In this document: positions 1 to 50,578 of the stretch, piece after piece | Numbering within the stretch: the stretch's first letter is position 1 | How the letters are laid out: the number at the start of each line of letters is the position of its first letter | DNA from: a virus | Length of the DNA stretch: 50,578 nt | Strand: one strand, 5' to 3' | UHGV virus genome: UHGV-1367765 | Translations under genes and position numbers: made by a program | Notes under the pieces: generated by a model | Seen by the model: the letters and a program-made list of their open reading frames with translations, nothing else | The model's database searches: none | What the model was told of the DNA's origin: nothing

Positions 1-55
1 AGTCATCGGGCATTATCTGAACATAAAACACTATCAATAAGTTGGAGTCATTACC
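1..55 (+). mobile_element. IS1 right-end terminal fragment (last 55 bp, includes terminal inverted repeat and the insB stop)
   Basis: Sequence AGTCATCGGGCATTATCTGAACATAAAACACTATCAATAAGTTGGAGTCATTACC matches the IS1 right terminus as recalled; element body lies left of the window. Confidence 0.85.
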
Positions 56-511
56 GTTATTATCGGTGCTGCAGGTAAAGGGGGGGGAGCCGGAAGAAAT
101 TCAGGTAGTGAAGGTGGCACAACTTATTTCGGTTCCCTGATAACTGCACCGGGTGGTACAGGCGGTGGCGCGGGGGGAGCATCTGCAAACACATCATATA
201 TTCAGGGTATTTCATGGGGTGCCAGTCCGACATCGTCCGGTACTGTACTAAGAGCATTTCGCTGTAGTGCAAAAACACCAGGTGCAATGGTTATCTCTGT
301 TAAAGCTGTTGCAGGTGGTACCGGGGGGGATACACCACTAGGTTCAGGCGGTATAGGTGGTGCAAGTTCTTCATCATTCAGCGGACGTGGTGGTGGTAAA
401 GCTGAGGGCTTTGGTGCTGGCGGAGGCGGAGCCTGCGCACCTGCCAGAAGTGAGGCTCAATCGGGAGGTGACGGTGCCCCGGGAATAGTTATTGTTGAGG
501 AGTATGCCTGA
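56..511 (+). pseudogene. IS1-truncated side tail fibre gene, Gly-rich C-terminal portion
   Basis: Frame open from the IS1 junction at 56 through the listed ORF 287..511; GxGG-rich repeats typical of lambdoid side tail fibres; no start codon, 5' part removed by IS1. Confidence 0.55.
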
Positions 512-777
512 TGAGTAATTTTGCTCTGATTGAACATGGCGTGGTGAAAAATATTATTATCTGGGATGGAGAGGGTGATTTATTCTCTAACTGCGAAATT
601 ATAAATATTGATCATATAGATGCAGGCGTCGGTTGGTTCTATTCTGACGGAGAGTTTATAGCGCCACCGGAACCGGAAATGACTGAATATGATGTTGGTA
701 ATATCGACGCGGTGATGGAATCAGATACCAGCACCGCGCCGGGGGTTATCTGGCCAGTTCCACCTGAGATGGTTTAA
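511..777 (+). CDS. tail fibre assembly protein (short Tfa-like)
   Basis: ATG overlaps the fibre stop (ATGA) with a GAGGAG RBS; C-terminus [10 protein letters not shown] resembles the Tfa at 14794..15396. Confidence 0.5.
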   Translation: MSNFALIEHGVVKNIIIWDGEGDLFSNCEIINIDHIDAGVGWFYSDGEFIAPPEPEMTEYDVGNIDAVMESDTSTAPGVIWPVPPEMV

Positions 778-943
778 TCTCAATCAGAATGGGTTCGCCC
801 TTCTCGTTAACAGATATTTCCATTCCTTCAGGGATTTCAGATGCAGTAAAAAACCAGTTATCTTCTGGTAATTCCACAGCCCCGGTCACGTCATGAAGAC
901 CGGGGATTACTTCAGTCAAAGTAACAGGATTAAACAGGCGCAC
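746..943 (-). CDS. putative tail fibre assembly chaperone of the opposite-strand fibre cassette (start uncertain)
   Basis: Lies directly after the minus-strand fibre stop at 930; GTG with GGAGAG RBS around 943; the listed ORF start at 1033 would overlap the fibre by about 100 nt. Confidence 0.3.
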
Positions 944-1852
944 AATAAACTCTCCAGGAAAAAGCACTTGTTGATGGTCTTCCGTCGTACATCTGGCAGC
1001 GGACATAAAAACCTGTATTACTGATCTGGTCATCCACGATCATTGAAACGTGAACGTTATTAGGTGTGGCCTCGTAATCTGTTCTTATTCTTTCCGCTAT
1101 GCTGATAAAACGTGAAAGCTTAGGTAGTGCAATTGGATAAACGACTTTAGCCAGCCCATTATCATTGGAACCACCAGTTCCAAATACTTCTATTGCACCA
1201 TCTGACCAGCGTATCCACGCACCATTGGCATTAGCTCCTCGCTGAATGACATATCTGGCTTCTCCCAAACCAAGGTTTTCGAGAGCTGTTTTCACCGTGC
1301 CATCCGATTTGATATCGCCAAACGGATTCTTGCGGCTTAACAGCAGCGCACGAAGCGCGGTAAGCAGCTGGTCGTGCCGCCCCTTCTCCAGGCTGGCACC
1401 GGATGCCTCCACCACGCTGCAAAGCTCCTCCTGCAACATGTCAAAGTAGTCATCATCCAGATCGGTGGCAGGCGTGCCGGTCTGGGGGTTACCACGGGTA
1501 AAACCGTTCTTACCCGCGCCGAACTTATCCTTCTGCGCGGTTTCCAGCCCAGCAGAGTCTTAAAGAGCATCTGCCGGACATCGTCCACCACATCATACGA
1601 AGCAAACTGACCGCGCTCATCACGCCCGTTACTCAGTATGACAACCACGGAGAAGCCCTCTTTCAGCTCCTGCCAGTAGTCGGTCTGGCTTTTGTTTTCT
1701 CCCGGAGAGTCATCACCCGGTACCACATACGCCGCCGGGAGTCTCAGCTTTCCGACCTCCGGCAGATTTTTGAACTGTGCCGCGCCTGCCACCCGGTTTT
1801 CAAAATACGGGCAGCGGGCACGCAGCGCAGCAATAACAGGCGTCAGTTTCAT
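930..1852 (-). pseudogene. tail fibre gene with an apparent frameshift near 1540-1560
   Basis: N-terminal frame (MKLTPVIAALRARCPYFENR...) runs into junk after LLGWKP; the fibre-like sequence with the conserved motif [24 protein letters not shown] continues in another frame to 930. Confidence 0.45.
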
Positions 1853-2355
1853 CTGTGTCGTCGCTCCGGCTTCAGTGATTTACGCAATTCCCGCGCCAGA
1901 AAATAGCGTGTCCAGCTGCGGTTCTTTTCAAGCGTTTCCACCATGAAGTTATTACGTGGAGCCAGTCGCCAGCCGCTGCCACCGGATGCACCACGATGAT
2001 GGCTGCGACGACGCTTTGCCCCTCGCCTCACGCCATAGAACAAAAAAGCCGGATAAAAATCACCGGTGATACGGCGGTTTCCCTCTCCATTACGCTGGTT
2101 AGGGGCTATACGTGCCATAAAACCAGGGCGATGTTTACTGGCTCTGGGTACCATGTAACCAATCGAACGAGCCAGGCGTCCGGTCTGATAACCGGGGTTT
2201 TCACCCGGTGCCGACCGCGCACGGCGCATCACCAGCCGACGGGCATCACGCATATGACGCTGACCAATCGTGACAAACGCCCGCCGGACACGGGCGCGGT
2301 TAAAGCGCATCTCCGCGGGCTGCTGAAAATCAACGTGCAAAAAGGAAGTCGTCAT
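1849..2355 (-). CDS. phage virion morphogenesis protein (Mu G / tail-completion S-like), likely a remnant
   Basis: Arg-rich protein with TGRLARSIGY-type motif resembling the Mu G family; family call from memory. Confidence 0.35.
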   Translation of the reverse strand: MTTSFLHVDFQQPAEMRFNRARVRRAFVTIGQRHMRDARRLVMRRARSAPGENPGYQTGRLARSIGYMVPRASKHRPGFMARIAPNQRNGEGNRRITGDFYPAFLFYGVRRGAKRRRSHHRGASGGSGWRLAPRNNFMVETLEKNRSWTRYFLARELRKSLKPERRHR

Positions 2356-2593
2356 TGTTGCCTCCGTGACTCTGCCTACATTCGCCCAGCTCCGTACACT
2401 CCAGCAGCAGAAAGCGCCGCGCCCCGTTCAGATCGCGCTGACGTTTCATCCGGTAACCGCGCTGATGACGGGATTGTCCTGGCTTGTATTGCTTCCAGCC
2501 TTCGCTTTTGTGGCTTTCACAATAGCCTGACGGGTCTGTGGTGGTATGGCGGCAGCCACGAACACGGCAGGCTTTTGGGATTCGTGATGGCAT
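2330..2593 (-). CDS. small Cys-rich (zinc-ribbon-like) protein
   Basis: Internal ATG (MPSRIPKACRVRGCRH...) preceded by GGAG; CxxxGC...C.SH pattern; function unknown. Confidence 0.3.
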   Translation of the reverse strand: MPSRIPKACRVRGCRHTTTDPSGYCESHKSEGWKQYKPGQSRHQRGYRMKRQRDLNGARRFLLLECTELGECRQSHGGNNDDFLFAR

Positions 2594-2713
2594 ATGTACT
2601 CCAATGAAGAAGCCACCGACATAGCCTCCTCCATTCATCGTGAAACTATTTTCATCTACCCAGTAATGAATTCTTTGTAGAGTTGTGATCAATACAACTC
2701 ACTAATGGAGAGG

Positions 2714-2735
2714 CTTGTCCAACACGTTGGACAAG
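2714..2735. promoter_or_regulatory. perfect 22-bp palindrome CTTGTCCAACACGTTGGACAAG
   Basis: 10-bp arms around a 2-bp centre, about 120 bp upstream of the ATG of the minus-strand ORF 2330..2593; candidate operator. Confidence 0.35.
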
Positions 2736-3118
2736 TTTCCTGTTTGATTTACTGGACACTATAGAAGGACAGAATGCCTTCATCACTCGAATAACATCAA
2801 TTAAGGAGGTTCAACATGTTTCATTCCACAAATCATCAGGCTGTAATTATGGCTGCATCAGCTTGTACCACAGACCTTTTCCGCTTCACTTTGAGCCTGA
2901 TTCATTTCTACCTGACCGGCTCGCCTCTATCTTTTTAATCCCCGCTTTATCCAAATTGCATTGCCAGAATGCCGACAACAGACTGACATTCAAATCCAGA
3001 CTACCTCCAATAGTCTGACCGTACACCTATATAGTTTTAATTTTCATCAATCCATTTAACTATCGTTTAATTGTTGTCACATAGGATTCTGCCGTTTTTA
3101 ACAATGCAGGATAATAAG

Positions 3119-3412
3119 ATGAAAAAAATGTTGTTTTCTGCCGCTCTGGCAATGCTTATTACAGGATGTGCTCAACAGACGTTTACTGTTGGAAACAAAC
3201 CGACAGCAGTAACACCAAAGGAAACCATCACCCATCATTTCTTCGTTTCGGGAATTGGACAGGAGAAAACTGTTGATGCAGCCAAAATTTGTGGCGGCGC
3301 AGAAAATGTGGTTAAAACAGAAACCCAGCAAACATTCGTAAATGGATTGCTCGGTTTTATTACTTTAGGCATTTATACTCCGCTGGAAGCGCGGGTGTAT
3401 TGCTCACAATAA
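3119..3412 (+). CDS. bor: Bor outer-membrane lipoprotein (serum-resistance, lambda Bor / Iss family)
   Basis: MKKML...LITGCAQQTFTV lipobox; near-identical to lambda Bor as recalled; AGGA RBS; opposite strand to the lysis genes as in lambda. Confidence 0.9.
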   Translation: MKKMLFSAALAMLITGCAQQTFTVGNKPTAVTPKETITHHFFVSGIGQEKTVDAAKICGGAENVVKTETQQTFVNGLLGFITLGIYTPLEARVYCSQ

Positions 3413-3424
3413 TTGCATGAGTTG

Positions 3425-3442
3425 CCCATCGATATGGGCAGC
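3425..3442. terminator. hairpin between convergent bor and Rz
   Basis: TGCCCAT-CGAT-ATGGGCA stem-loop between the two stop codons. Confidence 0.3.
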
Positions 3443-3443
3443 G

Positions 3444-3905
3444 CTATCTGCACTGCTCATTAATATACTTCTGGGTTCCTTCCAGTTGTTTTTGCATAGT
3501 GATCAGCCTCTCTCTGAGGGTGAAATAATCCCGTTCAGCGGTGTCTGCCAGTCGGGGGGAGGCTGCATTATCCACGCCGGAGGCGGTGGTGGCTTCACGC
3601 ACTGACTGACAGACTGCTTTGATGTGCAACCGACGACGACCAGCGGCAACATCATCACGCAGAGCATCATTTTCAGCTTTCGCATCAGCTAACTCCTTCG
3701 TGTATTTTGCATCGAGCGCAGCAACATCACGCTGACGCATCTGCATGTCAGTAATTGTCGAGTTCGCCAGCTTCAGTTCTCTGGCATTTTTGTCGCGCTG
3801 GGCTTTGTAGGTAATGGCGTTATCGCGGTAATGATTAACAGCCCATGACAAGCAAACGATGATGCAGATAACCAGAGCGGAAATAATCGCGGTTACTCTG
3901 CTCAT
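3444..3905 (-). CDS. Rz: i-spanin Rz
   Basis: N-terminus [26 protein letters not shown] matches lambda Rz; start overlaps the endolysin stop. Confidence 0.85.
3503..3685 (-). CDS. Rz1: o-spanin Rz1 lipoprotein embedded in Rz
   Basis: Out-of-frame ORF inside Rz with lipobox LVVVGC and a proline-rich segment, as in lambda Rz1. Confidence 0.8.
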
Positions 3906-4378
3906 ACCTCAATCTCTCTGACCGTTCCGCCTGCTTCTTTGAATTTTGCAATCAGGCTGTCAGCCTTATGCTCGAACTGACCATAACCAGCGCCCGGCAG
4001 TGAAGCCCAGATATTGCTGCAACGGTCAATTGCCTGACGAATATCACCGCGATCAATCATCGGTAAAGCGCCACGCTCCTTAATCTGCTGCAATGCCACA
4101 GCATCCTGGCTTTTCGGAGAGAAGTCTTTCAGAGCAAGCTGCTTACGGTAAGCATCCCACCAGCGTGAAAGAAGCTGATAACGTCCGGCGGCTGTTGATT
4201 TGAGTTTGGGGTTTAGCGTGACACGTTTGCGAGGGTGATCGGAGTAATCAGTGAACAGTTCACCACCAACAATAACATCATAACCGTGGTTACGTGTCGG
4301 TTGTCGCCCGTTATCCGTTCCTTCTGACCATGCCACCATATCCAGGAAAGCTTTACGCTGGGAATTTAGTGCCTGCAT
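3902..4378 (-). CDS. R: endolysin R (lambda-type lytic transglycosylase)
   Basis: 158 aa, near-identical over most of its length to lambda R ([19 protein letters not shown]...). Confidence 0.9.
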
Positions 4379-4381
4379 AAA

Positions 4382-4708
4382 TTACTCCTTCGAGCTACCA
4401 AATTTGTTACCGATTACTCGCATTGCAGCCCCACGAATAGCATCGACACCGATCAGCCCCACGCCACCACCAATGGCAACAGAAAGCGATTTAGGCCATC
4501 CGACATACTCAAGAGCGGATGCAAAGGTCAGCGTCAGAGCGCCACATAGCAAAATCTCGAGCGTTTTTCGCTTCCAGCCACCACCACCGCCAAAATAGGC
4601 GATGCGCAAACCAGCCATAACGATCGACATAATCACTGCACCCAGCGGTGTGTCTCCACGCCACCAGCTCTGGACCAAGTCCAGCCAGGTATTTGGGTTA
4701 TGAGGCAT
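4382..4708 (-). CDS. holin (non-lambda type; start taken at internal ATG)
   Basis: Directly upstream of the endolysin; hydrophobic Gly-rich segments; RBS before MPHNPNTW. Confidence 0.55.
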   Translation of the reverse strand: MPHNPNTWLDLVQSWWRGDTPLGAVIMSIVMAGLRIAYFGGGGGWKRKTLEILLCGALTLTFASALEYVGWPKSLSVAIGGGVGLIGVDAIRGAAMRVIGNKFGSSKE

Positions 4709-4751
4709 TTCGTCATCTCTCACCTCGCGATATTTGCGGGTGCTGTGTTGG

Positions 4752-4777
4752 AAATAAAAAGGCCACGCAACGTGGCC
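4752..4777 (-). terminator. Rho-independent terminator between the methyltransferase gene and the holin
   Basis: GGCCACG-caa-CGTGGCC hairpin followed by a T-run on the minus strand. Confidence 0.5.
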
Positions 4778-4784
4778 ACCAGAA

Positions 4785-5837
4785 TTATTTCCCCACCAGT
4801 TCACTTACCTCTTTCACCGTCTGATTAAACCGCTCTGACTCAAGTTCAACACCTAACGCCCGACGCCCCAGCGCCATTGCTGCTTTTATTGTGGAACCGG
4901 ATCCCATAAAGAAATCAGCAACCAGATCACCAGGTCGACTACTGGCATTGATTATTTGCCGGAGCATATCCGCCGGTTTCTCGCACGGATGTTTACCCGG
5001 GTAGAACTGAACGGGCTTATGCGTCCAGACATCGGTATAAGGCACGGAGACTGATACGGAGAAATAGCGCCGGAGAGATTTAAACTCATCCAGCAATTCA
5101 GAATATTTGCGATTCAGTGAATCATAAGATGCCACCAGCTGGTGGTGTGGTTGTTCCAGTTGTTGTTCCTGAAACTTCTCTGCCGCTATACGGGAAAACA
5201 GTGCCTGTAACTTCCGATAGTCAGCCTCATTCGGCAACTGCCACTGACTGGCACCAAACCAGTGGGAAACCATATTTTTCTTACCTGTGGCTTCGGCAAT
5301 TTGTTTTGCCGTTATACCCAGTTCGGCACGAGCATCCCTGAAATACGATATCAGCGGTGCCATTATGTGCTGTTTGAGTTCCCTTTCTTTTGCCGCATAG
5401 CCGTCACTTTTGCCGCGATATGGCCCCTGGTAATGTTCAGCAAACAGAACGCGCTCTGTGGCAGGAAAATATGCGCGCAGACTTTCTTTATTACACCCAT
5501 TCCAACGTCCGGACGGCTTCGCCCAGATGATATGGTTAAGCACGTTGAAACGTTCACGCATCATGATCTCAATATCAGATGCCAGGCGATGCCCACAGAA
5601 CAGGTAAAGGCTTCCGGCAGGTTTTAACACCCGCCAGAACTGGGCCAGACAGTGGTCCAGCCACTTAAGGTAATCTTCGTCCCCTTTCCACTGATTGTCC
5701 CAGCCGTTGGGTTTCACCTTGAAGTACGGCGGATCGGTAACAATCAGGTCAATGGAATCATCAGGCAGGGACTGAATAAAATGCAGGCAATCAGCGTTGA
5801 TTAAATCAACACTGTTTATTTTTACAGTATTTTTCAT
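4785..5837 (-). CDS. DNA methyltransferase (N6-adenine/N4-cytosine class, DPPY motif)
   Basis: DLIVTDPPYF near the N-terminus and FFMGSGST near the C-terminus; no adjacent restriction enzyme. Confidence 0.8.
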   Translation of the reverse strand: MKNTVKINSVDLINADCLHFIQSLPDDSIDLIVTDPPYFKVKPNGWDNQWKGDEDYLKWLDHCLAQFWRVLKPAGSLYLFCGHRLASDIEIMMRERFNVLNHIIWAKPSGRWNGCNKESLRAYFPATERVLFAEHYQGPYRGKSDGYAAKERELKQHIMAPLISYFRDARAELGITAKQIAEATGKKNMVSHWFGASQWQLPNEADYRKLQALFSRIAAEKFQEQQLEQPHHQLVASYDSLNRKYSELLDEFKSLRRYFSVSVSVPYTDVWTHKPVQFYPGKHPCEKPADMLRQIINASSRPGDLVADFFMGSGSTIKAAMALGRRALGVELESERFNQTVKEVSELVGK

Positions 5838-5971
5838 GGATCAGTAAGCGTAACTCTGGTAGGCTCACTCTGCTTTTGCGCTAAAGCAGTGGGCCGTGGT
5901 TCGCTTGTGACCAGTAAGCATGAGCGAATGGCTGGCAGGTGCTACCAACACCCACCAGCCGCCCATTTTCA

Positions 5972-5999
5972 CAAATTAAAAGCCCTTCATTGCTGAAGG
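5972..5999 (-). terminator. terminator-like hairpin overlapping the 3' end of the 72-aa gene
   Basis: CCTTCA-gcaa-TGAAGG stem followed by a T-rich tract on the minus strand. Confidence 0.35.
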
Positions 6000-6205
6000 C
6001 GTCTGTAACAGCCGAACTGGTAATCTGCCAGCCCCGCCATAACCAGCTGGGTCAGTATTAACTGACAGCGTTCGCGTGAAAGGTATGTGTTTTGTGCAAT
6101 CTCCCCGACTGTTGCCGGTTTGCCGTTTAATTCATTAAAAACAACTTTCGCCGTTTCTGTCATATCTAGCTGTTTTAGCATGTTTTTTACCTTCATGGTT
6201 AACAT
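5987..6205 (-). CDS. small hypothetical protein (72 aa), possible winged-helix regulator
   Basis: ATG start; helix-turn-helix-like segment TVGEIAQNTYLSRERCQLILTQL; upstream of the methyltransferase on the same strand. Confidence 0.4.
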   Translation of the reverse strand: MLTMKVKNMLKQLDMTETAKVVFNELNGKPATVGEIAQNTYLSRERCQLILTQLVMAGLADYQFGCYRRLQQ

Positions 6206-6303
6206 GACATACCAATAACTCTTGTCTAAAAAGCCAGCAAGATAAAAAGTCAGTATTCACGACCACCAGCGTGTTTACCGTACTGCACCAGGTTTACAGG
6301 TAC

Positions 6304-6330
6304 AAAAAAACCCGCTCGACGGCGGGTTTA
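6304..6330. terminator. A/T-flanked GC hairpin (bidirectional terminator-like)
   Basis: AAACCCGC-tcgacg-GCGGGTTT with an A-run on one side, in the AT-rich region upstream of nmpC. Confidence 0.3.
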
Positions 6331-6754
6331 AGCTGTGTGGCGAAGTAACCACTCTTAACAGCATAACCAATTTTTTACGTACGTAAACCTCTAAACAATA
6401 TTTGTGAGAATGATATCGAGTGTTCAAAACACCACCACAATCACATAAGGAAAAATAAACAAATAATCATTAAATAATTTCCGACGTTATTTTCAATGAG
6501 TTTAAATTAAAGAGATGATTTATAGAACACTTATTAATAACAACCTTTAATATAATTTAGCTACCAAATTTATTTTCTTTCAGAGAATAGTCATGTACAG
6601 CATGCAATAGAAAAAGTTCAGATAAAAATAGAGATCTAGATCACAATTTAAATAAGAATCTAAAACTTATATCTTGAATTAATCACATTGATTAGATGAA
6701 TATTTGTCGCGCAGGGCATCATTTTTTAATAAATGTTCAAAAAAAGGTCTCACG

Positions 6755-7852
6755 ATGAAAAAATTAACAGTGGCAATTTCTGCTGTAGCTGCATCAGTAC
6801 TGCTGGCGATGTCTGCTCAGGCAGCAGAGATTTATAATAAAGACAGTAACAAGCTGGATCTGTACGGAAAAGTTAATGCTAAGCACTACTTCTCCTCTAA
6901 CGAGGCAGATGATGGTGACACTACTTATGTTCGTCTGGGCTTCAAAGGCGAAACCCAAATCAACGATCAACTGACTGGTTTCGGTCAGTGGGAATACGAA
7001 TTCAAAGGCAACCGTGCTGAATCTCAGGGTTCTTCCAAAGATAAAACCCGTCTTGCCTTCGCTGGTCTGAAATTCGGTGACTACGGCTCCATCGATTATG
7101 GTCGTAACTACGGTGTAGCATACGACATCGGTGCGTGGACTGACGTACTGCCAGAATTCGGTGGTGATACCTGGACTCAAACCGACGTATTCATGACTCA
7201 GCGTGCAACTGGTGTTGCAACTTACCGTAATAACGACTTCTTTGGTCTGGTTGATGGCCTGAACTTTGCTGCTCAGTATCAGGGCAAAAATGACCGTAAC
7301 GATTTCGAGAACTACACCGAAGGTAACGGTGATGGCTTCGGTTTCTCTGCTACCTATGAATACGAAGGATTCGGCATTGGTGCGACCTATGCAAAATCTG
7401 ATCGTACCGACACTCAAGTCAATGCAGGGAAAGTTCTTCCTGAAGTATTTGCTTCCGGTAAAAATGCAGAAGTTTGGGCTGCAGGTCTGAAATATGACGC
7501 TAACAACATTTACCTGGCCACTACCTATTCTGAAACCCAGAATATGACGGTGTTTGCTGATCACTTCATTGCTAATAAAGCACAGAACTTCGAAGCTGTT
7601 GCACAATATCAGTTCGATTTCGGTCTGCGTCCGTCCGTTGCTTACCTGCATTCTAAAGGAAAAGACTTGGGTGTTTGGGGTGATCAGGACCTGGTTGAAT
7701 ATGTTGATGTAGGTGCAACTTATTACTTCAACAAAAACATGTCTACTTTCGTTGATTACAAAATCAACCTGCTTGACAAAAATGACTTCACTAAAGCACT
7801 CGGTGTAAGCACTGACAACATCGTTGCTGTAGGATTGGTTTACCAGTTCTAA
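6755..7852 (+). CDS. nmpC: outer-membrane porin, NmpC/Lc (OmpC/OmpF/PhoE family), apparently intact
   Basis: 365 aa with signal peptide [23 protein letters not shown] and porin motifs; near-identical to E. coli NmpC as recalled; sits between Q and the lysis genes on the opposite strand, as in DLP12. Confidence 0.9.
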
Positions 7853-7876
7853 TCTGGTTACTAAAAGATATGTTGC

Positions 7877-7893
7877 GGGAGGCGTTGCCTCCC
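7877..7893. terminator. hairpin just downstream of nmpC
   Basis: GGGAGGC-gtt-GCCTCCC stem-loop about 25 nt after the nmpC stop. Confidence 0.35.
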
Positions 7894-7987
7894 CAACATA
7901 TAAGTGGCTCCCTCAAGCCACTTCCTTTAGAAGCACTACCTTGCTTCTGACTATATAAACCTTCTGTTATATATTACCCTTTATTTT

Positions 7988-8015
7988 GGGGGCGTTGACA
8001 CGCCCCATTTTTAAT
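7988..8015 (+). terminator. Rho-independent terminator downstream of nmpC
   Basis: GGGGCG-ttgaca-CGCCCC followed by ATTTTTAATAAAAT. Confidence 0.5.
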
Positions 8016-8039
8016 AAAATTAAGTGAACAATTAGCGTA

Positions 8040-8423
8040 TCAATTGGACTTCGTAACAACGATATCCATCTCTAACCGGATATCTAATGCCATTAACATT
8101 CCTTCAATTATTCCCTCAGCCTTCTGTAACTTTTTCCCGATATAACCATCAGAGCAACAATGCTTGCTTGCAAGTGACATGAATGTCATACCGCCGACAT
8201 AATAATCCACTAGTAAATCATGCAAATCGCTGTTGTTCTTTTTCAGACGGGCCATACATCCGCAAACGATCATCGCGTCATCATCACAACATTGCGGACG
8301 GGATTTTACTTTTGAAGGAAGTACCCCCTTAAAACCAGCAGCAATGGACGACCAGGTCACATCCTCACGGTTATTAGCTGCCCATGCCCCCCAACGCTCA
8401 AGAACCATCTGAATATCACGCAT
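8040..8423 (-). CDS. late-gene antiterminator Q (phage 82 / QuuD type)
   Basis: [18 protein letters not shown]... matches the Q82 family; cysteine cluster; the listed TTG start is 5 codons upstream of this ATG. Confidence 0.8.
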
Positions 8424-8440
8424 CAACTTTCTCCACAAAA

Positions 8441-9436
8441 TCAGGCCAGCACGCCAGTTGCCAGCGCACGATCGATAAAACGAAATATCAACTCCAGCTG
8501 GGAGCCATACTTCTCTTCAAATGCCGCGGTATCCGCATGCAGCTCGTCGTGATGCTTTCTGCACAAAGGCAATACAAAGAGGTCATGCGCTTTTGTACCC
8601 ATTCCGCCCTGACCGTGGCCTATCAGGTGGTGGGGATCATCAGCAGGCTTTCCACAACATGCACACGGCTGTGTCTTAACCCAGCGCGTGTACTTTTCGT
8701 TAACCCAGCGGCGACGTTTTGGGCGTAACATAAAAGACTCCGGCGACTCCGGATCCACTTTCAGCGCCAGCACCTTTTTCACTTTATCCTGGATGATGCT
8801 GGTGGCAGGAACCGAAGGAACAAGGTCACTTTCCCGGGTGACAGACGGCACAACAGGCTTCGGTAATCTCAGTGCCTTACGGGCTGCACTTTCCGGCAAG
8901 GCTCCCGCCAGGTCATTACGAACCAGCCACCAGCACAGTTCCGGCATTGTCACAACGTGACTGTCATCAAAACCGAGATCCCGACGCACAACAGACAACA
9001 CCCAGCGGGCACAGTTATCCGTTGCCATTGATTCCAGCCGTTCCGTGAACTGATCGCGCAGCTGGTTATCGCAGTGCCAGCACAGACGGATTGCACCCGG
9101 CGCGTGTCGCATTGTGGTCATGTTCTCGCTGTGCCAGTCGGAATGAGGCCACTGGCAGCCTTTTTCACGAAGTAACCAGCTTTCAAGACATTCCACGCCA
9201 CCAGCACGACGGATCACTGCCTCATTGCGGAACACGGCCCGAACGGCAGGATCATCCGCCAGCGGTTGTGATGCCGCCGGAACAGCACCACTGGCGAAAG
9301 ATGAATAACGTTCCGGCTCAGGCTCCAGCAGGACACGCCCCTGCATAAACAGGGGCATCAGCTCTGAACCTGGTCTGAACAATACGATCCCCATACGCGG
9401 GGCAATTTCAGGGGTCAGTAGTGCTCTCACGGTCAC
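8441..9436 (-). CDS. prophage protein with Cys/His-rich zinc-binding C-terminus (DUF968-like)
   Basis: CACCGKP...[10 protein letters not shown]...CRKHHDELH motifs; GTG start; family from memory. Confidence 0.45.
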
Positions 9437-9437
9437 C

Positions 9438-10235
9438 TCAATGAACGATATCGAGCAGCTTTAACAGCTCAGGGAATCGGGATTCGAAGAAATGCGGCTG
9501 CGTCTCGCGCGGATTTGCGGGACTGGTGATGTTCTTGCCGAACATGCAGCCTTTCGCTGTCAGCGACCAGAATTTTTTGATGTTGTTAATCGTGGTACGG
9601 CTGTATCGTTCGCGCTGCTCGACGATCCCCAGCTTCACCATCTGGTGATATGCCTGATTAGCCGTCAGGCGTATACCATACTGTTTCAGCAGTGCACTCA
9701 GTGACAGTGTCGGGCGACTTGAGCCATCGTGTGCATCAGCAGGAGCATCAATGGCATAGCGCGGTGCCAGATTCGGTAAGCCAACAGCCTCCTGGAGTTT
9801 CTGACAGGCTCCAAGCACTGAAGAGTTAGACAGGTTTAATTCCCGGCGCATAAAGTCCAGCAGAATCACACCAGCCTGCATCTTGTCAGCAGCCTGTCCG
9901 GATAATTTTTCCGGTGCGCTGGTTACCATATCGAAAGTACGGATCACCTTCAGATGGAATGACGGGCTGATCCACATTGCATAGGCATACACCAGTTCTT
10001 TGCAGACATACGTCCCCTGGTTATTTCCGCCACGAATAACGTTAACTGGCTCTATATTGACCGAGTTGCAAATCTGCAACTCGCTTATTAAACGTTCAGT
10101 TTGCTCATTGCGGAGCCAGAATGCAGGCTTATGCTTATCCAGAGAACCGGCAGCCCTGTGCAGATCGTTCAGGCTGTAACGCCCATAAGCATCACGACGA
10201 ACTTCAATACCATCAATGACCATCAGATTATTCAT
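9438..10235 (-). CDS. KilA-N domain protein
   Basis: N-terminus MNNLMVIDGIEVRRDAYGRYSLNDLHRAAG is KilA-N-like; GAGGAG RBS before this internal ATG. Confidence 0.6.
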   Translation of the reverse strand: MNNLMVIDGIEVRRDAYGRYSLNDLHRAAGSLDKHKPAFWLRNEQTERLISELQICNSVNIEPVNVIRGGNNQGTYVCKELVYAYAMWISPSFHLKVIRTFDMVTSAPEKLSGQAADKMQAGVILLDFMRRELNLSNSSVLGACQKLQEAVGLPNLAPRYAIDAPADAHDGSSRPTLSLSALLKQYGIRLTANQAYHQMVKLGIVEQRERYSRTTINNIKKFWSLTAKGCMFGKNITSPANPRETQPHFFESRFPELLKLLDIVH

Positions 10236-10254
10236 ACTTCGTTTCTCCTCTTGA

Positions 10255-10644
10255 TCAGGCGGCTGCACCCGCCGTTTTCTCGTACTTACTGATAGTGATC
10301 TCGATCTTCCCTCCCGGGATAACCGGTCCCCACTCAACCAGCATTCTTTTCACCTGACTGTCGTCTTCCCACACACCCGCGTGGGTCAGGGCGTCAAACA
10401 GCGCCTTGTTATAGTTGTCCAGATCGCGGATCCGGTTATCCGGAGGAAACAACACGATCTCCACTGAAGCAGGTGCCGACGTTGGTTTCGGCAGGCGACG
10501 TAACTGCTCAACTATTGCTGCGCACGCCGCGCTCTGGAATTTGCGCCCCGCTGCGCTTATCAGACTCTTACCAGCAAACGCCCCTTTGTTGGGGTGTCGC
10601 CAGTACGTGTTCACGCTGGGCGGGAAAGGCAAGATCAGCTTCAT
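10255..10644 (-). CDS. rusA: Holliday-junction resolvase RusA
   Basis: PPSVNTYW and RDLDNYNKALFDAL motifs of the RusA family. Confidence 0.8.
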   Translation of the reverse strand: MKLILPFPPSVNTYWRHPNKGAFAGKSLISAAGRKFQSAACAAIVEQLRRLPKPTSAPASVEIVLFPPDNRIRDLDNYNKALFDALTHAGVWEDDSQVKRMLVEWGPVIPGGKIEITISKYEKTAGAAA

Positions 10645-10967
10645 ACTTTCAGGCCCCTCTCATGTAACCAGTGGGCTGCACGCAGCCTGCCGTTTTCCTC
10701 ACCGGCAAGCAGTGCGCGGATAATCCCGACCGCCTCGCTGTCGTCGTCCTTCACCGCGGTATGAAGCGTTATCCCCCGGGCCACGCCACGCTTTATCGTG
10801 ATGACGCCTTTTTTCTCCAGTGCACGAAGATGCTCTACCGCTGCATTCACTGAACGGTATCCCAGCATGGTTGCCACCTCCTGATTGGTTGGCGGAAAGC
10901 CACGCTCTTTCTGGTAAGAAATCAGCATATCCAGCACCTGCTGCTGGCATTGAGTTAACGTCGTCAT
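10641..10967 (-). CDS. LexA-like winged-helix DNA-binding protein without a peptidase domain
   Basis: TQCQQQVLDMLISYQKERGFPPTNQEVATMLGYRSVNAAVEHLRALEKKGVI resembles the LexA N-terminal domain; stop overlaps the rusA start (ATGA). Confidence 0.55.
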   Translation of the reverse strand: MTTLTQCQQQVLDMLISYQKERGFPPTNQEVATMLGYRSVNAAVEHLRALEKKGVITIKRGVARGITLHTAVKDDDSEAVGIIRALLAGEENGRLRAAHWLHERGLKV

Positions 10968-11455
10968 TACGCCCCCACGTAATTCCCTGACAGATACCAC
11001 TCATCACTCGATACAGCGCGCTTGCTGCTTTTCCGTAAACACTGCTCACGACGCGCCAGAAAATTGTTTCGTTCTGGCTGGGAGTGGCTTTCACGGAATG
11101 CCGCCATCCACACCGTTGCAGCACGACGGTATAAGCCCCTGGACTCCAGTTCTTCTGACTGGCGGGTCAGGCACAAAATCTCCCGCGGGTCGTTAGTGCC
11201 GACATAGAAATTGCGCACAGGTCTGGTTTCACGAACTGGTTGCGGTTCCGGTTCCTGCGCTCTCTCAGTCAGGCGCGGGAAATGTCTGCGTGTATCTCCT
11301 TCACAACGGTGAGCCACACGCCCACTCTGACGTAACTTGCTTGCTGACTGCAGAACGCGCTGCCGTGAGTAACCTGCAAAAGCATCCGCAATGTCTCCGG
11401 AAGTACATCCCGGATGGGCTTCAATGAATTTCTGAACTTCATTCAAAAGACTCAT
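10967..11455 (-). CDS. PerC-family transcriptional regulator-like protein
   Basis: C-terminal LESRGLYRRAATVWMAAF...RREQCL resembles the PerC motif; translationally coupled (TAATG) to the LexA-like gene. Confidence 0.5.
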   Translation of the reverse strand: MSLLNEVQKFIEAHPGCTSGDIADAFAGYSRQRVLQSASKLRQSGRVAHRCEGDTRRHFPRLTERAQEPEPQPVRETRPVRNFYVGTNDPREILCLTRQSEELESRGLYRRAATVWMAAFRESHSQPERNNFLARREQCLRKSSKRAVSSDEWYLSGNYVGA

Positions 11456-11457
11456 GA

Positions 11458-12180
11458 TCACCCCCTGAATCCTGCCGGGATCTGGCTGTAGTCCACGTTG
11501 TCGTAACTGGATTTGAAGTACGGGTCTTCGCGTTTTTCGGTGTACGTGCTGACGGACGGTGATAAGCGCAGGGAAAGCTCATCCCATTTTTCCCGCAACT
11601 TCGACGGGCTGAGCACGTTACGGCACCAGAACGGATCGCGGCTGACGCGGCTGTACATCTCGCAGATTTGTTTGTGAGTACGACCATCCTGCACACACAT
11701 CAGGCGAATTTCGTTTGCCCAGGCTGTCCAGTTCGGTTCTTTGGGACGAACCACCTCGCCGTCACATTCGGCGGCTTGCTCGTACAGGGCGATGATTTTT
11801 TTCCAGAGCCACTGTGCGCAGGTCAAATCATCCTGCGTTCCCCACTGGCGCTTTTTAGGGCTGAATACAACCGCATCAGGATGGCGAGTTAAAAAATCCT
11901 GTTCATCCGTCTGCGTGTCCGGTTGCGAAGCGTCCGGACGAGAAGGTTTTTTATCTGACGGATCATGTTTTGATTTTACTGACGGATCCCCGCCAGATTC
12001 TGACGGGTGAAAACCCGCTTTTTTGCCAGATTTCGACGCATCAAATTTTGACGGGTCAGATTTTGATGCGTCAGATTTTGACGGGTCAGAATCTGACAGT
12101 TGAGAAAATGCCGCTGCCTGAAGCTTCGCAACGTTAAGCTGATAAACATTCGACGCATTGCGGTTATCGGAGTTACGCAA
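11458..12180 (-). pseudogene. 5'-truncated replication-initiator (O-like) remnant with a repeat-encoded Asp/Ser/Lys-rich segment
   Basis: No in-frame ATG near the 5' end (listed start is TTG); iteron-like DNA repeats encode DPSKSDASKSDPSKFDASKS; abuts a divergent plus-strand gene. Confidence 0.35.
11950..12105. repeat. iteron-like direct repeats (about 8 copies of TTTTGACGGGTCAGA-like units)
   Basis: Visible tandem units, each with a small TGAC..GTCA dyad, at roughly 16-17 bp spacing. Confidence 0.5.
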
Positions 12181-12543
12181 ATGCGCATGAATGTTTTCGA
12201 AATGGAAGGGTTTCTTCGTGGGAGATGTGTACCGCGAGATCTGAAAGTGAATGAAACAGATGCTGAATACCTGGTGCGTAAATTCGATGCGCTTGAAGCT
12301 AAATGTGCAGCACAGGAAAACAAAGTAATACCAGTGTCAACTGAACTGCCACCAGCAAATGAAAGTGTTTTGTTATTCGATGCTAACGGAGAAGGCTGGC
12401 TAATTGGCTGGCGTTCTCTCTGGTACACCTGGGGACAAAAAGAAACCGGAGAATGGCAGTGGACATTTCAGGTCGGGAGCCTTGAAAACGTCAATATCAC
12501 TCACTGGGCAGTAATGCCAAAAGCACCGGAGGCTGGAGCATAA
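12181..12543 (+). CDS. DUF551-like prophage protein
   Basis: ATG with GGAG RBS; Trp-rich C-terminus ending NITHWAVMPKAP resembles the DUF551 signature. Confidence 0.45.
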   Translation: MRMNVFEMEGFLRGRCVPRDLKVNETDAEYLVRKFDALEAKCAAQENKVIPVSTELPPANESVLLFDANGEGWLIGWRSLWYTWGQKETGEWQWTFQVGSLENVNITHWAVMPKAPEAGA

Positions 12544-12848
12544 TGACCACTTTTACCGACAAAGAACTGATTAAAGAAATTAAAGAGCGTATCAGCAGCC
12601 TTGACGTGCGAGACGATATTGAGCGCCGTGCTTATGAAATCGCACTCCTATCTCTGGAAGTAGAACCAGATGAACGCGAAGCTTATGAATTATTCATGGA
12701 AAAGCGTTTCGGTGACTTAGTAGATCGTCGGAGAGCAAAAAACGGCGATAACGAATACATGGCATGGGATATGACTCTCGGTTGGATCGTCTGGCAGCAA
12801 CGAGCAGGTATCCATTTTTCAACAATGTCACAACAAGAGGTGAAATAA
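12543..12848 (+). CDS. hypothetical protein (101 aa)
   Basis: ATG overlaps the upstream stop (TAATG); continuous with xis and int on the same strand. Confidence 0.45.
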   Translation: MTTFTDKELIKEIKERISSLDVRDDIERRAYEIALLSLEVEPDEREAYELFMEKRFGDLVDRRRAKNGDNEYMAWDMTLGWIVWQQRAGIHFSTMSQQEVK

Positions 12849-13198
12849 TGGAGCCATACAGCCTCACACTCGATGAGGCCTGTCATTTTCTTAAGATATC
12901 CAGACCGACTGCCATTAACTGGATACGCACAGGGCGTCTTCAGGCAACACGCAAAGATCCCACTAAGAATAAATCTCCTTACCTCACAACACGACAAGCC
13001 TGCATTGCGGCTCTTCAGTCTCCGCTGCATACTGTCCAGGTGAGCGCGGGTGATGGCATAACAGAGGAAAGAAAATGTCACTCTTCCGCAGAGGTGAAAT
13101 ATGGTACGCCAGTTTCACATTGCCGAACGGTAAAAGATTTAAACAGTCTCTTGGAACAAAGGACAAAAGGCAGGCGACAGAACTCCATGACAAGCTAA
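12848..13198 (+). CDS. xis: excisionase-like DNA-binding protein
   Basis: HTH-like N-terminus ([26 protein letters not shown]); immediately upstream of and overlapping int. Confidence 0.5.
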
Positions 13199-14238
13199 AG
13201 GCTGAAGCATGGCGGGTCAGCAAACTTGGTGAAATACCTGATATAACGTTCGAGGAAGCGTGTGTCAGGTGGCTTGAAGAGAAAGCACATAAAAAATCAC
13301 TGGACGATGACAAAAGCCGGATCGGATTCTGGCTTCAACATTTCGCAGGAATGCAACTAAGAGACATTACTGAATCAAAAATTTATTCAGCAATGCAGAA
13401 AATGACGAACCGGCGTCATGAGGAAAACTGGAAACTCAGGGCAGAAGCATGCAGAAAAAAAGGGAAACCTGTTCCAGAATACACGCCAAAACCAGCGTCC
13501 GTTGCAACGAAGGCTACGCATCTTTCATTTATAAAGGCCCTACTAAGAGCCGCAGAGCGTGAATGGAAAATGCTGGATAAGGCACCAATTATTAAAGTGC
13601 CTCAACCAAAGAATAAACGGATCCGCTGGCTGGAGCCCCATGAAGCACAAAGGCTGATTGATGAATGTCCGGAGCCATTAAAGTCTGTTGTTGAATTTGC
13701 ACTGGCAACAGGCTTAAGACGCTCGAACATCATCAACCTTGAATGGCAACAAATAGACATGCAGCGCCGGGTGGCATGGATAAACCCGGAAGAGAGTAAA
13801 TCAAACCGCGCAATTGGCGTTGCGCTGAATGATACTGCATGTCGCGTTTTGAAAAAACAAATCGGGAATCATCACCGTTGGGTATTTGTGTACAAGGAAA
13901 GCTGTACCAAACCAGACGGAACGAAAGCGCCAACAGTAAGGAAGATGCGGTATGACGCAAACACAGCCTGGAAAGCGGCGCTGAGACGGGCTGGTATTGA
14001 TGATTTCAGATTTCACGACTTGAGACACACCTGGGCAAGTTGGCTGGTTCAAGCCGGAGTCCCGTTGTCAGTGTTACAGGAAATGGGAGGCTGGGAGTCT
14101 ATCGAAATGGTTCGTCGATATGCTCACCTTGCACCTAATCACCTTACCGAACACGCACGGCAAATAGACTCGATCCTGAACCCATCGGTCCCAAATTTGT
14201 CCCAGTCAAAAAATAAGGAAGGTACTAATGATGTGTAA
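13075..14238 (+). CDS. int: tyrosine integrase (lambdoid Int family)
   Basis: 387 aa with the R..HxxR..Y catalytic pattern ([10 protein letters not shown]...VRRYAH); very similar to E. coli lambdoid prophage integrases as recalled; 3' end faces the att core. Confidence 0.9.
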
Positions 14239-14252
14239 CTTATTGATTTAAA

Positions 14253-14298
14253 TGGTGCCGATAATAGGAGTCGAACCTACGACCTTCGCATTACGAAT
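14253..14298 (-). other. att core: 46-nt copy of the 3' end of tRNA-Thr (thrW-type), not a complete tRNA
   Basis: Minus strand reads ...ATTCGTAATGCGAAGGTCGTAGGTTCGACTCCTATTATCGGCACCA; similarity to the tRNA stops upstream of this; 14 bp after the int stop. Confidence 0.7.
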
Positions 14299-14460
14299 CT
14301 GTAGCACCAATCATAACTATCTGTTTTAGCAAGCATTAACCGCATTCACTAAGCTATAGTTGATGGCACAAACAGAAAGCTGATGCATGATGTTGTCATG
14401 TGTATGTCACAAATACGGCACAACGATCTTCAAACATGTAGCCACACATCCACAGAAGAG

Positions 14461-14494
14461 CACAAAGCCTTGCAATCCAGTGCAAAGCTTTGTG
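14461..14494. other. extended imperfect hairpin in the inter-prophage junction
   Basis: CACAAAGC-C-TTGCA-atccag-TGCAA-A-GCTTTGTG nested inverted repeats followed by a T-rich tract. Confidence 0.3.
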
Positions 14495-14793
14495 CGCCTC
14501 AGTTTTGTCTAAGCGTTCTACTGAAAACATAGTAAAATCGGTAACTGCTGGAAATCATTCACTACTCGCACTATCGAAAGTTCGCCAGCCAGCCGCAGCA
14601 CGTTCTTGCATACGGCGTGTCTGCGGTTTCATTCATCTCCGACCGGAAACTTCTTATACAAAGTCGATACGCCAACATCATAGATGATCACCACCTTCTG
14701 GCGAGAAACTCCTGATGCAATATAATTTGTGGCTGGATTATCTGGACGCACTGGAACTGGTTGATACCTCCAGTGCTCCAGATATTGAATGGC

Positions 14794-15396
14794 CTACGCC
14801 TCCAGCAGTTCAGGCCAGATGACATCCGGCGCGGTGCTGGTATCTGTTGCCGTCACCGCGTCAATGTAATCCAGCACGGCGTTAAGTCGGGTTGTTTCTG
14901 CCTGCGTCAACTTCCGTCCGGCCTGTAATTTCAGCTGAATCAGACTAATGGAAGCCATTGCTGCATCAATCAGTGACTGGCGCTGTGCTTCTGCCGCTTC
15001 TACTGCGGCGCTATGCTGTGCCTCGGTATCCGTCACCCATTTCTCGCCATCCCATTGATCATATGGCGTGGATGGTGCTGCGGTGGTTGTTCCTTCCGGG
15101 TATTCTCCCAACTGTGAAACTTTCACAGGATTGCCAGTGGTGGTGCTGTAAACCGTTTCGCCGCGATGGTCTGGCACATATTCCCATGATTTTAAATCCA
15201 CAGAGCGGCAAATTGTATAACCATCCTTATATGCACCAGGGGCGTCTAAACAGGAATGCGCAGGGATACCGACACCAATGGCAAGATATTCATTTGAAGA
15301 GGAAATATATTCCCGAGTTTCACCATCATAGTTATAAACAGTAATATCCCCTGCCTTCGTAGCAATAAACTCGCTATTTAATACAGCGTTATCCAT
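14794..15396 (-). CDS. tail fibre assembly protein (Tfa)
   Basis: 200 aa, C-terminus ...DTSTAPDVIWPELLEA typical of TfaE/TfaQ-type chaperones; directly after the tail fibre gene. Confidence 0.7.
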   Translation of the reverse strand: MDNAVLNSEFIATKAGDITVYNYDGETREYISSSNEYLAIGVGIPAHSCLDAPGAYKDGYTICRSVDLKSWEYVPDHRGETVYSTTTGNPVKVSQLGEYPEGTTTAAPSTPYDQWDGEKWVTDTEAQHSAAVEAAEAQRQSLIDAAMASISLIQLKLQAGRKLTQAETTRLNAVLDYIDAVTATDTSTAPDVIWPELLEA

Positions 15397-16229
15397 TATG
15401 CAGCCCTCACAATGTAGTTAAATGCAACGTTCACCGGGCGAGTTTCATTGGCGGTATTTGCCACCCTTGACATATCGAAATCAAATGTTGTGACACCATC
15501 CCCTCCACCAGTGCCTGTAACCGCTGTTAATCCAGTAGTCAGAAAGTTATTACCGTTATTACGAAATGGACCACTGACAACTAAGTCATTAAAAAGCTGA
15601 ATTTTCCCTATTGAACCAGTGACGTTTTGCATTGCATGCTCCTGTGAAGCCAATAGAATCCTTCCTGGGTCAATGCCTCTCCCGTCATCCCAGCCACGAA
15701 TAAACTCACCGCGTAAATCAGGCAATTTATTTGTCGGGTAAGCCTTTGCCAGTTCCGGATACTCTTCGGCAGAAAAAGGCGCACCATTGCATTTCAGCCA
15801 GCCTGTTGGCGGAGTGGCTAAAGGCCACGGAACGGGCGCACCAACAGGTAATGCAGAACCTTCTCCCAAACCAAGGTTTTCGAGAGCCGTTTTCACCGTG
15901 CCATCCGATTTGATATCACCAAACGGATTCTTGCGGCTCAGGTATTCAACAGCAAACCCCGATCCCAGCAATTCAACAAAACCGGGCAGATCACCATTAT
16001 CAAGCACATCCCGTTGCGTTTTATCACTTACAAACTGGGCCAGAGCTGCAGCAATAAAGCTGGCCTGTCGAATAACCTTATTGACTTGCGCACTGGATGC
16101 TTTCCCTGCTGTAAATCCGGATAAAAGCGCAGGCAACGCTTCCCATTCCTCCTGCGACATAACATTGGCATTCCGATCAGTTGCAAACGCTTTAAAGTCA
16201 TTTTTCGCCATCAGAGTAATACTCCCCAT
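15396..16229 (-). CDS. tail fibre protein
   Basis: Contains the conserved [24 protein letters not shown] segment shared with the prophage A fibre; follows the baseplate genes. Confidence 0.65.
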
Positions 16230-16891
16230 GCCCCTACATCAAAACCACTGATGTATTCGTTATCAATATCAAACCCAAATAATTTAGAACCCTCGGAAGG
16301 TGTTTCAACCGAAGGCGTTTCAACGTCACCGGCCCATACACCAGCTGCTTTAACGGTGAGATAGCCCTGTTTGATAGCGGCGATCAGTTCGAGAGAGACA
16401 TCAGCAATATCGGTTTCCGGGAATACCCAGACCGATATCGTCATGTCCTGGTTGTCGACGATCTGCATCCTCAGGCCTGAGCCTGCGGTAGCAGCGTCAA
16501 GGATGGGAGGCAGAGAGTCGTTCCGACCATCCCAGTTGTTGATAGCGATTTTCGCTTTCAGAATGATGCGGTACGTCTCATCACTCAGCGTCGTATAGCC
16601 ATAATCAGGATCATATGGCCCTTGCCAGATGCCCTGGTCATATCCAAGCCCGTCAGTGTCCCAACTAAAATAAACGCCGCTAATTGGCTCGCTGACTATG
16701 CGACTACGACCAATCCACAGACCGAGCGTGTCGAGCTGCACGCCGACCGCCGTATCGATATCGAAGGCTGTTACAAGCCCTGACATAGTGCTGGACACAT
16801 CAATCAGCGGGCGAGTACTCAGATCTATATGGTCAAAAAAGAGTGGCTTGGTAGCGTGGTAGTTCGTGATAAGTTCGGTGTATTTGCTCAT
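16211..16891 (-). CDS. tail protein (DUF2313 / Mu gp48-like)
   Basis: Position between the baseplate J-like gene and the fibre; start taken at internal ATG (MSKYTELI). Confidence 0.55.
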
Positions 16892-18087
16892 GAGGTCACC
16901 GTGATAGTGACGTGACTCGCAACGCATGACGCAGATTCGTCATAAGCAATATCGATATTTCCGCTTGCGACTGAGTCAGAGGATTTGCCGATGAGCAGCT
17001 CCTGAATGTCGTAATAGCGAGCACTGCCTCCGCTTACCACGCCAAGGTTTGCCGGGGAATAAATACGACTCAGCAGAACGTCATCGCCAATTGCCAGGCC
17101 ATTTATATAATCGGCAACAGCCTGTTTTATCTGCTCGCCGATTTGAGATGTATACCCGGTAAAAACTTTCAGGGTAATGGCTACAAAAATTGGCACATCG
17201 GTAGAACGCGAAAAACTGATGACGTGAGGATTACCGTAAGTATCCGGCACCGTGACAGAAGTTGTCCCGTAGGTTGCCGTTCCCTGTCCTTTATTCCCCC
17301 TGATGGTCTGGGCTATTTCGGTAACATCTCCACCATCGACGATGGCGGAAATTGAGTGCGGCGGCAGCCCGTTGCTGTCGGTTGCCCCTGTGTCGTTCTC
17401 ATACAGCTTGTGACGTGTCACGCCAGCAACGTTAGCTATTGCACCGTCGACACTTTCAAACGGTGTGATCGATGGTAGCGCGACGCTTTGCCCCTGCCGA
17501 ATGCGCAGCTCTGCGTCGGTTTCTGCTGGTGAACCGACAGTAGCCGCTGCTGGGTTGGTTACCGACACCCAGCCGCGAGTCGGTGTGTTAATGGTGGTAA
17601 TAGTCCCGGCCATCGCCGCAACCGAACCGCTATTCGCACATGTGGCCGTCACCAGCACAGTACCATCAACCCCGATTGCTACACTCGCGGGAAAATTCCA
17701 GATAATGCCGTTTTTATCCCGTGCGGAGCCATTCGTGATAGTCGTGCCCGCCGTACCGGTTAACAGAAGGTCAGCAGTAGAGTTTGTCGCTACTTTTCGC
17801 GTGATCCCGTTAATTTTCACATTGCTGCTAAGCGCTGCGGCCTGCGCTGTCGTCGGTGAAAACGAGTTGTAGATCTCGATAGCGGTATTGTTAGCATCAT
17901 GCACAGCCAGAGCCACCAGCGCGACCATCTGCCCGTCTTTGCTGTCTGGTTCTAGGTAGGCATCACTACCGTAAATCTGCCTGAAATAGCTGGTCAGTGT
18001 ATCTAGGATTGTCTGGTAATCAGGCGCACTAATCCCCTGGGCGGTTACCGTTGCCGATAGCCCCAGCGTGTCGAGGTTCAAAGCCAT
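16888..18087 (-). CDS. baseplate J-like protein (Mu gp47 / P2 gpJ family)
   Basis: 399 aa; position and composition consistent with baseplate J. Confidence 0.7.
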   Translation of the reverse strand: MALNLDTLGLSATVTAQGISAPDYQTILDTLTSYFRQIYGSDAYLEPDSKDGQMVALVALAVHDANNTAIEIYNSFSPTTAQAAALSSNVKINGITRKVATNSTADLLLTGTAGTTITNGSARDKNGIIWNFPASVAIGVDGTVLVTATCANSGSVAAMAGTITTINTPTRGWVSVTNPAAATVGSPAETDAELRIRQGQSVALPSITPFESVDGAIANVAGVTRHKLYENDTGATDSNGLPPHSISAIVDGGDVTEIAQTIRGNKGQGTATYGTTSVTVPDTYGNPHVISFSRSTDVPIFVAITLKVFTGYTSQIGEQIKQAVADYINGLAIGDDVLLSRIYSPANLGVVSGGSARYYDIQELLIGKSSDSVASGNIDIAYDESASCVASHVTITVTS

Positions 18088-18441
18088 TTATGCCTCGCTT
18101 GTTACAGTCGTCTGGCCGTAGATTGTGTCAATGGAGGAAGTGAAAGTGACGCGGCGGCTGGTGCCGTCATAATTGGTATCGAAGGAAAGAATCGACAGAA
18201 CGCCCGGCGTGTCCTGTATGCGTTCGCGTATAGCCAGGATGTAGACGTCTGATCGCTGTTTCCCAAGCACTGACTGAACATACGGCGTGCCTTCCGTCAG
18301 ATCGAGAAACCACTGACCGCGCCAGAGCTCGAAACGGGTTTTTACGGCCTGGGCGACACATTCCGGACTGTCGATAAGGAAGGTGTCGTCACCTTGCCCG
18401 AAAGTGTAATCGCCGTCAGCATCTTCTCGTCGGTATCGCAT
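18088..18441 (-). CDS. baseplate wedge protein (Mu gp46 / P2 gpW, GPW/gp25 family)
   Basis: 117 aa, adjacent to the J-like gene. Confidence 0.65.
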   Translation of the reverse strand: MRYRREDADGDYTFGQGDDTFLIDSPECVAQAVKTRFELWRGQWFLDLTEGTPYVQSVLGKQRSDVYILAIRERIQDTPGVLSILSFDTNYDGTSRRVTFTSSIDTIYGQTTVTSEA

Positions 18442-19181
18442 TATTGCGGCCCTCCAGTAGTTCCCCCGCCTGTCTGAACTCCGCCATGTTTATGCGTGGC
18501 GACACTTATACCTGAAGCTGTCACATCATTCGTTACCGTAACCGGCCCAAGCATCGTCGCAGTACCACCACTTTCTCCCATTCCCTGAGACAGATTGCCA
18601 TTAATCGTTACGTTGCCGTTCAGCGTGATAGTCGGGGATGTGATTGTCGTTCCACCTTCAGCCGTAGCCGTGAGCTGGCCCGGTGTTTGAACGGTGATGT
18701 TATGTCCTGCGGAAACCTCTACGAACGCCGCACCATCATCGGTTCGCAGCTGCGCGGCGCTGGTACTGATACCGCTGATTTTTTGCGCTTGCGACTGCGG
18801 GCCAACGATGGCGAACGCATCAGATAAGTCATGCTGGCGCGGGTCGACGGTCTCCTGAACGCCGCCGCTCTGCCACCAGAAATCGATGCAACGGTCGGCA
18901 AAGATCAGCAGGCACTCATCGCCTTCTTTTACCGGAAAGGTCAGCGTGCAACCGCCTCCGCGCGGGAAGATGACAGGCACATCCACCAGCGGTTTTAATT
19001 CGGTGGAGTCGTCGCCAACAATACCGCGAAGCGCCACCTCTACTGTGCAGGTTACAGCGTCAGGATCGAACGACTGAATGATGCCAGGCATCGCTACGCG
19101 CATCTGAGTAGACACCGAATCGGCAATGGCCTGCGCGGTCTGCTGCTCGCCGCCGATCTGTGATTGAGTAGGAATTGGCAT
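18441..19181 (-). CDS. baseplate spike / assembly protein V (Mu gp45-like)
   Basis: 246 aa with a Gly/Thr-rich repetitive C-terminus typical of spike proteins. Confidence 0.65.
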   Translation of the reverse strand: MPIPTQSQIGGEQQTAQAIADSVSTQMRVAMPGIIQSFDPDAVTCTVEVALRGIVGDDSTELKPLVDVPVIFPRGGGCTLTFPVKEGDECLLIFADRCIDFWWQSGGVQETVDPRQHDLSDAFAIVGPQSQAQKISGISTSAAQLRTDDGAAFVEVSAGHNITVQTPGQLTATAEGGTTITSPTITLNGNVTINGNLSQGMGESGGTATMLGPVTVTNDVTASGISVATHKHGGVQTGGGTTGGPQ

Positions 19182-19192
19182 AAAAACCCCAT

Positions 19193-19216
19193 AAAAAAAC
19201 CAGCCGAAGCTGGTTT
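19193..19216 (-). terminator. Rho-independent terminator (minus strand) just upstream of the spike gene
   Basis: CCAGC-cgaa-GCTGG hairpin followed by a run of 7 T on the minus strand. Confidence 0.45.
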
Positions 19217-19403
19217 GGTATCAATTATCTCTTAGTAACTAAGCTACATCAGTGTGAAGTAAGGCTTTTCCGCTGCAATGGCACATATTCACAAGGTGTA
19301 TTAGGATATATTTGCAACAAGTAAGCATTAAAAATCAATTTCAGCCATGAAGCCGCCATAGAGTGGACCTGCACCATCGCATTCTTGACTACAGGAGTAA
19401 CAA

Positions 19404-19694
19404 ATGGGCTTTAGATTTCGCAAAAGAATCCGGATTGCGCCCGGACTCGCGATCAACATTAGCAAAAGCGGAGTAAGCACTTCAATTGGTGGTAAAGGTT
19501 CCACCATTAACATCGGGAAAAAAGGCGTAAAGATGACAAATGGCCTTCCCGGCACGGGGCTGTCGCATACCACTAACCTTTACTCTCCCGGGAAATCGAC
19601 AGAAAAAAAACAACTTACTCATAAGCAAAAAATAATTAGAAACATCCTGTTCGTAATTATTGTGTTTATTATAATTAAAGCTCAATATTTTTGA
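19404..19694 (+). CDS. DUF4236-like small membrane protein (inserted gene, opposite strand to the tail operon)
   Basis: MGFRFRKRIRIAPGLAINISKSGVSTSIGGKG signature; C-terminal hydrophobic helix; AGGAG RBS. Confidence 0.6.
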   Translation: MGFRFRKRIRIAPGLAINISKSGVSTSIGGKGSTINIGKKGVKMTNGLPGTGLSHTTNLYSPGKSTEKKQLTHKQKIIRNILFVIIVFIIIKAQYF

Positions 19695-19699
19695 CGCAT

Positions 19700-19730
19700 G
19701 CCCGCCTATCTGGCGGGCTATTTTACTTTT
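19700..19730 (+). terminator. Rho-independent terminator after the DUF4236 gene
   Basis: GCCCGCC-tatct-GGCGGGC followed by TATTTTACTTTT. Confidence 0.45.
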
Positions 19731-20071
19731 CGGCAGTCGTATGTTGCATACTGACGCGGCGCATTCATGCTGGCTTGCAGCCACTGGACATTGAGAATGG
19801 CTTTTCCGTTGCGCCCAATGAACTCCATTCCCACCCAGCGACCGGGTTGATCGGTAGCAACAACCCACTCAAATTTTACATTGTTATAATCACCTTCTTT
19901 TTTCAGAAAAGTGATTTTTTGAGTTTCTGGTTTTGCGCCATTAATTCTTGCAAGCCCATCATCCGCCCAGTGCACCCTGTAGTTACCACATTGTGAATCA
20001 GCAAATGCACTCAAGGATAAAAACGAAGTCAGCAGAAAAATTACGGCTGCTACACGCTTCACAATATTCAC
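19718..20071 (-). CDS. small secreted protein with signal peptide (inserted gene in the tail operon)
   Basis: N-terminus VAAVIFLLTSFLSLSAFA then a mature domain with two Cys; GTG start directly after the upstream stop. Confidence 0.45.
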   Translation of the reverse strand: MNIVKRVAAVIFLLTSFLSLSAFADSQCGNYRVHWADDGLARINGAKPETQKITFLKKEGDYNNVKFEWVVATDQPGRWVGMEFIGRNGKAILNVQWLQASMNAPRQYATYDCRKVK

Positions 20072-20072
20072 C

Positions 20073-21137
20073 TCAATAGTTGGTTTTCAGCATGGCATTC
20101 TGGCTGTAAAGCTCGCGAGCCCCACGCGCAAAACACATCAAATCCATGTACCACGCCTGACCTCTGGTGTCGCCAGTATAGTCGATAGCTTTGACGATAT
20201 AAACGCCATCTGTCGCAATGCTGGCAGCCTGTGACGTTGTGCCGGTCAGTACGCGGTTGCCGTTCTCTTCTGTTTCGGTGATGCGACCGGGCGACTGTGC
20301 TATTTCGCTATTACCGAGCGCGGCGCGGTACACCGAAGCCTGATCGAGCTGGATAAGACCATTAATACGGATGTTTGGGTTTATCAGGCACCGCACGTTT
20401 ACTCCGCCGCCCATCGTTTGTTGCGGCATACCGATCAGGCCAGTATCGGCATTCAACACAATGGCTTCGTGAATATATTTATCCTCCGGCACCATCTGGA
20501 CCTGACCATCCACCAGCTGCCATGTCGCTTTGCACTGCGCAGCAATATTATCCATCACGTTACGGGTGGATGAATAAATCGCACGGCCACGAGGAAACAC
20601 GGTATCAGGAAAATCGCCGGTAATGCCCTGTGTCACGCCGAACGCGTTGAAATCCTGCATCGTCGCCCGGTGCAGATCCGCAACGGTATAGCCAGCGGCA
20701 AGCGTGGTGATGGTGGTCGCATAGAGGAACGCTTCGTGATCACCAATGGCCTGAATCAACACCCAGGAATCCGTAATGTTGTCCTTCCCGGTGACGGTGA
20801 AGCGAATATCACCGTCAAAAATCAGGCCGTAGTTCTGACCGTTCACCTGCCCTATCTGGTCTGGTGAAATCTCCCGGGACACACCAACCTGGCTCGCATC
20901 AACATCCGGCGCTATACCGTCATACCCGGCAATGATGCGAATTTTTGCAAACTCCTGCCCCAGTATCTTGTTCGTGGTATCGGTCGAAAGGTTGTAAATT
21001 TTTACGTTCGCCACTCGCGGCCAGCGTGTATCTGCCCACTCGATCTGGAACGTGACCTTAAAATCAGACAGGGAAACGCCCTGCCCGTTCTGGTCCAACA
21101 GCTGCAACTCAAAATGGCGCATCCAGTTAAGAGACAT
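20073..21137 (-). CDS. tail/baseplate hub protein (Mu P gp44 / P2 gpD-like)
   Basis: 354 aa between the post-tape-measure genes and the baseplate genes. Confidence 0.55.
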   Translation of the reverse strand: MSLNWMRHFELQLLDQNGQGVSLSDFKVTFQIEWADTRWPRVANVKIYNLSTDTTNKILGQEFAKIRIIAGYDGIAPDVDASQVGVSREISPDQIGQVNGQNYGLIFDGDIRFTVTGKDNITDSWVLIQAIGDHEAFLYATTITTLAAGYTVADLHRATMQDFNAFGVTQGITGDFPDTVFPRGRAIYSSTRNVMDNIAAQCKATWQLVDGQVQMVPEDKYIHEAIVLNADTGLIGMPQQTMGGGVNVRCLINPNIRINGLIQLDQASVYRAALGNSEIAQSPGRITETEENGNRVLTGTTSQAASIATDGVYIVKAIDYTGDTRGQAWYMDLMCFARGARELYSQNAMLKTNY

Positions 21138-21139
21138 TT

Positions 21140-21445
21140 CTACTCCTGTACGAAAATGAGGTGGCTGTATGTGCCGAGGTTGGTTTTGGTGGGCTCGTCT
21201 GGTGCGCCCTTATCGGTCGCCACCACCAGCGCGCCATCAATGCCAAGCTGTGGATATTGTCGTAATAGGTTCACGCCGGTCAGTAGAGGTACGCCAGAGA
21301 GAAGCGCGGCACCGCCGCTATCCATCACGTCCATAATCCAGCCAGCCGCATCACGCCAGATGATCCTGAGTGTATACGTGGTATTGCCCAGCAAAACGCG
21401 GAACTGCTGATTGTCAGGAGAAAGCGGTATTTCGTTAAACTGCAT
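21140..21445 (-). CDS. putative tail protein
   Basis: Co-linear in the tail operon; no recognisable motif. Confidence 0.35.
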   Translation of the reverse strand: MQFNEIPLSPDNQQFRVLLGNTTYTLRIIWRDAAGWIMDVMDSGGAALLSGVPLLTGVNLLRQYPQLGIDGALVVATDKGAPDEPTKTNLGTYSHLIFVQE

Positions 21446-21446
21446 A

Positions 21447-22049
21447 TCATCCCCCGAATGCTGATGTAACGCTTCCGCCCAGCTGGCTCAGCAAGGATTC
21501 GTTTGGCGGTGTAGTGGATTTCATCCCGGAATTCTGCACCGCCGATGTGCTGACGCCATCCTGCATATCTGATTTATCTGCAACGGTGACATTTTTTGTC
21601 TGCGTTATGATGACTTCACGCAGGGTAAGCGTGCAGTTCAGCACGTTCTCGCTGGTTTTATCGGTCGTCACCTCGATGGCGCGCACCAGCATATTGCTGT
21701 ACACCCGCTTGCCAGTCACCACATCGAACGGCACCCGAGAGGACTGGAGATCCAGCAATTGCTGATAAGTCTCTTTCGGGCTCAGTCCGGCGCTGAGGCC
21801 GATTGAAGATGTATCGATGAAGTCCAGCAACGAACCGCCACCAGCGAAGCCGCATTCCATTGTGACTTCGCTGGGACGCTTATACGCATGATCGGCGATG
21901 AAACCCGACGCGCTATTCGTTGTTGGCTTCTCCACCGGATGCTCAGTAATTTCGAGCGCATCAGAATGCTTTTCGGAGACGACCACGCTGGGGATCAGCA
22001 GGCCAATTCGCCGGGATTGCTGGCGAAAAATCGCTGATAAAATATCCAT
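21447..22049 (-). CDS. putative tail protein following the tape measure gene
   Basis: Start overlaps the tape measure stop; position analogous to Mu N / P2 U. Confidence 0.35.
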   Translation of the reverse strand: MDILSAIFRQQSRRIGLLIPSVVVSEKHSDALEITEHPVEKPTTNSASGFIADHAYKRPSEVTMECGFAGGGSLLDFIDTSSIGLSAGLSPKETYQQLLDLQSSRVPFDVVTGKRVYSNMLVRAIEVTTDKTSENVLNCTLTLREVIITQTKNVTVADKSDMQDGVSTSAVQNSGMKSTTPPNESLLSQLGGSVTSAFGG

Positions 22050-24130
22050 TATCTCGGTCCTGCGGGGAGTTGCTGGGTTAACTGTGAATTCACGCCCTTT
22101 TGACGGTCAACAGTCAAACGGGCAGCTTCACGCGGATCGGAAACACCGTGGATGTTAATATTCGTTTCCTGCTGAATCACCGGGGCGCTGGTGGGCATAT
22201 TGCTCATTACTTTCGGAATGTAGTTGCGCGTTTCCTGCGGCATTAGCCCCATTCCATAACGCTTAACATTCCCGATCCCCCAGTTATATGATGCCAGTGC
22301 TTTGCTAAGGTCTCCGCCGTTCTGCCGCAACAGCTGGCTGAGGTACTTAGCGGCTGCCTGAGCTGACTTTTCCGGGTCGAATACATCATTCCCACGCAGG
22401 CCCATGTCGCGCGCCGTGCCATCCATAAACTGAAACAGACCTTTCGCGCCTGCGCCGGACACAGCGAACTGGTTACCACCCGACTCGGTGATCGCCACGC
22501 TTTTCAACAGGCCAGCAGGCAGCTGATAAAGAGATTCCAGCTTATTGAACAATGGCCCCATCCAGTCGAGCAAAACCTTGCCCTGCGCTGTGGCTTGTGG
22601 GCGTTTAACCGACTGCGCTCGCTGCTCCGGCTCCAGTCCCATCTCCTGAATTTTTCGCTGGATTTGCTCATCAGTGAAAAAGTCTTTGCCGGGATTTTCC
22701 TTTATCAGCGCCTCATATGCCTGCTGCCTTTCAGGTACGATATTGCTGCCTATACCGCCAATCGACGCCATTTCTTCACTGGTGGTCGGCGTATTGTTGG
22801 CAGGAATGAACATAAGCAACCAGGGATTCTTGATTGCCAACTGAGCGATCCCCTGCGCCAGCTTACCCAGCCCACCAATAGAGCCGCCAATTGCCTTACC
22901 GAGCCCCATAAATCCGGCGACAAGTCGCCCGATACCAGTGAGCATGGAGAACAGCTTCGCACCGGCCAGAAAGCCAAACAGGATGGTAAGCGTATTTTTC
23001 CAGCCGCCGAGGTTGTCCTTGAGCTCCAGAAACTTATCGCGCAGCCACTTGAACACCTTCTTTGCCTGCTCAATTTCTGGCTGCCATTTGGACCAGTCAA
23101 TCAGGCTTTTACCGCCCTCTTTCCACGTCTGGTAATCGTCGTACAGCAATCCGATCGCCAGAATCAGTGTGGTGATAATTCCAATCGGGGATTTCAGGAA
23201 CGCAGAATTAAGCAGACGCCATGCGACCAGTAGAGCACCGAATATTTTCAGCAGATTTTTACTGCCATCATCAAGACGCTTCCACCAGTCAATGACAGAG
23301 CCAGCGCCCTGTATAAGCCGCCACGCCATTCGTGTGAAGGCGTTTGCAAGCCAGATCACGCCCTTAATAACTTTGGTCAGAGTCTCTTCAATCTTCGGGA
23401 AGTTGTCGAGGATGCGCCGCCGCAGGCTGTCCAGCGAACCAGCCAAGCCACCAGCGAGATTTGAGCCGATCTTGTCCCGCATAATGCCAAACAGCGACGT
23501 AAGCCCGTGCATGGACGTCATGAATTTGTTGGACTGAACGGCTGCCTTATCAGCGTTGAACCCCGTCTTTTGCAGCATAGACTGGTAATCGGCGGTAAAG
23601 CCATTCATGCCGCGCCGCATCGCCATCAGCGTGTTTTCATCGATACCGAGCATCTGCGCGTATTGCTTCGCGCGGTAATACGGCATGTTGTTGAGCTTTT
23701 GCCCAACGCCAGTAAAGATGGCAGCAGTATCACGCATCTTTCCGCTGGCATCGCGGGTCTGGACACCAAGACGGTTCAGGAACCCTTCCGCCCCCGGATT
23801 GCTACGCATGAAGCCAGCCAACCCTTCGAGGGAGGACATGGCCGACTCAGCGCTGGCGCCAGTTTGCGATGCGGCATAGCCCAGCGCTTTGATGCCCTGG
23901 ACGCTGGCCCCCGTCCGCTGGGATGCCCAGTAAATTTTATCCAGACCATTCGCGATCTGGGTGGTAAATCCGACAATGCTCAGCGCTGCGCCTTCCACCA
24001 CCGCGCCGACCTTCATAACGTTTGCGGTAACGCCTTTCAGCACGGCTTCAAACTTATTAGCGCCAGCCTGATCGATATCGAATCCCAGCGAAACAAGGAA
24101 ATCTTTAATCGTATCTGCGTTACCGCTCAT
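22049..24130 (-). CDS. tail tape measure protein with C-terminal lytic transglycosylase (SLT) domain
   Basis: 693 aa, Ala/Gly-rich helical body; C-terminal ...ITESGGNQFAVSGAGAKGLFQFM... SLT motif. Confidence 0.75.
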   Translation of the reverse strand: MSGNADTIKDFLVSLGFDIDQAGANKFEAVLKGVTANVMKVGAVVEGAALSIVGFTTQIANGLDKIYWASQRTGASVQGIKALGYAASQTGASAESAMSSLEGLAGFMRSNPGAEGFLNRLGVQTRDASGKMRDTAAIFTGVGQKLNNMPYYRAKQYAQMLGIDENTLMAMRRGMNGFTADYQSMLQKTGFNADKAAVQSNKFMTSMHGLTSLFGIMRDKIGSNLAGGLAGSLDSLRRRILDNFPKIEETLTKVIKGVIWLANAFTRMAWRLIQGAGSVIDWWKRLDDGSKNLLKIFGALLVAWRLLNSAFLKSPIGIITTLILAIGLLYDDYQTWKEGGKSLIDWSKWQPEIEQAKKVFKWLRDKFLELKDNLGGWKNTLTILFGFLAGAKLFSMLTGIGRLVAGFMGLGKAIGGSIGGLGKLAQGIAQLAIKNPWLLMFIPANNTPTTSEEMASIGGIGSNIVPERQQAYEALIKENPGKDFFTDEQIQRKIQEMGLEPEQRAQSVKRPQATAQGKVLLDWMGPLFNKLESLYQLPAGLLKSVAITESGGNQFAVSGAGAKGLFQFMDGTARDMGLRGNDVFDPEKSAQAAAKYLSQLLRQNGGDLSKALASYNWGIGNVKRYGMGLMPQETRNYIPKVMSNMPTSAPVIQQETNINIHGVSDPREAARLTVDRQKGVNSQLTQQLPAGPR

Positions 24131-24307
24131 TGGCCGCTCTCCATTTATCTACCCGGGCGTCGTTATCCTCGCGCATGTCGAGGTAGTCATTGAGAAGCGC
24201 GATGCGGCAGAGGTCTACCGCACCGCTGTTAAGGTCTTTCTGGTCAATCTGGAAGGCAAGCGCCGGACGAAGAATAAAATCTTCACCGCCCGGCAGGCTG
24301 TTGAAGG

Positions 24308-24733
24308 TTATTCCGCTGGCGGGGTGGGCGTCTCGCTGGTAGGGAGTCCTTGCAAAAAATTTCCCAGCGAGTCGGCGACCACCCGCGCCACCAGTTGCAG
24401 CATGGTCAGCAGGTCTATATCGTCAAACGCCATTTCGCCATGCTGGCAGACCGGCACCCAGCCTTTCATATGCTCGCGTGAAACGACGGAAAGGCAGGGG
24501 AACAGGATAGCGTCCACGTCGCCATCGCTCAGATCGGACACAGCATTGGCAATCTTTGGCAGGATGGTAGCCATCGCGCCTTCTGTGTCTTTGCTACTGA
24601 TCTTCTCCTGAACGCTCCGGAAGTCAGAAACCATCCCGGCCAGCACCGGCAACAGCTTGCGGGACACCTTCAGCTGTTCGAAAACGCTGAGCTTTGCGGT
24701 GCGATATTTCACGCCTTTAATTTCGAATTCCAT
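24308..24733 (-). CDS. tail assembly chaperone
   Basis: 141 aa between the tube and tape measure genes; 178-nt gap before the tape measure gene could hold a frameshift extension. Confidence 0.45.
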   Translation of the reverse strand: MEFEIKGVKYRTAKLSVFEQLKVSRKLLPVLAGMVSDFRSVQEKISSKDTEGAMATILPKIANAVSDLSDGDVDAILFPCLSVVSREHMKGWVPVCQHGEMAFDDIDLLTMLQLVARVVADSLGNFLQGLPTSETPTPPAE

Positions 24734-24736
24734 GCG

Positions 24737-25177
24737 TTAAAACTCCCCGAGCAGCTGGTCAATCTTGCCGCAATCAAATACCCAGGCAACAGTTCCGCCC
24801 TCTTTGGCGTTATTGAAATCAGGCTGTTTCTGGAATGCACACGAACGCGCAGTAGAAATATCACCCGATGCCGTGTTGCGAATGACGATCACGTTATTGC
24901 CCCAGGTGGCAGAGGACTGGCTTTGCGCGTTATACGCCAGAGACAGCTTCTTGTTCACCGGGGAGGTTTTCAGCAGCGTTACCGTAATGGTGCCTGACTT
25001 ATCGGCGTGCAGGCTGTGCATCACTTCGCCATCGGCACCGATGATCATGGTGTTCTTGTTGCCGCCCATGGTCTGGGTGATACCTTCCTCAGAGTTCGCA
25101 GAACCCTGACCAAGATCGATAACGCCGGTCGGCCCGGTGAGCGACGCGGTTACATCGAGAAAAGAATAAGTTGCCAT
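24737..25177 (-). CDS. tail tube protein
   Basis: 146 aa immediately downstream of the sheath gene. Confidence 0.6.
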   Translation of the reverse strand: MATYSFLDVTASLTGPTGVIDLGQGSANSEEGITQTMGGNKNTMIIGADGEVMHSLHADKSGTITVTLLKTSPVNKKLSLAYNAQSQSSATWGNNVIVIRNTASGDISTARSCAFQKQPDFNNAKEGGTVAWVFDCGKIDQLLGEF

Positions 25178-25187
25178 TTATCGCTCC

Positions 25188-26348
25188 TTAGCGAACCACG
25201 TTGATCTGCACATCGGCATAATGAACTGCGCCAGCCAGCTTACAGGCCACCTGAATTAACGGTGCTTTGCGAGCTTCTCGGTCGGCCTGCGCCTGTTCTG
25301 ACAGAGGTTGCGCATACACGTAATAACCTTTGGTCAGCGTATCGCCGGAATTCAGCTGTCCGATAGGGCCACCATTCCACACGCCAGCCGCTACCAGACC
25401 GTTCGTGACGGACTGATCCATGGACTGTTCAACGTTGGAAAGCAGACGGGTCACACCAGCATCAGTCTGCGGAATTTTGGTGGTGCTGGTGTAAAGCAGG
25501 TTATAGAGGTTGGTCTGAACGTAGTTCTGCAACCAGTCGAGCCCGTGGCGCTCGTCGAAGAAGTCACCGTTAGCCATGACACCCTGTTGCAGGATCGCCG
25601 TGTCGTTGGCGTAGTACACGAACACGTTCGCGTTCTTCGTATCTACCGCAGCCGCCTGACCTAACGTCAGCGTTTCGTAGGTTACGCCTGGCTCCTGTTT
25701 GAACTTCAGGGTAATGGTGGTATTGCTGCCGTTGAAGTTAACAGTGAACGCACGACCGAACGCAGAAACCGCTGCATAAGAGCTACTGGTGGAATACTGA
25801 ATGAAAGTGCGGGAAAACTTGCCAGCCTTTAATTTCGACGCAACATCGGTCGTTGAAGTCGTGCTGATAATCCCGGCGTCACCAGAGGTCACACCAAAGA
25901 TACGGCTAAGGCTGGACGCTTCAATAAGTTTGGCGACCTCAATCACGTCATCAGCATCAAGCACATCGCCACCAGCGACAACATCATCAGCGACAACCAG
26001 CCCATACCAGTTGGTATATTGCAGGCAGGCATTAACGGCTTGCACGATAGTTTCAGTATCTCCACTCTCGGAAGAACTCAGCGTCTTCGCCCAGCGACCA
26101 ACATAAACCTGTGTCGGCTTCGGTGACTGGCTGAAGAAAACCTGCGCCGCTTCATATTCCGGGCTGTCGACTCCGAAGTCCTCGCCAATGTCCTCAACGG
26201 ACGCATAAAGGCGAATGCGTTCCTGCACCGGAATGACAGTGGAAGAGCCGAGGATCAGCAGCGCGCCGAAGTTACGACCAGTAGCCGCTTTCGGCGAGAT
26301 GATCACATCAACGTTTACAACGTTGGATACAGGTAAGCCCTGTGCCAT
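25188..26348 (-). CDS. contractile tail sheath protein
   Basis: 386 aa immediately upstream of the tube gene. Confidence 0.65.
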
Positions 26349-26351
26349 AGG

Positions 26352-26957
26352 TTAATCTCCAAAAAATGATACTGGTGCATCCACCAGCGATTTGATGCCG
26401 TACTCGCGCACAACCTTACGGCGCAGACGCACCGTCATGTCGTAACGGCGAACCCATTGCTGGTTGATAAGTTCGGGGAAGGGAGTCAGACCTGTGTAAT
26501 CGCCAAGAGACAGCCCCAGCGCATTCAGTGCTGCGTTGTTCTGCGGTACAGATATACCGTCACGAAACCGGGACGCATACACCATCCCCGCCGGACCATA
26601 AAACGAAGCCATACACTCAATCGTTTCATGCCGCCAGAGCTGAGAGCCATCATCGGTCTGTCTGGTGAATGCCGGACTGTCATCACCTGACCATCCGATA
26701 ACCCCAAACGCACACCAGTTCGTTTCAGCCGGTAGCAGTGGCGGTTGCTTTTTCTGCCAGCGCGGGCGAACCATCCCGGCAGACAGACCGGAAACGTTAC
26801 GCATCCACTGGCTTAGCAGCCTGTCGAGCGCTTCGTCATAAGCCGGATCGCCGCTGGTGGGTGTCAGCCAGCCGCGCTCTGTGCTGGTGTTATTACTCAA
26901 CGGGAGTACCCCCATCAAACGGCAACAGTTCGCAATGCGCCTGGACGAAGCCAGCAC
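26352..26957 (-). CDS. putative head-tail joining / tail completion protein
   Basis: Position between capsid and sheath genes. Confidence 0.35.
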   Translation of the reverse strand: MLASSRRIANCCRLMGVLPLSNNTSTERGWLTPTSGDPAYDEALDRLLSQWMRNVSGLSAGMVRPRWQKKQPPLLPAETNWCAFGVIGWSGDDSPAFTRQTDDGSQLWRHETIECMASFYGPAGMVYASRFRDGISVPQNNAALNALGLSLGDYTGLTPFPELINQQWVRRYDMTVRLRRKVVREYGIKSLVDAPVSFFGD

Positions 26958-27279
26958 CGTAAGCGGTATACGGGTCGACGAATGTCACGCGGTAATCACG
27001 GTTCTGATACGTCACGATATCGGCATCACGGCCAGTCTGCCCCTGCGTGAGTCGCTCAGTCGTCACGATTAAAATCGCCCCGCTGATAACCTGCCCGGCC
27101 TGCATGCGGCGGTTTTCAAGGGAGCGGTCAACGGTAACAACCCCTGCAAACTGCGTTTTAACTTCGCTGTCGCTGCCGATCCCGTCCTCGTCCACCGTTT
27201 GCGCGCGACGCGTTACCAACAGGTTGAAGTCGCAAAAATCGGGGTCGAAAAGCACGTCTGTTACATCAAGAGTCGGCAT
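26893..27279 (-). CDS. putative head-tail connector protein
   Basis: Position between capsid and sheath genes; listed start overlaps the neighbouring gene. Confidence 0.35.
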   Translation of the reverse strand: MPTLDVTDVLFDPDFCDFNLLVTRRAQTVDEDGIGSDSEVKTQFAGVVTVDRSLENRRMQAGQVISGAILIVTTERLTQGQTGRDADIVTYQNRDYRVTFVDPYTAYGAGFVQAHCELLPFDGGTPVE

Positions 27280-27853
27280 CTTTATCCCTCACAACATGGG
27301 TAATGGCTCTGCGGTACTGTCCGGTATCAATCAACGGCCTTACATTCTCATTGCTTATCAATTGACCAGAATCTGGGTTGATAGCATTAAGCTTTCCGTC
27401 TGCCGATCTGCGTGCTAACTCAGCTTTCGCCCCTTTGCGCCCTCGACGTGCGCGGGCTTCAACGGTGCTATCAGCAAGCGGTGTAAAGCCGGTAATAGTC
27501 ATGTAACGCCTGACGCCATTAGCGGCCAGCGTTCCGGCACGGTTGAGCGCTCTTTCTGCACCCGCCGCATTACCATCAAGCGCAGCCTGCGCCGCTGCTT
27601 TGAGCTGCGGCACTGTCTGTTCCTCTACTGATTTAACGCCGGGGACCAAGTGCGGGCGTGGGGGGATGTTTTGCGCTGGTGAGCCGTATTCGTTGACGTA
27701 ACCGATCCCGGCATTGCCAAACGGAACATCATCACGCTCACTGTCTTCCGAAGGGATACCGACCAGCACATCCTTTTTGGTTAGCGACCTGATCGCATCC
27801 AGAATGGCCTGAGCGTTATCCACCCTCGTTGTTACACCGCTTTTGAAACTCAT
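27266..27853 (-). CDS. putative head completion protein
   Basis: Position in the structural operon. Confidence 0.35.
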
Positions 27854-28257
27854 AGCTGGCGACCGCCCGCACCGAACATCGTGATCAGCTGATAAAATTC
27901 AGCGCCATATCGGGTGTTATTCCAGAAGCCTGCGTCAGGGTTTAGCGTCGCGCTGGTGTCATAGCTGACGCTTACCTTGTCAACGGACTTGGAGGATTGA
28001 ACACCATTGGTTGAACCGCCCGGGCCGCCAACCAGCATTGCCCGACTATCTGCCGCCCATAGCGTCATGTAGTGAGCCACGAACAACCCGGCAAAGTACG
28101 GAAACAAATCTTTGCCGGTGACGTTTTCGCTCAGCAGTTCATCGGCCAGATTCAGACGAAACTGGATTTGCGCTTCGGGATATTTGGCAGGGTCAGCAAA
28201 CTGCGGGAAGTCGCGGCGAAAATCACTTACCGCTGGCAGACTTTGATTCTTTGGCAT
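27850..28257 (-). CDS. putative head-tail adaptor protein
   Basis: Position after the capsid gene. Confidence 0.35.
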
Positions 28258-28444
28258 TTTTTACCTCGTTACGCGCGTCTGTGGCTTTGCCAACGGATAC
28301 TTCCGCGTGCGCACGAGTGAACCAGTGCGTGGCAACGTCTTCCTCCACTGCATGACGGCCTTTAACAAACTCGCGCCGCGAACCGTCGGGAAGCGTGAGC
28401 ACAAACGGGGTATGTACGTGTATTACTGCATTATTTTTTGCCAT
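28223..28444 (-). CDS. small structural-module protein
   Basis: 73-aa ORF directly downstream of the major capsid gene. Confidence 0.3.
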
Positions 28445-28485
28445 CGGGTCATCCTTAATGGCCCCGCCAGGGGGCCATGTGGCTG

Positions 28486-29427
28486 TTAAATGCCATCAAC
28501 GTACGAAATGGTTTCTTTGTACACTGGCTCAACCGCACCAAGCTTGCCGTAGTAGGTCGCAATCTGATACAGACCGCGATACTGGATAGGAACGCTCTGC
28601 AACGGCACCAGCGGATAGCGGACGTATTTTTTATCGTTGGTGTACGCAACCATGCGATCCTTATTCCCCACACCACGGCCTTTCAGCCATTTAACCGCGC
28701 GGATATTCAGCGGAACACCGTTCTGGTGATAGCTGATGGTGTTGGTCTGAAGGTACGTCAACAGGGACTGGTTACCCGCAGATGAAACGATGATGCTGGA
28801 CAACAGAGCAAACTGCTCTGGCGGGATCAGCAAATCACGCGGAACCACAGAGTAACCAGAAGCGGCCCACGCATCAGACAGCACCTGGTTAATGCTTGCG
28901 CGGATTTCGTCCGGTGTTGAGGTTGCCCACGTTTTGGCAGCGTTGTTGACAGGAACACCGTTCAGGGTAACAAGGCCTTTCAGGTTTAATGCGGAATCGC
29001 CAACATACACCTGCTCGTCGTTGTCCATCTGCCATTTGAGCTGCATCCCGTCGTACTTCTGGGTGTCAATCGGGCGACCTACCTGCTGAGCTGCTGCCAG
29101 CTCTACAACGGTCCAGCCAAGTTCCATCCCCCACAGGTTCAGCGGGTTACCGGATTTGCCGATATCCACGTTCACGCCAGCAATAGCGGTTGAGTCTTTG
29201 CCTACCCAGTTTTTACCGTTCGGATTTGCGCCAGTACCCGCAGCGCCAAAGCTGGTGTTAGTCCAGCTGGAAATGTCATCTGCGATAGAAACGTCTTCAC
29301 GCAGCTGAATATCGCGGGTCCAGGTGTAACCCACCAGCGGCAGGTTCAGCGTCTGGTCGAGTCGCTCCAGCTCCCCGATGAGAAAGGCACCAGAGCTATC
29401 AACGGTTGCCTGATCAAAAGTAATCAT
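28486..29427 (-). CDS. major capsid protein
   Basis: 313 aa, preceded by decoration-like and scaffold-like genes in the canonical order. Confidence 0.65.
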   Translation of the reverse strand: MITFDQATVDSSGAFLIGELERLDQTLNLPLVGYTWTRDIQLREDVSIADDISSWTNTSFGAAGTGANPNGKNWVGKDSTAIAGVNVDIGKSGNPLNLWGMELGWTVVELAAAQQVGRPIDTQKYDGMQLKWQMDNDEQVYVGDSALNLKGLVTLNGVPVNNAAKTWATSTPDEIRASINQVLSDAWAASGYSVVPRDLLIPPEQFALLSSIIVSSAGNQSLLTYLQTNTISYHQNGVPLNIRAVKWLKGRGVGNKDRMVAYTNDKKYVRYPLVPLQSVPIQYRGLYQIATYYGKLGAVEPVYKETISYVDGI

Positions 29428-29438
29428 TCGTCTGTTCC

Positions 29439-29942
29439 TTAAATCTTCCAGGAGATTTCTGCATTGCCGTTAGCGTCACCGGCCCCTGTGAATTCGGCGT
29501 TGGTCAGCGCCACGTTTTTGCCACTGACGGACGTGGACATGAAGCCGCCCAGCGGCACGTCAATGGTTGAATCGAGCGAAACGACCACGTAGACAGGATC
29601 ACCTTTTTTGATGGTGCTGGCATCGAAGCCAGATCCAAGGTTAACGGTCATGTAGCCACGTTTCATGGCGTCGCCCGGGAAATTCTTATCCGTCCCCACC
29701 TGGAGAACCATGTCTGGCTGCGATGTGGTCGGATACGGACGAACGTAGATCCCCTTCACCTTGTCGGCGGTGTCACCGTCCTCCAGCGGCACGAAAAAAC
29801 CGTCATCATCGTATTTACCAGCCAGCCCATAGGCAGCAAAGGCGTTATCGGATTTAAGGACCACCGGTTCGACGGTTAAGTCCTGCGGGCGAGAGATAGC
29901 CCCGGCAATGCCAACAGGCATCCGGTACAGATATGCAGTCAT
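29439..29942 (-). CDS. head decoration / structural protein
   Basis: 167 aa between the scaffold and capsid genes. Confidence 0.4.
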   Translation of the reverse strand: MTAYLYRMPVGIAGAISRPQDLTVEPVVLKSDNAFAAYGLAGKYDDDGFFVPLEDGDTADKVKGIYVRPYPTTSQPDMVLQVGTDKNFPGDAMKRGYMTVNLGSGFDASTIKKGDPVYVVVSLDSTIDVPLGGFMSTSVSGKNVALTNAEFTGAGDANGNAEISWKI

Positions 29943-29946
29943 TGGA

Positions 29947-31179
29947 TTATCCTTTGCGGTTAGACCAGAAGTCGGCGTTTTGTTTGTTCAGGGAAGCGAT
30001 GCTGGTCATGCCCATATTTGGACGTTGTGCATCGCCCGTGGTGCTGCGGGTGTTTCGCCCTTTGGCAATCTCTGACACGGCATTAAACGCCATGTTGACC
30101 GATTGTTTCGGCAATTTGCGGATATCCGCATCGCCGACTATCTGGCGAACCAGCGTTTTGTCAGCGGAAGCCAGAACCTCGCGTTTGAACGCGGTCGGTT
30201 TCATCTTACGGCTCAGATCGATACCCGGAACGATAACTTCGGCACGATAAGCAGCGTCACCGGTAATCGTGGTTTCCTCTTCGTCGTCCTCACCGTCGCC
30301 GGTAGGGTCTTTGTTATCTTTGCCGTCAGGCTTATCGTCGTTATCGCCCGTTGCAGTACCTTCCAGCTTAGCCAGCAGGGCTTTAAGCAAGGTTTTGATA
30401 TCGTCCTCGCCGTCGCCGGTTGGCTCTCCGCCCATTTCCGGCTTTTTGTCCGGCAATGGTTGCTGCGGTGAAAGGTTAATGTTGAGGTTAACGCCGCTGG
30501 GCAGATCCCCTTCATCACCCGTTACCGCCGCTGGCGCAGAGTCCAGCAGTTCGTTCATGGTGTCAGCGTCACCCGTTTTGATGGCCGTGCGCATGCGGGT
30601 CCACCAGCTTTTCTTTTGATTTGCCATTGTGTCTCTGTCTCCAATTGCACAACGATTTCCGGCTCTGCCTTTAGGGACAAGAGCCACATGGTTTCCGGTA
30701 ATATCGACCTGCTCGGCTTTACCTGGCTCTGTCTGCTCGTACTCCGCGTCATAGCCGCACGACACTTCACGCAGGCCATCTTCGATAAGCTGAATGGCGT
30801 TTTCGTCTTTGACGATAAGGTCAGCCAGCATCAAATCAGACTGGTCACCAGTCCCGCGCCGCACATTCTGAAGATGCCCGACAGCAAGCTCTTTCCAGTT
30901 CTCTGGATTCACCAGCCGCACATCCCCGTTTTCATCCTCGGGATGCAACACCGTGATACTCATTCCTTCGAATGAGGCGAGCGTGGCCTGATGGAATACC
31001 TGCTCAGGAGAACGCGTTACGACTATCTCACCGAGCTTGTCGGGTTTGAGGTTTGGCAGATCGGCAGCGCCGTAAAGCTGTTTACCCGTTCGACCTATCG
31101 GCACGTCTTTACACAACAGCGAGCCGTCAGCCAGCTGATAGCGGGTTTCCCCGAGCCGGGTATTGAAAAAATATTTCAT
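29947..31179 (-). CDS. head scaffolding / prohead maturation protein
   Basis: 410 aa with a highly acidic low-complexity middle (DGEDDEEE...) typical of scaffolds. Confidence 0.5.
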   Translation of the reverse strand: MKYFFNTRLGETRYQLADGSLLCKDVPIGRTGKQLYGAADLPNLKPDKLGEIVVTRSPEQVFHQATLASFEGMSITVLHPEDENGDVRLVNPENWKELAVGHLQNVRRGTGDQSDLMLADLIVKDENAIQLIEDGLREVSCGYDAEYEQTEPGKAEQVDITGNHVALVPKGRAGNRCAIGDRDTMANQKKSWWTRMRTAIKTGDADTMNELLDSAPAAVTGDEGDLPSGVNLNINLSPQQPLPDKKPEMGGEPTGDGEDDIKTLLKALLAKLEGTATGDNDDKPDGKDNKDPTGDGEDDEEETTITGDAAYRAEVIVPGIDLSRKMKPTAFKREVLASADKTLVRQIVGDADIRKLPKQSVNMAFNAVSEIAKGRNTRSTTGDAQRPNMGMTSIASLNKQNADFWSNRKG

Positions 31180-31193
31180 GGTTTACCTGCGAT

Positions 31194-31967
31194 TCAGGCG
31201 AGATAAGAATGAGGGTTGGGGAAGACGATTTCTTTGTAACAACGGCAGTTCGGCAGCTCACCAGCGTGACCGGTCATACCGTCAAGCGTTGGAGGTCGGC
31301 CCCATTCGACAAACTTCCCTTCCATCTCTCGATGAGAATGCCGGACGTCGCCATCTTCGGCTGTACGCCAGATATAACCATTCGAGCCGATTGACAGCGC
31401 ACGCGCCTGATCCAGTGCACCGGTTGCGCGCCCAAGCTCAGTCCGGGCGATAAGGTTCGCTCGTGAGCGTGACACGTCACCGGAAGCAGCTATCTCTTTC
31501 GCGAATGGCTCAGCGCGGCCACCAGTTACTACAGCCTCGATGGCCTTGTTCTGAATGTCATACACCCGATCGGCGGCCTCAAGAGGCAGAGATTTGATGT
31601 ACTTAATTTGCTCGGCGACGATGGATTTCATCACCTGGCCTACCGGGGCGCGGTCGACCATGTTGCGTAGTTCTGCGCTGATGTTCCGACTGTGCTGACG
31701 CCACTGCTTTTCATTCTGGCGCGCAATGTCGGCGGTGAAGCTCTCAGCAACCTTAGTCGCCCAGGGGGTGATGATTTCGCTGTAGCGCTCCAGCGCATCC
31801 ATTATTTCGGTAACGCTATCATTTGAACCATCGTAGCGCCCATTTACGATATCCCCGACCGCCCGCGCTATCTGCCGTAGGCTCGTTCGATATCGGATCT
31901 CCGCCTGGCGACTCTGGCGGTTTGTCGCCAAGTTCGCCGATGCCTGGCGGCGCTTCGTCTTCGGCAT
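31194..31967 (-). CDS. head morphogenesis protein (Mu F / SPP1 gp7 family); start uncertain
   Basis: C-terminal motifs (GYIWRTAEDGDVRHSHREMEG...LPNCRCY) typical of MuF-like proteins; listed start overlaps the portal gene by about 150 nt, an internal ATG near 31802 is the alternative. Confidence 0.55.
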   Translation of the reverse strand: MPKTKRRQASANLATNRQSRQAEIRYRTSLRQIARAVGDIVNGRYDGSNDSVTEIMDALERYSEIITPWATKVAESFTADIARQNEKQWRQHSRNISAELRNMVDRAPVGQVMKSIVAEQIKYIKSLPLEAADRVYDIQNKAIEAVVTGGRAEPFAKEIAASGDVSRSRANLIARTELGRATGALDQARALSIGSNGYIWRTAEDGDVRHSHREMEGKFVEWGRPPTLDGMTGHAGELPNCRCYKEIVFPNPHSYLA

Positions 31968-33285
31968 TCTCTATGTCCTCGTCGGTAATGGACGCCCCGA
32001 TGCCGGTTACGTCAGAATTTTCGCGCAAATCGGTCATAGCGGCTTTCAGTGTCATCAGACCATCACCCAGCGCCGTACTGATTGCGTTGGTAGTGTTTAA
32101 CGCCACCGTTGAGCGATCGACATCAGACATTTGCCAGAGCGGGTTAAACTCAAACGTGAAATCGTCCGGCAGCGGCTTACCGAGTTCCGAGCGGTGCATA
32201 ATGTCCAGTATCCGGCGCATCGGCATCCGTAAGCGGCGTTCCTGCAATGAGCTCACCCGGTCGTAATAGTTGGCGAGGTCTGCGTCACCAGTAGAGAAGC
32301 CTTTCGGGGATTGACCGAACAGTCGCACCAGCGGGATACCAACGGCACCGCTGATCTGCTCAGCGAACTGCGAAAGAATGTCATCCAGACCGCTGAAGCT
32401 GTACTGGTGGGTTTCGAACTTATCCCGCGAGTCCATGAGCGTCATGCCTTCATTGCTCTGGAACTGGCGGATCAGGTCGATGTTCTTCAGCAGCGCTTCA
32501 TACGCAGGACCACCAAGTGCGATAAGCTCGCGTAGCTTCTCCACGCTGTAGGTACGCAAATGCGCTTTGTAGACCAGCTGCGCCGCGCCGACAGTGGCGC
32601 TGTCGAACGCAGTAAGCCGATCCCAGATTCGCTCTACAACCGACATTCCCCATTCGTTTTCGGTCATCTTCTGCTGGAATGGCAGCGTCACCCCGTCGAA
32701 GCGAATCAGGCGGCTGTGATGGATGCGCCAGGCAGGAATTCCCGTTGCAGTGGTCACCACGTCGTAAAACTCAGGTTTACCCAGGTCCGGCCCCATCTCT
32801 TTAATGCGGCGGGTCAGCACCGGGTTAATCATCCAGCGGTCGAGCGGGAGAATACCCTTAAACTTGCCTTCTCCAATGGTTTCGAGCCGCAGCGGGGTCA
32901 TTGGTGCCTGCCCCTCAATCATGATGAACCCCACCGCGCCGCCGTAGAGGCGCGACCATTTCAGCACGTCATTCAGCGCATCCCAGATTTGCAACTCATC
33001 CAGTTGTGATTCGAGAATGCCGCGATCTTTTGCATCAATCTCCGAAGTGATACGAATGCCTTTCCGGGTCATATCGTCCGGGATAGCGTCGACCGCTTCG
33101 CCGATGATCCAGGACGAGCGATAGGACCATTCCACCAGCATGCGGTTGCGGCTGGTGAAGTTAGCCCGGTAGGTCGATGCTGAGTGCTGGTTAGGCGTCT
33201 GCATCCCTACGCGGGCGACAAAGTTCTCATAGCCATCAGCGGTGGCCTGCGCAGTTCTCCGCAGGGCTTGTTTGTTTCGTGCCAT
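31819..33285 (-). CDS. portal protein
   Basis: 488 aa immediately downstream of the large terminase. Confidence 0.65.
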   Translation of the reverse strand: MARNKQALRRTAQATADGYENFVARVGMQTPNQHSASTYRANFTSRNRMLVEWSYRSSWIIGEAVDAIPDDMTRKGIRITSEIDAKDRGILESQLDELQIWDALNDVLKWSRLYGGAVGFIMIEGQAPMTPLRLETIGEGKFKGILPLDRWMINPVLTRRIKEMGPDLGKPEFYDVVTTATGIPAWRIHHSRLIRFDGVTLPFQQKMTENEWGMSVVERIWDRLTAFDSATVGAAQLVYKAHLRTYSVEKLRELIALGGPAYEALLKNIDLIRQFQSNEGMTLMDSRDKFETHQYSFSGLDDILSQFAEQISGAVGIPLVRLFGQSPKGFSTGDADLANYYDRVSSLQERRLRMPMRRILDIMHRSELGKPLPDDFTFEFNPLWQMSDVDRSTVALNTTNAISTALGDGLMTLKAAMTDLRENSDVTGIGASITDEDIENAEDEAPPGIGELGDKPPESPGGDPISNEPTADSAGGRGYRKWALRWFK

Positions 33286-34907
33286 CAGGCCTGTCTCCCT
33301 AGCAGCTCCCAGATGTTCAGGGCTGAATTCATTGGCGCGTAGCTGATCATCACCGAGTCGGCGAGGTTCGGCGACTTGGTGCCATCAGGCTGTTTATCAA
33401 CAACGATTTTCCCCACGCCATTAATGGAGTAGGTCGGCTGCGACAGCTCAATGATGAGTTTGTCTTTGCTCGCCATGGCGCTGCTGATTGAGATGATTTC
33501 GTCCGGGTTGTAGGCCATGCCCTCAACCACGGCGCGATAGGTGTTCTGGAAAAGCTTGCGTAGCCACCACCAGCTCTGGGCCTTGGCGTTGGCGAAGAAG
33601 TCCTTGTTCAGGCGTGCGGCCTGTCCGTTGTCCCCGCGCACCGCTTCATCGTCCGGATCAAATACCGCGCCGCTACCACGAAACGGTGTGGCGAGTATTG
33701 ACGGTCGGCGCGCTGCGTAACGCAGTTCGTTGATGGCGCGCGCATCGCCGCGAACGCCAGCACCCAGGCCGTCCTCGTCGAAGCGAAACTCTTCGAGGTT
33801 GTCCTGTTCGCAAAAGCCGAAGACCTTCTCAACAGACTGGTAAATGTCGCTGCCAACGCCGGACCATTCACGCACGTTCTCCAGAAGGAAGCCGTGACGG
33901 GTCGAAAAGGCATTTTTGTCCCGGCCTTCGTCGGCGACGTCCATCGCGCCCAGTCGCTTGCCCGTTGGCTGAATACCAAGTTTGATATGCGCGTCGACGG
34001 CAGCCTGTACCCAATCGGACGGGATCAGGACGCCTTCCGCAGATGCGCTGTAGTTCAGGTCAAGTTCCTGCGCCACCACCACCGGATTGTCGATTTTCTC
34101 GCACTCCCTGCGATACCACTCTTCATCCTTGCGCGGGTCATCTCGCCAGTGGAACGTGAATACTGGTATCTTTCCGCCGTGGCGCTTCTGCGCGAACGGG
34201 TTCGCCATGCCATTAACCGAGCTCAGGTCAATACGGCAACGGGTGGTTTGCGACAGCGCCGCATCAATCAACAGAGGACGCTGGAGGAATGCAGCTTCAT
34301 CCACCAGGTAGAGCGTGGTACGGTCACCACGACCAATATTATCGCCAGCCTCGCCTTTGATGACCGCGCCAGTATCGGGAAACTCAACGCGCATGTACGG
34401 GGCGTGTTTCTTCTCGTCCCACGAACCGCGAAACTCGACGGGCAGCGTTTCCACGAACTTGCGCGCCTTCCAGAACAGCGCCTTCGGGTCACCGGTACTG
34501 TCGACGTATTCCTCTTTACGGGAGCCGAAGCCGATGACCATTTCTTTGTTGAAGAGGCAGAGCGAACAGGCCAGCCCGATCGCCGTCCAGCTGAGCCCCA
34601 TTTCGCGGCTCTTTTCGGTGATGCCGTTCTCCAGTCGTTCGCGCCGCTCCATGATCCAGTGAATCCACTCTTCCTGTTTCGGGAACAGCAGAAAAGGGAT
34701 GGTGACCGGCAGGCCATAATCGATGTTACGCGGGTCAGTAGTCATACCCCAGTCGATGATGAACTGTGCCGGGTTGGTGCGGTAAAACTGCTTTAGCGCT
34801 GGCAGCATTTCAGGGTTCTGGCGAATGCGCTGTAAGCGTTCCATCCGCCATTCAAAAACCATCTGGTAATCAGGATGTTTAAAATCGAAGGGAAATGGTA
34901 ACGGCAT
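33285..34907 (-). CDS. terminase large subunit
   Basis: 540 aa; ATPase plus nuclease architecture; follows the small subunit. Confidence 0.8.
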
Positions 34908-34909
34908 AC

Positions 34910-35464
34910 TTAGCCCATCATTTTTTTATACGCTTCTGCAGCCTGCTCCGGCGTTAAGTTGGTAATTTCTGTTCTGACTGGTCCTCCGTCAGCACCAGTC
35001 ACTTCATTTTTGACATTGTCTTTAAACGCCTGAACAGAAACATGACGCCCGAGCAACTCAAGGTTTTTAACCTTATCAGGCCATTTGATTTTCTTCAGGA
35101 GAGCAGCACTATCTGCTGATGCCATCTCGACGACATCCATTCCTGATAGCGTTGTACGCCACACCTTAGGCCAGTCTTTAATCGGCTTCAGTTCGCCATT
35201 GGCAAGCAGAATGTCAAGCACGTCCATCTGATCGATTTCAGTCAGCCGTCGCAATACATAGGCAGCGTCTATACCTACCTCTTCATTGCGTTCAGCCTTT
35301 AGCTCAGCAATGCGATCTGCTATGTCAGGTTTTGACAGGTTCTCGCTACCAGTGGCGCGAGCAGTTTTCTCGCTGTAACCCGCCCTGATAGCTGCCTGAG
35401 TGGCGTTTAAATCTTTCAGGTACTCACGGGCAAACAGCTCTTGTTTGTCTGTGAGCTTTGCCAT
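34910..35464 (-). CDS. terminase small subunit
   Basis: N-terminus [31 protein letters not shown] typical of small terminase subunits. Confidence 0.7.
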
Positions 35465-35571
35465 TATTGGCTCCGTTTATCCGTTAAAAGGGATATCAGT
35501 TAAGTTATCCCGTGTAGGGTATAAGCCATTATCAAAGCCATTCTGCAAGGAATGGCTTTTGTGATGGCAAT

Positions 35572-35591
35572 AAAAAACCGCCCGGAGGCGG
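35572..35591 (-). terminator. Rho-independent terminator after the 94-aa inserted gene
   Basis: CCGCC-cgga-GGCGG hairpin followed by a T-run on the minus strand, immediately after the stop at 35592. Confidence 0.5.
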
Positions 35592-35876
35592 TTACAGTGT
35601 TTTGTATGGTTTCGGCTTAGGGTCACCATGCTGGATGTGTGACATAATCACATCGTCACTAGGCTTATTCCCATGACAGCCAACCAGATAAATTTCATCA
35701 CCAAGCTGATATTCGAAAACATCAAACTCAGCATCCTCGAAGATCGGGGCACCCCCAGAGCTTTTCAGAAGCCTAAATGTCCGATCAGGAGCCTTAATAA
35801 CGGGACTGTAGCTCTCGAGAGCCCAAACATCACCTTTCCAGCCAGCACCAAACAAAATTATTGTCAGCATAGTCAT
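35592..35876 (-). CDS. hypothetical protein (94 aa) between the lysis module and terminase
   Basis: ORF with its own terminator; no recognisable motif. Confidence 0.4.
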   Translation of the reverse strand: MTMLTIILFGAGWKGDVWALESYSPVIKAPDRTFRLLKSSGGAPIFEDAEFDVFEYQLGDEIYLVGCHGNKPSDDVIMSHIQHGDPKPKPYKTL

Positions 35877-36073
35877 CCCTCTCGTAGTAGAGGATTAATT
35901 ATACCAACAGCAAAATAATCATTGCAAATCAGCTAATTATGTCAACCACAATAAAAATTGCGATATTCATCCCCATTATCAAGCCCACCCGCAGATGGGC
36001 TTTGTAATGGATAGCCGTTGCTCAGTTCTCGTAATGCTTTGATTTTTCCGATAACGCAGTTTTGCGTTTGCCA

Positions 36074-36595
36074 TCAGCACGCGATATCGAGAGTCAACTG
36101 CAGTTGCTCGCGCCAGTACTCAACATTTGCTTCAATAACCGGCTTATCCCATCGCCAGCGAGCCATCTCTCTTGCCCCATTGCTGGCTTTTGATTTCCGG
36201 TCATCACGAATGCGACATGCTTGCTCATATTTCTGCTGCTCAGTCAGTTCACCGCGAAGCAGACTATCAATGTGCAGGTCGCACCATACGGAGAATTTCG
36301 GATCGCACCATCTTGCAAAGGCAACTGATAACTTTGGATGCAGCCATGTTCCGCCGCCCCTGTCCTTTCGTGCCTTGCTTGTTTTTACATACCCGGAATC
36401 ACGGGTATGTAGAATTTTCGATGGTTCACCTGAATAAACCTCATCCAGAGCTCTAACGTATTCGAGAGTTTCAGCGTTGGACAACCAGTGATCCAGACGC
36501 TTCCCGAAACGTTTTGCAATATCAGTGGCATTAATCCAGCCATCAGTATTGAAGCGGATAGGTTCGCCTTTGTAATTCAGTGGAACGATATTCAT
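36074..36595 (-). CDS. KilA-N domain protein
   Basis: MNIVPLNYKGEPIRFNTDGWINATDIAKRFGKRLDHWL is KilA-N-like. Confidence 0.6.
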   Translation of the reverse strand: MNIVPLNYKGEPIRFNTDGWINATDIAKRFGKRLDHWLSNAETLEYVRALDEVYSGEPSKILHTRDSGYVKTSKARKDRGGGTWLHPKLSVAFARWCDPKFSVWCDLHIDSLLRGELTEQQKYEQACRIRDDRKSKASNGAREMARWRWDKPVIEANVEYWREQLQLTLDIAC

Positions 36596-36742
36596 AGCGT
36601 CTTTACCTTTTAGAAAGTGAGCCTGTCTCACAGAAAAGCCGCCCCGAGATGGTCGCCACCATATACGGCAGTTCTCAGGCTCAACTTTCTGAAAGGCTCG
36701 GGTGATGTAATATGCGCGTGAGATGCGCGTTTACTGCGGACA

Positions 36743-36765
36743 TAAAAAAGCCCCGCATCGCGAGG
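36743..36765 (-). terminator. terminator-like hairpin after the lysis cassette
   Basis: GCCCCGC-atc-GCGAGGC (one mismatch) followed by a T-run on the minus strand. Confidence 0.4.
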
Positions 36766-36798
36766 CTCATTAAATGGACTTTGTGATTTGCAAAAAAA

Positions 36799-37236
36799 TT
36801 ATTTCAGGCATTGCGTCCTGATGTATTCCTGCAGGTAGTTAACCTGCGCGGTTATCTTGTCGATTCCACTTCGTAGACGGTAATAATTGAGTTCAGCATC
36901 TGCTGTAAGTCTTGGGCTTTCTCCATCGCCCATGCTGCTGGCTCCGGTCGTTGACTTTGCACAGGTGGCGGCGACTTGCATGCGCTTACGACCAGCAGAA
37001 ACATCAGCACGGAGACTTTCGATAGTCGAGTTAGCATCAGCAAGCTCCTTTGTGTATCTGGCGTCAAGTTCTGCTACGTCACGTTGACGCTTCTGCATAT
37101 CAGCGATGATGGATGTGGCTTTGTCGCGCTGGGCTTTGTAGGCGATGGCGTTATCCCGGTAATGATTAACAGCCCATGACAGGCAAACGATGATGCAGAT
37201 AACCAGAGCGGAGATAATCGCGGTGACTCTGCTCAT
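36799..37236 (-). CDS. Rz: i-spanin Rz
   Basis: N-terminus identical to the prophage A Rz and lambda Rz. Confidence 0.85.
36852..37037 (-). CDS. Rz1: o-spanin Rz1 lipoprotein embedded in Rz (start taken at internal ATG)
   Basis: Out-of-frame ORF with lipobox LLVVSAC and a Pro-rich stretch. Confidence 0.65.
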
Positions 37237-37709
37237 ACCTCAATCTCTCTGACCGTTCCGCCAGCCTCTTTGAATTTTGCAATCAGGCTGTCAGCCTTAT
37301 GCTCGAACTGGCCATAACCAGCGCCCGGCAGTGAAGCCCAGATATTGCTGCAACGGTCGATTGCCTGACGAATATCACCGCGGTCAATCATCGGTAAAGC
37401 GCCACGCTCTTTAATCTGTTGCAGTGCCACAGCGTCCTGGCTTTTCGGAGAGAAGTCTTTCAGGCCAAGCTGCTTGCGGTAGGCATCCCACCAACGGGAA
37501 AGAAGCTGGTAGCGTCCGGCGGCTGTTGATTTGAGTTTCGGATTTAGCGTGACAAGTTTGCGAGGGTGATCGGAGTAATCAGTGAATAGCTCTCCGCCTA
37601 CAATGACGTCATAACCATGATTTCTGGTTTTCTGACGTCCGTTATCAGTTCCCTCTGACCACGCCAGCATATCGAGGAACGCCTTACGTTGATTATTGAT
37701 TTCCACCAT
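37233..37709 (-). CDS. R: endolysin R (lambda-type lytic transglycosylase)
   Basis: [35 protein letters not shown]... essentially identical to lambda R as recalled. Confidence 0.9.
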
Positions 37710-38016
37710 CTTCTACTCCGGCTTTTTTAGCAGCGAAGCGTTTGATAAGCGAACCAATCGAGTCAGTACCGATGTAGCCGATAAACACGCTCGTTATATA
37801 AGCGAGATTGCTACTTAGTCCGGCGAAGTCGAGAAGATCACGAATGAACCAGGCGATAATGGCGCACATCGTTGCGTCGATTACTGTTTTTGTAAACGCA
37901 CCGCCATTATATCTGCCGCGAAGGTACGCCATTGCAAACGCAAGGATTGCCCCGATGCCTTGTTCCTTTGCCGCGAGAATGGCGGCTAACAGGTCATGTT
38001 TTTCTGGCATCTTCAT
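37693..38016 (-). CDS. S: holin S (lambda type, dual-start MKM)
   Basis: [35 protein letters not shown]... matches lambda S; overlaps R by 17 nt as in lambda. Confidence 0.9.
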
Positions 38017-38258
38017 GTCTTAGCCCCAATAAGGGGATTTGCTCTATTTAATTAGGAATAAGGTCGATTACTGATAGAACAAATCCAGGCTACTGTGTTT
38101 AGTAATCAGATTTGTTCGTGACCGATATGCACGGGCAAAACGGCAGGAGGTTGTTAGCGCGACCTCCTGTCACCCGCTTTCACGAAGATCATGTGTAGAA
38201 GGCCGCAGCGTAACTATCACTGATGAATTCAGGATAGCCAGTGGATACGGCTCAGTTA

Positions 38259-38334
38259 TGGTGCTGGTTAACGGACTTGAACCGCTACCCATTCGCTTAC
38301 AAGGCGACCGCTCTACCATTGGAGCTAAACCAGC
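38259..38334 (-). tRNA. tRNA-Thr (anticodon UGU inferred)
   Basis: Hand-folded cloverleaf: 7-bp acceptor stem, D-stem GCTC/GAGC, anticodon loop CTTGTAA, T-loop TTCAAGT, 3' ACCA. Confidence 0.55.
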
Positions 38335-38339
38335 ATGTT

Positions 38340-38414
38340 TGGCGGGACAGCGTGGACTCGAACCACGATAAGAAGGTTAACAGCCTTCCGTAATGACCTT
38401 TATACGACTGACCC
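38340..38414 (-). tRNA. tRNA-like gene, anticodon GUU (Asn) inferred; possibly degenerate
   Basis: Cloverleaf with anticodon loop CTGTTAA, T-arm CGTGG-TTCGAGT-CCACG, 3' GCCA, but a U-U mismatch in the acceptor stem and a 3-bp D-stem. Confidence 0.4.
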
Positions 38415-38416
38415 AA

Positions 38417-38500
38417 ATAAAAAAAGCCACCGTTGCAACTTAAGAGTCACTAACGGCAGCTTATGCGAATAGTGTTGCTCATTTGCTCAATGATGTCAAC
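38417..38500 (-). promoter_or_regulatory. candidate late promoter pR' and tR' terminator downstream of Q
   Basis: TTGACA hexamer followed by a hairpin and T-run on the minus strand between Q and the tRNAs; element positions approximate. Confidence 0.35.
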
Positions 38501-38505
38501 ACGTT

Positions 38506-38994
38506 CTATGCTACATGTTTAATTTTCTCTACACGTTTCCGGTTTTTAAACGCACCATCCAGAACAGGGTAAATCATAAACAACGAGGAATTGAGGATTT
38601 CGTCAACTTCCCGGCGACAGGTTGCGAGCGATGGTTTTTGAATGCGCCCGCCGCCCCGGCATAACATCTTGCGAGGTCTTGCGACGCGATGATAGTAAGA
38701 TGCAATGGCGTGCTTGGAAGAGCCGTGGGCGTAGTAACTGAGGAGGATGCCAAAGGCTTTCTTGTCAATGTACATGACGGAATCGACGACCTGAGAAATC
38801 AACATTCCATCATCATCATTACACATTGGCCTTGTCATAACTCTTCCCGGCTCTACGCTCTCCATGAACTTCGCTATTACGCTGCTCATGCGCTTTTCCA
38901 GACGACCTGAATAAACCCATGCGCCCCACAGTTCAAGCCATCCATTCAGCCAATCGTGCTGCTCTTTGGTGAGGTTTAGTTCTCTTATGCTCAT
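38506..38994 (-). CDS. late-gene antiterminator Q (Q82/21 family)
   Basis: WLELWGAWVY motif shared with the prophage A Q; cysteine cluster; directly upstream of the late promoter region. Confidence 0.65.
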   Translation of the reverse strand: MSIRELNLTKEQHDWLNGWLELWGAWVYSGRLEKRMSSVIAKFMESVEPGRVMTRPMCNDDDGMLISQVVDSVMYIDKKAFGILLSYYAHGSSKHAIASYYHRVARPRKMLCRGGGRIQKPSLATCRREVDEILNSSLFMIYPVLDGAFKNRKRVEKIKHVA

Positions 38995-39179
38995 CGTCTT
39001 CCCCTCTTGCCCTGTTTGACCATCAGGACGCCGTTAACTATTACGTGACGCTCGCCTTTGCTGTCTCGGTTGTACTTGAGCACTGTTCCTCTTGCGCAGG
39101 AAAGCATCCTCGCCACTTCGGTCTGATTTCCTCGTGTCTGGATAAGAAGCTCTGGTATCGTTTGAATTGTGGCGTTCAT
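38991..39179 (-). CDS. ninH: NinH
   Basis: TIPELLIQTRGNQTEVARMLSCARGTVLKY matches lambda NinH as recalled. Confidence 0.75.
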   Translation of the reverse strand: MNATIQTIPELLIQTRGNQTEVARMLSCARGTVLKYNRDSKGERHVIVNGVLMVKQGKRGRR

Positions 39180-39538
39180 ACGTTCTCCAGTTCGGTGATT
39201 TTTATTCCAAGCCGTCCGCCTGGTACTTTCACACCACGAATTACGTGAATGTCATCGAATTGCTCGTCGTCTTCCGCAAATCCGGCGTGGATAAGGGAGT
39301 CGAGTAAACCCTTCAGGATGTTATCGAGGTCGCGGCGGCGGGAGTCTGGAACGTCTGCGATGACTTTGATGCGGAGTCGTGATTTGGTGAAAATGTCTAA
39401 CTTAAGTTGGCGGATGATTTGCTGAACGTCTTTTCGGTATTTCTGGCCTTTATCGCTGATGTAGTATTGACTTCCCCGTCTTCGCCAGTAGGTATTCACC
39501 GACGGCGGGTATGGAAGCACAAACTGATATTCGTTCAT
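39176..39538 (-). CDS. rusA: Holliday-junction resolvase RusA
   Basis: LPYPPSVNTYW and RRRDLDN motifs. Confidence 0.75.
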   Translation of the reverse strand: MNEYQFVLPYPPSVNTYWRRRGSQYYISDKGQKYRKDVQQIIRQLKLDIFTKSRLRIKVIADVPDSRRRDLDNILKGLLDSLIHAGFAEDDEQFDDIHVIRGVKVPGGRLGIKITELENV

Positions 39539-39813
39539 TGGACAAACACCCTCCCATTGTTAACCAATTTTTTAAGGGTAAGCACAATGGCCCGATCCAT
39601 TTCAGCCCTTCGCTCTTCCCTGCTCATATCTCTCCCATTATCAATTCTTGAATGACAATCAACACATAGCGCAGCAGTAAGGCAATCATCTACTTTAATC
39701 CCAACCCCCTTCCCTTCATTTCTGTGAGCGGCCTGAACTCCGTATCTTCCGCAAAGAACGCAAAATTCAATATCCCTGACTGCCTGAAGCCATTTTTTGC
39801 TTCTAAACATCAA
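39535..39813 (-). CDS. DUF1364 (YbcO-like) putative nuclease
   Basis: Cys/His pattern CVLCGRY...AAHRN...CVDCHSRIDNG typical of YbcO-like proteins. Confidence 0.5.
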   Translation of the reverse strand: MMFRSKKWLQAVRDIEFCVLCGRYGVQAAHRNEGKGVGIKVDDCLTAALCVDCHSRIDNGRDMSREERRAEMDRAIVLTLKKLVNNGRVFVQ

Positions 39814-40312
39814 TCCCCTCCAAAAAACGTCGGTACGCTGATTTGTTTTTTATGTTGCACACTGTCTGCGCACAAACACCAAATTCTTTGGCTATATCTC
39901 TGTATTTGCCTTTTGATTTATATATTGATTTCACTTGTTCTGGCGTTAGTTTGCAGAAGTGATGATTAAACCCATGAACAAGCAATCCGGAATCAAATCC
40001 ATGTTTCGCATTTTCTGTTCGCGTTACCCACTCAAGATTTTCAACTTTATTATTAAGTTTATTTCCATCCTTGTGATTAACTTCCGGTTTGCCATCTGGG
40101 TTATCAATAAATACTTCTGCAACAATTCTGTGAACCATTTTATATGATGGTCTTTTCCCGCCACCTGGATACAGACCGACAAATGCATATCCTCCTGGTT
40201 TAATGCCATGAGATAATTTTTTTGATTTACGGCATGAAATGATGTCTCCATTTTCAGTTACTTTATATATACCCTCAAAGCCGGGGATATCTTTTTCTTT
40301 AACATCACTCAT
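39803..40312 (-). CDS. HNH homing-endonuclease-like protein (NUMOD4 + HNH + C-terminal HTH)
   Basis: IPGFEGIYKVTENGDI (NUMOD4-like), VNHKDGNKLNNKVENLEWVTRTEN (HNH); AT-rich island. Confidence 0.65.
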   Translation of the reverse strand: MSDVKEKDIPGFEGIYKVTENGDIISCRKSKKLSHGIKPGGYAFVGLYPGGGKRPSYKMVHRIVAEVFIDNPDGKPEVNHKDGNKLNNKVENLEWVTRTENAKHGFDSGLLVHGFNHHFCKLTPEQVKSIYKSKGKYRDIAKEFGVCAQTVCNIKNKSAYRRFLEGIDV

Positions 40313-40481
40313 CGTCTTCTTCCTCGTACATTGAGCTATTCGGATCGCTCATCAGTTCTGCGCAGCAGTGCTCACACACGTGAACTTCCAGCACATGCAG
40401 CTTCTGACCGCAGTTAGCGCACGTTAAAGCTCGCTCGACGCTTTCTTTCTGGTATTGAAGGGTTTGTGATGGGCTAAGCAT
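40305..40481 (-). CDS. ninF: NinF (58 aa; not in the supplied ORF track)
   Basis: Own translation [44 protein letters not shown]... matches lambda NinF as recalled; coordinates from manual reading. Confidence 0.55.
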   Translation of the reverse strand: MLSPSQTLQYQKESVERALTCANCGQKLHVLEVHVCEHCCAELMSDPNSSMYEEEDDE

Positions 40482-40863
40482 TATTGACGTCCTGCATCAT
40501 GAGGAAGACAATCATGGCGGCACGGAGTGGATTGTCATATGCGACACCAACATTCGGTCCGGCATCATCAAACAATTCCCTTGCGTTGTCTGTAGCGCAC
40601 GGCATTGAGGGATTGTCTAAAATTATGCTGATGTTGTTTTCAGTGATAATCGGCCATGCGTCTGCTGGGTTTGCGCATGGGTTAAAGGATCCGCGCTCAA
40701 CCTCTACTTCAACTGCGTCTCCGTTTACAATGTCTCCCTCAAATGAGATAAACACCATCGCGCCATTCTCACCTTCTTTGTAATCCGGTGATCCGTTATG
40801 AATGGCTTCGAATACCGCCACGTTAATTTCAAAATCACTTAACTGTGAATAATCCATTGTCAT
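40474..40863 (-). CDS. hypothetical nin-region protein (NinX-like?)
   Basis: Start taken at internal ATG ([12 protein letters not shown]); family uncertain. Confidence 0.35.
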
Positions 40864-41036
40864 TTCCTCGCACGATGTCTTAGCCACCGGATATCCCACA
40901 GGTGAGCCGTGTAGTTGAAGGTTTTTACGTCAGATTCTTTTGGGATTGGCTTGCGTTTATTTCTGGAGCGTTTCGTTGGAAGGTATTTGCAGTTTTCGCA
41001 GATGATGTCGGTGATACTTCGTCGCTGTCGCCTCAT
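40860..41036 (-). CDS. ninE: NinE
   Basis: [23 protein letters not shown]...[18 protein letters not shown] matches lambda NinE; AGGAGG RBS. Confidence 0.75.
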
Positions 41037-41560
41037 GCCGCCCTCCTGACGCCCTGCCCGATCGCCATCAATGCCGCTTTGGATACGGTAGTAAACATCC
41101 GTCGAGGACTGATGAGCGGGCGCCAAATCAGCAGCATTGAGCCTTTGCTGTTTCCCTTCTTCTCCAGCCCCGTCGATGGTTCGATAAAATTAATCCGTCC
41201 ATCAGTGATGATGCGAACTTCGTCAACGCTCTCCAGAGCCTTGCTGAACCATCCGACTGACATATCCTCTGGCACAAGCATAACTACCGTCTGTCGCTGT
41301 TGTATGCACTGCTCAGCGGCTTTTTCCACCCACGGCCTGATATTGCTGTACGGTTGGTTATTCCAGATTGCACCGTGGCTTACCCACTCAGAATTGAGCG
41401 CGTCGTCGGCCTCAGTTAGCCAGTGAGCACACAGAGCATTTTTGTCGCTCGCTGCCGAATCCAGCCAGAATCCAAACTCAATATCCAGTGCATCAAAAAG
41501 CCAAAGCGGCGTTTGCCAGCAGTCCTTGTCGTGTGCTGGCGTATTTGATTTGATAGTCAT
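41033..41560 (-). CDS. phage DNA N6-adenine methyltransferase (Dam-type)
   Basis: [12 protein letters not shown]...NQPYSN motif pattern of lambdoid-phage Dam methylases. Confidence 0.7.
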
Positions 41561-41997
41561 GCAGCCCGATCTCCCCATCTCGCTTTCCACTCCAGAGCCA
41601 GTCTCGCTTCGTCTGACCACTTAACGCCACGCTCTGTACCGAATGCCTGTATAAGCTCTAATAGCTCCGCAAATTCGCTTACACGCATCCTGCTGGTTGA
41701 CTGGCCTATTACCACAAAGCCATTCCCGGCAAGGTTAGGAACAACATCCTGCTGCTTTAATGCTGCGGTAAACACACACTTCCAGCTTTCTGCATCCAGC
41801 CAGCGACCATGCCATTCAACCTGACGAGAGACGTCACCTAAGCAGGCCCATAGCTTCCTGTTTTGGTCTAAGCTGCGGTTGCGTTCCTGAATGGTTACTA
41901 CGATTGGTTTGGTTGGGTCTGGAAGGATTTGCTGTACTGCGTGAATAGCGTTTTGCTGATGTGCTGGAGATCGAATTTCAAAGGTTAGTTTTTTCAT
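41557..41997 (-). CDS. ninB: recombination protein NinB
   Basis: 146 aa, MKKLTFEIRSPAHQQNAIHAVQQILPDPTKPIVVTIQERNRSLDQN matches lambda NinB. Confidence 0.85.
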   Translation of the reverse strand: MKKLTFEIRSPAHQQNAIHAVQQILPDPTKPIVVTIQERNRSLDQNRKLWACLGDVSRQVEWHGRWLDAESWKCVFTAALKQQDVVPNLAGNGFVVIGQSTSRMRVSEFAELLELIQAFGTERGVKWSDEARLALEWKARWGDRAA

Positions 41998-42190
41998 GAC
42001 TTCCCTCTCTAACAGATTTCAGGTTATTCCACTCCGTTACCGCACTGCGATAATTCGCGGCCGCCACAGCAGCGTGGTTAGCGCAGTAGATTTGGCACCC
42101 GTTCTCCATGTCGAATATTGTCGGTGATTTTCCGCATTTACATTTTTTGGCACGCGGTGCGTCTGAACACATTCCGTTAACGGTGTCCAT
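41978..42190 (-). CDS. small Cys-rich hypothetical protein
   Basis: 70 aa with a CxC...C...C pattern; between the helicase and ninB. Confidence 0.35.
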   Translation of the reverse strand: MDTVNGMCSDAPRAKKCKCGKSPTIFDMENGCQIYCANHAAVAAANYRSAVTEWNNLKSVREGSHEKTNL

Positions 42191-42274
42191 CAGGATCCCC
42201 CTCGCTCTTAATCCAATAAAAAAGGGCTACTGTGTAAATAGCCCCTGTTATTATCTCAGTGATGTAGATGGTCA

Positions 42275-43711
42275 TCAGAATCCTCCTTTCTTCTTGGACT
42301 GCGGTTCCTCGCGTTCACGTCGGCGCATTTCAGCAGACTGTTGGTCTGTGTCATAAATAGCGCCATTTGCCTGAATGCAATACACCGTGCCGGTATTGCC
42401 ATGACGATTGAGACGAAGGATTAGTTCGGTTTCACCAGGTGGAACACTGTCATCAAAAGCGCCTTCACGATGGATCCCAACCCAATAATCGCAATCCTGT
42501 TCAATCTGCCCTGTATCTCGTGAGTCACTTGGTAATGGGCGTTTATTGGTTCGGCTTTCCAGTGCGCGGTTAAGCTGCGTCAGAAGCACAACAACGCAAT
42601 CAAGCTCTTTGGCAAGGTTCTTCAGTCCTTTGGTGATCATGCCGTAAGCAAGGTCGTTGCGATCGGCCTTCTCAGCGGTCATTAGTGTCAGGTAATCGAC
42701 CAGAATCATGCCAACACATCCTTTTTCTCGCTTGATTCGACGGCTTTCGCTGACGATTTGAGCCAGAGATAATCCCGGCGTGTCGTCGATGTAAAGCAGG
42801 TCGATTTCACTCAAGCGATTGGCTGTTTCGATCGCCCTGTTGAAGTCACCATCGTAATCACCCTGATAGCCGTCATCAGCGTCATTTGTCGCCGGAAGGT
42901 AAAAAATATTCGGGTTAACACCAGACTTCTGCCCTACCAGTTTTTCCAGTATCTGATCACCTGGCATTTCAAGGCTGAACATCAGAGCGGGCTTTTTCTC
43001 ATGCACTGCGCAGTTGATTGCCATCTGGCTGTATAGCGTCGTTTTCCCCATCTTAGGGCGAGCGCCAATGACGAACAGAGAGCCTTTCACCAGACCTTTC
43101 GGTGACAGCATCCTGTCCAGCGATGGTATTCCTGTGCTCATTCCTCGTTGTTCACCTGACGGGTCAAATCGCTTCTCAAGGTCGCTAACCCAGTCTTCCA
43201 TGACCTCACCAAATGAGCGAAGGCCGCGACGCGATCCGGTTTTTGCATGGTCTGTCAGTTGCGTGAAAATCGACTGAATAGCTTCGTACTTCTGTGTTGC
43301 AGTCATTCCGTTGCGGGAATAGAGCAATTCCGTCGCTTCAGTCATGCGGTTGATGGCGTAGCGTTCCATTGCGGTTTCACGAACCTGCATTGCATAGGCA
43401 ACGATGTTTGCTGCGCTTGGCGTGTTCTTTGCGATCTCAGCGATATAAGCAAAACCGCCAACAGACGCCGTTAACGATTTACGCTCCAGTTCATCGAAAA
43501 GCGTCAGGCCATCTACTGGCTTTTGCTCCCGGTGCATTCTGGTTATTTCTTCGAAAAGGATTTTGTGTGGTCGGCTGTAAAATGAGTCAGGCTTCAGCAT
43601 CGCCAGAACCTTCTGGACGCGCTCACTGCTGTCATCATCCAGAAGCAATCCACCAATCACCGCCTGCTCTGCCTCGATGCTATGGGGCGGCGCATAAAAA
43701 TTATCGGTCAT
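42275..43711 (-). CDS. replicative DNA helicase (DnaB-like)
   Basis: Walker A GARPKMGKT and DnaB-type N-terminal domain; downstream of the O-like initiator. Confidence 0.8.
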   Translation of the reverse strand: MTDNFYAPPHSIEAEQAVIGGLLLDDDSSERVQKVLAMLKPDSFYSRPHKILFEEITRMHREQKPVDGLTLFDELERKSLTASVGGFAYIAEIAKNTPSAANIVAYAMQVRETAMERYAINRMTEATELLYSRNGMTATQKYEAIQSIFTQLTDHAKTGSRRGLRSFGEVMEDWVSDLEKRFDPSGEQRGMSTGIPSLDRMLSPKGLVKGSLFVIGARPKMGKTTLYSQMAINCAVHEKKPALMFSLEMPGDQILEKLVGQKSGVNPNIFYLPATNDADDGYQGDYDGDFNRAIETANRLSEIDLLYIDDTPGLSLAQIVSESRRIKREKGCVGMILVDYLTLMTAEKADRNDLAYGMITKGLKNLAKELDCVVVLLTQLNRALESRTNKRPLPSDSRDTGQIEQDCDYWVGIHREGAFDDSVPPGETELILRLNRHGNTGTVYCIQANGAIYDTDQQSAEMRRREREEPQSKKKGGF

Positions 43712-44591
43712 CGTGTTCACCCTCACGAACTTTCAGGTAGGTATTATCGTTAAGCAGGAAATCAAATCCCTTTTTGTGCCAGACGGTTCCGCGCTGATGG
43801 TTTGGGCGCTCTTCGAACATCCATCGGCAATTTTCGCCTACGTAGCTCAAATAATTTCTCCAGTCCTGCATCGTGAAACCATGCCCGTCAAGCTGTCGGG
43901 TTATCACTCCGGCTTTGCGCCAGAACGTTCGGATCTGGTTTTTACGCTTGTCATTCAGTGCGCGGATTCTTGGCGCTTCAGGAAGGATTTCGTGGTAAGC
44001 ATCGACAACATCCTGACAGCTAACGGAAGGTTTTTTCTTGTCAGACTTTTTGTCTGCTGTGGCACTCTCTAATACGTCAGTATTAGAGATATTATTTATA
44101 TTATTGTTTATGGACAACCGTTGGACAACCGTTGGACAATCTCCGCTGAGAGCCGCGCCATTACTGGTGTTTGCGTTGGACAACCGTTGGACAACCGTTG
44201 GACAATTTTTTGCCTGAAAATCGTCATATTTAACGATTGTAAACAGGCTAAATTTCTTCCCCATCGAGCAAATATTAAGCATACCTTTCGACTCAAAAGT
44301 CCGTAATAAGCTCCGAACTTTGTTGTCGGGGATGAATGTTTCTCTGACCAGCGACGGGCGTCCAGTTATCATCTGACCGCGATCAACAGTTATCGGACCG
44401 ATATCCGTATTGACGACAGTAGATTCGTGATTAGCCTTGAGGATTAAGTGAAGCCAAAGATGTACTGCCTGAGAGTCCTTATAGAGCCTGCTGTCCATAA
44501 ACTGGCGGTGTATAGAGACATACCCCATACTGGATGCCTCCTGATGTTGTACAGGGTTATGCCTGTAATCAGCTAATTTAACGACGCCCAT
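43701..44591 (-). CDS. replication initiator (O-like) with internal origin iterons
   Basis: Central repeat-encoded segment (CPTVVQRLS... twice); sits immediately upstream of the helicase as in lambdoid phages. Confidence 0.7.
   Translation of the reverse strand: MGVVKLADYRHNPVQHQEASSMGYVSIHRQFMDSRLYKDSQAVHLWLHLILKANHESTVVNTDIGPITVDRGQMITGRPSLVRETFIPDNKVRSLLRTFESKGMLNICSMGKKFSLFTIVKYDDFQAKNCPTVVQRLSNANTSNGAALSGDCPTVVQRLSINNNINNISNTDVLESATADKKSDKKKPSVSCQDVVDAYHEILPEAPRIRALNDKRKNQIRTFWRKAGVITRQLDGHGFTMQDWRNYLSYVGENCRWMFEERPNHQRGTVWHKKGFDFLLNDNTYLKVREGEHDDR
44110..44205. repeat. origin iterons: two clusters of tandem CCGTTGGACAA repeats inside the O-like gene
   Basis: Direct repeats GGACAACCGTTGGACAACCGTTGGACAAT occur twice about 50 bp apart. 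Confidence 0.6.
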
Positions 44592-44739
44592 GTTTCACTC
44601 CTGCTTTGGCTAGTCTGTAAACACCAACAAGGCGCTCTGCGAACGCCCTGTTATTTGCTGCGGCTACCACTAATCCCTCAGGTGAATCAGGGTGTCGAAT
44701 CTCTTCTTTTTCCTGGTATTTCTTACGACGTTTTGTCAT
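44578..44739 (-). CDS. small basic protein (53 aa; not in the supplied ORF track)
   Basis: ATG with CAGGAG RBS between cII and O; overlaps the O start by 14 nt. Confidence 0.35.
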   Translation of the reverse strand: MTKRRKKYQEKEEIRHPDSPEGLVVAAANNRAFAERLVGVYRLAKAGVKHGRR

Positions 44740-44773
44740 AATTACTCCTGTGGATTGATCCAGTCTTTCTACA

Positions 44774-45052
44774 TTAGGCCTCGAAGAATTCGCCGTTCTT
44801 CGGGGCTTTTTCTTTTGTCAGCATTCTGGCTACTTGCTTAGCCAGTTCCGCCAACTCCTCGTCTTCAACACCCCATTCAAGAACAGCCAGAAGCATTCCC
44901 ATTTTGGGGATGAAGCTGTCTTTCCATCGCGAAATTTGCGATTCATTAATCCCTAACGCGTCGGCCACCTTTCGCTGACCACGTACAGCAATTCGATTCA
45001 GGATGTTGCTTGTAATTGCATTCGCTTTCTTGCGAGTACTTGTAAGTTGCAT
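44774..45052 (-). CDS. cII: CII-like transcriptional activator
   Basis: GINESQISRWKDSFIPKMGMLLAVLEWGVED matches the lambda CII core. Confidence 0.75.
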   Translation of the reverse strand: MQLTSTRKKANAITSNILNRIAVRGQRKVADALGINESQISRWKDSFIPKMGMLLAVLEWGVEDEELAELAKQVARMLTKEKAPKNGEFFEA

Positions 45053-45121
45053 ATGTAAGTATTTCCTTAGATAACAATTGATTGAATGTATGCAAATAAA
45101 TGCATACACCATAGGTGTGGT

Positions 45122-45153
45122 TTAATTTGATGCCCTTTTTCAGGGCTGGGATG
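45122..45153 (-). promoter_or_regulatory. nutR (boxA CGCTCTTAC plus boxB GCCCTGAAAAAGGGC)
   Basis: Canonical lambda nutR boxA and boxB on the minus strand directly downstream of cro. Confidence 0.65.
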
Positions 45154-45171
45154 TGTAAGAGCGGGAATGTC

Positions 45172-46524
<1,353 letters not shown>

Positions 46525-46573
46525 TCCCCACCTCAATCTCAGTAACCCAAAAACAAACTATTTTCCGTTTAAA

Positions 46574-46641
46574 AACAATGGAGTTTGTTTTTTGCACCTC
46601 CATTTACAATATTTCTTGTTTACAACATACAATCTTTCTTG
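46574..46641. promoter_or_regulatory. OL operators (three ACAA-N6-TTGT sites) with pL
   Basis: ACAATGGAGTTTGT, ACAATATTTCTTGT and ACAATCTTTCTTGT. Confidence 0.7.
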
Positions 46642-46686
46642 TAATTTTAAGCCATCAGCAGGACGCACTAACCACCATGAAGGTGA

Positions 46687-46717
46687 CGCTCTTAAAAATT
46701 AAGCCCTGAAGAAGGGC
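46687..46717 (+). promoter_or_regulatory. nutL (boxA CGCTCTTAA plus boxB GCCCTGAAGAAGGGC)
   Basis: Canonical boxA and boxB hairpin upstream of N. Confidence 0.7.
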
Positions 46718-46985
46718 AGCATTCAAAGCAGAAAGCTTTGGGGTGTGGTGAAGCCAGCTAGTCACTGGCAAGTGCTTACCTACTGTTGAGCGGTGAAGCG
46801 CTCCCAACGCTAGCAATAGCGTGGACGAGATGGGGAGCCGCGGGCGATAAGGCCGCCATAACGCGCACGTTGTCGCATGGAAAAATCGCTGGGGTGCCGG
46901 TTATACCCCTCCGAATGAGACTCAACAAGCTGGAGCTAGACTACCAGCCACCACACCACCAAAGCTAACTGACAGGAGAATCCAG

Positions 46986-47312
46986 ATGGATGCACAAACA
47001 CGCCGCCGCGAACGTCGCGCAGAGAAACAGGCTCAATGGAAAGCAGCAAATCCCCTGTTGGTTGGGGTAAGCGCAAAACCAGTTAACCGCCCTATTCTCT
47101 CGCTGAATCGCAAACCGAAATCACGAGTAGACAGCGCACTGAATCCGATAGACCTTACGGTGCTGGCTGAATACCACGAACAGATTGAAAGCAACCTGCA
47201 ACGTATTGAACGCAAGAATCAGCGCACATGGTACAGCAAGCCACGCAGTGAAATGGGTGTGACTTGTGTTGGTCGCCAGAAAATGAAATTAGGTAGCAAA
47301 CCACTTATTTGA
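46986..47312 (+). CDS. N: antiterminator N
   Basis: MDAQTRRRERRAEKQAQWKAANPLLVGVSAKPVNRP... matches lambda N (arginine-rich motif). Confidence 0.85.
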   Translation: MDAQTRRRERRAEKQAQWKAANPLLVGVSAKPVNRPILSLNRKPKSRVDSALNPIDLTVLAEYHEQIESNLQRIERKNQRTWYSKPRSEMGVTCVGRQKMKLGSKPLI

Positions 47313-47320
47313 GGTGAGAT

Positions 47321-47572
47321 ATGGAATTTCATGAAAGTGCGATTTGTGATTTTCGCGCTAACGCAAATTCAGTAAAACCACAGCCAATTGCAGTTCTTTT
47401 TAAAACAATGGGTGCGTGGGCTGTTTTATGCTTCGCCGCTGATGACACTGACGCAAGAATGGCAATAGGCCAAGAGATGGAGATGGACCCGACAAACGAT
47501 GAATTCATAATTTATGGCGCTCCATCTAATTACTTACTTGATACCTGCAACATTTACAATAAGGCTGCCTGA
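47321..47572 (+). CDS. hypothetical early protein (83 aa)
   Basis: GAGGTGAG RBS; first gene after N. Confidence 0.45.
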   Translation: MEFHESAICDFRANANSVKPQPIAVLFKTMGAWAVLCFAADDTDARMAIGQEMEMDPTNDEFIIYGAPSNYLLDTCNIYNKAA

Positions 47573-47743
47573 TGGTGGCCTTTATTTTTGGCCGTAAATA
47601 ATAGAGGTGAAGATGAACGCAGTTGAATTTACAAAATGGATGGCAGAGCAAGATATCACAGGAGCCGACGAAAAGGCTGTGTACTACATGGCTCTGCTAT
47701 GGATTCACAAAGCAAAAGAGGCTGCAAATGCTCTTGGAGGTGA

Positions 47744-47935
47744 GTGATGAAAGTAAAAATAACTGCTTCTAATACCAGTTTTATTAGTGTTGGTGATATT
47801 ACAGAAGTAATAACAAACCATGATGGAACACAAGTTATGTGGTCTGATTTTTGTAAAAGATATGAGCGAGTTAGTTGGTGTAAAAACGTATGGGGAGTCG
47901 AATACGAAGAATTACCTGAAATGCATGACGAATAA
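47744..47935 (+). CDS. hypothetical early protein (63 aa)
   Basis: ORF in the pL operon overlapping the stop of a small unlisted upstream ORF. Confidence 0.35.
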   Translation: MMKVKITASNTSFISVGDITEVITNHDGTQVMWSDFCKRYERVSWCKNVWGVEYEELPEMHDE

Positions 47936-48030
47936 GCACTGTGTATTCATTCCAACGAGTGAATACACGGAGCAATGTCGCTCGTAACTAAACAGGAGCC
48001 GACTTGTTCTGATTATTGGAAATCTTCTTT

Positions 48031-48058
48031 GCCCTCCAGTGTGAGGGCAGTTTTTTTT
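48031..48058 (+). terminator. Rho-independent terminator (tL-like)
   Basis: GCCCTC-cagtgt-GAGGGC followed by a run of 8 T. Confidence 0.6.
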
Positions 48059-48071
48059 GACGGAGTAAACG

Positions 48072-48320
48072 ATGATAAAAACTGATTACCCTGCAGATCT
48101 TAAACAAAAAGTAATAACAGCAATTAAATGCTCTTTTATCTCATGTCGTACAGATGAAGAACGATATGTCGTTGAGTGTGCAATTGTCGAGTTTCTCACA
48201 GCGATGGAATTTACCGCTGCAGAATCAATAGATGTATTAAAGCAATCAGACGGAAATGATATTGAAACGGATGATGTTATTGACCGACTAATAAAATCAT
48301 TCGAAGAAGAAATAGAGTAG
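48072..48320 (+). CDS. acidic hypothetical early protein (82 aa)
   Basis: ORF after the terminator; acidic C-terminus. Confidence 0.4.
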   Translation: MIKTDYPADLKQKVITAIKCSFISCRTDEERYVVECAIVEFLTAMEFTAAESIDVLKQSDGNDIETDDVIDRLIKSFEEEIE

Positions 48321-48403
48321 CCGCCTGAGCGCGGCTTTACCGCATACCAATAATGCTTCACGAGAGGCATTTTCGTTATGCAATCAAATATAAGGAGTTA
48401 CCC

Positions 48404-48538
48404 ATGATGCACTTTCAGCTCGCGGGTAGCGGCGTCATGTCCGCTTTCTACCCGCACGAATCTGAATTATCACGCCGAGTTAAACAATTAATCAGAGCAG
48501 CAAAGAAACAACTGGAGGCGTTATGCGCAATGAAATAG
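48404..48538 (+). CDS. CIII-like protein (protease-inhibitor regulator of CII)
   Basis: AAGGAG RBS; short protein with an amphipathic helix (SELSRRVKQLIRAAKKQLEA) in the cIII position. Confidence 0.4.
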   Translation: MMHFQLAGSGVMSAFYPHESELSRRVKQLIRAAKKQLEALCAMK

Positions 48539-48931
48539 CCATCAATCACCAGATGCTTCGTGCTGCACAGAACAAAGCAGTAATAGCCAGATTTATTGGT
48601 GATTCCAAAATGTGGCTTGAAGCAAATAAAGCGATGAAATCAGCTATCAACCTTCCGTGGTATCGCAGGAAATGAGTTTTACAGATAACTGGTCAGACGA
48701 AGAATTCATTCGTCAGATGAAAGAATTAATCGGTAACGAAGGAGATATTCATGTCACTTGCAACCACAGTGAAGGAGAGCAAGTTACAGAGGCGCATGTA
48801 CACGCAGAAAGCTCTCTGGTATCGCCATAATGGTGACCGCGAAGGAATGCGGGTATGCCTTAACTTGTCCCGAGTCGAAGTATTAAATCAGCGTTATTTC
48901 CTTGGGCCGTGTCCATTCTGAGAACAATCAT

Positions 48932-49537
48932 ATGAGCAAAGAATTTTACGCAAGACTGGCAGCTATTCAGGAGAATCTGAACGCGCCAAAGAATCAGTAC
49001 AACTCATTCGGTAAATATAAATACAGAAGCTGCGAAGACATTCTTGAAGGCGTTAAGCCGTTACTGAATGGCCTGTTTTTATCAATCAGCGATGAAGTTG
49101 TGTTGATTGGTGATCGGTATTACGTGAAAGCCACGGCAACTATTACCGATGGCGAAAACAGCCATACGGCAACCGCTCTTGCACGAGAGGAAGAAAGCAA
49201 GAAAGGAATGGATTCTGCACAAGTTACGGGAGCTACAAGCTCTTATGCACGCAAGTATTGCCTCAATGGTTTGTTCGGCATTGATGATGCGAAAGATGCA
49301 GATACAGACGAGCATAAACATCAGCAGAACGCAGCAGCAAAGCAATCAAAACCATCACCTACATCTGAACAGGTTCTAAAAGCATTCACTGACGCAGCAA
49401 TGCAGAAAAACACCGTGGAAGATCTTAAACAGGCGTTCGCCAAAGCGTGGAAGATGCTCGAAGGCACACCGGAGCAGCACAAAGCGCAGGACGTTTACAA
49501 CATCAGACGAGACGAATTAGAAGGAGCGTCTGCTTAA
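48932..49537 (+). CDS. erf: Erf single-strand annealing recombinase (P22 Erf type)
   Basis: MSKEFYARLAAIQENLNAPKNQYNSFGKYKYRSCEDILEG... matches P22 Erf as recalled. Confidence 0.85.
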   Translation: MSKEFYARLAAIQENLNAPKNQYNSFGKYKYRSCEDILEGVKPLLNGLFLSISDEVVLIGDRYYVKATATITDGENSHTATALAREEESKKGMDSAQVTGATSSYARKYCLNGLFGIDDAKDADTDEHKHQQNAAAKQSKPSPTSEQVLKAFTDAAMQKNTVEDLKQAFAKAWKMLEGTPEQHKAQDVYNIRRDELEGASA

Positions 49538-49920
49538 TGGCACATTCGATTACTGTAAGACTAAACAAGCCCGCAAGAGAGTTTCAGGCCGGGGAAAATA
49601 TCGGATTCAACATCCGTGCTGGCGTTCAGTATTACGATCGCCAGACAAAAAAGAAAGAATGGACAAACTACAGCGCCGTTGTATTTGCCAAGCCGGGAGC
49701 GCAAGCGGATTACTACCGTAGCGTTCTTGTTGAAGGTGGCATTGTGGAAATTACCGGAGAAAACATCAGGGTTGATGTTTATCAGGGGCAAAATGGTCAA
49801 TCAATCACTCTTGAATTACTGAATGCAAAGATTGGATTTGCAGCTTCAGGAAATGGCCCGCAGCAGCAAAGTAGTAACCAGCAGAACACTCCTGTATACG
49901 ACGATTCCATCCCATTCTGA
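49537..49920 (+). CDS. ssb: phage single-stranded DNA-binding protein
   Basis: OB-fold-like N-terminus and acidic C-terminal tail ending DDSIPF; start overlaps the erf stop (TAATG). Confidence 0.7.
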   Translation: MAHSITVRLNKPAREFQAGENIGFNIRAGVQYYDRQTKKKEWTNYSAVVFAKPGAQADYYRSVLVEGGIVEITGENIRVDVYQGQNGQSITLELLNAKIGFAASGNGPQQQSSNQQNTPVYDDSIPF

Positions 49921-49943
49921 TTCAGAAAAATAAGGATTTAATC

Positions 49944-50240
49944 ATGCCAGCGCCTCTGTATGGTGCGGATGACCCGCGCCGCTGTTCCGGCAATTCCGTA
50001 TCGGAGGTGCTGGATAAATTCAGAAAAAACTACGATCGGATAATGTCGCTACCGCAGGAAACGAAAGAGGAAAAGGAATTTCGCCATTGTATATGGCTTG
50101 CAGAGAAAGAAGAGCGCGAGCGAATTTACCAGACATCAATCCGACCATTCCGCAAAGCAACATATACCCACTTCCCTGAATATATCGACCAGCGCCTGCG
50201 TAATTACCGCTCACGTTATGGCGCTATCAGTAATGACTGA
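49944..50240 (+). CDS. hypothetical early protein (98 aa)
   Basis: AAGGA RBS; downstream of ssb. Confidence 0.45.
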   Translation: MPAPLYGADDPRRCSGNSVSEVLDKFRKNYDRIMSLPQETKEEKEFRHCIWLAEKEERERIYQTSIRPFRKATYTHFPEYIDQRLRNYRSRYGAISND

Positions 50241-50250
50241 GGAATTAACA

Positions 50251-50523
50251 ATGAAAACAATGAAGCTAAACATCGACCTCGGCAAATACGTTATTACCGG
50301 AACCAAACACGACCTGATTCTTAGCGAAAGAGGAATTATCAAAGAAGGTGAGAATGCAGGGAAAGAAACACTAAGCCGTATCGGTTATTACAGCAAGTTT
50401 GAGCATCTGGTTAAAGAGTTATGCAACCGTGAAATCCTGTTATCTCAGGCGCAGACGCTACAGGATATTCAGCAGCACATCGAGACATTAGGTGTGTCAC
50501 TTAGCATGGCTATTGACCAGTTC
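50251..50523 (+). pseudogene. early gene truncated at its 3' end by IS1
   Basis: ATG with GAGGA RBS; frame stays open to the IS1 junction at 50524; not listed in the ORF track. Confidence 0.5.
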
Positions 50524-50578
50524 GGTAATGACTCCAACTTATTGATAGTGTTTTATGTTCAGATAATGCCCGATGACT
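50524..50578 (-). mobile_element. IS1 right-end terminal fragment, inverted relative to the copy at 1-55
   Basis: GGTAATGACTCCAACTTATTGATAGTGTTTTATGTTCAGATAATGCCCGATGACT is the exact reverse complement of positions 1-55. Confidence 0.85.

What the first reader, a model, noticed from the sequence alone, without database searches (positions are those of the whole stretch)
47321..48840. Cluster of small early ORFs between N and erf, with an internal terminator
At least six ORFs of 44-83 aa with good RBSs lie here, two of them not in the ORF track, plus a cIII-like gene and a strong terminator at 48031-48058. This is where lambdoid phages keep kil, cIII, ral, abc and sieB-type host-takeover and anti-defence genes. 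None match the lambda versions by eye.
Basis: inference. Interest (0 to 1): 0.4.

Follow-up and report, generated by a model that had tools for sequence, protein, structure and literature searches.

The report
Ordinary lambdoid early-left accessory gene cluster

Summary
Between N (46986-47312) and erf (48932-49537) lie eight small + strand ORFs. Seven have strong ribosome-binding sites, and all eight match PHROG families. There are two terminator-like hairpins.

This is the N-antiterminated PL operon, but two points need correcting:
- **"None match lambda" is wrong.** N is 90% identical to lambda N. nutL is lambda's. cIII and Kil hit their Pfam families (4.6e-30, 1.7e-20) and carry the UniRef names of the HK022 proteins.
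- **The "strong terminator" at 48029-48058 is lambda tL2a.** This is the 3' end of PreS/LPR1, the Hfq-dependent small RNA that raises host DnaN. The block 47936-48056 is 98% identical to lambda, and its single-stranded stretch pairs with the dnaN leader.

Four ORFs remain unknown and sit in exchangeable slots bounded by conserved RNA elements:
- A83 takes the ral slot.
- B46 and C63 are an insertion.
- D82 takes the ea10/gene-17 slot.

Of the overlapping pair before erf:
- F56 is a conserved gene (dN/dS about 0.17). It is found directly upstream of three unrelated annealing-protein families.
- E52 looks like an unconstrained arf remnant.

Every protein is already in public databases with the exact same sequence. 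Interest is low.

The parts
46654..46718 (+). Start of the PL transcript and nutL (boxA CGCTCTTAA 46687-46695; boxB GCCCTGAAGAAGGGC 46703-46717).
   Evidence: Window 46653-46747 is 97.9% identical to lambda 35583-35489. The lambda record annotates nutL at 35518-35534. The sequence was read, and the boxB hairpin was seen.
46986..47312 (+). Antiterminator N, lambda type (context, just outside the finding).
   Evidence: Pfam N36 1.6e-26. 89.8% identical to lambda N over 108 aa.
47321..47572 (+). A83, an 83-aa acidic protein of unknown function, in the slot that ral occupies in lambda, Sf6 and P22.
   Evidence: phrog_2471 at 1.4e-61. Homologues down to 70% identity in Citrobacter, Klebsiella and Enterobacter share an invariant core. 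In 80 related loci, ral is present in 19, A83 in 5, and both in none. No Pfam, NCBIfam, PADLOC or PDB match. The AF2 model is unusable, pLDDT 52.
47561..47590 (+). Terminator-like hairpin 1, overlapping the last codons (…NKAA*) of A83. It is a conserved boundary block.
   Evidence: Window 47556-47605 is 88% identical to lambda 34103-34055, the 3' end of ral plus the sequence downstream. In phage mEp234 a rho-independent terminator is annotated at the corresponding position, over the 3' end of the A83 homologue.
47613..47747 (+). B46, a 44-aa protein of unknown function; first gene of a two-gene insertion.
   Evidence: phrog_24660 at 4.4e-35. SD -7.1. The segment 47606-47935 has no counterpart in lambda, where the two flanking blocks are 10 bp apart. 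It is absent from 50,697 phage records. It is present in 27 of 5,426 complete E. coli genomes, annotated as two hypothetical CDSs.
47747..47935 (+). C63, a 62-aa protein of unknown function. Its start overlaps the B46 stop (TGATG).
   Evidence: phrog_10407 at 7.9e-46; it also matches the C-terminal part of phrog_16117. SD -10.6. It occurs without B46 in 5 of 7 related loci.
47938..47972 (+). Perfect 14-bp hairpin just 5' of the small RNA. Possibly a processing or stability element (inference).
   Evidence: dG -21.9 kcal/mol, z -7.0. Invariant in lambda, Sf6, HK446 and H-19B.
47971..48058 (+). PreS (LPR1) small RNA, with the lambda tL2a terminator (stem 48029-48050, U-tract 48051-48058) as its 3' end. 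The 5' end is placed from the published size of about 88 nt and is not mapped here.
   Evidence: Window 47936-48056 is 98.3% identical to lambda 34045-33925. The alignment with lambda, Sf6, HK446 and H-19B is invariant apart from one loop base and the bases at the foot of the terminator stem. Present in 73 of 80 related loci at 94-99%. The paper places LPR1 between ral and ea10, ending at tL2a. The Sf6 record marks 'tL2A' and a 'boundary sequence' at this spot. The stretch 48006-48030 pairs with the dnaN leader at -25.2 kcal/mol, reached by 0 of 1000 shuffles.
48072..48320 (+). D82, an 82-aa very acidic four-helix protein of unknown function, in the slot that holds ea10 (lambda), gene 17 (P22, H-19B) or gp33 (Sf6).
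   Evidence: phrog_14587, labelled 'anti-restriction protein' with no experimental basis that I could find. Fifteen remote homologues at 29-50% identity. AF2 pLDDT 89.7, four helices. No PDB fold match, best E 0.96. In BFVD it matches only uncharacterised Salmonella phage proteins. It never co-occurs with Ea10, gp17 or gp33 in 80 loci.
48320..48403 (+). cIII leader with two small hairpins; lambda-like.
   Evidence: Window 48320-48380 is 88.7% identical to lambda 33544-33483, the 3' end of ea10 and the region upstream of cIII. Folds; neither hairpin stands out from shuffles.
48404..48538 (+). cIII, HK022 type; inhibitor of the host protease FtsH.
   Evidence: Pfam cIII 4.6e-30. The exact sequence carries the UniRef name RPC3_BPHK0. 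SD AAGGAG, -8.8.
48523..48675 (+). Kil, HK022 type; host cell-division inhibitor.
   Evidence: Pfam Lambda_Kil 1.7e-20. 100% identical to Sf6 gp31 and 55% to lambda Kil. The exact sequence carries the UniRef name VKIL_BPHK0.
48672..48830 (+). E52 (= Sf6 gp30; the Sf6 record calls gp30 similar to HK97 gp42.1). Probably an arf-like 5' remnant that reads out of frame into F56. It may be translated by coupling to kil (ATGA overlap), but it shows no sign of selection.
   Evidence: In its unique part there are 5 synonymous and 14 non-synonymous variants, one of them a nonsense change. The frame that overlaps F56 gives dN/dS 2.1. It is absent from more distant F56 loci, and its tail differs in L160 and L161. 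No homologue in the Erf-selected loci apart from L099 and L154, which carry this same near-identical module. Its N-terminus resembles Arf: hhalign P 3e-4 over 23 columns, probability 39%. Weak SD, -2.8.
48751..48921 (+). F56 (= Sf6 gp29; the Sf6 record calls gp29 similar to HK97 gp42). A conserved 56-aa basic protein that ends 10 nt before the erf ATG.
   Evidence: Homologues at 37-50% identity lie directly before erf in Yersinia, Erwinia, Cedecea and an Enterobacterales MAG; these loci were chosen through Erf, so the sample is not biased towards F56. It also lies 8-13 nt before Rad52_Rad22-type and AAA_24-type annealing-protein genes. dN/dS median 0.17, against 1.3 and 2.1 in the other two frames. 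Strong SD, -8.8.
48932..49537 (+). erf, single-strand annealing protein (context); its own SD is weak.
   Evidence: Pfam ERF 2e-44. 75% identical to P22 Erf. SD -2.7.

Best explanation
The interval is the proximal part of the N-dependent early-left (PL) operon of a mosaic lambdoid prophage.

How it works:
1. Transcription starts at PL (about 46654), crosses a lambda-type nutL and makes N.
2. Without N, RNA polymerase stops at hairpin 1 (47561-47590) or at tL2a (48029-48058). Stopping at tL2a, followed by 5' trimming, would release the Hfq-binding small RNA PreS/LPR1. PreS pairs with the dnaA-dnaN mRNA just upstream of dnaN and raises DnaN, which helps phage DNA replication.
3. With N bound, polymerase reads through to D82, cIII (blocks FtsH and so protects CII), kil (blocks host division), F56, erf, an SSB-like gene and abc2.

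The conserved non-coding blocks are hairpin 1, the PreS/tL2a block and the cIII leader. They act as fixed joints. Between them, accessory genes are swapped by recombination:
- A83 stands where ral stands in lambda.
- B46 and C63 are an extra insertion.
- D82 stands where ea10 or gene 17 stands.

F56 is a real, conserved small basic protein that heads the recombination module. E52 is most likely a leftover arf 5' end.

Shown here: the identities, synteny, selection signatures and RNA pairing. Taken from the literature: the functions of cIII, Kil, N and PreS. Inferred: expression in this prophage, and the roles of A83, B46, C63, D82 and F56.
For: - Map against lambda, P22, Sf6, HK446 and H-19B.
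- N and nutL.
- cIII and Kil.
- PreS: identity to lambda; published location, size, Hfq dependence, dnaN target and lytic-only expression; pairing with the dnaN leader recomputed here.
- Both terminators are annotated in mEp234, and tL2A with a 'boundary sequence' in Sf6.
- Slot exclusivity in 80 IMG/VR loci.
- F56 conservation, placement and dN/dS.
- E52 lacks constraint.
- RBS strengths.
- Erf and Abc2 downstream.
Against: - Nothing here shows that this prophage is inducible, or that any of these RNAs or proteins is made.
- The 5' end of PreS is placed only from the published size. Rfam 15 has no model to test it against.
- N antitermination should lower termination at tL2a. How much PreS is made once N is active is therefore unclear.
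- Hairpin 1 is a modest terminator (z -2.1; 6 of 200 shuffles fold as well).
- The IMG/VR panel was selected for identical F56, so it is not an unbiased sample of lambdoid phages.
- The functions of A83, B46, C63, D82 and F56 rest on position alone.
Confidence: 0.85

Rival explanations
1. The unknown ORFs (A83, B46, C63, D82) are new anti-defence or host-takeover proteins. For example, A83 would be a functional substitute for Ral, and acidic D82 an anti-restriction or DNA-mimic protein.
For: - A83 and ral are mutually exclusive occupants of one slot: 19, 5 and 0 loci.
- D82 shares its slot with ea10, gene 17 and gp33. By my own count it has 20 acidic and 9 basic residues in 82. It folds confidently as a small helical protein.
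- PHROGs labels the D82 family 'anti-restriction'.
- All four have strong RBSs and conserved families.
Against: - No sequence, profile or fold similarity to Ral, Ocr, ArdA or any characterised protein.
- I found no experiment behind the PHROG label.
- Sharing a slot shows exchangeability, not a shared function. The functions of Ea10 and gp17 are themselves poorly known.
- This reading is compatible with the best explanation rather than opposed to it.
Confidence: 0.3
2. E52 is a true Arf-like accessory recombination protein, and E52 and F56 are a genuine overlapping gene pair, as annotated in Sf6 (genes 30 and 29).
For: - E52 starts at an ATGA overlap with the kil stop.
- Its N-terminus (SDEEFIRQMKELI) resembles Arf (SDEEFIALIS): hhalign P 3e-4.
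- It has its own PHROG family.
- It is kept at 92-98% identity in Shimwellia, E. coli and Sf6.
Against: - 5 synonymous against 14 non-synonymous variants, including a stop, in its unique part.
- dN/dS 2.1 in its frame across the overlap.
- Its C-terminal tail changes in L160 and L161, and the ORF is absent where F56 is 66-79% identical.
- It lacks the Arf C-terminal WDEFAGYY motif.
- Weak SD.
Confidence: 0.25
3. F56 has no function as a protein. Its translation only delivers ribosomes to the poorly initiated annealing-protein gene, and its conserved 3' end is a recombination joint.
For: - In this window erf has a weak SD (-2.7) and starts 10 nt after the F56 stop.
- F56 precedes three unrelated annealing-protein families, as a module joint would.
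- The best-conserved part is the 3' end, NQRYFLGPCPF.
Against: - dN/dS 0.06-0.23 along the whole ORF.
- Amino-acid motifs (ALxYRxxG, the C-terminal FLGPxPF) persist at 37-50% identity while synonymous sites are saturated.
- In other loci the annealing-protein gene has its own GAGGTG SD.
Confidence: 0.2
4. The 47936-48058 block is only a terminator and recombination 'boundary sequence' in this prophage, not a working small RNA.
For: - Sf6 annotators described the block as a boundary sequence plus terminator.
- It separates exchangeable modules.
Against: - Within the inferred 88-nt RNA, the only differences from the experimentally characterised lambda RNA lie after position 48048, at the foot of the terminator stem and in the U-tract.
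- The 25-nt complementarity to the dnaN leader is intact.
- Variation across 73 loci is concentrated in the terminator loop and at the foot of the stem.
Confidence: 0.08

Closest known systems
Phage lambda early-left operon, segment N - ral - PreS/tL2a - ea10 - cIII - kil
   Same: The same PL start and nutL, the same N (90%), the same PreS/tL2a block (98%), the same ral-3' and ea10-3' boundary blocks (88-89%), and the same order of cIII then kil with overlapping ends.
   Different: sieB, orf28 and ral are replaced by A83. B46 and C63 are inserted where lambda has 10 bp. ea10 is replaced by D82. cIII and kil are of the HK022 sequence type. gam-bet-exo is replaced by an F56-erf-SSB-like-abc2 module.
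Early-left regions of coliphages HK446, HK022 and HK97 and of Shigella phage Sf6
   Same: HK446 has D82, cIII, kil, E52 and erf at 96% DNA identity from 47936 onward. Kil and F56 are 100% identical, and E52 98% identical, to Sf6 gp31, gp29 and gp30. cIII and Kil carry the UniRef names of the HK022 proteins.
   Different: After N, HK446 has an opposite-strand gene instead of A83, B46 and C63. Sf6 has gp36, ral, gp34 and gp33. No phage record and only one of 5,426 E. coli genomes covers 80% or more of the arrangement queried.
Phage P22 recombination module arf - erf - abc1 - abc2
   Same: Erf is 75% identical. By my own comparison of the two sequences, Abc2 is close to 90% identical to P22 Abc2; Pfam scores it 4.9e-61. 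In both, a small gene is tightly joined to the erf start.
   Different: The small gene here is basic F56, not acidic Arf. There is no abc1. Among ten Enterobacterales Erf loci, five have Arf-type and five have F56-type genes.
Lambda small RNA PreS (LPR1), Silverman et al., bioRxiv 10.1101/2024.10.31.621285
   Same: Sequence, terminator, position in the operon, and complementarity to the dnaN leader.
   Different: Two base differences at the foot of the terminator stem, and a longer U-tract (T8 against T6). Different flanking genes. Expression and Hfq binding were not tested here.

Membership tests
PreS / LPR1 small RNA (lambda) | [quoted passage not shown] | tested here: met
   98.3% over 121 nt with no gaps. 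Within the inferred 88-nt RNA, the only differences lie after 48048, at the foot of the terminator stem and in the U-tract.
PreS / LPR1 small RNA (lambda) | 3' end formed by a G+C-rich hairpin plus U-tail (tL2a), inside the early-left operon between the ral slot and the ea10 slot. | tested here: met
   Stem 48029-48050 plus U8. It lies between the A83/B46/C63 genes and D82.
PreS / LPR1 small RNA (lambda) | An unpaired seed that base-pairs with the dnaA-dnaN mRNA. | tested here: met
   48006-48030 is unpaired in the predicted fold. It pairs at -46 to -17 of the dnaN AUG, -25.2 kcal/mol, the best site in 3 kb, reached by 0 of 1000 shuffles.
PreS / LPR1 small RNA (lambda) | Hfq binding, accumulation in the lytic cycle, and up-regulation of DnaN. 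| not testable with these tools
   Needs a northern blot, RIL-seq or a reporter assay.
cIII (Pfam PF08134) | Match to the family profile above the curated cut-off. | tested here: met
   103.6 bits against a cut-off of 25, E 4.6e-30. Same sequence cluster name as HK022 cIII.
cIII (Pfam PF08134) | Inhibition of FtsH and stabilisation of CII. | not testable with these tools
   Function is taken from established work on lambda cIII.
Kil (Pfam PF06301) | Match to the family profile above the cut-off, and a position directly after cIII that overlaps its end. | tested here: met
   72.6 bits against a cut-off of 27.6. 55% identical to lambda Kil. Overlaps cIII by 16 nt.
Lambda N / nut antitermination | An arginine-rich N-terminal peptide together with the cognate boxA and boxB in the transcript. 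| tested here: met
   Pfam N36 1.6e-26. boxA CGCTCTTAA and boxB GCCCTGAAGAAGGGC at 46687-46717.
Ral (considered for A83) | Sequence similarity to lambda or P22 Ral. | tested here: not met
   No BLASTP hit even at E 10. Only the last residues (NKAA) and the downstream hairpin are shared, as a DNA boundary block.
Arf of P22 (considered for E52 and F56) | A small acidic protein with the C-terminal WDEFAGYY-type motif whose stop overlaps the erf ATG. | tested here: not met
   E52 lacks the motif and ends 100 nt before erf. F56 is basic and unrelated.
Arf of P22 (considered for E52 and F56) | N-terminal D-E-x-F-I segment. | tested here: inconclusive
   E52 residues 1-23 against the Arf alignment: hhalign P 3e-4, probability 39%.
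Anti-restriction proteins (PHROG label for D82) | Homology or fold similarity to a characterised anti-restriction protein (Ocr, ArdA, Ral and the like). | tested here: not met
   No Pfam, NCBIfam or PDB sequence match. Best Foldseek PDB E-value 0.96. BFVD matches only uncharacterised proteins.
Known anti-phage defence systems (PADLOC) | Profile match for any of the small ORFs. | tested here: not met
   No family matched any of nine proteins.

The most novel reading that the evidence does not exclude
F56 (the family of Sf6 gp29, which the Sf6 record calls similar to HK97 gp42) is a general cofactor or regulator of phage recombination modules. In Enterobacterales it sits 8-13 nt upstream of the first gene of the module, whether that gene is an Erf, a Rad52-like or a Sak4/AAA_24 annealing protein. 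It alternates with P22-type Arf at Erf loci. It would therefore act through something the three systems share, such as host SSB, RecBCD or the ssDNA substrate, rather than through one annealing protein. A recent survey of lambdoid recombination modules, in the sections I read, does not list such a gene.
Probability: 0.3. Interest if true: 0.4.

Novelty: already known. Interest (0 to 1): 0.2.

Why it matters
It matters little for discovery. The region is a textbook lambdoid early-left operon, and every product is already in public databases.

Three modest points are useful:
1. The "internal terminator" that genome annotators usually mark only as a terminator or boundary sequence is the PreS small RNA. 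It is conserved almost base for base while the genes on both sides are swapped. Prophage annotation should record it.
2. The conserved RNA blocks define three exchangeable slots. These give a short, well-delimited list of candidate accessory or anti-defence genes to test: A83, B46, C63 and D82.
3. The 56-aa F56 family is tightly linked to three unrelated annealing-protein families. It is a cheap target for anyone studying or engineering phage recombineering modules.

Tried and rejected
- **Structure of A83.** AF2 with 12 homologues gave pLDDT 52, so no fold search was made.
- **Structure of D82.** The model is good (pLDDT 89.7), but Foldseek found nothing informative in PDB or BFVD. The profile search against PDB sequences was also empty.
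- **Profiles of F56 and A83 against PDB sequences.** Nothing below E 0.09.
- **NCBIfam and PADLOC.** No hits for any small ORF.
- **Rfam 15.** No family covers the PreS block; only two chance-level hits appeared.
- **Programmed frameshift joining E52 to F56.** Considered because several 76-82-aa E52-F56 fusion proteins exist in databases. Rejected because the junctions fall at many different codons, and most of these clusters are seen on one to three contigs. The pattern fits scattered 1-nt indels (my inference).
- **The PHROG label 'recombinase' for E52 and F56.** Probably annotation bleed (my inference). The 90% cluster of F56 contains unrelated Erf fragments.
- **ORF x36 (47975-48085).** Rejected as a gene. 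It spans the small RNA and the terminator, and its tblastn 'conservation' is the conservation of that DNA block.
- **The 94-aa antisense ORF 48086-48370.** Rejected, because remote homologues conserve the D82 frame.
- **B46 and C63 as a toxin-antitoxin pair.** Not supported. C63 usually occurs without B46, and neither matches a known family.
- **Whole-RNA duplex energy of PreS with dnaN.** Not informative: 72% of shuffles scored as well. Only the unpaired stretch was used.
- **Literature.** Searches for protein accessions of homologues annotated in E. coli WCHEC040047 and for 'HK97 gp42' found nothing. The original boundary-sequence papers are not in the library.
Full report
**Observation.** The + strand between N (46986-47312) and erf (48932-49537) carries eight small ORFs:
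- A83, 47321-47572
- B46, 47613-47747 (44 aa from its ATG)
- C63, 47747-47935 (62 aa)
- D82, 48072-48320
- cIII, 48404-48538 (44 aa)
- Kil, 48523-48675
- E52, 48672-48830
- F56, 48751-48921

Seven have Shine-Dalgarno pairing energies of -6.1 to -10.6 kcal/mol. The background start codons in the region average -2.7, and E52 and erf are weak at -2.8 and -2.7. All eight match a PHROG family over their full length. All eight exist with exactly the same sequence in public collections, on 8 to more than 1000 contigs each. The terminator at 48029-48058 is real. A second terminator-like hairpin lies at 47561-47590.

**What the region is.** The flanks fix the context:
- A cI-type repressor lies at 45491-46123 (HTH plus Peptidase_S24).
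- Window 46653-46747 is 98% identical to lambda 35583-35489, which covers the PL transcript start and nutL. boxA and boxB read CGCTCTTAA and GCCCTGAAGAAGGGC.
- N is 90% identical to lambda N.
- Downstream lie Erf (Pfam 2e-44), an SSB-like 127-aa protein and Abc2 (Pfam 4.9e-61).

The interval is therefore the proximal part of the N-antiterminated early-left operon of a lambdoid prophage. It is drawn here left to right, which is the reverse of the lambda map.

**Parts that are known.**
- cIII scores 103.6 bits on Pfam cIII, and Kil 72.6 bits on Pfam Lambda_Kil.
- Both exact sequences carry the UniRef names of the HK022 proteins.
- Kil is 100% identical to Sf6 gp31 and 55% identical to lambda Kil.
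- From 47936 onward the DNA is 96% identical to phage HK446.

The statement that nothing matches lambda does not hold.

**The terminator is a small RNA.** Window 47936-48056 is 98.3% identical to lambda 34045-33925, the spacer between ral and ea10.
- An alignment with lambda, Sf6, HK446 and H-19B is invariant from 47937 to 48048 apart from one base in the terminator loop, although the coding sequences on both sides are unrelated among these phages.
- The Sf6 record marks this spot as 'boundary sequence bsq4' and 'terminator, homology to lambda tL2A'.
- Silverman et al. (bioRxiv 10.1101/2024.10.31.621285) showed that this lambda segment encodes LPR1, renamed PreS. It is an Hfq-bound RNA of about 88 nt, processed to about 68 nt, whose 3' end is tL2a. 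It is made only in the lytic cycle. It pairs with the dnaA-dnaN mRNA, raises dnaN translation and supports phage DNA replication. A review repeats this.
- The predicted fold of the window copy leaves 48006-48030 unpaired. That stretch pairs with the E. coli K-12 dnaN leader at -46 to -17 of the AUG, at -25.2 kcal/mol. This is the best site in the 3-kb dnaA-dnaN region and was reached by none of 1000 shuffles.
- The block is present in 73 of 80 related viral contigs at 94-99% identity. Variation is concentrated in the terminator loop and at the foot of the stem.
- Rfam 15 has no model for it.
- A perfect 14-bp hairpin (47938-47972, z -7) sits just 5' of the RNA and is equally conserved. Its role is not known.

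**Mosaic slots.** Three short blocks are shared with lambda:
- 47556-47605 matches the 3' end of ral plus a hairpin.
- 47936-48056 is the PreS/tL2a block.
- 48320-48380 matches the 3' end of ea10 plus the cIII leader.

Between these blocks the genes differ.
- A83 stands where lambda has sieB, orf28 and ral.
- In lambda the first two blocks are 10 bp apart, and in mEp234 the two annotated terminators are 118 nt apart. Here 330 bp carrying B46 and C63 are inserted between them.
- That insert is absent from 50,697 phage records and present in 27 of 5,426 complete E. coli genomes.
- D82 stands where lambda has ea10 and where P22 and H-19B have gene 17.

In 80 IMG/VR loci:

| Slot | Occupant | Loci |
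|---|---|---|
| Before hairpin 1 | ral | 19 |
| Before hairpin 1 | A83 | 5 |
| Before hairpin 1 | both ral and A83 | 0 |
| After PreS | Sf6 gp33 type | 24 |
| After PreS | Ea10 | 8 |
| After PreS | gp17 | 5 |
| After PreS | D82 | 5 |

D82 is never found together with the other three. No phage record, and only one E. coli genome, covers 80% or more of the arrangement queried. The combination is rare, but each module is common.

**The unknown proteins.**
- A83 has an invariant core across Escherichia, Citrobacter, Klebsiella and Enterobacter homologues at 70-99% identity. Its AF2 model was poor.
- D82 has only one 90%-identity family by word-indexed search. A full HMMER scan found 15 relatives at 29-50% identity with a conserved pattern.
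- With that alignment, AF2 gives a confident four-helix model for D82, pLDDT 89.7.
- The D82 model matches nothing informative in PDB or BFVD.
- The PHROG label 'anti-restriction protein' for D82 has no support that I could find.
- None of the small proteins hits Pfam, NCBIfam or PADLOC.

Their function remains a positional guess: accessory, possibly anti-defence or host-directed, and expressed only after N acts.

**E52 and F56.** These two ORFs overlap by 80 nt in different frames, and both are annotated in Sf6 (genes 30 and 29).

Evidence on F56:
- Loci chosen through Erf, and so unbiased for either frame, contain F56 homologues at 37-50% identity. They end 8-10 nt before erf in Yersinia, Erwinia, Cedecea and an Enterobacterales MAG.
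- The other five enterobacterial Erf loci carry an acidic P22-Arf-type gene instead.
- F56 relatives at 66-82% identity lie 8-13 nt upstream of Rad52_Rad22-type and AAA_24/Sak4-type annealing-protein genes as well as Erf.
- dN/dS in the F56 frame is 0.06-0.23 (median 0.17).

Evidence on E52:
- The E52 frame gives dN/dS 2.1 over the overlap.
- Its unique part shows 5 synonymous and 14 non-synonymous variants, including a nonsense change.
- The ORF is absent or has a different tail in more distant loci.
- Its first 23 residues weakly resemble Arf (hhalign P 3e-4).

I read F56 as a real conserved gene at the head of recombination modules. I read E52 as a probable arf 5' remnant. In this window erf has a poor ribosome-binding site 10 nt after the F56 stop, so translational coupling is plausible (inference).

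**Mechanism.** The following steps are inferred from the anatomy, with the functions of N, cIII, Kil and PreS taken from the literature.
1. PL fires on induction or infection.
2. Early transcripts end at hairpin 1 or at tL2a. They yield N, A83, B46 and C63 mRNA and, after trimming, PreS.
3. N bound at nutL then carries polymerase through both stops into D82, cIII, kil, F56, erf, the SSB-like gene and abc2.

Expression was not tested here.

**Comparison and novelty.** The closest systems are the lambda N-to-kil segment, the HK446, HK022, HK97 and Sf6 early-left regions, and the P22 arf-erf-abc module. All defining features that could be tested for N/nut, cIII, Kil and PreS are met. Ral, Arf and anti-restriction membership are not met for A83, E52/F56 and D82 respectively. 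The kind of feature is already known, and this copy is an ordinary mosaic of catalogued modules. The one observation that may be new is the link of the F56 family to three annealing-protein families. The recent survey of lambdoid recombination modules, in the sections I read, does not mention it.

**Verdict.** The finding is real but ordinary. Interest 0.2.

Noticed in passing
window 46120-46524 (+): A 134-aa ORF whose ATG overlaps the cI stop (ATGA). Its N-terminus looks like a signal peptide ([18 protein letters not shown]). It is the counterpart of Sf6 gp38 and HK446_039 (phrog_2651, unknown function) and sits in the slot of lambda rexAB. It may be a lysogen-expressed exclusion or conversion protein. 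No Pfam or PADLOC hit.
   Followed up: partly
window 38259-38334 and 38340-38414 (-): Two tRNA genes, Thr (tgt) and Asn (gtt), side by side on the minus strand, within the stretch I take to be the prophage.
   Followed up: no
window 49537-49920 (+): A 127-aa protein directly after erf with no Pfam hit. It ends in DDSIPF, like the acidic tip of bacterial SSB, so it is probably a divergent SSB of the recombination module.
   Followed up: partly
window 47938-47972 (+): A perfect 14-bp hairpin (dG -21.9 kcal/mol, z -7) immediately 5' of the PreS small RNA. It is invariant in lambda, Sf6, HK446 and H-19B, and the passages of the PreS paper that I read do not mention it. It could mark the processing site that creates the 5' end of the RNA.
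   Followed up: partly
window 21000-45500: The late genes do not resemble lambda, HK97 or P22. The best phage matches are Citrobacter phage Omnitron (52% coverage, 93% identity), E. coli vB_EcoM phages with a DUF3383 protein, and Salmonella phage SEN34. A lambda-type early region is thus joined to a different virion module.
   Followed up: no
window 13075-14238 (+): A tyrosine integrase (Pfam 3.2e-48) lies far from the PL operon, on the side where the late genes end. The integrase expected downstream of abc2 would lie beyond the window end. This one may belong to a neighbouring element.
   Followed up: no
database proteins P0143, P0144, P0147, P0163, P0165, P0166, P0169, P0173 (relatives of window 48672-48921): Several 76-82-aa proteins in public collections are E52-F56 fusions with junctions at different codons. 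This fits scattered 1-nt indels in assemblies rather than a biological frameshift.
   Followed up: yes
90%-identity cluster of F56 (window 48751-48921): The cluster holding F56 also contains unrelated Erf fragments and has an Erf fragment as its representative. This is a likely source of the misleading 'recombinase' label on PHROG families 1723 and 2123.
   Followed up: partly
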